NCBI GenBank assembly: GCA_021399395.1
Contig: JAAFKJ010000073.1
Coordinates: forward strand, 1 to 36,806
DNA length: 36,806 nucleotides
Source: Candidatus Heimdallarchaeota archaeon
GTDB lineage: Archaea; Asgardarchaeota; Heimdallarchaeia; Heimdallarchaeales; Heimdallarchaeaceae
Direction: 5' to 3'
Shown here one piece after another: positions 1-36,806 of the stretch (position 1 is its first letter; each line of letters begins with the position of its first letter). Under the pieces are notes generated by a model, which saw only the letters and a list, made by a program, of their open reading frames with translations, had not been told where the DNA came from and ran no database searches. The position numbers and the translations under genes are program-made.

Positions 1-16
1 AAATAACAATTTTATT

Positions 17-1918
17 ATGTATATTTTTATTTTGTTACTTTTAGTAAGTATTTCATCAAATTATAGGATAAATTCAGTTTTGAGTTCGGACGAAAATTCC
101 AATCTTTTTTCACCAACTCTCAATGTTGAAGATGCTGAATGGTCTCTGACAGAAGCAGTGAAATTGGGTACAGCCTCAGGTGATGCATTTGTTTACTCAT
201 TTGAGACTGATATTTCAGGTAATCTACATATATTCTGGAGTGTTCATGATGATGAAATATACTACAAAGTTAAATTTGCAGAGAATCTCTCTTGGTCTCT
301 TGATGAGATTGTAATATCAGAAAAGTACATAGATTATTCTATGACACTAGATTCAAATAACTCTATACATTTCGCATGGATAAATTCGTCTTTCGATATA
401 AATTATATGTATAGAAATTCCACTTCTGGGTCATGGTCTTCTCCTGTATTAGTAGATTTAGCGACAGTAGTGCATAGTTTAGAGATTGCAGTAGATATTT
501 ATGGAAACGTTCACTTCCTATGGGAAGAAATTGTTGAATATACTCCGGATGTTGAATATGGTAATTTTCTTAGATATCGAAAAAAGAATAATGATGACAC
601 TTGGACTTCTCCTTATGATTTTAGCGCAGTAATAGGCTATCCGGATAATAGTTCTCGTTATCAACTTGACATAATAACAGATAGTGAGGCTAATGTTCAT
701 ATTATATGCTCTGGTTTAAGCAATATTCTTATGCGAAGTTGGTACTATGAAACTTCAACATGGGGCGATTATAAAATTGTGAATGAAATAGATGGTAATT
801 ATGGTGGTGGATACAATCCAAAGATTGCAGTAGATATTTATGGAAGCGTTCATTGTATCTGGGATGATGTAGTGAATAATTACATGGGTTCTGGAGCTGA
901 TACAGACATCTTTCACAGGTATTGGAACATGACCTCTCAGAATTGGTCATCAATATTTATAGTTTCAACTGAAAGTTCTAGCTTATCTCAAAAAGCTTCA
1001 CTAGCTGTTGATGATTATGGTAATTTGTATACTGTTTGGGAAGAATATTGTGATCCGTACACAGAAATCTTCTTTAAAATTTGGTTGAATCATACCCAAA
1101 CTTGGACATCAGTTGAATTAGTTTCCTCTGAAAGTTCTGGAGAATCACTTCAACCTTTAATTGAAGTTGATAAATTCAGTAATGTTCATTGTGTGTGGAA
1201 CGATAACAGTCTATATGATGGAGGATCTGGATATTTCAATGTCTTTTATAAGTTTAAGGTAAATATTCCGAAACAACCAATCTTGACATGTATTCTTCCT
1301 AATCCTAGTAATAGTGGAATTATAAATTTAGATTGGTCTGATGTTGACAGTATTTTATATTATAACATTTATAGGTCAACATCGTTCATTTGGGAAATTG
1401 ACTCCCTTACACCTATTGGTACGAGTACGGCTAGTGAGTACATAGATGTTATAACATTGGATGGGAGTTATTATTATGTCATAGAAGCATACAGTCCTTT
1501 ATCTTCAGCTGTATCTCAATGCGTTTATGTTGAAGTAATCTTTCCACCTCTTGCTGCACCTGTATTAGAACCTATAATGCCCAATCCCTCAAATAACAAT
1601 TCTGTAACTTTGAACTGGAACGATATTCCTGATGCCATCGAATACATGGTTTATCGCTCAACAAGTTTCATCTCTGATATTAATGGACTCACAGTATTAG
1701 ATACTACTGAAGCAAATACATATACAGATACTTTAACATCAACTGGGATGTATTATTATGTTATTGTTGCATATGATGGTTCAGAATATAGCACAATTTC
1801 TAATTGTCATTATGTTTACTACGAACAACCTGAAGAAACAAGTTTAGGTGTAAGTCTGATAGCTATATTGGGAATAATGGGATTACTTTCAATATATAGA
1901 TTGGAAAAGAAAGGATGA
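17..1918 (+). CDS. Secreted/cell-surface protein: beta-propeller-like repeats, two fibronectin-III-like domains, C-terminal TM anchor
   Basis: N-terminal hydrophobic signal; recurring blade motif D-x-x-G/N-x-[VL]-H-x-x-W (DISGNLHIFW, DSNNSIHFAW, DIYGNVHFLW, DIYGSVHCIW, DKFSNVHCVW); duplicated ~90-aa module PNPSN..L[DN]W.D...Y.[IV]YRSTSFI...YYYVI; hydrophobic tail followed by RLEKKG. Confidence 0.7.
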   Translation: MYIFILLLLVSISSNYRINSVLSSDENSNLFSPTLNVEDAEWSLTEAVKLGTASGDAFVYSFETDISGNLHIFWSVHDDEIYYKVKFAENLSWSLDEIVISEKYIDYSMTLDSNNSIHFAWINSSFDINYMYRNSTSGSWSSPVLVDLATVVHSLEIAVDIYGNVHFLWEEIVEYTPDVEYGNFLRYRKKNNDDTWTSPYDFSAVIGYPDNSSRYQLDIITDSEANVHIICSGLSNILMRSWYYETSTWGDYKIVNEIDGNYGGGYNPKIAVDIYGSVHCIWDDVVNNYMGSGADTDIFHRYWNMTSQNWSSIFIVSTESSSLSQKASLAVDDYGNLYTVWEEYCDPYTEIFFKIWLNHTQTWTSVELVSSESSGESLQPLIEVDKFSNVHCVWNDNSLYDGGSGYFNVFYKFKVNIPKQPILTCILPNPSNSGIINLDWSDVDSILYYNIYRSTSFIWEIDSLTPIGTSTASEYIDVITLDGSYYYVIEAYSPLSSAVSQCVYVEVIFPPLAAPVLEPIMPNPSNNNSVTLNWNDIPDAIEYMVYRSTSFISDINGLTVLDTTEANTYTDTLTSTGMYYYVIVAYDGSEYSTISNCHYVYYEQPEETSLGVSLIAILGIMGLLSIYRLEKKG

Positions 1919-2072
1919 TGTAACCTTTTTCCTTTCATTTTTTTCTGCCTTACATCTTTCTAATCTACCTTATTGTAAACCTCCTTTTCAGATGGGGTTC
2001 TTAGTAAGAAGGGTCCCCCTAAATTTCGAGTGGAAGAAAATAATTAGTAAAAACAATCTATCTAGAAATTAA

Positions 2073-3116
2073 TCAATCTGTTTCAAAAACTGGAACAGAT
2101 ACCGTTATTCTTGTACCAACCACATCACCGAGTCTTTTTACATATTCGATTTTAAGTCTCATTTCGTATCTATCTAACATGTTCTGTGTTACTGCCACGT
2201 CAAGTTTCTTTCTATCTAGGGCTGCGATTTCAAGAATTTCTGTTTTAGCATCTGTTGAAAGAACAACTCCTTCAAAGTGCATCTTGATATTCACTTTGTA
2301 ACTCTGAGGTTTTGTCACATAAATTTCAACTTTGATTTTCTCATCAGTATACTCTAGCATACGAACTATAAGATTTACAAAAACCCTGTACATGTATTCA
2401 TCACCGAGTACAATCAAATCTTCAAGATGTGTGATTTCAGCTGTTATTTGTTTAGAGAAGAAGTTGGTAAGGTACCTTATGCTATGCGCCAGGATATCTG
2501 ACACTTTTTGTTTAGATAAAGGTCTTTCTTCTTGAATTAGTAAGTTGATATTTGCATTTTGAACAAGATAAATCGAACGTACCATCATTTCGCGCATTTT
2601 TTCTAACAGTTGTTCAGCTGTTTCTCCTTTCCACTCTTCCTGTTTGTATAATCGTTTAAAGAAATCTAGATAACCTATCTCTGCATGAAGGTTATTGAGA
2701 AGATCATGTTGGAAGAGTTCAAAAAAGAATCTTCTTTGGGCAGTTACTTCGATCATATCTTTTATGTCTCGACATAGAAAAACTAAGTAACTAGAATTCT
2801 CAGTTTTAATTAGTGTGGCTGAGACATGGAAAGGAATTTCTTTTTTATCCTTTGTAATAAAAGTGAACTGATCCATTTTAGATCCTTCTAAAATCGTTGA
2901 ATCAAGAAATTCTTTGAATGCTCTAGATTCTTTTACGAATTTCCTCAGTTTATGCTTCTGAAGATTCTTCAAAGTTGTTCCTAAATATCTAAGAGATTGG
3001 ATATTAGAATCAAGTATTGTTCCATCAGTATCGACTACAAAAATCATATCCATACTATTTTGAAATATGATATCAAATGTTTCTTGGAACAATATTGCTT
3101 CGTCTTCCGGATTCAT
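2073..3116 (-). CDS. PAS-domain sensor protein with HisKA-like H-box and degenerate HATPase domain
   Basis: PAS signature (DMIFVVDTDGTILDSN...TKDKKEIPFHVSA..I......CRDI); H-box-like QHDLLNNL; N-box-like VFVNLI; no DxGxG or GxGL boxes visible. Confidence 0.65.
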   Translation of the reverse strand: MNPEDEAILFQETFDIIFQNSMDMIFVVDTDGTILDSNIQSLRYLGTTLKNLQKHKLRKFVKESRAFKEFLDSTILEGSKMDQFTFITKDKKEIPFHVSATLIKTENSSYLVFLCRDIKDMIEVTAQRRFFFELFQHDLLNNLHAEIGYLDFFKRLYKQEEWKGETAEQLLEKMREMMVRSIYLVQNANINLLIQEERPLSKQKVSDILAHSIRYLTNFFSKQITAEITHLEDLIVLGDEYMYRVFVNLIVRMLEYTDEKIKVEIYVTKPQSYKVNIKMHFEGVVLSTDAKTEILEIAALDRKKLDVAVTQNMLDRYEMRLKIEYVKRLGDVVGTRITVSVPVFETD

Positions 3117-3196
3117 GGAGTAAAACTCCTAGCAAATATTTACTTCAAATGTAAACACATATTTTATTATTCTTCATATATAAAAAAGTTGGCAAA

Positions 3197-3796
3197 CTAA
3201 TACCAAACATCTTTAAGTTTTAACCAATATGCAGCGATGTTAACAATGAAATGTATCACTGGTGTTATTATAATCAGGGTTACAATATAGAACCATAAGT
3301 AATATGCACCCCAAGTAAAGGGTAGTGCTAGTAATATTCCTGTGACTACCCATGACCCTTGATCATATAACGGTAGTGCTCCACCTGATGGTATATTCAT
3401 TCTACGTTTAATGAACGAACCGGCTAAGTCTGCTGCGTGATCCCCTATGCTCATGAAGAAACCTACATACCAGGGATAGACTGGATAGCCTGTTGTTGAA
3501 GTCCCTAATGAGAGAAACTTATCATCAATTTCAAGTAAGTTGTATTTGAAGAAACAGAAATACCATATTAATACTCCAGTTACAGTACCTGCAATGATAC
3601 CAAAGATTATTCCTCTCCAAGTTTTGTGATCTCCAAAAACTCTCCTACCATCCTTCCAGTTTTTATTGAAATCTACAGGAGAACCTAAAAATGGTATGAA
3701 TTTACTCAAGTTAGCAAATGAGTTACACATATAGATTGGTAAACCATATAGAAGGGCATAGCCAACAAATAGGAAAAAGGAAAAAGTTTGCGCCAT
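3197..3796 (-). CDS. carS: CDP-archaeol synthase (CDP-2,3-bis-O-geranylgeranyl-sn-glycerol synthase)
   Basis: Family motifs PVDF...DGRRVFGDHKTWRG, GD..DL.GSFIKRR...G..LP..DQ; multi-pass membrane protein of ~200 aa. Confidence 0.9.
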   Translation of the reverse strand: MAQTFSFFLFVGYALLYGLPIYMCNSFANLSKFIPFLGSPVDFNKNWKDGRRVFGDHKTWRGIIFGIIAGTVTGVLIWYFCFFKYNLLEIDDKFLSLGTSTTGYPVYPWYVGFFMSIGDHAADLAGSFIKRRMNIPSGGALPLYDQGSWVVTGILLALPFTWGAYYLWFYIVTLIIITPVIHFIVNIAAYWLKLKDVWY

Positions 3797-3937
3797 GAAA
3801 GTTGCATTATTTGAATAAATTTAAAGATTTTGTATAATTTATCTGTGAATTTCATGTTTTTTGCGGATAATAGTAAGAAAAGATTAATATTTGCCAAACA
3901 TTTTAGACTACCATAAACACATCTGAGGTCTTATTTA

Positions 3938-4843
3938 GTGAGTAATAAATCTGGCAGAAGGAAAATCGATTATGAATGTAATCTTTGTAAGAAAACAAGG
4001 ATACTTTTTGTTCTGCCATCTTTGCATCACAGTGTTGATGAGAGAGGTTATGTCGAATATGTTGATATTCATCCCTGTTCTGATGATAAGCTAAATGCCA
4101 ATATTCTATATGTTGACAGAAATATGGTTGTACGATCTCAAGTTCCAGTTCGTGTTGGTGATAATGTTTCAAAGCAAGACATCACTGCCATGCAAATACC
4201 AGTACCTAAAAAAGTAGACTTCAAAGCAGTAAAAATAATTTTAGAGAAAGATTTCAAAGGTAAAAATATCAAAGAAGTAACGATAATTGATAGACTGAGA
4301 CAGACTCACTTCCAAACATCAAAAAAAGTAGATAAATTTACAATAGAAATTTCTTCAGAACTTCAGTTTATTGACATTAAAGCAAAACTAAGTAGAGGGG
4401 TTGATTTAGATATTGCTGAAGATTGGTTAAAGCAAGTTGCTTCAATACTTGAGTCCGTTGTACTTCTTGATGAAGAGATGTTATCTTACATGATTTCCTA
4501 TCTCGATCCAAAAATACCAACAGGTCCTACTGGTGAGACTATTATCGAATTAGACATGATACTACATGCTAAGAGTTCCTTCCCCCTAGCATCTTTAAAA
4601 TCTTATGCGACATTTAGAAGACAATGGCCTTCAATTAGAGGTGATCTTTCAGGAAAAGATTTCTTCACCTATGAAAAGTTGCTAACATATTGTATAGGTA
4701 ATCAATACAAGACACTTCTTGATATCTACTTCAAGGCTGAACAATCTATGAATTTTCTAACTTTCATTGATAGAGTTGAAGATCTTTCAATGCTAGGATT
4801 GATTAATATTAAGAAAACTGAATTTTATACAGCTGATGATTAA
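3938..4843 (+). CDS. Hypothetical soluble protein with N-terminal putative Zn-binding motif
   Basis: 301-aa ORF (GTG start) with C-x-x-C (ECNLCK) and a later H-x-C (IHPC); no recognisable catalytic motif. Confidence 0.6.
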   Translation: MSNKSGRRKIDYECNLCKKTRILFVLPSLHHSVDERGYVEYVDIHPCSDDKLNANILYVDRNMVVRSQVPVRVGDNVSKQDITAMQIPVPKKVDFKAVKIILEKDFKGKNIKEVTIIDRLRQTHFQTSKKVDKFTIEISSELQFIDIKAKLSRGVDLDIAEDWLKQVASILESVVLLDEEMLSYMISYLDPKIPTGPTGETIIELDMILHAKSSFPLASLKSYATFRRQWPSIRGDLSGKDFFTYEKLLTYCIGNQYKTLLDIYFKAEQSMNFLTFIDRVEDLSMLGLINIKKTEFYTADD

Positions 4844-4889
4844 TTTTTTTCTAGAAAGAGATATTAACCATTGTTTTTCATTACAGTTG

Positions 4890-6059
4890 ATGAATCCTCT
4901 TGCAGCTCATTTATCCAATTTTCAAGAATCAGTAATCCGTGAAATGACAAGAAAAGCCATTGAACATAACGCAGTTAATTTATCTCAAGGGATGCCAGAT
5001 TATGCACCTCCAGCTATATTGTTAGAAGGAATAGATGAAGCTCTTAAGGAAAATGACCACCAATATTCTATTACATATGGACGAAAAGATCTAAGAGAAA
5101 AAATTTCTGACAAACTAGAAAACTACAATGACGTTCTCTATGATTCAGAAAATGAAATCACAATTACTTGTGGTGCAAGTGAAGCAATCGCAAGCAGTAT
5201 GTTAGCTATTCTAAATCCCTCTGATGAAGTGCTCATTCTAGAACCTCATTATGAGAATTATGTTCCTTTGACCTATCTGAGTGGGGCCAAACCTCGATTT
5301 GTTAAACTTGGACAGAATGACTTTAAATTGGATGAGGAAGCCTTTAAAGAAAGCATCAATGACAAAACCAAAGCTATTTTCATCAACACTCCTCATAATC
5401 CAACAGGAAGAGTTTTCTCAAAAGATGAACTCTTGTTTCTCTCTGATTTCTGTAATGATAATGATCTGATAGCTGTCACTGATGAAATTTATGAGTACAT
5501 AATTTATGATGGTTTAAAACACATAAGTCCTGCAAGTATTGATGAAATGTTTGATAGAACAATAACAATTTCTGGGTTCAGTAAAACTTTTTCAATTACA
5601 GGATGGAGATTAGGGTATGTCGCTGCTGAGAAACAGCTGATGAGTGGTATAAGAAAAGTACATGATTATCTAACAATTTGTGCACCATCATTGCTTCAGA
5701 CAGCTGTTCTGAAATCTTTTGATTTGGGGAAAGAATATTACACTAAATTAAGAAAGAGATATCAGATAAACAGAGATTATTTATTTGATAATTTATCAGA
5801 ATTGGGGATGTATCCTATCAATCCTAAAGGTGCTTATTATCTTCTAGCAAATGTATCAGAATTTAGCCATAGTGATATTGAATTTGCTGATTTCTTAGTA
5901 CGAGATCAAGGAGTTGCTACTGTTCCAGGATCAAGTTTTTATCAGAAAAACAGTTCAAATACTGATACTCAAAAATATGTAAGATTCTCTTTTTCACACA
6001 AACTAGAAACTTTACAAGAAGCAGTTACAAGAATTGAACAGAAATTAAAAGAAAAATAA
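4890..6059 (+). CDS. PLP-dependent aminotransferase class I/II
   Basis: NLSQGMPD, NTPHNPTG, DEIYE, SGFSKTFSITGWRLGY (PLP lysine), VRFSF. ATG at 4890 (MNPLAAHL) preferred over 4836, which overlaps the upstream gene. Confidence 0.92.
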   Translation: MNPLAAHLSNFQESVIREMTRKAIEHNAVNLSQGMPDYAPPAILLEGIDEALKENDHQYSITYGRKDLREKISDKLENYNDVLYDSENEITITCGASEAIASSMLAILNPSDEVLILEPHYENYVPLTYLSGAKPRFVKLGQNDFKLDEEAFKESINDKTKAIFINTPHNPTGRVFSKDELLFLSDFCNDNDLIAVTDEIYEYIIYDGLKHISPASIDEMFDRTITISGFSKTFSITGWRLGYVAAEKQLMSGIRKVHDYLTICAPSLLQTAVLKSFDLGKEYYTKLRKRYQINRDYLFDNLSELGMYPINPKGAYYLLANVSEFSHSDIEFADFLVRDQGVATVPGSSFYQKNSSNTDTQKYVRFSFSHKLETLQEAVTRIEQKLKEK

Positions 6060-6071
6060 AAAAAGAAGAGA

Positions 6072-7415
6072 TTATCTCTTTCTTCTTCTGATTATTGGTA
6101 TAGCAATAATTGCAGATAGCATAAGATAGAACCAGTTGAAACCAGGTAAAGTTCGAGTTTCATTTGTATCTGTTATGACAGAACCATCGATATTCAAAGT
6201 AGAATTATCTGGAGCGAATTCCATTACGAAATCAACCATTCCTGGGATGTTGACATCTAAAGTTGAAACGATTCCTGAATCAGTATTTATATCAAAAGCT
6301 ACGTCCCAATCATCTCCTTCTCCTGTTGCTAATTCAAATTCCAGATGCATATTTGTACCTAAAGTACTAATAACTGTAGATGAAACATCTGGATCATTGA
6401 TTTCACGAAGTTGATGAATATCTTCCATTGGGACAAGAGTTCCGTTGTATAGAGAAGCTGATAGTGGATTGATCATTGTTAACCAAATAATTGATTGAGC
6501 TCTGTTTTCAGAAGATGAAGGTACGTCTTCTTCTTCGTAGAATACATCAAAGAAACTTGGATCTGGCCCATAATATCCAGTTGGATCAGTTGGTATAGCA
6601 GCAAGATATTCGAATGTGATAATACCGCCTACTGTTGCATTTTGAGTTTCAGTAATTGGCATAAAACCATCACCAGAAACATCAAATGCTAGATCTGTAA
6701 ATTCCCAAGCGAGAACTGTTCCAGCGCCTAGATTTGCATGCCAATCAAGTGTATTATCAATTGTTACACCAGAGTCATCTATATCAGATTCCCATATATC
6801 TAATTGGCAAAACATTTCACCAAAATCATCCTCTATAAAGAAATCAGCAGCAATTCCTGTTTGATTGTTATATGTTATCACAAAGGAATCTAGAAAATCA
6901 TTGAATATAGCAACTCTAACATAATTGGCACCTACCATATTATAACTGATTGAGGTTACATTAGGATCTAAAGATGCTCTATGTTCTAAGAGCTGAGTAA
7001 TATTGAGTGTATTACCTGAAGCTGCTTCGTTGAAGAGGTAAGGAATAACCATATATTGCAATGCAAAGGAAGGTTCATCTTCAGTGAAATCGAAAAATGA
7101 AACTTCTTGGTAATTTACGATTAACTTAAGGAAGGTTGGTGGCATATCAGTTCCATAAACATCATCATAGAGAGTGGGCAAGGTATCGTTTATTTCAAAT
7201 GCCATAACACTACCAAGGACAAGATCTACACCTGCTAGTGATGGTGGTTGTAAAGAATCAAAAAGATATTGATCTACTATTCTCCAAGCAATCACCTGAT
7301 CATCCAAACTAGAATGCCATACAACAGTATCGGCTAGTGCTTGTGTCTGCAATGGGATCATTGAACCCATTAAAATCATTGTAACTAATAAGGAGTAAAT
7401 TGTTTTTTTATTCAT
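6072..7415 (-). CDS. Secreted acidic surface protein with internal two-fold repeat and PGF-CTERM-like sorting signal
   Basis: Signal peptide; two similar halves (VVWHSSLDDQVIAWRIVD / LDWHANLGAGTVLAWEFTD; YNNQTGI / INTDSGI); C-terminus LPGF + TM + RRRKR, as in archaeosortase substrates. Confidence 0.7.
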   Translation of the reverse strand: MNKKTIYSLLVTMILMGSMIPLQTQALADTVVWHSSLDDQVIAWRIVDQYLFDSLQPPSLAGVDLVLGSVMAFEINDTLPTLYDDVYGTDMPPTFLKLIVNYQEVSFFDFTEDEPSFALQYMVIPYLFNEAASGNTLNITQLLEHRASLDPNVTSISYNMVGANYVRVAIFNDFLDSFVITYNNQTGIAADFFIEDDFGEMFCQLDIWESDIDDSGVTIDNTLDWHANLGAGTVLAWEFTDLAFDVSGDGFMPITETQNATVGGIITFEYLAAIPTDPTGYYGPDPSFFDVFYEEEDVPSSSENRAQSIIWLTMINPLSASLYNGTLVPMEDIHQLREINDPDVSSTVISTLGTNMHLEFELATGEGDDWDVAFDINTDSGIVSTLDVNIPGMVDFVMEFAPDNSTLNIDGSVITDTNETRTLPGFNWFYLMLSAIIAIPIIRRRKR

Positions 7416-7544
7416 AATATGTGAACCCCCATAGTTCAGAAGAAAATTACTACATTTTATCTAATAAAGCTATGGTTTAAAGCAAGATATGCTGTGATAA
7501 ATACAATTTTATAAATGTCTATTGTCAGACTGATTTGAACACAG

Positions 7545-8474
7545 ATGTCATCAGATGTAATTCTTCAAGTCTCTAACCTAACAAAGATCTATGGTAGAGA
7601 AGTAAACCTGAAAATCAAGAAACTTGGTAGAAAAGTCACTGGTGCTGAAGATGTTTCCTTTACAGTAAATAAAGGAGAAATTTTCGGATTTCTCGGTCCA
7701 AACGGTTCTGGAAAGACTACAACTATGCGTTCTATCCTTGATTATTTAAATATTCAAGATGGTGAAATTACTGTCTTTGGACTTGACCATCATAAAGATT
7801 CTTTAGCTATTAGAAAGAGAATAGGATATGTTCCCGGTGATATGGCACTTTATGATAATTTTACTGGAAATGAACTCATCAATTATTATGGATACTTTAG
7901 ACCGAATAATGCAAAATTTCTAAAGAAATTAAAGAAGAATTTCAAAGTTGATTTGAGTTTAAAAATTCGAGCTCTTTCTTCTGGTAATAGGCAACAGGTT
8001 GGAATAATTGCAGCATTAGCTTCAAAACCAGATCTGTTAATTTTGGACGAACCAACATCTGGCTTGGACCCTTTGATGACTTCGAAATTTCATCATATTC
8101 TAAAGCAGTTGAGAAAGGAAGAAGTAACAATTTTTCTAAGTTCTCATGATCTAGCAGAAGTTCAGTCTATTTGCGATAGAGTTGCTATAATTAAAGAAGG
8201 AAAAATTGTTCTCGTAGAAAAGATTATTGATTTAAAAAGCAAATTTCTACAAAACATCAATATAAATTTCTCAAAAGATTCAGTTCCTGATGAATCATTC
8301 TTCGAAGATTTATCTTATATAACAAATATTGAAAAAATAAATGATACCTCATTCAAGCTACAGCTCAAAGAAAACATAAACGAGCTACTGAAAACACTTT
8401 CAAAATATAAAATTATTCGCTTGACTATAGAAGATGCTAATCTTGAGGAGATTTTTCTACATTATTATCAATAG
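7545..8474 (+). CDS. ABC-2 type exporter ATP-binding subunit
   Basis: Walker A GPNGSGKTT, signature LSSGNRQQ, Walker B LLILDEPTSGLDP, H-loop SSH. Confidence 0.95.
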   Translation: MSSDVILQVSNLTKIYGREVNLKIKKLGRKVTGAEDVSFTVNKGEIFGFLGPNGSGKTTTMRSILDYLNIQDGEITVFGLDHHKDSLAIRKRIGYVPGDMALYDNFTGNELINYYGYFRPNNAKFLKKLKKNFKVDLSLKIRALSSGNRQQVGIIAALASKPDLLILDEPTSGLDPLMTSKFHHILKQLRKEEVTIFLSSHDLAEVQSICDRVAIIKEGKIVLVEKIIDLKSKFLQNININFSKDSVPDESFFEDLSYITNIEKINDTSFKLQLKENINELLKTLSKYKIIRLTIEDANLEEIFLHYYQ

Positions 8475-8483
8475 GTGGTTTGA

Positions 8484-9377
8484 ATGTTAAGAGTATTTGT
8501 TAAAAATTTTAAGAAGAATTGGAAAAGTGGTTTAATCCCTCCACTAATTGTGGCAATTATGATCCCACTCATTGCTTCTATCTGGCCCCAATTAGAAGTA
8601 GCTTCTGAGGTTTTCAAAACAATTTTGTCAAATCCAGCGTACAAAGCATTTCTTGGGTCTCTAGGTTTTGTAGATATTAGTAAATGGGAAGGAATGTTTT
8701 ACATGTACCTCTTTATCTGGATGGAGATGATTATGTTGTTCATTGTCATATTCTTTCCATCTAGAATGATTACTACTGAAGTTGATAAGAAGACCCTAGA
8801 TATGTCATTAAGTTTACCTATACCTAGATGGAAATATCTACTTGAGAAATTTATGGTATATCTAACTTACAATCTACTTTATCCACTATTTATTCTATTA
8901 TCAGCTTACCTCTCTACAGTTTCTCTTGTAGGTTCGGGGAATAGTGCAGGCCTAAATTATATTACACTCACTTATTCCGTCATAGGTGTATGGATGTGGT
9001 ATTTTGCTCTTGGTGCAATATCTCTTCTGTGCGGAGCTATATTTCTAGAATCAAGAAAAGCAAATTCAGCAGCAGCACTGATAGTTGGAGGAATGTACAT
9101 AATAGTCAGAATAGGAGGAATGGTTGATAGTCTATCGTGGTTACAATATTTCTCAGTATTCCATTATATGTCCGCAGGAAGCATATTTCAATTAGATCCC
9201 ACGCTCTTTGCAGCAAGTGATTTTGTGTCAGCTTTTCCGCACATTCCAGCTGCGAGTACGCATCAATTACACTTAGTAACTTTTCCTGTAGGTGATTTCT
9301 TTATACTATTAGGTATCGGACTAGCTGCTCTTATTGGAGCGTTAATAGTCTTTCAAAAAAGAGAGCTAACCTATTAA
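8484..9377 (+). CDS. ABC-2 type exporter permease
   Basis: About six TM segments; motif EVDKKTLDMSLSLPIPRWKYLLEK typical of ABC-2 permeases; ends FQKREL; 9 bp after the ATPase gene. Confidence 0.88.
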   Translation: MLRVFVKNFKKNWKSGLIPPLIVAIMIPLIASIWPQLEVASEVFKTILSNPAYKAFLGSLGFVDISKWEGMFYMYLFIWMEMIMLFIVIFFPSRMITTEVDKKTLDMSLSLPIPRWKYLLEKFMVYLTYNLLYPLFILLSAYLSTVSLVGSGNSAGLNYITLTYSVIGVWMWYFALGAISLLCGAIFLESRKANSAAALIVGGMYIIVRIGGMVDSLSWLQYFSVFHYMSAGSIFQLDPTLFAASDFVSAFPHIPAASTHQLHLVTFPVGDFFILLGIGLAALIGALIVFQKRELTY

Positions 9378-9449
9378 CTCGAAGAATTGAGAGGACTCCA
9401 TAAGAATAAATAATAATAGTCTTATATAGAGTTTCAATTTATACTTTCA

Positions 9450-11051
9450 ATGAATAGTAAAGTAGCAATGAAGATATCTACGTTAATAATTTCTTCTTTG
9501 TTGATTCTTCAATCATCAATTGGTCTTAGTTATTTACAAATTGAAGGGTTTTGTTATCAAGATTTGTCAAAGGAAGTAGAGTATGATCAGATTAATTCAG
9601 GAAGATTCGAAGGATATAATCTATATACAGTTCAAAGGTATGATAGTGATACTTGGAAACAAATTAATAGAACGTTGGTTATCTCGGATTTAAGCGGAAA
9701 TATCTATTTCTCTAAAGAAATTCCTGTAAATTCAGCAGGACTCAATAATGCAGAATTCATCAATTCTACAACAATCTTGTACGGGGATAAAAACGGTGCT
9801 TATCTCTGGAATTTCGAAACAGATGTATCAAATGATCTTAATTTCAATGGACATCATGAATATGAGAGAAATTATGCTAATAACACTTATTTCTCATTGT
9901 CTGTTGAGCCAATTGAAATAGATGGTGCATCATATCTATTTGATAGAATAATTGAGTATGATGAAGATGGAGAGGAGGTTTGGTCTGTTAGTACTTCGAG
10001 TTTTGTGAGTCATACTCATTGGTGCCCATACGAAGATATGTCAGGATCTAATAGAGATTTAACTCACTCAAATACTGTTTTCTATGACGATGCAGAAGAT
10101 GTGATTTACATAAATGTAAGAAATACAAATACATTCTATAAAATAGACCACAAGACTGGAGAACCAATCTGGGGTTTAGGAGAATTTGGAAATTTCACTT
10201 TGTTTGATATAAATGGTAATGAAAGAGACATACTTTTCTATCATACTCATGGACTCGAAAAGATATCAGCTAATAAATTCTCGGTGTTTGATAATGATGA
10301 ACACAACCAAACAGATGGTACCAATCATCGCTCTAGATTATTAGAAATAACCATAGATGAAGACAAGATGTATGCAAATGTTTCTTGGGAGTGGATATCT
10401 CCTGTAGATTATTATAGTGGTTGGTTTGGTGATTGTGATTTACTACCAAATAACAACTATCTTGGTGTTTTTGGTGCTCAAACTCGCCCAGATACAACTT
10501 ATGGTGCAAGATTAGTTGAAGTAAACACGGAAGGGGAAATCGTTTGGGAATATTCCTACGAAAGAGCTGGATCAGATACTTTTGGGATTTATAGAGTGGA
10601 AAGATTCAGATTTGAACCTATAGTTTCAGAACCAACATATTACAGTTTGGGTGAGAATGATAGTTATTTAGAATGGGATGTGCGGTACAATTTTAGAGCT
10701 AAAACAGAATTCGAAGGTCAATATTTCATCTCATTAGATAATTCTCTCGTTGAGAATGGAACAATTGAGTTACCACGATTTTGGAAGAGTACAAAAGTAA
10801 GACATAATATTTCACCCACAGACTATGCAGAACACAAGGTTTCTTTAGTTATCTCTGACGAAGCGGGTCACCTCTCAAATGAGACAGATAGATATGAACC
10901 TATAGGAACTATATCACATGAAAGTGTAGGAAGAATTGGATTAGTACTTGGTCTCTCTTTAGGATTGGGTATACCTTCATTATCTGGAATAATCGCAGTC
11001 ATTTGGAAAAGACTTTCACCACATAAATCGTTTTTCAAAAAAAAGGAATAA
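9450..11051 (+). CDS. Arylsulfotransferase (ASST)-like secreted beta-propeller protein with C-terminal TM anchor, paralog 1
   Basis: Motifs GHHE, DLTHSN, NVRN, YHTH, FDND...SRLLE, consistent with the His/His-x-Asn/Arg/His set of PAPS-independent arylsulfotransferases; signal peptide; C-terminal TM plus Lys tail. Confidence 0.75.
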   Translation: MNSKVAMKISTLIISSLLILQSSIGLSYLQIEGFCYQDLSKEVEYDQINSGRFEGYNLYTVQRYDSDTWKQINRTLVISDLSGNIYFSKEIPVNSAGLNNAEFINSTTILYGDKNGAYLWNFETDVSNDLNFNGHHEYERNYANNTYFSLSVEPIEIDGASYLFDRIIEYDEDGEEVWSVSTSSFVSHTHWCPYEDMSGSNRDLTHSNTVFYDDAEDVIYINVRNTNTFYKIDHKTGEPIWGLGEFGNFTLFDINGNERDILFYHTHGLEKISANKFSVFDNDEHNQTDGTNHRSRLLEITIDEDKMYANVSWEWISPVDYYSGWFGDCDLLPNNNYLGVFGAQTRPDTTYGARLVEVNTEGEIVWEYSYERAGSDTFGIYRVERFRFEPIVSEPTYYSLGENDSYLEWDVRYNFRAKTEFEGQYFISLDNSLVENGTIELPRFWKSTKVRHNISPTDYAEHKVSLVISDEAGHLSNETDRYEPIGTISHESVGRIGLVLGLSLGLGIPSLSGIIAVIWKRLSPHKSFFKKKE

Positions 11052-11072
11052 TATATTAGTTTCTTATTTTCT

Positions 11073-11873
11073 TTACTTAATGTATTGCTTTTCTAGTTTT
11101 TCAATAAGATTAATAGTTTCTTCTGAAAAAGATGGGATTTCTACTCTATCTTTCAACACTGCTTTATTATACAATCTGAAGAAACTGAAAGGATTACCAA
11201 TATCTCTTAGCATTTCATCAAGAAGTGAATTTTTGATTATTATATTTGCCATATAGTATCCTAGAGGATTTCCATAAGGAGGAACAAATTCTCTCAACTC
11301 TTCTCCTAACTTTTCGTGTTGTGATGCTTCTTGAGAAATCTTAACTAAAATATCGTTGAGATTTGTTATTACTTTGGGAATATTCCGTAAAGTTGCTTTA
11401 AATTCAGTGATATATCCATCGTTGGAGAAAGAGTGATTGTCTTCATGTAGAAAATAATCTATATCAATGTGGTCACCTATTCCCTCTATGTTTATTGTTT
11501 CCATTGTTCTAATAATATCCATATCTTCTTCTGCAATAGCATCGATATCATATTTACGTAATTCTAAGCATAACATACTATGTACTCTATGTGAAACTTT
11601 CGAAACAAAAGCTTCTGTTTGGGTTGTGAATATAGGATCTATAGCGATTGATCCTTCTGTTTCTTTTTCCTCAATAAGGGAACGTATTGATACAGTAATC
11701 TCAGCAGTAAATTCTCTGAAAGGCAATAATGAGGAAGCTCTTGTTATAATAGCATCTTCGATTCTTTTCCAATCTTTCTTGAGGGATTTTACACCTTCTA
11801 GATATTTCTCGTTAATGTTCATGTTTTCTTCAATAGATTCATCAAATCTCGAGGTATCAAGTATAATCTTCAT
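11073..11873 (-). CDS. Hypothetical protein, possibly DUF5700/zincin-like with degenerate HExxH
   Basis: SHRVHS at the position expected for HExxH, followed by EGIGD and Y..GYYMA..I...NPFSFF.LYN; family call is from memory and tentative. Confidence 0.5.
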   Translation of the reverse strand: MKIILDTSRFDESIEENMNINEKYLEGVKSLKKDWKRIEDAIITRASSLLPFREFTAEITVSIRSLIEEKETEGSIAIDPIFTTQTEAFVSKVSHRVHSMLCLELRKYDIDAIAEEDMDIIRTMETINIEGIGDHIDIDYFLHEDNHSFSNDGYITEFKATLRNIPKVITNLNDILVKISQEASQHEKLGEELREFVPPYGNPLGYYMANIIIKNSLLDEMLRDIGNPFSFFRLYNKAVLKDRVEIPSFSEETINLIEKLEKQYIK

Positions 11874-11896
11874 TGTATCATTCCTACTAATTATTT

Positions 11897-13975
11897 CTAT
11901 TCTCCCAAACCTAATTGTTCTTTCATCAAACTAAATTCAGTTGTAGGTCGTTTGCATGAAAATTGCTCACAAACATAAGCTGTAGTCTTGTTTTTCTGCG
12001 TTTTGAAATCTTTGAGATGAGCTAGTGTTTGCTCAATTTCATTCTCTTTTTCAGTATTCTTGAAGAGAACTACCTTGTTTGGTAAAAAGTTTTGATAAAG
12101 AACATCAAGCATTTCTTTATAATTGTTATCAGTCTCTTTGCCAACCAAAACTATCTCATAAGCAGGACCTATGGCATAGTCCAAACTAGAGATCAAGAAT
12201 GTAAATGCTGATGGTACTTTAGAAACTTGCTTAGCAAAAACAGCCATCAAGTGAGCAGCTGTCTCCTCAAAATCGGGCTTAGAATATATTCTGCTTAGTT
12301 TTAATAGATTTAGCATCATTACGGAATTACCTGAAGGTATAGCTCCATCGTAAATTAGTTTCTCTCTTACAAGCAGTTTTTCTCCATCATCAGGTGAGAA
12401 ATAGAAACCACCAGTTTCATTATCCAGAAAATGTTTCATTACAATGGAATTCAATTGTGTTGCTTTTTCTAAAAATTCAATTTTGAAGCTGGTTTCATAT
12501 AACTCTAGCAATCCCCAAATTAGAAAAGCATAATCATCTAGATTAGATGTTAGAGCTGCTTCTCCATCACGATATCTGTGAATCAATCGACCCTCACTGG
12601 TAATTAGTTTAGAGAAGATGAAATTAACAGCTTTTTCAGCTGCATCTTGATACTTCTGTTCTCCAAAAACCCTTGATGCTTTAGCTAGTGCAGAGATCAT
12701 CAAGCCGTTCCAATCTGTAAGAATTTTATCATCTTTTAAAGGATGAATTCTTTTTTCTCTTACTTCAAATATTTTTATTCTAATTAGTTCTAATTTCTTC
12801 TTTTCTTCAACTGAAGGAAAACCTTTGAGATGGAGAATATTATCACCGGTTTTCTCTTTAGTAGTTTCTTCAAGATAATTCCCTTCTTCTTCCATTCTAT
12901 AAAATTTGGAGAAGAACTTCATTTCTTCTTCAGTCAAAATTCCCTTCACTTCTTTCAATGTCCAAACGTAGAATTTTCCTTCGACTCCTTCACTATCTGC
13001 ATCTTCAGCAGAATAAAAACCACCCTCTGGAGAAGTCATATCTCTTAGAACATATTCAAGGATAGCTTTGGCTGTTTCACTATAGGTTTCCTTCTTGGTT
13101 ATCTGGAATGTTTCAGTATAAGCTATAGTTAACATTGCTTGATCATAAAGCATTTTTTCAAAGTGAGGTACCAACCACTCTCTATCCGTTGAATAACGAT
13201 GAAAACCAAATCCTATGTGATCAAATATTCCCCCCAAATGCATTTTCTGCAAAGTTGTTTCTACCATAGATAGAGCTCGTTTGTCTCTAAATCTTTTCCA
13301 GTATCTTAATAGAAAAATAAGGTTATGAGGGCTAGGAAACTTAGGTGTTGTAGCAAAACCGCCTAGTTTCTCGTCAAACCTGTTGTCCAATTCATCAAGA
13401 GCACGGATTATTAGTTCATCACCATTGTATTCAGTTTGATAAGGACTAGCTGCTTTCTGTAGAACATCAGTGATTTTGACAGCTGTTTCAATAATCTCTT
13501 CCTTCTTTTCTACCCAAACAGTTGCAATTTGATCCAAAAGTTCCATCAAACCTGTGGCACCAAATCTACTGGTTTTAGGGAAATATGTACCTGCAAAGAA
13601 GGGTTGCTTATCAGGTGTCATGAAAATTGTTAATGGCCATCCACCTCTTCCTGTAGTTATTTGAGCAACACTCATGTAAATACTATCAATATCAGGTCTT
13701 TCTTCTCTGTCAACCTTGATAGCAATAAATTTTTCATTCATTTTTGCAGCTACTTCTTCATCCTCGAATGATTCATGTTCCATGACATGGCACCAGTGAC
13801 AAGTGGAATAACCTATTGAAAGGAAAATTGGCTTGTTCTCACTCTTTGCCTTTTGAAAAGCTTCCTCTCCCCATGGATACCAATTAACCGGATTGTATGC
13901 ATGTTGAAGAAGATATGGACTTTTCTCATTTATCAAATTATTTGATTTCTCTAATGGTTTGTTTGACTCATTCAT
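11897..13975 (-). CDS. yyaL: Thioredoxin-domain protein of the YyaL/SPATA20 (DUF255) family
   Basis: [83 protein letters not shown]. Confidence 0.93.
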
Positions 13976-14101
13976 CGCTGAACAGACAAAGGTAGTGATT
14001 CTTTTTAAATTCTATCCATCACACATTATTTCAAATCATAGCTGATATTTGATTTAGAACATACAAAATATTAAAAGCAAAATTTACAGATAGATGATAT
14101 A

Positions 14102-15679
14102 ATGCTTCACCAGATCTATACTCTTGGAAATAAGCATCGACAGACCATAGCATTATTTCTTATCTTAAATATCTTAATTGTAGGTTTCCAAACTGAAAAC
14201 ACATATGGCGATCCATTACATCTAAACGTTATAATTGGTGATTCTTATCTTTCACAAGAAGCGTATGAAGGGTTTAATCTCTTCTTATTAGAAAGAAGAA
14301 ATTTCATTGAGTATAAAGTTCTGAATAGAACAATATTGATTACGGATTTAGAGGGACAGATCTACCTAGAAAATGAGATAGGGATTATAAAGGACATCTG
14401 CGCAGTACCTGTTGAATTTGTTAATTCAACAACCATTCTCTATGTTGACAATAATGGAGCAAATCTGTGGAATTTAGCTGTAGGAAAATCTGTAGAACTG
14501 GGACCTGTTGGGCACCATGAAGTGGAATTCAATTATGGTAACAATTCTTATTTCACTCTCCAAGCATATCATACAGATGAAGGTGAATTAACTTCAGTAT
14601 ATGAGAGAATTGTAGAATATTCTTTTGCTGGAGAAGAAATCTGGTCGGTTGACACTCACGATTTTGTTAATATTTCTCACTGGTGCCCATATGAAGATAT
14701 GTCAGGAGATCGAAGAGATGTAACACATTCTAATACTATTTTCTACGATGAACCGAATGACATTATTTACTTAAATTGCAGAAATACTAACACGTTCTAT
14801 AAGATTGATCACAAGACGGGGGAGTTAGTTTGGAGTTTAGGTGAATTTGGTGACTTTTCACTATATGACATAGATGGTAATATGAAAGATTCGTTATTTT
14901 ACCATGCCCATGCACTTGAGATGATTGAAGAAAATAAATTCGTCATCTTCGATAATGATCTTCATAACAAAACCAATGCAAATAACTTGCGTTCACGACT
15001 CGTTGAGATAACTGTTGATTATGATAAGATGATAGCAAACATTTCACGAGAATGGATATCTCCTACAGATTATTATAGTGGGATCTGGGGAGATTGCGAT
15101 CTTCTCCCAAATGGCAATTTTCTAGGAGTATTTGGAACACTAAGTCATCCTGATTCAGAATATGGAGCCAGATTAGTAGAAGTAAATAAAGATAACGACA
15201 TTGTGTGGGAACATTCTTTTCCACAACAAGGTCAAGAATCTTATGCAGTTTATAGAATGGAACGTTTTCGATTTTCCCCTTATGTATCTGAACCTATTCT
15301 TTTGGATTTAGGAGTAAATGGGAGCTTTCTAGAATGGAATGTGTGGTATAATTTCAGATCAAAAACAGAATTTACGGGAAAGTACTATATTTCTATTGAT
15401 GATGAAATTGTTGAAAATAACACCATAGTTTTTCCGAGATTATGGAAGCCAACAACTATCTCTTTGAATGTCACAAACTATATTATTGGTGATCATGAAT
15501 TCTCTTTAGCTGTTGCAGATGAAAGCAATCATTTCTCAAATGACACTGAAGTCTATAAATCTTTCAGCAATATCTCTGTAACAATTTTTAATGAGTCAGG
15601 TTTTGATATTAAACAACTAATTACATATCCAGTAATTGCTGTTTTCCTCATGTTGATAATTAGGAAACGAAGACTTTGA
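14102..15679 (+). CDS. ASST-like secreted protein, paralog 2
   Basis: GHHE, DVTHSN, NCRN, YHAH, FDND, WGDCDLLPNGN; tail SGF + TM + RKRR. Confidence 0.75.
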   Translation: MLHQIYTLGNKHRQTIALFLILNILIVGFQTENTYGDPLHLNVIIGDSYLSQEAYEGFNLFLLERRNFIEYKVLNRTILITDLEGQIYLENEIGIIKDICAVPVEFVNSTTILYVDNNGANLWNLAVGKSVELGPVGHHEVEFNYGNNSYFTLQAYHTDEGELTSVYERIVEYSFAGEEIWSVDTHDFVNISHWCPYEDMSGDRRDVTHSNTIFYDEPNDIIYLNCRNTNTFYKIDHKTGELVWSLGEFGDFSLYDIDGNMKDSLFYHAHALEMIEENKFVIFDNDLHNKTNANNLRSRLVEITVDYDKMIANISREWISPTDYYSGIWGDCDLLPNGNFLGVFGTLSHPDSEYGARLVEVNKDNDIVWEHSFPQQGQESYAVYRMERFRFSPYVSEPILLDLGVNGSFLEWNVWYNFRSKTEFTGKYYISIDDEIVENNTIVFPRLWKPTTISLNVTNYIIGDHEFSLAVADESNHFSNDTEVYKSFSNISVTIFNESGFDIKQLITYPVIAVFLMLIIRKRRL

Positions 15680-15715
15680 TCAGAACTTTACGAGGTTAAA
15701 TAATAAAAAATTTAT

Positions 15716-17344
15716 ATGCATCAAATACTACTCTTTCCAATGAGCTTCCTTTCAACCAAAAAACTGTTTACGATTGTTTTGATTTCCTTTCTTACAATAC
15801 AAGCTACAACAGTTCAGAGCTTTAACCTTAATAATAATATCAAATATGATTACTTCTTTGAGGTCGTGAAATTTGATGTAACTGCCAGTTCTGATAGGTT
15901 TGAAGGTTACAATCTTTTTGTTGTAGAAAGGCATGACGGTGTTACATGGGCAGCATTTAATAGAACGCTAGTAATTGCAGATTTGGATGGAAATATTTAC
16001 TTCACTAAGGAACTATATACTGAAGGAGCTTTAGCAGATTACGCAACAGAATTTGTTAACTCTACAACCATACTTTATGGAGATGAGGATGGCTCTTATC
16101 TATGGAATCTGGAAACAGATATCACCCAATATCTGAATTTTAGTGGGCATCATGATTATGAACGAAATTATGCAAATGACACATATTTTGCACTACAAGG
16201 AGAGATTGTAAAAGAAGAGTACAACTCGTATTTATTCGATAGGATTATCGAATATGATTCAACTGGTGCAGAAATTTGGCACGTCAACACATCTAATTTT
16301 GTTGATTTTACTCAGTGGTGTCCATATGAAGATATGTCAGGATCTCATAGAGATTTAACGCATTCAAATACAGTTTTTTATGATGAAAAAGAGGATGTGA
16401 TATATCTTAATTCTAGAAACCTAAACACCTTCTATAAAATTGATCATAAGACTGGAGATGTCATTTGGGCATTGGGAGAGTATGGTAATTTCACTCTATT
16501 CGATATTAGTGGAAATGAGAAGGATATCTTATTCTTCCATACTCACGCTTTAGAGAAAATCGATTATAATAAATTCATAATGTTTGATAACGATGAACAC
16601 AATCAAACTAATATTACAAATTTTCAATCTAGACTTTTAGAGATCACTATTGATGAAGATAAAATGTATGCAAATGTCTCGTGGGAATGGATTTCTCCTC
16701 GGGAATATTATAGTGGGATCTGGGGAGATTGCGATCTTCTCCCAAATGGCAATTTTCTAGGTGTATTCGGAGTTACAGGACATCCTAATACTGAATATGG
16801 AGCTAGATTAGTTGAAGTTAACATTACAGGTGATATCGTTTGGGAATATTCTTTTGCTAAAGCAGGTTCGGATGTTTTTGGAGTTTATAGAATAGAAAGA
16901 TTCAGATTTGCACCTATAGTTTCAACACCAACATTCCACAATTTAGGAGTAAATGATAGTTATTTAGAATGGGATGTGTGGTATAACTTCAGATCTAAAA
17001 CATTTTTCGAAGGAGAGTTCTACATATCAAAGGATGATGAACTAGTTGAAAGTGGAGCAATAGAATTTCCAAGATACTGGCAGAATACAACAGTAAGATA
17101 TAACATTTCTGAAACAGAATTAGGAGAACATGAAGTCTCTCTTGTGGTTTCAGATGAAGCAGGGCATCTTTCAAATGATACGGATAGATATAGTTCCACA
17201 GGTTCGATCTCTTATAGAACCCTTAGAAAAACCGGATTAGTAATAGGTCTTTCTGTTGGATTAGGAGTATCAATTCTTGCTGGAGTAATTGTACTTGTCT
17301 GGTTTAAATTTGTAAAGAAGAAATCCATTTTCAAGAGAAAGTAA
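15716..17344 (+). CDS. ASST-like secreted protein, paralog 3
   Basis: GHHD, DLTHSN, NSRN, FHTH, FDND, WGDCD; C-terminal TM plus Lys tail; start may be 15740. Confidence 0.75.
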   Translation: MHQILLFPMSFLSTKKLFTIVLISFLTIQATTVQSFNLNNNIKYDYFFEVVKFDVTASSDRFEGYNLFVVERHDGVTWAAFNRTLVIADLDGNIYFTKELYTEGALADYATEFVNSTTILYGDEDGSYLWNLETDITQYLNFSGHHDYERNYANDTYFALQGEIVKEEYNSYLFDRIIEYDSTGAEIWHVNTSNFVDFTQWCPYEDMSGSHRDLTHSNTVFYDEKEDVIYLNSRNLNTFYKIDHKTGDVIWALGEYGNFTLFDISGNEKDILFFHTHALEKIDYNKFIMFDNDEHNQTNITNFQSRLLEITIDEDKMYANVSWEWISPREYYSGIWGDCDLLPNGNFLGVFGVTGHPNTEYGARLVEVNITGDIVWEYSFAKAGSDVFGVYRIERFRFAPIVSTPTFHNLGVNDSYLEWDVWYNFRSKTFFEGEFYISKDDELVESGAIEFPRYWQNTTVRYNISETELGEHEVSLVVSDEAGHLSNDTDRYSSTGSISYRTLRKTGLVIGLSVGLGVSILAGVIVLVWFKFVKKKSIFKRK

Positions 17345-17403
17345 TTTTATTAGTTCCACAGAAATCAGGAGAAAGAATAATAAACACTAGTTGAAAGATT
17401 AAC

Positions 17404-19023
17404 GTGATGGTCTTATTTCTTAGTTTAAATAAATCTAAATTTACAAAAAGAAAAGTTTTCTCACTTATCATCTTTATTCTTATTTTTTCTAGTTCGAATC
17501 CAAATTTATCAGTTTCTGCAGGAACTGTGAAGACTTATGAAACTACCATAAAGAATGTGCTAACAGAAGAAGCTTTTGAAGGATATAATCTATTTGTTCT
17601 TGAAAGAAGTAGTGTTCAAGGATTGATCCCGATAAATAGAACATTATTAATTACAGACTTGGAAGGGAATATTTACTTGAGCAAAGAATTTGGAGGACAA
17701 GCAAATCTAGATTTCTTTGGAGTGGAATTCATAAATTCAACAACGCTACTTTATGGAGACCAAACTGGTGCTAAACTCTGGAATATAGAAACAAATGTCA
17801 CTAAGAATCTATACATCTATGGCCATCACGATTATGAACGAAACTATGCAAATGACACTTACTTTGCTATAAGTAAATACATAGCCAATATAGAGGGTGT
17901 TGATTACCTCTTTGATATTGTCAAAGAATACTTAGATGACGGCTCTCTGGTTTGGCAATTAGACACTAGAGATTTCACTACCCATGAACAATGGTGCCCT
18001 TATGAAGACATGGTAGAGACTTCTAGAGACATCACACATACGAATACTGTTTTTTATGACGAAGATGAAGATGCAATTTACATCAACTGTAGAACGATTA
18101 ATACAATCTATAAAATCGATCATAAAACAAAAGACATAATTTGGTCTTTGGGAGAATACGGTAATTTCACTCTTTTTGACATCTATGGAAATGAGATTGA
18201 CATAATGTTTTATCATGCACATGCTCTCGAGAAAATTGATGATAACACATTCATTATTTTCGACAATGATGAACATAATCAAACTGATAATTCTAATAAA
18301 CAATCAAGAATGCTCGAGTTCAAAATAGATACAAATCGAATGTATGCCAACACAACATGGGAGTGGATAGCTCCAGAAACGTATTTTACTGGGTGGTGGG
18401 GGGATTGCGATGTTCTACCGAATAATAATAGGTTGGGGGTATTTGGCACCCATTGGCATCCTAGTACAAGTATTGGAGCTAGGTTAGTAGAAGTTGATTT
18501 TCATGGTGATATAGTCTGGGAGATGAATTTTGATAAAGATGGACAGGATTGCTTTGGTGTATACAAAATGGAACGATTTCACTTTGCACCAATTGTCTCT
18601 AATCCTGAGTTACATGATCTTGGAGACAATGGGAGTCTAGTTGAATGGGATGTGTGGTACAATTTTAGAGCTAAAACTGAATTCCAAGGAGAATATTTCA
18701 TCTCTATTGATGATGAGGTAGTGGAAACAGGGATTTTAGACTTCCCCAAATATTGGCTACCAACCCAAATCAGTTACTATCTAAATGAGTCTTTTTCAGG
18801 TGACCATGAAATTACTCTTGTTGTATCTGATGAGGGGGGTCACTTGTCGAATGAAACAGATAGATATAGTTCAACAGGTAAGCTGACATTTACTACATCT
18901 CCTCACCTTGCTCTAATCTTAGGCCTTTCAATAGGATTGGGTGTCCCAACTTTAATTGGGATAATGATGATTATAAGGATAAGATTCTTTCCGGATAAGT
19001 CGCTTTTCAAAAAGAAGAAATGA
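17404..19023 (+). CDS. ASST-like secreted protein, paralog 4
   Basis: GHHD, DITHTN, NCRT, YHAH, FDND, WGDCD; C-terminal TM plus KKKK. Confidence 0.75.
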   Translation: MMVLFLSLNKSKFTKRKVFSLIIFILIFSSSNPNLSVSAGTVKTYETTIKNVLTEEAFEGYNLFVLERSSVQGLIPINRTLLITDLEGNIYLSKEFGGQANLDFFGVEFINSTTLLYGDQTGAKLWNIETNVTKNLYIYGHHDYERNYANDTYFAISKYIANIEGVDYLFDIVKEYLDDGSLVWQLDTRDFTTHEQWCPYEDMVETSRDITHTNTVFYDEDEDAIYINCRTINTIYKIDHKTKDIIWSLGEYGNFTLFDIYGNEIDIMFYHAHALEKIDDNTFIIFDNDEHNQTDNSNKQSRMLEFKIDTNRMYANTTWEWIAPETYFTGWWGDCDVLPNNNRLGVFGTHWHPSTSIGARLVEVDFHGDIVWEMNFDKDGQDCFGVYKMERFHFAPIVSNPELHDLGDNGSLVEWDVWYNFRAKTEFQGEYFISIDDEVVETGILDFPKYWLPTQISYYLNESFSGDHEITLVVSDEGGHLSNETDRYSSTGKLTFTTSPHLALILGLSIGLGVPTLIGIMMIIRIRFFPDKSLFKKKK

Positions 19024-19062
19024 AACATAAAAAATAAAAATATGCTCTGAGATGAACAGTTA

Positions 19063-20655
19063 ATGTCGTGTGTATCTATCAATTTACTACTCAAATCGAA
19101 GAAAGTGATTATACTTATTTTTGTTCTTCTAAACTCTGTAATCCTCTCTTCTAATCTATCAATCACAGCTGATATAGATGATTATCTGTTTGAAGCTAAT
19201 CTAGAGTATAATGACGCAGATAAGAGGTTTGATGGATACAATCTATTTGTGGTTGAAAAAAGAGACAAATATGACTGGCATATTGAGAACAGAACACTCT
19301 TGATAACTGATATGGATGGAAACATCTACTTTGATAGACAATTAGGGATTACAAGTGTTTTTGTTGACTATACTGCTAAATTTATCGATTCTAAAACAGT
19401 TATGTATGGAGAAGATGATGGAATTAGGTTATGGAATATCGAAACTAACGAAACATTACAGTTGGATATTGCAGGACATCACGATTACGATAAGAATTAC
19501 AAAAGAAACTCATATTACTCAGTTTATGGCTATGCAGATGAAATCGATGAAGTGAAATATATTTTCGATTACATAAAGGAGACGAGAGCTGATGGGACAG
19601 ATATATGGTCCATTAGTACCAGAGAATTTTTGAGTTTAGATCAATGGTGTTCATATGAGGATATGTTAGGAGAATCGAGAGATATTTCTCACGTAAACAC
19701 TTTATGTTATGATGAAGATGATGATTCCCTTTATGTAAATGTCAGGAATGTAAATACGTTTTATAAAATCGACATTCAAACTAAAGAAATTGTATGGGGA
19801 TTAGGAGAATATGGAGATTTTACCTTGTATGATATTAATGGTCAACAGAAAGATGTTCTTTTCTATCACGCACATGCTATTGAAAAAAGTAGAGATAATA
19901 CTTTTGTTTTATTTGATAATGATTTTCATAATGAGACAAATGCCAACAATAGAGAGTCGAGATTGCTTGAAATCGTAATTGACGAAGATAAAATGCAAGC
20001 TAATGTAACTTGGGAGTGGAACTCGCCTATAGATTATTATAGTGACATCTGGGGAGACTGTGATGTTCTACCAAATAATAATAGGTTGGGGGTATTTGGA
20101 ACTCATACTCATCCCAGAACAGATTTGGGTGCAAGGTTAGTTGAAGTAGATTTTAATGGCGATATTGTTTGGGAAATGTCTATTCCTGAACAAAAAGGGT
20201 TCACCTATGGTGTTTACACAATTGAGAGAATACATTTTGCTCCAATAGTTTCTGAACCAGTCTTTATAGATGAAGGTGGTGGTTCAGGTTATCTTTTATG
20301 GGATGTGTGGTACAATTTTAGAGCTAAAACAGAGTTTGAGGGGATGTATTATATCAATGTTGATGGAGTAGATGTTGTAACAGATCAGATTGTTTTTCCT
20401 AAATACTGGCAAAGTGAAAAGATAAAATATTATACAGATTTAGCTAATGTTCAAAGTCAAGATATTTCTCTAATAGTTGAGGATGAAGCAGGTCATAGAT
20501 CGAATGTGAGTGAGAGCTATTCGCCTATTGGATCAATAGATATGAAAATAATAACGCAAAGACTCTCAGAATCTAATCTGATTGTTACAATTGCTCTTAT
20601 TTGTTTAATCATAAGATATAAGCTAAAGAAACCAAAAAAGAAAGTAAATTTGTGA
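19063..20655 (+). CDS. ASST-like secreted protein, paralog 5
   Basis: GHHD, DISHVN, NVRN, YHAH, FDND, WGDCD; short hydrophobic tail plus basic C-terminus. Confidence 0.75.
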   Translation: MSCVSINLLLKSKKVIILIFVLLNSVILSSNLSITADIDDYLFEANLEYNDADKRFDGYNLFVVEKRDKYDWHIENRTLLITDMDGNIYFDRQLGITSVFVDYTAKFIDSKTVMYGEDDGIRLWNIETNETLQLDIAGHHDYDKNYKRNSYYSVYGYADEIDEVKYIFDYIKETRADGTDIWSISTREFLSLDQWCSYEDMLGESRDISHVNTLCYDEDDDSLYVNVRNVNTFYKIDIQTKEIVWGLGEYGDFTLYDINGQQKDVLFYHAHAIEKSRDNTFVLFDNDFHNETNANNRESRLLEIVIDEDKMQANVTWEWNSPIDYYSDIWGDCDVLPNNNRLGVFGTHTHPRTDLGARLVEVDFNGDIVWEMSIPEQKGFTYGVYTIERIHFAPIVSEPVFIDEGGGSGYLLWDVWYNFRAKTEFEGMYYINVDGVDVVTDQIVFPKYWQSEKIKYYTDLANVQSQDISLIVEDEAGHRSNVSESYSPIGSIDMKIITQRLSESNLIVTIALICLIIRYKLKKPKKKVNL

Positions 20656-20661
20656 TGATTT

Positions 20662-22236
20662 TTGAAGTATAAATCCTTAAAAACTAAAGTTAGCGTTTTA
20701 ATCTTTTTAATTTTGTTATGCAATTCTACTACAGATTACCACTTACTTTTTAATAGGTTATTTGTTTTTGATAGCTTTAGCTCACAAGCTAATAATGAAA
20801 GTGATACAGATTACTTCAAAGGTTACAATTTATTCGTTCTAGAAACTTGTGATCGCGATGATTGGATTTTCAATAAGTCCCTGATAATTGCTGACTTAGA
20901 AGGCAATATCTATTTTCAAAAAGTGATTGGTACAGATATGGTGGGGTTGGAAGTTTCTCCTGAATTCATCAACTCTACAACAATTCTATACTCTGATAGT
21001 AACGGAGCAAATCTGTGGAACTTCGAAACAGATGAAGTTGTGAATCTGAACATTTTTAGCCATCACGATTTAGAGAGAAACTATGCATATGATTCTTACT
21101 TCTCACTCTCTCATTACACAGTAAGCTATGAAGATGAACAATATCTCTATGATATAGTTTATGAACATTCTTCATCAAAAGAACTACTCTGGTTCTTTAG
21201 AACAGATCTTATAGTGTCCCCAGATCAATGGTGCGTATATCAAGGAATGAGTGGAGATAGACGAGATCTCACTCACACTAATACAGTGATTTACGATGAA
21301 GTAGATGACTCAATATATCTACAAATGAGACACGTGAACTCTTTCTACAAAATTGATCACAAAACTATGTCTTTGATATGGTCTTTGGGAGAATATAGCA
21401 ATTTCACTCAATACGACATAAATGGACAACTAAAGGATATACTCTTTTATCATGCACATGCTTTAGAAAAAGTTAATGATAACACCTACATTCTTTTTGA
21501 TAATGATCAACACAATCAAACAGATGCTCTAGACCAGGCATCAAGATTACTAGAGATCACTGTTGATGAAGAAAGAATGATTGCTAATGTCACTTGGGAT
21601 TGGATTGCCCCCAAAGAGTATTTCTGCAAGATTTGGGGAGATTGTGATCTTTTACCAAATGGTAACTTCCAAGGAACTTTTGGAACTCATAATCATCCTG
21701 ATACAAATTTAGGTGCAAGGTTAGTTGAAGTAAACAGAAATGGAGAAATTGTTTGGAAAATGGACTTTGCGAGAACTCCAAATGAAACCTATGGTATATA
21801 CCAAACTGATAGATTTCGATTTGCACCTATTGTTTCAGAACCAAGATTAGTCAAAGAACAGACTCATCAGTATGTTGAATGGGACGTGTGGTACAATTTT
21901 AGAGCTAAAACAGAGTTCTCTGGTAAATACTACATTACAGTCGATGGTACGCTTGTAGAAACCGATCAGATTACTTTTCCACGTTATTGGCAATCCACAA
22001 ATGTAAGGTATTATTTGAACGACACTGATGATGAAATTGAAGAAATCTCTCTCGTAGTTGAGGATGAAGCAGGACATCTATCTAATGATACAGACAAATA
22101 TAGTTCAGTTGGGACATTGAATATTAAGAAATCAAGAATTGCTTTAATTCTCGGCACGTCAATTGGAGGAGCTATTTTTCTAGGTGTACTTACTTATATA
22201 TCTATTAGATTTTTCAAAAAGAAAAAAAGAATTTGA
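20662..22236 (+). CDS. ASST-like secreted protein, paralog 6
   Basis: SHHD, DLTHTN, QMRH, YHAH, FDND, WGDCD; TTG start; C-terminal TM plus KKKKR. Confidence 0.75.
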   Translation: MKYKSLKTKVSVLIFLILLCNSTTDYHLLFNRLFVFDSFSSQANNESDTDYFKGYNLFVLETCDRDDWIFNKSLIIADLEGNIYFQKVIGTDMVGLEVSPEFINSTTILYSDSNGANLWNFETDEVVNLNIFSHHDLERNYAYDSYFSLSHYTVSYEDEQYLYDIVYEHSSSKELLWFFRTDLIVSPDQWCVYQGMSGDRRDLTHTNTVIYDEVDDSIYLQMRHVNSFYKIDHKTMSLIWSLGEYSNFTQYDINGQLKDILFYHAHALEKVNDNTYILFDNDQHNQTDALDQASRLLEITVDEERMIANVTWDWIAPKEYFCKIWGDCDLLPNGNFQGTFGTHNHPDTNLGARLVEVNRNGEIVWKMDFARTPNETYGIYQTDRFRFAPIVSEPRLVKEQTHQYVEWDVWYNFRAKTEFSGKYYITVDGTLVETDQITFPRYWQSTNVRYYLNDTDDEIEEISLVVEDEAGHLSNDTDKYSSVGTLNIKKSRIALILGTSIGGAIFLGVLTYISIRFFKKKKRI

Positions 22237-22248
22237 TATCAGATAGTA

Positions 22249-23097
22249 TTATTGATCTGTTGGAGAAGGTATATCATCAGTAACGTCTGGTTGTAGGCCA
22301 CCTAATGTTGGTCTGGGTGCTGGACCTACAGGAGCCGCAATTGTTGGAGGAGGCGGAGCATCTCTTACAATTGGAGCAATGTTTTGTATTTGTTTGTTGA
22401 ATTTTTTCAAACCAAGATAAAGTAAAGGATATCCTAAAAGAGATAGTAGTAGAAAACTTATGTCTACAAACACTAAACAGACTGCGACTATATTTATTAA
22501 TGAACTTAATCCTATGAAAAAGGCAGTATCCTTTTGTAATTGTAACCTAAGTCCGTATTTCTTCAATACTTTGTGGAAGAAGAAGAATGCAATAAATAAA
22601 GAGATGTTTGCAAATATAACAGAAATAATCCAGCCGAAACTAGGAATAATATAACTTATAGCAATAAATGAAATGTAAATAATCAAGAATCTGTAAACTT
22701 TCTTTGAAAGCTTTAGTGCAACATCAACTTTAGCTAAGGACCAGAAGTTTTTGCTCATCTCATAATATTTGTACAAAATGATTACTGTTGTTGCGATGAG
22801 AGCAAGAGAGAATATTATTGTAAATGAAGCTAACAGACTTGAAACAATGTCAGTAGGAGATAGTTGTAGCCCCAATATACTTATGAGAGTATAGATATCA
22901 GGGGTAAGAAAAATTATGTGATCAAACAGCTCTTGTCCAAAAATAACTTGACTCAACAGAGTAAATATAACCATAAGAACTGTTCCAAGGAATGCGAGTA
23001 AAGGTAATATTTTGATAATTCGATTAGAAAACTTCTCTAGATTTAATTTTATCTCGTCTAAAGCTAGTTTAGTATCAGATGTTTCCATTATCTTCAA
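22249..23097 (-). CDS. Hypothetical multi-pass membrane protein with proline-rich C-terminal tail
   Basis: About 6-7 hydrophobic segments; tail APPPPTIAAPVGPAPRP. Confidence 0.65.
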   Translation of the reverse strand: MKIMETSDTKLALDEIKLNLEKFSNRIIKILPLLAFLGTVLMVIFTLLSQVIFGQELFDHIIFLTPDIYTLISILGLQLSPTDIVSSLLASFTIIFSLALIATTVIILYKYYEMSKNFWSLAKVDVALKLSKKVYRFLIIYISFIAISYIIPSFGWIISVIFANISLFIAFFFFHKVLKKYGLRLQLQKDTAFFIGLSSLINIVAVCLVFVDISFLLLSLLGYPLLYLGLKKFNKQIQNIAPIVRDAPPPPTIAAPVGPAPRPTLGGLQPDVTDDIPSPTDQ

Positions 23098-23155
23098 GAA
23101 AAAATGTAAAGGGGATTATATAAAAATATTCGTAGTTTTAAAGAGTCATTTCTAA

Positions 23156-23704
23156 TCAATAACTGTCAATAGAAGCAAATTCCTCAAAACTCTTTCTTGA
23201 TGACCTTTTGTTTTCTACTTCTTTGTGTTTGTCTCCTAACTTGCTTAAATCTTCAGATTGCTTTCCTACTGCAATTAATGTTATAAGCTTCATTTCTTCA
23301 GGAATGTTAAGAATTTTCTTAGCTACTTCCTCATCGAATCCAGCCATAGCGTGCGCAATAAGACCTTTATCAACTATTGCTAGCATTAAATGAGCGGTAG
23401 CCATTCCCGTTCCAAACAGATAATATTCTCTGTCACCTATAACACAATCATACTCTTTTTGACTAAAAACAGCTATAAGCATCGATGCTTCTTTTGCCCA
23501 ATAATTTCCTCCACCAAGTGCTTCATGAAGTCGTGTAAGAGATTCTTTTTCTCTTACAAAGACAAATCTCCATGGTTGTTTGTTACCACAAGAGGCTGCT
23601 CTAGAAGCTTTGTAAGCAACATCTTGTATTAATTCGTCTGTAATTTCTACTTGTTTTAAAGCTCGAATAGCTTTTCTTTTCTCAATTACTTCTCTAAGTT
23701 CCAT
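23156..23704 (-). CDS. Nitroreductase family flavoprotein
   Basis: IEKRKAIR, AASCGNKQPWRFVFV, LML.....GL..H.M.GFD, LIAVG, RKS. Confidence 0.9.
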   Translation of the reverse strand: MELREVIEKRKAIRALKQVEITDELIQDVAYKASRAASCGNKQPWRFVFVREKESLTRLHEALGGGNYWAKEASMLIAVFSQKEYDCVIGDREYYLFGTGMATAHLMLAIVDKGLIAHAMAGFDEEVAKKILNIPEEMKLITLIAVGKQSEDLSKLGDKHKEVENKRSSRKSFEEFASIDSY

Positions 23705-23718
23705 ATTGAATCCTCCAA

Positions 23719-24183
23719 TTATTTTATCAATTCTTCTAATGAAATTTTGACATCTGCTGTATGTCCACTTACGTTTACTTTATTCCAAGTTTTAGCGATG
23801 TTACCCTCAGGATCTATAAGATAAGTTATTCTCTTAACAGGAGAGATCATCTTTCCAAGAAACGAGGTTGTTTTGGCTTTGTAAGCATCAATTACTTTCA
23901 ACCCAACATCACTAAGGAGTATGATTGAAAGTGCTCTTTTCTGCTTAAATTTCATATGACTCTCAGGTGAATCTGCACTCACGCCAATTACTACTGCATT
24001 AAGTTTTTCAAATGCTTTGTAATTATCAGTAAAATCACACGCTTCTTGTGTACAACCTGGAGTTTGGTCTTTAGGATAGAAGTATAGAACTATCCATTTA
24101 TCTTTAAACTGATGAAGACAAATTTCTGTATTATTCTCATCAGGTAAACAAAATTCTGGGGCTTTATCACCTACTGTTAACAT
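23719..24183 (-). CDS. bcp: Peroxiredoxin Bcp/PrxQ (CxxxxC type)
   Basis: VLYFYPKDQTPGCTQEACDF, GVSADS, R.TYLIDPEG.I. Confidence 0.92.
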   Translation of the reverse strand: MLTVGDKAPEFCLPDENNTEICLHQFKDKWIVLYFYPKDQTPGCTQEACDFTDNYKAFEKLNAVVIGVSADSPESHMKFKQKRALSIILLSDVGLKVIDAYKAKTTSFLGKMISPVKRITYLIDPEGNIAKTWNKVNVSGHTADVKISLEELIK

Positions 24184-24191
24184 AATATCAC

Positions 24192-24671
24192 CTAATCTAG
24201 TTTAAGGTCTAGTAAGAGATTTTTTACTTCTTCTACATGTCCTTTAACTTTTACTTTAGCCCAAACCTTCTCAATTATTCCTTCAGGATTGATCAAGAAA
24301 GTGCTCCTCTGTGTTCCCATGTATTCTCTTCCATACATTTTCTTTAGAACCCACGCACCATACTCTTCGATGACTTTATGGTCAGGATCACTCAACAAGA
24401 TAATTTTCAGATTATGCTTATCAATGAATTTACCAAGTTTGGCTTCAGGGTCATTACTTATTCCGAGGATTGTTGCTTGGTTCGCAGCAAAAGTATCTAT
24501 ATTTGCAGTAAAATCTATAGCTTGAGTAGTACATCCAGGAGTATCGGCTTTAGGATAGAAATAAACTACAACCCATTGATTCTTGAAATCTTTCAAACTG
24601 ATTTCTTTTCCATCCTTATCATTAAGAGTAAAGTCTGGCGCTTTGCTTCCTTCTTTCAACATATTGAACAC
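24192..24671 (-). CDS. bcp: Peroxiredoxin Bcp/PrxQ (single Cys)
   Basis: YFYPKADTPGCTTQAIDF (no resolving Cys), KKMYGREYMG..RSTFLI; start may be a few codons later (MLKEG). Confidence 0.92.
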   Translation of the reverse strand: MFNMLKEGSKAPDFTLNDKDGKEISLKDFKNQWVVVYFYPKADTPGCTTQAIDFTANIDTFAANQATILGISNDPEAKLGKFIDKHNLKIILLSDPDHKVIEEYGAWVLKKMYGREYMGTQRSTFLINPEGIIEKVWAKVKVKGHVEEVKNLLLDLKLD

Positions 24672-25163
24672 TTACACTTCTCGTTTTTTAGGTTTCTCTT
24701 TTCTTATGAAATCGGTTATTTCATCTAGATTAGGAATAGTAGACATTTCATAAATTTTCATAAACACTATCTCTTTATTCTTACCTACCAAGATATTAGC
24801 TCTTTTTGAAACTCCCTTATCTTCCAAAAAAAGGTCTAAGCTTTTTGATAAATCTCCATGAGGCCAGAAATCTGAAAGTAGTTGGACTTCTTTAACACCT
24901 ATCGATTCAGTCCAAGCTCTCTTTGAAGGAGTTGAGTCAACACTCACTCCAATAGGAATGACATCCAACCCCTCTAGTTCATCTTTGTAATCTTCTAAAG
25001 ACTGCATCTGTTTTGTACAAACACCGGTCCAAGCAAGAGGATGAAAGGATAATAAAACCATTTTATCTTCAATATCATACAATCTGAACTCTTCGTTGTT
25101 TTGATCTTTCAATGTAAAATCAGGAATAGTATCTCCTACGTTCATTATAATCACTAGATACAT
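24672..25163 (-). CDS. Peroxiredoxin, AhpE-like
   Basis: FHPLAWTGVCTKQM, GVSVDS, LLSDFWPHG (AhpE-subfamily hallmark), KRA. Confidence 0.85.
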   Translation of the reverse strand: MYLVIIMNVGDTIPDFTLKDQNNEEFRLYDIEDKMVLLSFHPLAWTGVCTKQMQSLEDYKDELEGLDVIPIGVSVDSTPSKRAWTESIGVKEVQLLSDFWPHGDLSKSLDLFLEDKGVSKRANILVGKNKEIVFMKIYEMSTIPNLDEITDFIRKEKPKKREV

Positions 25164-25490
25164 TTTCCCGATGTAATTTAAAGACTAGTCTTCACCAAAT
25201 AGACTAGATTTAAAAAAATATTCTAATTAGACCACTAATTAACTACCTATCACCATCTATAGTTGGATCCAAAAGAATTACAGGGAGTATCTCATTGTTT
25301 CTTGCTGAACTAGATAAACTGAAGAAAAGTATTGTTACCAACTCCATGAGTATTGAAGAAACTTTTACTAACCGGGTTATTCTCATTGCAGATTCATCAA
25401 TACTAAGAAAATAAGAGAAAAACTATATTTAATTTTAGTAAATTAGAAGTGTAATTGGGGTATAATATATTGAAACACAATAAACTTTAA

Positions 25491-26084
25491 ATGTTAATAT
25501 TAGTAGAATCTATTGAATCTCTAATGCCAACACAACCTGGAAGAATCTTTAAAGTCGTACTTATCGGAGACGGAGCAGTAGGAAAGACAAGTTTACGCAG
25601 AAACTATTTGGGTAAAGCATTCAGAGAAAATTACTTGATGACAATTGGGGCAGATTTTAGCGTGAAGCAAGTTCCTTATGAAGATTATATTGTAAGTCTA
25701 CAGATATGGGATCTCGCAGGACAGCCCAGGTTTTCAGAGGTAAGAGGAGCATATTATTCTAACTCTTATGGGGCAATGGTTGTTTTCGACGTTACTAGAC
25801 CTAATACATTTACTAACATCGATTATTGGATTAATGAGATGATAAAATACAATAATAATAAACTCATTCCTCTACTAATAGTTGGTAATAAAACCGATTT
25901 AAGAGGAGCTACTCCTGACGAAGTGCAAGTAGATAGAACCTCAGCCATGACATATGCTCAAGTATTGAGCGAATGGGGAGGAATAAAAGTGGATTATATA
26001 GAAACCTCTGCTAAATCGGGGCAAAATGTTAATTCTTCATTTGAGAGACTTATAGATAGAATCTATTATCAAATGGGATTGTAG
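25491..26084 (+). CDS. Rab-like small GTPase (Ras superfamily)
   Basis: G1 GDGAVGKT, G2 TIGADF, G3 WDLAGQ, G4 NKTD, G5 ETSAK; no C-terminal Cys prenylation motif; start may be 25524. Confidence 0.93.
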   Translation: MLILVESIESLMPTQPGRIFKVVLIGDGAVGKTSLRRNYLGKAFRENYLMTIGADFSVKQVPYEDYIVSLQIWDLAGQPRFSEVRGAYYSNSYGAMVVFDVTRPNTFTNIDYWINEMIKYNNNKLIPLLIVGNKTDLRGATPDEVQVDRTSAMTYAQVLSEWGGIKVDYIETSAKSGQNVNSSFERLIDRIYYQMGL

Positions 26085-26100
26085 AAAAAACAAAAAGATT

Positions 26101-28155
26101 CTATTTTTTGAATCTAATTATTCTCTTTTTAATCAAAATGTAAAAAGTTAAACCGATGACAGCAGCTGAAGCTATACTGATTCCCACGCCCATATTAATA
26201 ACATCTTCACGTGCCATAGGATGATCAGTGATTAGGAGAGGATTAGTGCCTTTACGAACCTCAAGTCCATCTGAAAAATCATCTTCGTCAGTGTCCCAAT
26301 AATTGGGGTGGGTACCATAAACAAACTCATCACTGTTTATGAGACCATCATCATCAGGGTCTAGATCAGCATCTGAAGCATCTAGAGGGTCGAGCTTGTA
26401 TTTCACTTCCCAACCGTCATCACACCCGTCTCCATCACTGTCTTTGTCAGTAGGAGAAGTGAAATATTGATAGATTTCTTTTCCATCAGAGAGATTGTCT
26501 CCGTCAGTATCTTTGATAGTTGGATTACAGCCATAATCATGAACCTCTACACCATCTAAAGCACCATCAGCATCTGTGTCATTATTTAATGGACTAGAAA
26601 AGAATGTATGAACTTCTTCACCATCAATTAGGAAATCTTCGTCAGTGTCATTGTTCAATGGCTCAGTATCTTCCGATAATTCTTCAAGATTAATCAACCC
26701 ATCCAAGTCTGGATCTTCATCTGCATTTTCGACTAGTGGATCTAAGCCATTAATGACCTCCCAGCCATCTGGCATGGTGTCTCCGTCTGTATCTCGTCTT
26801 TTTGGGTTGGTACCAAAAACAAAGATTTCTTCGCCATCCTTCAGTTCATCTGTGTCAGTGTCTTGAGTTGTGGGCCCTGTATCATAAATGAATACCTCTT
26901 CACCATCCAATAGCCCGTCGTAATCCGTGTCGATTCGGTTTGGGTCGGTACCATAAACAAAGATTTCTTCACTATCAAGGAGTAAATCACTGTCTGTGTC
27001 ATTCAAATAAGGATTCGTGAAGTAGATGAAATTTTCTTGCATGTCATCTAACCCATCTGAATCCGTGTCAATGATTGCGAAAGGATAAGGATCATAATAG
27101 AATTTACCTCCATCTATGTCATAGACTCCTGAGCCAGTATAATTTGACCAATAATTGCCCACATTTGTATTAACGTCATACCAGACACTATTTTGTCCTC
27201 TGTCTAGCGCTTGTGATGTTGGGTTAGACCAATAGCTATAACTCCATGCATTACCAACTAGAAAATTGTGATGAAAAGTATTATTTGCTGAAGGCCAATC
27301 TGTTGAATACCAGTCAACATAGAAGCCATATGAATCACATCTCATAATAATATTTCCAAATGATTCTGATTCCTGTATTGCAAAGAGTTCTATCCCTACT
27401 CCACAATCAGAAATTAAATTGTGCTTAATTGTTATGTTGCTTGAATAAGACAGGTCAATAGCTCTATTTCCACCCCAGTTGCTTCCACCAATATCATCTA
27501 TAGTGTTATTAGCAATTGTTGTTCCATTACTACCGACAACATATACCCCTACATTAGAACTGTAATCACAAGTATTGTTGAACACATACGAGTTTTTACT
27601 GTAAAAAACACCAATCGGCATATCGTTGAAACCACAATGGTTATTGCTTATAGTTGCGTTTTCACATAAGTCAACGATTATCCCTCCATAATTGTTTTCA
27701 CAAATATTATCTGAAACAGTAATATTTGGACTATACAAGGTTTGTATTCCAGTACCACCTTTGATACTCTTACATGTGTTATTATAGATAGTTGCAGTTC
27801 CAGGAGCACAATCATAGATATTAATACCTATCATGTATGCGTCAACAAGACAATTTCGGATGATAAAATGACTATTAGTTCCCTCAACATAAATACCATA
27901 ATTAGTATCTGTGTTGATTTTGAGATTTTCAATTATATAGGGGTTGGATTCTGTCCCATTCCCTGCAAAACCGTTGAGAGCAAAATGAGAATTTTGATAA
28001 ATAGCAATTGCTGGTGATACAACATAATTTATTGATAAATCTTCAACTTTCACACTGTTTGTTTGTGCTTCAATTGGTGAAAGCATGAAAGAACTACTCA
28101 AAGTGACAAATAATAGTAACACTATAATCTTATTCTGATATACGGTTTTAGTCAA
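26101..28155 (-). CDS. Surface protein: NosD-like parallel beta-helix, thrombospondin-type-3-like Asp-rich repeats, C-terminal TM
   Basis: Signal peptide; G.GT..NPYIIE lead-in and repeated I.NN.C/I beta-helix turns; GNYWS; 12 D-[TSP]-D-x-D units; TM plus KKR tail. Confidence 0.8.
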   Translation of the reverse strand: MTKTVYQNKIIVLLLFVTLSSSFMLSPIEAQTNSVKVEDLSINYVVSPAIAIYQNSHFALNGFAGNGTESNPYIIENLKINTDTNYGIYVEGTNSHFIIRNCLVDAYMIGINIYDCAPGTATIYNNTCKSIKGGTGIQTLYSPNITVSDNICENNYGGIIVDLCENATISNNHCGFNDMPIGVFYSKNSYVFNNTCDYSSNVGVYVVGSNGTTIANNTIDDIGGSNWGGNRAIDLSYSSNITIKHNLISDCGVGIELFAIQESESFGNIIMRCDSYGFYVDWYSTDWPSANNTFHHNFLVGNAWSYSYWSNPTSQALDRGQNSVWYDVNTNVGNYWSNYTGSGVYDIDGGKFYYDPYPFAIIDTDSDGLDDMQENFIYFTNPYLNDTDSDLLLDSEEIFVYGTDPNRIDTDYDGLLDGEEVFIYDTGPTTQDTDTDELKDGEEIFVFGTNPKRRDTDGDTMPDGWEVINGLDPLVENADEDPDLDGLINLEELSEDTEPLNNDTDEDFLIDGEEVHTFFSSPLNNDTDADGALDGVEVHDYGCNPTIKDTDGDNLSDGKEIYQYFTSPTDKDSDGDGCDDGWEVKYKLDPLDASDADLDPDDDGLINSDEFVYGTHPNYWDTDEDDFSDGLEVRKGTNPLLITDHPMAREDVINMGVGISIASAAVIGLTFYILIKKRIIRFKK
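26240..27070 (-). repeat. Intragenic tandem ~22-23-codon Asp-rich repeats (putative Ca2+-binding)
   Basis: DTDSDGLDD, DTDSDLLLD, DTDYDGLLD, DTDTDELKD, DTDGDTMPD, DPDLDGLIN, DTDEDFLID, DTDADGALD, DTDGDNLSD, DSDGDGCDD, DPDDDGLIN, DTDEDDFSD. Confidence 0.8.
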
Positions 28156-28281
28156 TTAATATCCCCTATGTCTTGCAATATATAACCTACAATTTTTAGA
28201 ACGGTTATAAGTTATACCTAAAAACTTTGAATCATATGCACTTTTAACATTTTTTGTTTAAACCTAAGTTTTAACGAGAAA

Positions 28282-28425
28282 TTATTTAGTTGATTTTGTT
28301 GTTTTTTCAACATCTGCTTCCGATGATCTCATTAATTTAAAGAACAAAACAAGCAAAGCCAACCCAACAGCTGTAGCTACTGCCACCCAAAAAACTGTAA
28401 AGAAAGGTAAAGTTAATGCAGCCAT
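28282..28425 (-). CDS. 47-aa single-pass membrane micropeptide
   Basis: MAALTLPFFTVFWVAVATAVGLALLVLFFKLMRSSEADVEKTTKSTK; strong SD motif AGGTGA a few nt upstream of the ATG at 28425, so the ORF-track TTG start at 28503 is less likely. Confidence 0.75.
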   Translation of the reverse strand: MAALTLPFFTVFWVAVATAVGLALLVLFFKLMRSSEADVEKTTKSTK

Positions 28426-28524
28426 TCTTTTCACCTTAACTAGAATAGTAGAAGAAACGGTAATTATTAAACCTATTCTAAACCCATCCGACCGTGTCGC
28501 CAAAATACTTATAAACAGAAAAGA

Positions 28525-28540
28525 CTTAAAAAGGGCTTTT
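28525..28540 (-). promoter_or_regulatory. Putative BRE/TATA promoter for the micropeptide transcript
   Basis: Minus strand AAAAGCCC-TTTTTAAG; would place the TSS near 28501 (GGCGAC). A second TATA-like TTTATAAG lies at 28508-28515. Confidence 0.4.
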
Positions 28541-28641
28541 CATAGACGAACTACAGCCCATCTAATACAGTTTTACAATTTTTAATCATTACAGAAACAC
28601 CAAAAAGTTGTTTTTCTAGCTGAGTACCTATTCTATGGATT

Positions 28642-28669
28642 AAAAAATTGGATGTACCCAAAACATCCA
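28642..28669 (-). terminator. Putative terminator (7-bp hairpin plus T6) of the downstream P-type ATPase gene
   Basis: TGGATGT-7nt-ACATCCA inverted repeat at 28649-28669, followed on the minus strand by TTTTTT, ~20 nt after the stop codon. Confidence 0.5.
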
Positions 28670-28688
28670 GATTAAATTGATTTTTTCA

Positions 28689-31517
28689 CTAGCAAATGCT
28701 TGCTTCATATTCTTCTACATCAGGTAATGGATAAAGTTTGCGTACAATGAATTTTCTAAGTTCCTCAGCAAGGAAAATTGGTATGACTATAGAGAAGATA
28801 ATCCCCCAATGTTCTATGTTTAACGGTGTTGTTTTGACGAAAGTATTCATGAAAGGAACATAAACTGCAAAAAGAATAAGAGCTAATCCAAGGAAAATTG
28901 CACCAAAGAGAGATCTGTTTTTGAAAATCTTTCTCGAGAAGACTGAACCATCTAAGCTAGTTGAAATGGAGTTGAATAGCTGAAAGATTACTATGGCTAC
29001 AAAAACCATTGTTTGAGCTCGTTTCAAGGAATTGATGTAAGTTTCAGAGCCTAGAACAGCAAGATCAGCACCCCAGTTTGTTGTCCAGTAGAAGATTATC
29101 ATCGAACCTCCTGCATAGAGAATACCTGTGAAGATAATCTTGAATAACATCCGTTTGCCAATTAAAGGTTCTTTTGGATCTCTAGGAGGACGTCGCATAA
29201 CATTTGACTCAGGTGCGCTTATACCTAAAGCCAATGCAGGAAAAGTATCTGTAACGATATTGATGAACAAAAGATGGATAGCTAAAACTGCAAGTTCAAT
29301 ACGTTCTAGAAAAATTGCACTGATAACCAGACCAAGAAGTACAGTCAAAATTTCTCCAGCATTAGCTGATAGAAGATAGGAAATGAAGCGTTTAATATTA
29401 TCGTAGATAATCCTACCTTCAGAGATTGCATCAATAATATTAGCAAAATTATCATCAGTAAGAATCATGTCACTAGCTTCTTTAGCTACATCAGTTCCAG
29501 AAATACCCATTGCGACCCCTATATCACTTCTTTTCAAGGCAGGAGCGTCGTTGACCCCGTCACCTGTCATGATTGTTACCTCTCCTTGTTTCTTCAGAGC
29601 ATTGACAATCCTCAGTTTATGAGAGGGATTTACTCGAGCAAAAATCTCTGTTTCATAGACAGCTTCTTCTAATTCTTCATCGCTCATCTCATCAAGTTGC
29701 GCACCTGAAATTGGCTCCATCCCTGCGCATAAAGCAATTGATCTACCAATTGCTTTTGCAGTTTCCATATGGTCTCCCGTGATCATGATAACATTAATCC
29801 CCGCTGCACGTGCTTTGTCGATTGATGGTTTAGACTGGTCTCTTGGTGGATCTATCATTGCTACAAAACCAACAAAGGTCAAATCTTTTTCAGCTTCTCC
29901 ACTAAAACCAGTTAGGATAATTTTTGTAGCTTCCTCTTGATCCAAATGACGAAAGGCTATACCCAGTATTCTATAAGCATAATTCGCTGAGTAAGAATTG
30001 CTTACTGTCAAGACTCTTTCTTTATCTTCAGCTGTCATGGGTTGTATTCCTTCGTGTGTATATTTTGATTCACATAAATCAAGCAACAAATCTGTAGCTC
30101 CTTTGATCATCAATGCATTTTCAGCAGTTTCCTTATTCTGAACAAGCACGCTCATCATCTTTCTCTCGCTATCAAATGGAAATAGATATTGTCTTGCCCA
30201 AGAGCTAATAATCTCACCTCTAAGGTGGCTTTTCTCAGCTAAAATGAGCAAAGCTACTTCGGTGGGGTCACCAAATATATCAAAATCGGGTGTATCATCT
30301 TTAATGCTAATAGAAGCTTCATTTGCGAGAGTGCAAACTTCTAGGGTTTTAAGCAATATAGGATCATCGTTCGCATCTTTTATTTCTGCACTATCTGTAC
30401 AAATTATGTCCCCATTATCAGAATAACCTGTTCCTGTTACATCATAGGGATGATCCATCGTCCAAATAGCTTTCACTGTCATCTCATTCTTTGTTAATGT
30501 ACCTGTTTTATCTGTGCAAATTACTGTAGAAGAGCCCAATACTTCTACAGCTGGAAGGTTTCTAATCAGGGATCGCTTTTTAGCCATTCTAGTTACTCCC
30601 ACAGCCATAGTAAGAGTCAGAACTACAGGCAATCCTTCTGGAACAGCTGCAACAGCTAAACCTATCGCAAAGATTACAACATCAGATGGTTTTTCAGGGT
30701 CCATCAATAAAAATCCTAAAAGTAAAATGATTGCAGAAAGAATAACTACACCAATGGTTAGTTGTTTTGCTAATTTAGCTAGTTTCTTTTGAAGAGGAGT
30801 ATCATCTGATTTAATATCCATAAGAGACGTAGCGATTTTACCTAATTCGGTTTCAAGTCCTGTAGCAACAACTATTCCTAACCCGGATCCATTTACTACT
30901 GTTGTCCCCTTGTAAAGCATGTTGATTCTATCGGCTAAAGGAGTTTTTTCTGGTAGGATATTGGTTTGCTTCCTAACAGGTAGAGACTCTCCGGTTAAAA
31001 TTCCCTCAAGAGTTCTTACTTCATAGCTTTCAACTAATCGTATATCAGCAGCAATAGTACTCCCTGCATCAAGAGATACAGTATCACCAGGAACTACATC
31101 TTCTGAACTAATCAAAGTTTTTATCTGATCACGAACTACTACAACTTCACTGACTGATAGATTTTTCAGAGCATTCATTGCCTTTTCAGCTGTTAGTTCC
31201 TGATAAAACCCTAATCCTGCGTTAACAGCTACAACTATGAATATTGCTACTACATCAATTATCGCTTCACTATCTTTTTCTATTATCCCCAATATTCCTG
31301 TGATAAGTCCAGAAACAAGTAAAATTATGATAAGTAAATCTGTAAACTGGCTAAGTAATATCTTCCAAGGGCTTATAGAACGACCAGAAGGGATAGTATT
31401 TTTACCATATTTTTCAAGTCTTTCTTTTGCTTCTTTGGAGCTTAAACCTTCAAAACGAGAATCAAGTAAAGTGTATAAATCGTTTGGATTTTTGTCATGA
31501 CCATCCATTGGACTCAT
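28689..31517 (-). CDS. P-type (P2A-like) cation-transporting ATPase, probably Ca2+
   Basis: TGES, VPEGLP, CTDKTGTLT, KGA, MITGDH, TGDGVNDAPALK, M5 SANAGE, M6 NIVTD, M8 IFQLFN. Confidence 0.93.
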   Translation of the reverse strand: MSPMDGHDKNPNDLYTLLDSRFEGLSSKEAKERLEKYGKNTIPSGRSISPWKILLSQFTDLLIIILLVSGLITGILGIIEKDSEAIIDVVAIFIVVAVNAGLGFYQELTAEKAMNALKNLSVSEVVVVRDQIKTLISSEDVVPGDTVSLDAGSTIAADIRLVESYEVRTLEGILTGESLPVRKQTNILPEKTPLADRINMLYKGTTVVNGSGLGIVVATGLETELGKIATSLMDIKSDDTPLQKKLAKLAKQLTIGVVILSAIILLLGFLLMDPEKPSDVVIFAIGLAVAAVPEGLPVVLTLTMAVGVTRMAKKRSLIRNLPAVEVLGSSTVICTDKTGTLTKNEMTVKAIWTMDHPYDVTGTGYSDNGDIICTDSAEIKDANDDPILLKTLEVCTLANEASISIKDDTPDFDIFGDPTEVALLILAEKSHLRGEIISSWARQYLFPFDSERKMMSVLVQNKETAENALMIKGATDLLLDLCESKYTHEGIQPMTAEDKERVLTVSNSYSANYAYRILGIAFRHLDQEEATKIILTGFSGEAEKDLTFVGFVAMIDPPRDQSKPSIDKARAAGINVIMITGDHMETAKAIGRSIALCAGMEPISGAQLDEMSDEELEEAVYETEIFARVNPSHKLRIVNALKKQGEVTIMTGDGVNDAPALKRSDIGVAMGISGTDVAKEASDMILTDDNFANIIDAISEGRIIYDNIKRFISYLLSANAGEILTVLLGLVISAIFLERIELAVLAIHLLFINIVTDTFPALALGISAPESNVMRRPPRDPKEPLIGKRMLFKIIFTGILYAGGSMIIFYWTTNWGADLAVLGSETYINSLKRAQTMVFVAIVIFQLFNSISTSLDGSVFSRKIFKNRSLFGAIFLGLALILFAVYVPFMNTFVKTTPLNIEHWGIIFSIVIPIFLAEELRKFIVRKLYPLPDVEEYEASIC

Positions 31518-31585
31518 GATGATAAGGAATGAACATCAATTAAAAATATTGGTTGGACATGAATATCCTATTTCAAGGAAATATT

Positions 31586-31612
31586 AAAAAAAAAAAAAAA
31601 AAGAAAAGTAAA
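31586..31612 (-). terminator. Oligo(T) terminator after the upstream P-type ATPase gene
   Basis: 17-nt A run at 31586-31602 on + (T17 on -) within a T-rich tract ~20 nt after the stop at 31621. Confidence 0.6.
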
Positions 31613-31620
31613 AGAGGAAT

Positions 31621-34500
31621 TTAATGCATTCCTACAAAAGTTGCAAACTTAGCCATTCTTTCAGTTCTTAGGGCGTATCTGAACATCTCGAATAAGATAC
31701 AGAGACCCAAAGTGAACCCTAGGATTATTCCCCAATCAGCCCAACCAACAAGGTAATAAGCGAAACCGTCATCAGGTTTGAATCCTGTAAATACTGCTTG
31801 GAATGGAGGAATATAAATCACACCAAGTAAGAAAATCCATGAGAGAACTACTGCTCCGATCAAGTATTTATTCTTAAATGGATGAGATTTGAGGAATGAC
31901 GTAGCATTATCGTTCCGAGCAATGAATACAAACCACAATTCAAATGATAGAGTTGCAACAAATGCTAATGTTTGAGAATAAGCAACCTTTGCATCATGGA
32001 GTTGTTCAGCATCTAAAGTTAAGCTGTTTGCAGCAGCCCAATCGGCAATAACACGATCACCAATTCCCAAGTAACCTACTAAAAAGATTCCAAGTGAAGC
32101 AATTAGAGCTATAAGTCCAGCAAATGAAGCAAAAGCGTACATATCTCTTACAAAAGATGATTTTTTACCTCGTGGTGGACGTTGCATTAAGGAAGCGTCA
32201 TAAGGATCAAAGGATAATGATAGGGCAGGTAAAGCATCTGTGAGTAAGTTGAGGAAGAGAATCTGTAACGGTAAGAAAGGTAGCTCTTGAAATGCTGCAT
32301 AAATTATTAAAACTGCAAAAATTTCATCGAAGTTACAACTCAAGAGATAACGGATGAATTTCTTCATGTTCTCAAAGATGTTACGACCTTCTTCAACAGC
32401 AGAGACAATAGTATTAAAAGCATCATCAGTAATGACCATAGCTGCAACCTCTTTAGAGACGTCGGTACCAGTGATTCCCATAGCTACACCGATATCGGCT
32501 TTCTTCAAAGCTGGGGCATCATTGACACCATCTCCGGTTACAGCAACAACATGGTCCAGTTCTTGCAATATTTCTACTACGCGATATTTGTCTTTTGGAC
32601 TCATCCTACTGTAGACTTTTATGCCTTCTATCTTCTCTTGTAATTCTTCATTTGTCATAGTAGCGAATACTTCACCACTCACAACCAAATCCTCATCTGA
32701 TTCAACAATTCCAATTTCTTTTGCTACTGCTACTGCAGTTGGTTCTTGATCCCCAGTTATCATCACAGTTGTAATTCCAGCCATTCTACATTCTTCTATA
32801 GCACCTTTTACTTCTGGCCTGGCGGGGTCAATCATTCCGGTTAACCCTAGAAATATCATATCATCTTCTATTTCATTTTCTTTTGTCTTATCGTAATCTT
32901 TCGGCAATTCCCTATAAGCAACAGCTAATACTCTTAGTGCTTTTTCCGCAAGAGCAAGATTAGATTTCATTATTTCTCCTTCTAAATCTTTAGTCATCTT
33001 TGCTTCTTTGCCTTTCTCAATTGCGTAATTACACCTTGTAATAACAACAGGAGGACTTCCTTTCATGAATGCGTATTTCTTTCCATTGTCATCATGAATT
33101 GTTGTCATCCTTTTCCTGTCTGAATCAAAGAATATTTCATGCTCCATTTTCAATAACATTTCTTTTGAAAATCCTGCTTTTTCTGCTACTACAAGTAAAG
33201 CTGCTTCTGTTGGGTCTCCTTTGATATTTATTCTATCGTCCTCTCTAAGAACAGCTGAATTATTACAGTGATAACTTGTTTGTAGCACTGATTTCAAAGA
33301 TGGTATTGTCATAGGATCGACTTTCTTTCCGTCTTTTACGAAATCTCCATCTAGTAGGTAACCTGAACCTCCGACTTGATACAGTCCATCAATTGTCCAG
33401 ATTTCTTTAACTGTCATTTCGTTTCTGGTTAATGTACCTGTTTTATCACTGCAGATATAATCTACTGAACCTAGTGTTTCTACAGCTGGTAATTTTGAGA
33501 CAATAGTCTTCTTCTTTGCCATCTTTGAAACACCAATTGCTAAAGTAATCACTATTGCAGCTGGTAATCCTTCTGGTACAGCTGAAATTGCCAAAGCAAC
33601 TGCGGTTTCAAAGCTTTCCAGAAACCTTTCACCAAGTATAGCCCAATCAATTATCATTACTATTGCACAGAGAACTAGAATTATTATCCCTAGAACTTTC
33701 CCTAATTTATCTAGAGCTTGTTGTAATGGAGTCAATTCTTCTTTGACTTGAGTAAGTTCTGCTATTCTACCCATTTCTGTGCTCATTCCTGTAGCAGCAA
33801 CAATAGCTTCTCCTCGCCCATAAACACATGTAGTTCCTGAAAATATCATATTCTTTTTATCATGAATTCTTGCTTCTTCGGGAACTAGTTCTGTATTCTT
33901 TGTGACCGAGGATGATTCTCCAGTTAGAGAAGCTTCATCCACTTTGAAATTATTTGCAATTGTTAATCTACAGTCCGCTGGAATTTTGTCTCCTACTTCT
34001 AGTCGTACAATATCCCCAGGAACAAGTTCCGCACTGTGAACAATTTTTTCTTTACCTTCTCTTAATACTACAACTTCTTGTTCAAAGTATTCTTTCAATT
34101 TTGCTAAAGCTTGATTAGATCTATAATCTTGTACGAAACCTATTATCGCATTAATTATTACAATTGTAAAAATCGCAATCGCATCAATTATTTCTGATGT
34201 GCCCCCCTCTTCTCCTGCACCCACTAACCCTATAATCAAGCTGATGGTTCCCGCAATTATCAACAGTATAACTAAGAAACTTGTAAACTGGTTAATAACC
34301 ATTTTAATAACTTTAAAACGATCACTGATTGTCAGTTTATTTGGACCATAACGCTCAAGACGTGATACTACATCATTCTCAAATAAACCTTTTTCGTCAG
34401 TTTGTAGCTCTTTGTATACTTCTTTAATCTCCATATTATGCCATGGGATTAGTTCTTCGACTTCTTGTGGTATTTCATTCTTCTTCTTTTTCTTCAACAT
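31621..34500 (-). CDS. P-type (P2A, SERCA-like) Ca2+-transporting ATPase
   Basis: TGES, VPEGLP, CSDKTGTLT, MITGDQ, TGDGVNDAPALKKAD, M5 SCNFDE, M6 NLLTD, M8 SFELW. Confidence 0.93.
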   Translation of the reverse strand: MLKKKKKNEIPQEVEELIPWHNMEIKEVYKELQTDEKGLFENDVVSRLERYGPNKLTISDRFKVIKMVINQFTSFLVILLIIAGTISLIIGLVGAGEEGGTSEIIDAIAIFTIVIINAIIGFVQDYRSNQALAKLKEYFEQEVVVLREGKEKIVHSAELVPGDIVRLEVGDKIPADCRLTIANNFKVDEASLTGESSSVTKNTELVPEEARIHDKKNMIFSGTTCVYGRGEAIVAATGMSTEMGRIAELTQVKEELTPLQQALDKLGKVLGIIILVLCAIVMIIDWAILGERFLESFETAVALAISAVPEGLPAAIVITLAIGVSKMAKKKTIVSKLPAVETLGSVDYICSDKTGTLTRNEMTVKEIWTIDGLYQVGGSGYLLDGDFVKDGKKVDPMTIPSLKSVLQTSYHCNNSAVLREDDRINIKGDPTEAALLVVAEKAGFSKEMLLKMEHEIFFDSDRKRMTTIHDDNGKKYAFMKGSPPVVITRCNYAIEKGKEAKMTKDLEGEIMKSNLALAEKALRVLAVAYRELPKDYDKTKENEIEDDMIFLGLTGMIDPARPEVKGAIEECRMAGITTVMITGDQEPTAVAVAKEIGIVESDEDLVVSGEVFATMTNEELQEKIEGIKVYSRMSPKDKYRVVEILQELDHVVAVTGDGVNDAPALKKADIGVAMGITGTDVSKEVAAMVITDDAFNTIVSAVEEGRNIFENMKKFIRYLLSCNFDEIFAVLIIYAAFQELPFLPLQILFLNLLTDALPALSLSFDPYDASLMQRPPRGKKSSFVRDMYAFASFAGLIALIASLGIFLVGYLGIGDRVIADWAAANSLTLDAEQLHDAKVAYSQTLAFVATLSFELWFVFIARNDNATSFLKSHPFKNKYLIGAVVLSWIFLLGVIYIPPFQAVFTGFKPDDGFAYYLVGWADWGIILGFTLGLCILFEMFRYALRTERMAKFATFVGMH

Positions 34501-34615
34501 GTCGACACCATATTTTTACTTTAATTATGTTATAACTTTACAATTGCATTTCTGCGGTAGCTTTAAAAGTTTTTTTCGTGCGGACATATAATAAAATAAT
34601 AGGTTCACTATAATA

Positions 34616-35997
34616 TTAACTAAGAAATTGTTTTAATTTACGGATTAATTCATCAATATCTTCTTCTGTATTATAGAAATGAGGACTTATCCTAAGACCA
34701 CCATACCGGCTAGAGATAATGATATTCTCACTATTGAGTTTTTTAGCTAGTTCGATGTTGTTAGGGAGACGAATGTTTACGACACCTGATCTGTGTTTTT
34801 CCTCTAGAGGAGAGATGAACTCATAGTTTCCAAGATTTTGTAGCTCGTGAATTAAATAATTTGTCAGTTTCATAATTCTTTTCTCAACATTTGCTATTCC
34901 ATATTCAAGGATTTTAAGTGGTTTCTTGTACATTTTTTGGTGTTTAAATAAGCCCGTGTAGAATATACGTCGAAGGATTGTAGCTATGCACCAACTTCAT
35001 GGTGATCCTCGGGGTTACATCCGACGAATAATAAAAAGCGACCCGTAAGCATTATTTACGAAGATGTGGGCGGTGTAGGAGGGGATGTGACGTCCCCATG
35101 ATGTGTCCTAGACACTTCTAAAGAATTTGTACAAAATTCATGTCATATCCATACCTTTACTAGAAAAAGAAAATCACTTGGGTTAGTATCCATGAATTTG
35201 GATACACCCTCAACATAGATCAACTCATTTACATTCCAGTATGGCTGATCATGTGAACCTGGATCAACACCATGATATCCAGCAAAAGGTGGATCAAATT
35301 CCGATATGTGGTCTTCTTTAATATAAAAATATCCAGCTTGATTAGCTCCCAGAAGCCATTTTGCCGTTCCACAAGTAAGAAAATCAACTCCCCATTCTTT
35401 GACATCATTAACTAAAGCTCCTGAAGATTGGATCGAATCAATGGCTATCAAAGCATCATTTTCATGAGCAATTTTAGCTATCTCTTTGACATCTGCTCTA
35501 CATCCAGATAACCATTGAACATGTGAGAGAAGTACAAGTTTGGTATTTTTATCTATCTTGTTTGCAAATTCTTCTGCAACTACACAGTTCTTTTGATCTG
35601 GAACAGGTCGATATTCAATATTCTTAGTTTTCTTCAGGAAAAGAGCTTGGTAGACTTGAGCAACATAATCGTTCCAATAACAGACTATGTTACTTTTATC
35701 ATCATAGTTTATCATGTTTGCAGCTAATCTGGAACCAGATGTAACATCTCGTGTAAAAACAATTTCCTCTTCTTTTGCATTTATGAGTTTTCCAAACTTT
35801 CCTCTTGCTTCCTGGAATACTTTGTTTGATTCTTCGAAATCAAATTCGCCCCAATATTCACTATATTCTTGTATTGCTTTTTGAGTTATTCCATGTAAAG
35901 GACCTCTAGAAGCATGGTTTAAGAAAATCTTCTTTTGAAGTGTTGGAGATTCTTCACGAATATTTTGGATGAAATTATCAACCATGTTTAATAACAT
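34616..35997 (-). pseudogene. Class V PLP-dependent aminotransferase-fold gene, split by a frameshift and a ~230-bp insertion
   Basis: 5' part has FLNHASRGP, DSIQSSG, GTAKWLLG; 3' part has ILEYGIANVEKRI, RSGVV, SSRYGGLRISPHFYNTEEDID; together ~380 aa. A linker KGMDM is readable in a shifted frame at 35144-35158. No SufS/IscS-type catalytic Cys loop. Confidence 0.8.
34913..35143 (+). mobile_element. Non-coding, structured insertion of unknown class (non-autonomous element or inserted ncRNA)
   Basis: Removal rejoins ATG GAT ATG|ATC CTT GAA (MDMILE); core 34951-35110 is 77/160 GC (48%) against an AT-rich background; imperfect terminal inverted repeats and several internal helices; no target-site duplication; boundaries uncertain by a few nt. 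Confidence 0.7.
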
Positions 35998-36041
35998 AGT
36001 AAAAACAGTCTATATATTTTTCCGAAAGAAGATGGAAAGAA

Positions 36042-36593
36042 CTACTTCTTTGGAAATCTATGTTTTAAGATAGATTCCAGCAGCTGATCAATGATCAATG
36101 AAATTCCTTTCCCAGATTTAGAAGAGACTTCGAAGAAATGGTTTTCAACATTATCTTTTTGCGACGTTCTATTAAGTCTGAAAACATATTCTTTTGCATC
36201 TATGGGATTGAGAGTTCGCTGGCTAGTTGCGCGTAAATCAGTTTTGTTACCAATTAACACCACGGGAACTTTCCCAAAGCCATTGTAATTAATTAATTCT
36301 TCAATCCAAAAAGGTGCATGACGGAAACTATTGGGGCTGCAAATGTCAAAGATTACAAAAGCTCCATGAACCCCTATATAGTGTTTGGATCTATTTGCAT
36401 TGGAGAGTTCCCTGCCAGGAATATCAAAAAGATTAACGGTAATCTGTTCTCCCCCAATTTTTCTTGTAAATTCGATCAAGTCTAGCTTAATAGAAGGTTT
36501 TTTTGTTGCGCCAGGAATATTCTTTTCAAACTGCTGAAAAAAGGAACTTTTCCCAACATTGTAGTCACCTAAAACTAGAATTTTATAGATCAT
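36042..36593 (-). CDS. Rab-like small GTPase with divergent switch regions
   Basis: G1 GDYNVGKS, G2 region PSIKLD, G3 FDIPGR, G4 NKTD, G5 VSSK. Confidence 0.88.
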   Translation of the reverse strand: MIYKILVLGDYNVGKSSFFQQFEKNIPGATKKPSIKLDLIEFTRKIGGEQITVNLFDIPGRELSNANRSKHYIGVHGAFVIFDICSPNSFRHAPFWIEELINYNGFGKVPVVLIGNKTDLRATSQRTLNPIDAKEYVFRLNRTSQKDNVENHFFEVSSKSGKGISLIIDQLLESILKHRFPKK

Positions 36594-36653
36594 TTAAACC
36601 ACTAAAGTGTAACTTTCTCTTTATTATACAAGCTAATAATCTTCCCAACACTT

Positions 36654-36806
36654 TTAAACTCTTGCTCGTATCGCATTCCCCAACATTTCAAAAGCTTGAT
36701 CGATATTTTTACCTGTTTTTGCACTTGTTTCAATAAGATGATTTGTTATATTGAAACTCGCTGTCCCTTTGTTCAAGATATCTACATACTTCTGAGCATC
36801 TTTCAG
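36654..36806 (-). CDS. C-terminal part of a third Rab-like small GTPase (runs off the window edge; absent from the ORF track)
   Basis: Minus-strand frame from the edge reads LKDAQKYVDILNKGTASFNITNHLIETSAKTGKNIDQAFEMLGNAIRARV*, containing G5 ETSAKTG.NI..AF. Confidence 0.85.
   Translation of the reverse strand: MKDAQKYVDILNKGTASFNITNHLIETSAKTGKNIDQAFEMLGNAIRARV

What the first reader, a model, noticed from the sequence alone, without database searches (positions are those of the whole stretch)
34913..35143. ~230-bp structured non-coding element inserted antisense into a PLP-enzyme gene, without target duplication
Seen in sequence: the segment interrupts the gene at MDM|ILE, has a 48% GC core, and can pair over much of its length on the + strand. 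Terminal helix: UUGUACA(34926-32)/UGUACAA(35128-34), UUUUUUGG(34933-40)/CUAAAGAA(35118-25), UGUUUA(34941-46)/UAGACA(35109-14). Inner closing helix: GCCCGUGU(34952-59)/AUGUGGGC(35064-71). Long arm: CGUC-GGA-UGUAGCU(34968-85)/GGUUACA-UCC-GACG(35013-26), carrying the hairpin CACCA/UGGUG. Further hairpins: CGUAA/UUACG(35044-60) and GGGGAUG-UGA-CGUCCCC(35081-97). Many of these pairs are G-U on + and would be A-C mismatches on -, pointing to selection on a single-stranded + molecule antisense to the host mRNA. I recognise no known RNA family. Inference: a mobile structured RNA or non-autonomous element that integrates without TSD. Candidates are an IS200/IS605 derivative carrying an omega-RNA-like scaffold, an IS110/IS1111 bridge-RNA-type element, a retron-like ncRNA with a1/a2 ends, or a new class.
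Basis: partly seen in the sequence, partly recalled or inferred. Interest (0 to 1): 0.85.

Follow-up and report, generated by a model that had tools for sequence, protein, structure and literature searches.

The report
Gene-less transposon carrying a guide-RNA scaffold
A 231-base gene-less mobile element that has kept the ends and the guide-RNA scaffold of a TnpB-type insertion sequence has landed in, and broken, an aminotransferase gene of a Heimdall-type Asgard archaeon; this kind of element is already known, so the case is fairly ordinary.

Summary
A 231-nt insert (window 34917-35147, + strand) splits a class-V aminotransferase gene that is intact in 17 same-genus genomes. It is not a new RNA class. 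It is a multi-copy, non-autonomous element: 4 full copies in this genome, and matches in 15 of 25 genomes of the genus. Its 3' half is homologous to the 3' ends of tnpB genes in the same genome. A 70-nt two-hairpin module is shared, with 9 of 17 pairs showing compensatory changes across families, which fits an omega-RNA scaffold. Three independent empty sites show insertion exactly 3' of (T)TATA. There is no target duplication, apart from an unresolvable ATA shared by the target and the right end. The best reading is a PATE/MITE-like "standalone omega-RNA" derivative of a tnpB-only (IS1341-type) IS200/IS605-superfamily element. The window copy looks dead: its target motif is mutated, and the host gene also carries a 7-nt deletion. 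Several points remain open. No Y1 TnpA was found in any of 25 genus genomes, although one genome has near-identical copies. The ends look like imperfect inverted repeats. No full-length parent with these ends was found. No RNA data exist.

The parts
34912..34916 (+). Target / TAM-like motif abutting the left end. It reads TTTTA here; the family consensus is TTATA.
   Evidence: In 20 aligned copies the five flank positions are T 17/20, T 20/20, A 19/20, T 19/20, A 20/20. The window copy is the only one with T at the third position. The motif is kept once in the empty sites.
34917..35147 (+). The non-autonomous element itself (231 nt), running from left end to right end. It is antisense to the host gene.
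   Evidence: Boundaries come from 20 copies with unrelated flanks and three empty sites. In public-run contigs, other flanks diverge after 35147 and before 34915-34917 (table 7).
34917..34940 (+). Left-end terminus: a fast-evolving hexamer (34917-34922), then a T-run, GTACA and TTTTTTGG. This is the inverted-repeat-like partner of the right end.
   Evidence: Alignment A1 columns 1-26. It is 96.8% paired with the right end, with no covariation. The tnpB elements of this genome have the same layout: TTATG, 6 variable nt, then TTTTGTCATG.
34943..34950 (+). TTTAAATA, resembling an archaeal TATA box and facing into the element. It is a possible promoter of the + strand RNA.
   Evidence: It lies in a nearly invariant block of the 20-copy alignment and is also present in the related left ends at C175 and C20. 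The promoter role is inferred; the TATA-box consensus is recalled, not tested.
34968..35026 (+). Long imperfect hairpin (GGA-UGUAGCU / GGUUACA-UCC) carrying the CACCA/UGGUG tip.
   Evidence: The inner part is 98.9% paired with 3 covarying pairs (GC to AU in 5 copies at columns 66/106). The tip is 94.7% paired. The outer CGUC/GACG is only 73.7% paired.
35034..35102 (+). Omega-RNA-like core. It has an outer stem (35043-46 / 35070-73), hairpin 1 (35049-55 / 35061-67, degenerate in this copy) and hairpin 2 (35081-86 / 35092-97). It is a relic of the TnpB C-terminal coding region and reads KSDP-stop here.
   Evidence: Covariance model R1 scores 81.1 bits, E 7.9e-19. On 22 sequences from MITEs and tnpB 3' ends, 94.9% of cells are paired, 9 of 17 pairs have compensatory changes, and 0 of 500 shuffles reach this. 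The homologous tnpB ends read ...NADVNAAYNIL.KSDPKA..VNGVGGYVMYP.
35103..35115 (+). Small hairpin GUGUC-CUA-GACAC.
   Evidence: Alignment columns 198-202 / 206-210. CG changes to UA in 4 copies at each of two pairs.
35123..35147 (+). Right end: the subterminal hairpin GAATTT-GTACA-AAATTC (35123-35139) plus the tail ATGTCATA, which ends in TCATA.
   Evidence: The last 35 nt are almost invariant across 20 copies. The hairpin was read from the sequence and is invariant, so it gives no covariation evidence. An exact 32-nt match occurs in 25 public contigs.
35148..35167 (+). Predicted guide segment of the omega-RNA: host DNA immediately 3' of the right end.
   Evidence: Inferred from the known TnpB/omega-RNA layout (passages read). 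The first 16 nt have no second match with 1 mismatch or fewer in the genome. There are no RNA data.
35148..35997 (-). N-terminal part of the disrupted class-V aminotransferase gene. It carries a 7-nt deletion near 35164 relative to the orthologues.
   Evidence: PF00266, E 1.6e-31, profile 40-229. The deletion shows in the DNA comparison with 10 orthologues. Public-run contigs covering 35119-35700 show 0 differences from the window.
34616..34916 (-). C-terminal part of the same gene, including its stop codon.
   Evidence: PF00266 profile 265-371 and KYNU_C. It is collinear with the orthologues from residue 8 of the ORF.

Best explanation
The segment is a miniature, gene-less derivative of a tnpB-only (IS1341-type) insertion sequence of the IS200/IS605 superfamily. 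Such elements are called PATEs, MITEs or 'standalone omega-RNAs'.

Shown here:
- It is a dispersed repeat.
- It inserted exactly 3' of a (T)TATA motif with no target duplication and broke an aminotransferase gene.
- Its 3' half is homologous to the region spanning the last codons of tnpB and the transposon right end.
- That region carries hairpins conserved through compensatory changes on the tnpB-sense strand.

Inferred:
- An internal deletion removed tnpB and joined the left end, with its TATA-like box, to the omega-RNA scaffold and right end.
- The + strand is transcribed through the right end into the flank (35148 onward), giving an omega-RNA whose guide matches this insertion site.
- A TnpB supplied in trans by one of the many tnpB elements of the genome could use that RNA to cut empty TTATA-plus-flank alleles. 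Repair from an occupied copy would then preserve the element.
- Movement needs a transposase in trans, and none was identified.

This particular copy is probably an inactive fossil. Its target motif has a substitution found in no other copy, it is only 93.5% identical to its nearest relative, and the host gene has since lost 7 more bases.
For: Repeat family:
- 4 full copies in this genome, plus 4 partial copies at contig ends.
- Matches in 15 of 25 genus genomes, up to 15 per genome.
- 20 copies aligned with unrelated flanks.

Insertion and boundaries:
- The host gene gave strong matches in 17 same-genus genomes; 16 are in single open frames and one is cut at a contig end. The junction is collinear with 10 of 10 orthologues examined if 231 nt are removed.
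- Second empty site: C179 occupied ...CCCTTATA[231 nt]AACATTAACAA against the G001 empty site ...CTCTTATA|AACGTTAACAA.
- Third empty site: C40 ...ACTAGTATA[229 nt]TATATTTACC against 4 genomes with ...TATA|TATATTTACC or a close variant.
- The left-flank consensus is TTATA and the right flank is random.

Link to tnpB:
- The core matches the 3' ends of ORFs that carry PF07282 and PF01385.
- The shared 70-nt module is 94.9% paired, against 82.1% in shuffles and 37-52% when the partners are slid. 9 of 17 pairs have compensatory changes.
- Model R1 finds 30 copies in the genome: 7 behind full-length tnpB, 5 behind tnpB cut by a contig end, 5 at contig starts, and 13 with no tnpB despite 1.7 kb of upstream sequence.
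- Intermediate internal-deletion derivatives exist, at C174:92094 and C197.
- The left-end layout is shared with the tnpB elements.
- All 15 MITE-bearing genomes also carry this TnpB clade. So do 5 of the 10 MITE-free genomes. Related genomes are not independent samples.

Strand: conserved G-U pairs lie on the + strand, which is the tnpB-sense strand.

Literature (passages read):
Against: - No full-length tnpB element with this family's own left and right ends was found. None in the genome, 0 of 25 public contigs holding the right end, and 0 of 4 metagenome contigs. Homology to tnpB elements therefore rests on the 70-nt core and on the similar layout of the ends.
- No Y1 TnpA (PF01797) was found in 0 of 25 genus genomes (72-92% complete). 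The same search found it in 7 of 47 genomes of the order. Yet genome G018 has three copies with 0-1 differences at different sites.
- The left end has no hairpin like the one at the right end. If the target's TATA is counted, the two ends read as a 17/20 inverted repeat. This is unusual for IS200/IS605, and the literature reports symmetric ends for DDE-associated TnpBs.
- A 3-bp ATA duplication cannot be told apart from 'no duplication'.
- There is no RNA evidence at all, and no Rfam family matches.
- The single-sequence fold is only marginally better than shuffles.
- Hairpin 1 is degenerate in the window copy.
Confidence: 0.82

Rival explanations
1. The element is a classical inverted-repeat MITE moved by a double-strand-binding transposase (DDE, serine or other) whose parent transposon merely carries tnpB as cargo. 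It would then not be a Y1-type IS200/IS605 element. The omega-RNA part stays the same; only the mobilisation chemistry differs.
For: The ends are symmetric: TATA-ACATGCTTTTTGTACA against the reverse complement of the right end, TATG-ACATGAATTTTGTACA, is 17/20 (read). No Y1 TnpA was found in 0 of 25 genus genomes. [quoted passage not shown]
Against: A TA duplication flush with the inverted repeats predicts a 233-nt net insertion. All three empty sites refute this. In this 81.8%-complete genome there is no DDE_3 and no Cas1. The IS607-like elements that are present have unrelated ends. Target preference is one-sided: T 17/20 upstream against A 9/20 downstream. The sister tnpB family has TTATG on the left and ...CATCAT on the right, with no direct repeat.
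Confidence: 0.1
2. The element, or at least this copy, is an inert fossil. It is a decayed remnant with no RNA function, and its apparent structure conservation reflects shared descent and the former coding constraint of tnpB.
For: The target motif is mutated only in this copy. Hairpin 1 is degenerate here. The copy is 93.5% or less identical to the others. The host gene has decayed further. There is no RNA evidence.
Against: Compensatory changes keep both hairpins paired across families. This holds in orphan copies, where the reading frame is already broken (KSDP-stop). The left end, the TATA-like box and the last 35 nt are nearly invariant, while the adjacent hexamer drifts freely. Near-identical copies in G018 indicate recent activity of the family.
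Confidence: 0.06
3. It is a free-standing structured RNA of another kind, such as an IS110 bridge RNA, a retron ncRNA, a self-splicing element or a new class.
For: It is structured, strand-specific and matches no Rfam family.
Against: No IS110 transposase and no reverse transcriptase were found in the genome. No tRNA or Rfam match was found. The core is homologous to tnpB 3' ends. The element lies antisense to a host gene that is also frameshifted.
Confidence: 0.01
4. It is an assembly chimera: the repeat was wrongly placed into the gene.
For: No public-run contig bridges either junction by the tool's 31-letter rule. Contigs stop 28-29 nt inside the element.
Against: Contigs from 4 runs of 2 studies run from unique flank into the element without a single difference on both sides. 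No joint that skips the element was seen. Both gene halves lie on one contig in the expected order. The same family shows clean occupied and empty pairs elsewhere.
Confidence: 0.01

Closest known systems
PATEs / standalone omega-RNAs of IS200/IS605-family OMEGA systems (Meers et al. 2023 preprint 10.1101/2023.03.14.532601; Altae-Tran et al. 2023, PMC10691335; passages read)
   Same: It has no protein gene and keeps both transposon ends. It carries the RNA scaffold that overlaps the tnpB 3' end and the right end. It is multi-copy in genomes that also hold tnpB elements. It inserts next to a short conserved motif without target duplication. The guide would be the flank beyond the right end.
   Different: The described cases are bacterial (Geobacillus and others) and have a cognate Y1 TnpA in the genome. 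Here the host is a Heimdall-type archaeon, no Y1 TnpA was found in 25 genus genomes, the ends look like imperfect inverted repeats, and neither a full-length parent nor RNA has been seen.
IS1341-type (tnpB-only) elements of archaea with sense-overlapping ncRNAs (Gomes-Filho et al. 2015; seen only as a reference entry)
   Same: The tnpB elements of this genome that share the core are solo tnpB genes. Their conserved structured region spans the last tnpB codons.
   Different: The window element has lost tnpB altogether.
Archaeal TnpB with TTTAA TAM from Sulfolobus islandicus (10.1101/2023.03.06.531077; search listing only, TAM recalled)
   Same: An archaeal TnpB system with an A/T-rich 5-nt motif next to the left end.
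   Different: The motif here is TTATA (TTATG in the sister family). No functional test has been done.
IS630-linked TnpB transposons with symmetric ends (PMC10691335, section read)
   Same: The ends are symmetric-looking and the target is A/T-rich and contains TA.
   Different: No DDE_3 transposase is present in the genome. A flush TA duplication is refuted by three empty sites.

Membership tests
Non-autonomous IS200/IS605-superfamily derivative (PATE / standalone omega-RNA) | Sequence homology to the tnpB 3' end / omega-RNA region of tnpB-bearing elements | tested here: met
   A 70-nt core is shared with 7 full-length tnpB elements of the genome. R1 scores 81.1 bits against 81-87 bits for the tnpB-linked copies.
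Non-autonomous IS200/IS605-superfamily derivative (PATE / standalone omega-RNA) | Conserved RNA secondary structure on the tnpB-sense strand | tested here: met
   94.9% of cells paired, 9 of 17 pairs compensatory, 0 of 500 shuffles as high, and slid controls at 37-52%.
Non-autonomous IS200/IS605-superfamily derivative (PATE / standalone omega-RNA) | Insertion 3' of a short conserved motif (TAM) abutting the left end, without target-site duplication | tested here: met
   TTATA in 17-20 of 20 copies at each position. Three empty sites. Caveat: a 3-bp ATA duplication cannot be distinguished.
Non-autonomous IS200/IS605-superfamily derivative (PATE / standalone omega-RNA) | No protein-coding capacity | tested here: met
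   No ORF of 30 aa or more lies wholly within 34917-35147. The TnpB relic reads KSDP-stop.
Non-autonomous IS200/IS605-superfamily derivative (PATE / standalone omega-RNA) | Subterminal hairpins at both ends on the same strand | tested here: inconclusive
   The right end has GAATTT-GTACA-AAATTC, 8 nt from the tip, but it is invariant. The left end has no equivalent hairpin near its tip, only the long arm 52 nt further in.
Non-autonomous IS200/IS605-superfamily derivative (PATE / standalone omega-RNA) | A Y1 (HUH) TnpA available in the genome to move it in trans | tested here: not met
   PF01797 was found in 0 of 25 genus genomes and in 7 of 47 genomes of the order; the controls responded. The genomes are 72-92% complete, so absence is not proven.
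Non-autonomous IS200/IS605-superfamily derivative (PATE / standalone omega-RNA) | Full-length parent with the same left and right ends | tested here: not met
   None was found in the genome, in 25 public contigs or in 4 metagenome contigs. Related ends sit at contig breaks.
Non-autonomous IS200/IS605-superfamily derivative (PATE / standalone omega-RNA) | Transcript that runs through the right end into a 16-20-nt guide | not testable with these tools
   No RNA run was listed for this stretch.
TA-duplicating inverted-repeat MITE (IS630/Tc1-mariner type) | TA duplication flush with terminal inverted repeats | tested here: not met
   This predicts a 233-nt net insertion. The observed values are 231, 231 and 229 nt with a single TATA left in the empty sites.
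TA-duplicating inverted-repeat MITE (IS630/Tc1-mariner type) | Cognate DDE transposase in the genome | tested here: not met
   PF13358 gave 0 matches in G000. Other DDE families were not searched.
IS607-type (serine recombinase) derivative | Ends shared with a serine-recombinase element of the genome | tested here: not met
   There are 4 Resolvase matches. The IS607-like elements at C28, C195 and C132 have unrelated ends.
IS110 bridge-RNA element / retron | Neighbouring or genomic IS110 recombinase or reverse transcriptase | tested here: not met
   PF01548 and PF00078 each gave 0 matches in G000.
Any curated RNA family (Rfam 15) | Covariance-model match | tested here: not met
   No relevant match at E of 10 or less on the element, nor at E of 1 or less on three tnpB/right-end loci.

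The most novel reading that the evidence does not exclude
In this Heimdall-type genus, solo tnpB elements (up to 24 matches per genome) and their omega-RNA-only miniatures are still moving; one genome has three copies with 0-1 differences. Yet no Y1, DDE_3 or Cas1 partner is detectable, and the ends are inverted-repeat-like. They would then be mobilised by an unrecognised transposase, or by a TnpB-dependent route that needs no TnpA.
Probability: 0.13. Interest if true: 0.7.

Novelty: new member of a known kind. Interest (0 to 1): 0.3.

Why it matters
The finding explains a puzzling structured insert as an ordinary class of selfish DNA, and it documents that class in Asgard (Heimdall-type) archaea. 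It also yields several usable results. One is an omega-RNA scaffold family absent from Rfam, with a working covariance model. Another is a candidate TAM (TTATA, or TTATG in the sister family) for a large archaeal TnpB clade. The third is a clean natural case of guide-RNA-only elements outnumbering or equalling tnpB-linked ones: 13 orphans against 7-12 linked copies in one genome. The unexplained absence of any Y1 transposase across 25 genomes bears on the open question of how tnpB-only elements spread. For annotation, the aminotransferase should be called a pseudogene.

Tried and rejected
- Rfam gave nothing relevant on the element and flanks (only a chance lncRNA match at E 0.4 outside the element) or on three tnpB/right-end loci. 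ARAGORN found no tRNA or tmRNA in the window.
- Single-sequence folding is only marginally better than shuffles.
- Parent search. Contig-end k-mer walking found no contig continuing the broken ends. nhmmer with the left end found only the 6 known loci. Regions fetched from G013, G005, G014 and G034 were contig ends or held no tnpB. The exact right-end pattern in genome contigs gave 25 loci. None has tnpB upstream of the element, and the one tnpB hit (L094) lies elsewhere on its contig. The metagenome scan gave 4 loci, all miniature copies or contig ends.
- Y1-bearing elements of sister genera share neither ends nor a close TnpB (22% identity) with this family.
- The IS607-like elements of the genome have unrelated ends.
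- The TA-duplication model was rejected on three empty sites.
- I considered and dropped an RNA-level intron (BHB or group I/II). The structure is on the antisense strand and the gene is also frameshifted.
- RNA evidence: no RNA holder was listed.
- Junction support: no public-run contig bridges a junction by the 31-letter rule, and no contig joins across the element. That Logan contigs break at repeats near k = 31 is recalled, not tested.
- Supplementary files of the papers were not opened. The SI of PMC10691335 (transposon ends, Asgard groups) may bear on the end-symmetry question.
- The guide has no second target in the genome, so no trans-target role is proposed.
Full report
WHAT IS THERE. 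The minus strand of window 34616-35997 encodes a class-V aminotransferase in two pieces. The N part matches PF00266 at profile positions 40-229 and the C part at 265-371. Seventeen same-genus genomes gave strong matches to the N part (E 1e-112 or better); 16 sit in single open frames of 330-413 aa, and one (G003) is cut at a contig end. An 18th genus genome (G007) gave only a weak paralogue match. In all 10 orthologues examined at the DNA level, the two parts are separated by exactly 21 nt, and the junction reads ...SDFLFYVSSKGMD-I-ILEYG or a close variant. The window reads ...AGT AAA GGT ATG GA|[insert]|T..ATC CTT GAA, so the net insertion is 231 nt. The gene is also 7 nt shorter than every orthologue examined, about 20 nt upstream (gene sense) of the insert. 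That is why an ORF finder reads LVKVWI-stop. Public-run contigs covering 35119-35700 are identical to the window, so the deletion is not peculiar to this assembly. The gene is a pseudogene with two lesions.

IT IS A REPEAT FAMILY.
- The segment has three other full copies in the same genome: C179 (93%), C40 (91%) and C7 (82%). Partial copies sit at four contig ends.
- It matches in 15 of 25 genomes of the genus, with up to 15 matches per genome.
- Contigs holding the exact right end are labelled Candidatus Heimdallarchaeota MAGs in public records.
- Twenty full copies with unrelated flanks align end to end with 87% mean column identity.
- The right end is ...TTCATGTCATA, followed by random sequence.
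- On the left, the five bases before the element are T 17/20, T 20/20, A 19/20, T 19/20 and A 20/20.
- The window copy is the only one with T in place of the A at the third position.

EMPTY SITES. There are three independent comparisons.
(i) The host gene against its orthologues (above).
(ii) The C179 copy...CCCTTATA[231 nt]AACATTAACAA, against G001...CTCTTATA|AACGTTAACAA.
(iii) The C40 copy...ACTAGTATA[229 nt]TATATTTACC, against G036, G001, G017 and G006. All four have ...TATA directly followed by the right flank.

The element therefore sits exactly 3' of (T)TATA, and that motif remains once in empty sites. A model with a TA duplication flush with the inverted-repeat-like ends predicts 233 nt and is refuted. 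The right end also finishes in ATA, so 'no duplication' and 'a 3-bp ATA duplication' cannot be separated by sequence. Two facts favour no duplication. The two copies with a variant left motif keep a canonical right ATA. The sister tnpB family has TTATG on the left and ...CATCAT on the right, with no direct repeat.

LINK TO tnpB AND THE RNA.
- The core (window 35034-35102) matches the 3' ends of ORFs reading ...NADVNAAYNIL.KSDPKA..VNGVGGYVMYP. These ORFs are TnpB: PF07282 and PF01385, 20 zinc-ribbon matches in the genome, and 17 OrfB_IS605 matches. In the window the relic reads KSDP-stop.
- I aligned 22 sequences: 11 miniature copies, 2 right ends at contig starts (C92, C91), 7 tnpB 3' ends and 2 copies of a second orphan family.
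- I then tested one structure on them: an outer 4-bp stem enclosing a 7-bp hairpin, followed by a 6-bp hairpin.
- 94.9% of cells pair, against 82.1 ± 1.2% in shuffles (0 of 500 reach it) and 37-52% when partners are slid.
- 9 of 17 pairs have changes on both sides. For example, hairpin 1 is CAUCUU/AAGAUG, CACUAC/GUAGUG, CUUUAC/GUAAAG or CCAUAC/GUAUGG in different families.
- This structure is maintained inside a coding region and in orphans whose frame is broken. That is the expected signature of the omega-RNA scaffold overlapping the tnpB 3' end.
- A covariance model built from this alignment (R1) finds 30 copies in the genome. Seven lie behind full-length tnpB, 5 behind tnpB cut by a contig end, 5 at contig starts, and 13 have no tnpB within 1.7 kb upstream.
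- Two copies (C174:92094, C197) keep only N- and C-terminal TnpB fragments. Internal deletion series therefore exist.
- The left-end layout is shared by the miniature family and the tnpB elements: TTAT(A/G), six fast-evolving bases, a T-run plus GTACA/GTCATG, then an A/T box.

I tested it on 19 distinct copies.
- Terminal helices: 96.8% paired, but no covariation. They are simply the two ends.
- Inner long arm: 98.9% paired, with three covarying pairs.
- CACCA/UGGUG: 94.7% paired.
- GGGGAUG/CGUCCCC: 97.7% paired.
- UGUUUA/UAGACA: 86.8% paired, but it competes with a covarying local hairpin.
- CGUC/GACG: 73.7% paired.
- The 'inner closing helix': 75% paired.
- CGUAA/UUACG: 62.6% paired. It is not conserved.
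The + strand is the tnpB-sense strand.

MECHANISM.
Shown: a gene-less dispersed repeat; site-specific insertion without duplication; homology and conserved structure shared with tnpB 3' ends.

Inferred, from the published behaviour of TnpB systems (passages read):
- The + strand is transcribed, perhaps from the conserved TTTAAATA at 34943-34950.
- The transcript runs through the right end and carries 16-20 nt of flank (35148 onward) as guide.
- A TnpB made elsewhere in the genome uses it to cut empty TTATA-plus-flank alleles, so that repair restores the element.
- The guide of this copy has no other match in the genome, as expected for a self-locus guide.
- Transposition itself needs an enzyme in trans.

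WHAT DOES NOT FIT.
- PF01797 (Y1 TnpA) is found in 0 of 25 genus genomes, although the same search finds it in 7 of 47 genomes of the order and in control genomes. Yet the TnpB clade is present in 20 of 25 genus genomes, with up to 24 matches, and G018 holds three miniature copies with 0-1 differences at different sites.
- DDE_3, Cas1, IS110 transposase and RT are absent from this 81.8%-complete genome.
- Four resolvase genes exist, but the IS607-like elements have unrelated ends.
- The ends read as a 17/20 inverted repeat if the target TATA is included. This is unlike textbook IS200/IS605.
- No full-length parent with these ends was recovered.
- MAG incompleteness and repeat-induced contig breaks could hide both a parent and a transposase.

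PUBLIC READS.
- Contigs from four runs of two studies extend from unique flank 28-29 nt into the element on each side without differences. None meets the 31-letter bridging rule, and none joins across the element.
- Summed word depth over 35060-35147 is about 470-520 in run X1, against 12-15 on the flanks. The right end is therefore highly repeated in those samples.
- No RNA run was listed.

VERDICT. However, the class (PATE / standalone omega-RNA) is already described, and IS200/IS605 elements are reported as the most widespread IS family in archaea, including Asgard genomes (PMC13343696, passages read). I call it a new member of a known kind, with interest about 0.3. The genus-wide lack of a recognisable transposase is the only thread that could lead somewhere new.

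Noticed in passing
window about 35160-35175 (minus-strand gene): The aminotransferase gene is 7 nt shorter than all 10 orthologues examined (TTTCTTTTT-------CTAGTAAAGG). This second, frameshifting lesion lies about 20 nt from the insertion. Public-run contigs agree with the window here.
   Followed up: yes
G000 contigs C171:20541-20606, C23:10665-10730, C136:53942-54007, C132:12384-12451: A second family of gene-less omega-RNA elements, derived from the C131-type tnpB elements. Their right end is ...CATGACAAAAAC.CATCAT and their left-flank motif is TTATG.
   Followed up: partly
G000 C174:92094-92163 and C197:6278-6347: Internal-deletion intermediates. Only short N-terminal (residues 1-56 or 1-11) and C-terminal TnpB fragments remain upstream of the omega-RNA core.
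   Followed up: partly
G000 C28:23600-26400, C195 (reverse strand), C132:61000-66000: IS607-like elements: a 221-aa serine recombinase followed by a roughly 660-aa TnpB-like protein, about 77% identical to each other. Their ends are unrelated to the element studied.
   Followed up: partly
L058 (G014:C81) locus positions 1302-1838: A copy of the miniature element interrupted at hairpin 1 by 315 nt. The last 80-88 nt of this stretch are 89-95% identical to the right end of the IS607-like elements; that piece also occurs alone at G000 C18, C152, C5 and C163. This is either a nested or chimeric miniature element, or a third orphan right-end family.
   Followed up: partly
genus-wide (25 genomes) and order-wide (47 genomes): Y1 TnpA (PF01797) is absent from all 25 genomes of the genus but present in sister genera of the same family. 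The solo-tnpB clade is found in 20 of the 25 genus genomes.
   Followed up: partly
window 34917-34922 and the equivalent six bases in the tnpB elements: The first six bases inside the left end evolve much faster than the rest of the element, both in the miniature family and in the tnpB family. They sit next to an almost invariant target motif.
   Followed up: no
window 34931-34933 (minus strand): The left end supplies an in-frame ATG, so the C-terminal 98 residues of the aminotransferase form a 105-aa ORF (MYKKPLK-ILEYG...). This is probably meaningless, but it would be mis-annotated as a short gene.
   Followed up: no
window 36042-36806 (minus strand): Two adjacent small Ras/Rab-like GTPase ORFs. 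One is a complete 183-aa ORF with the P-loop GDYNVGKS; the other is a C-terminal fragment cut off at the window end (36654-36806). Such genes are typical of Asgard genomes.
   Followed up: no
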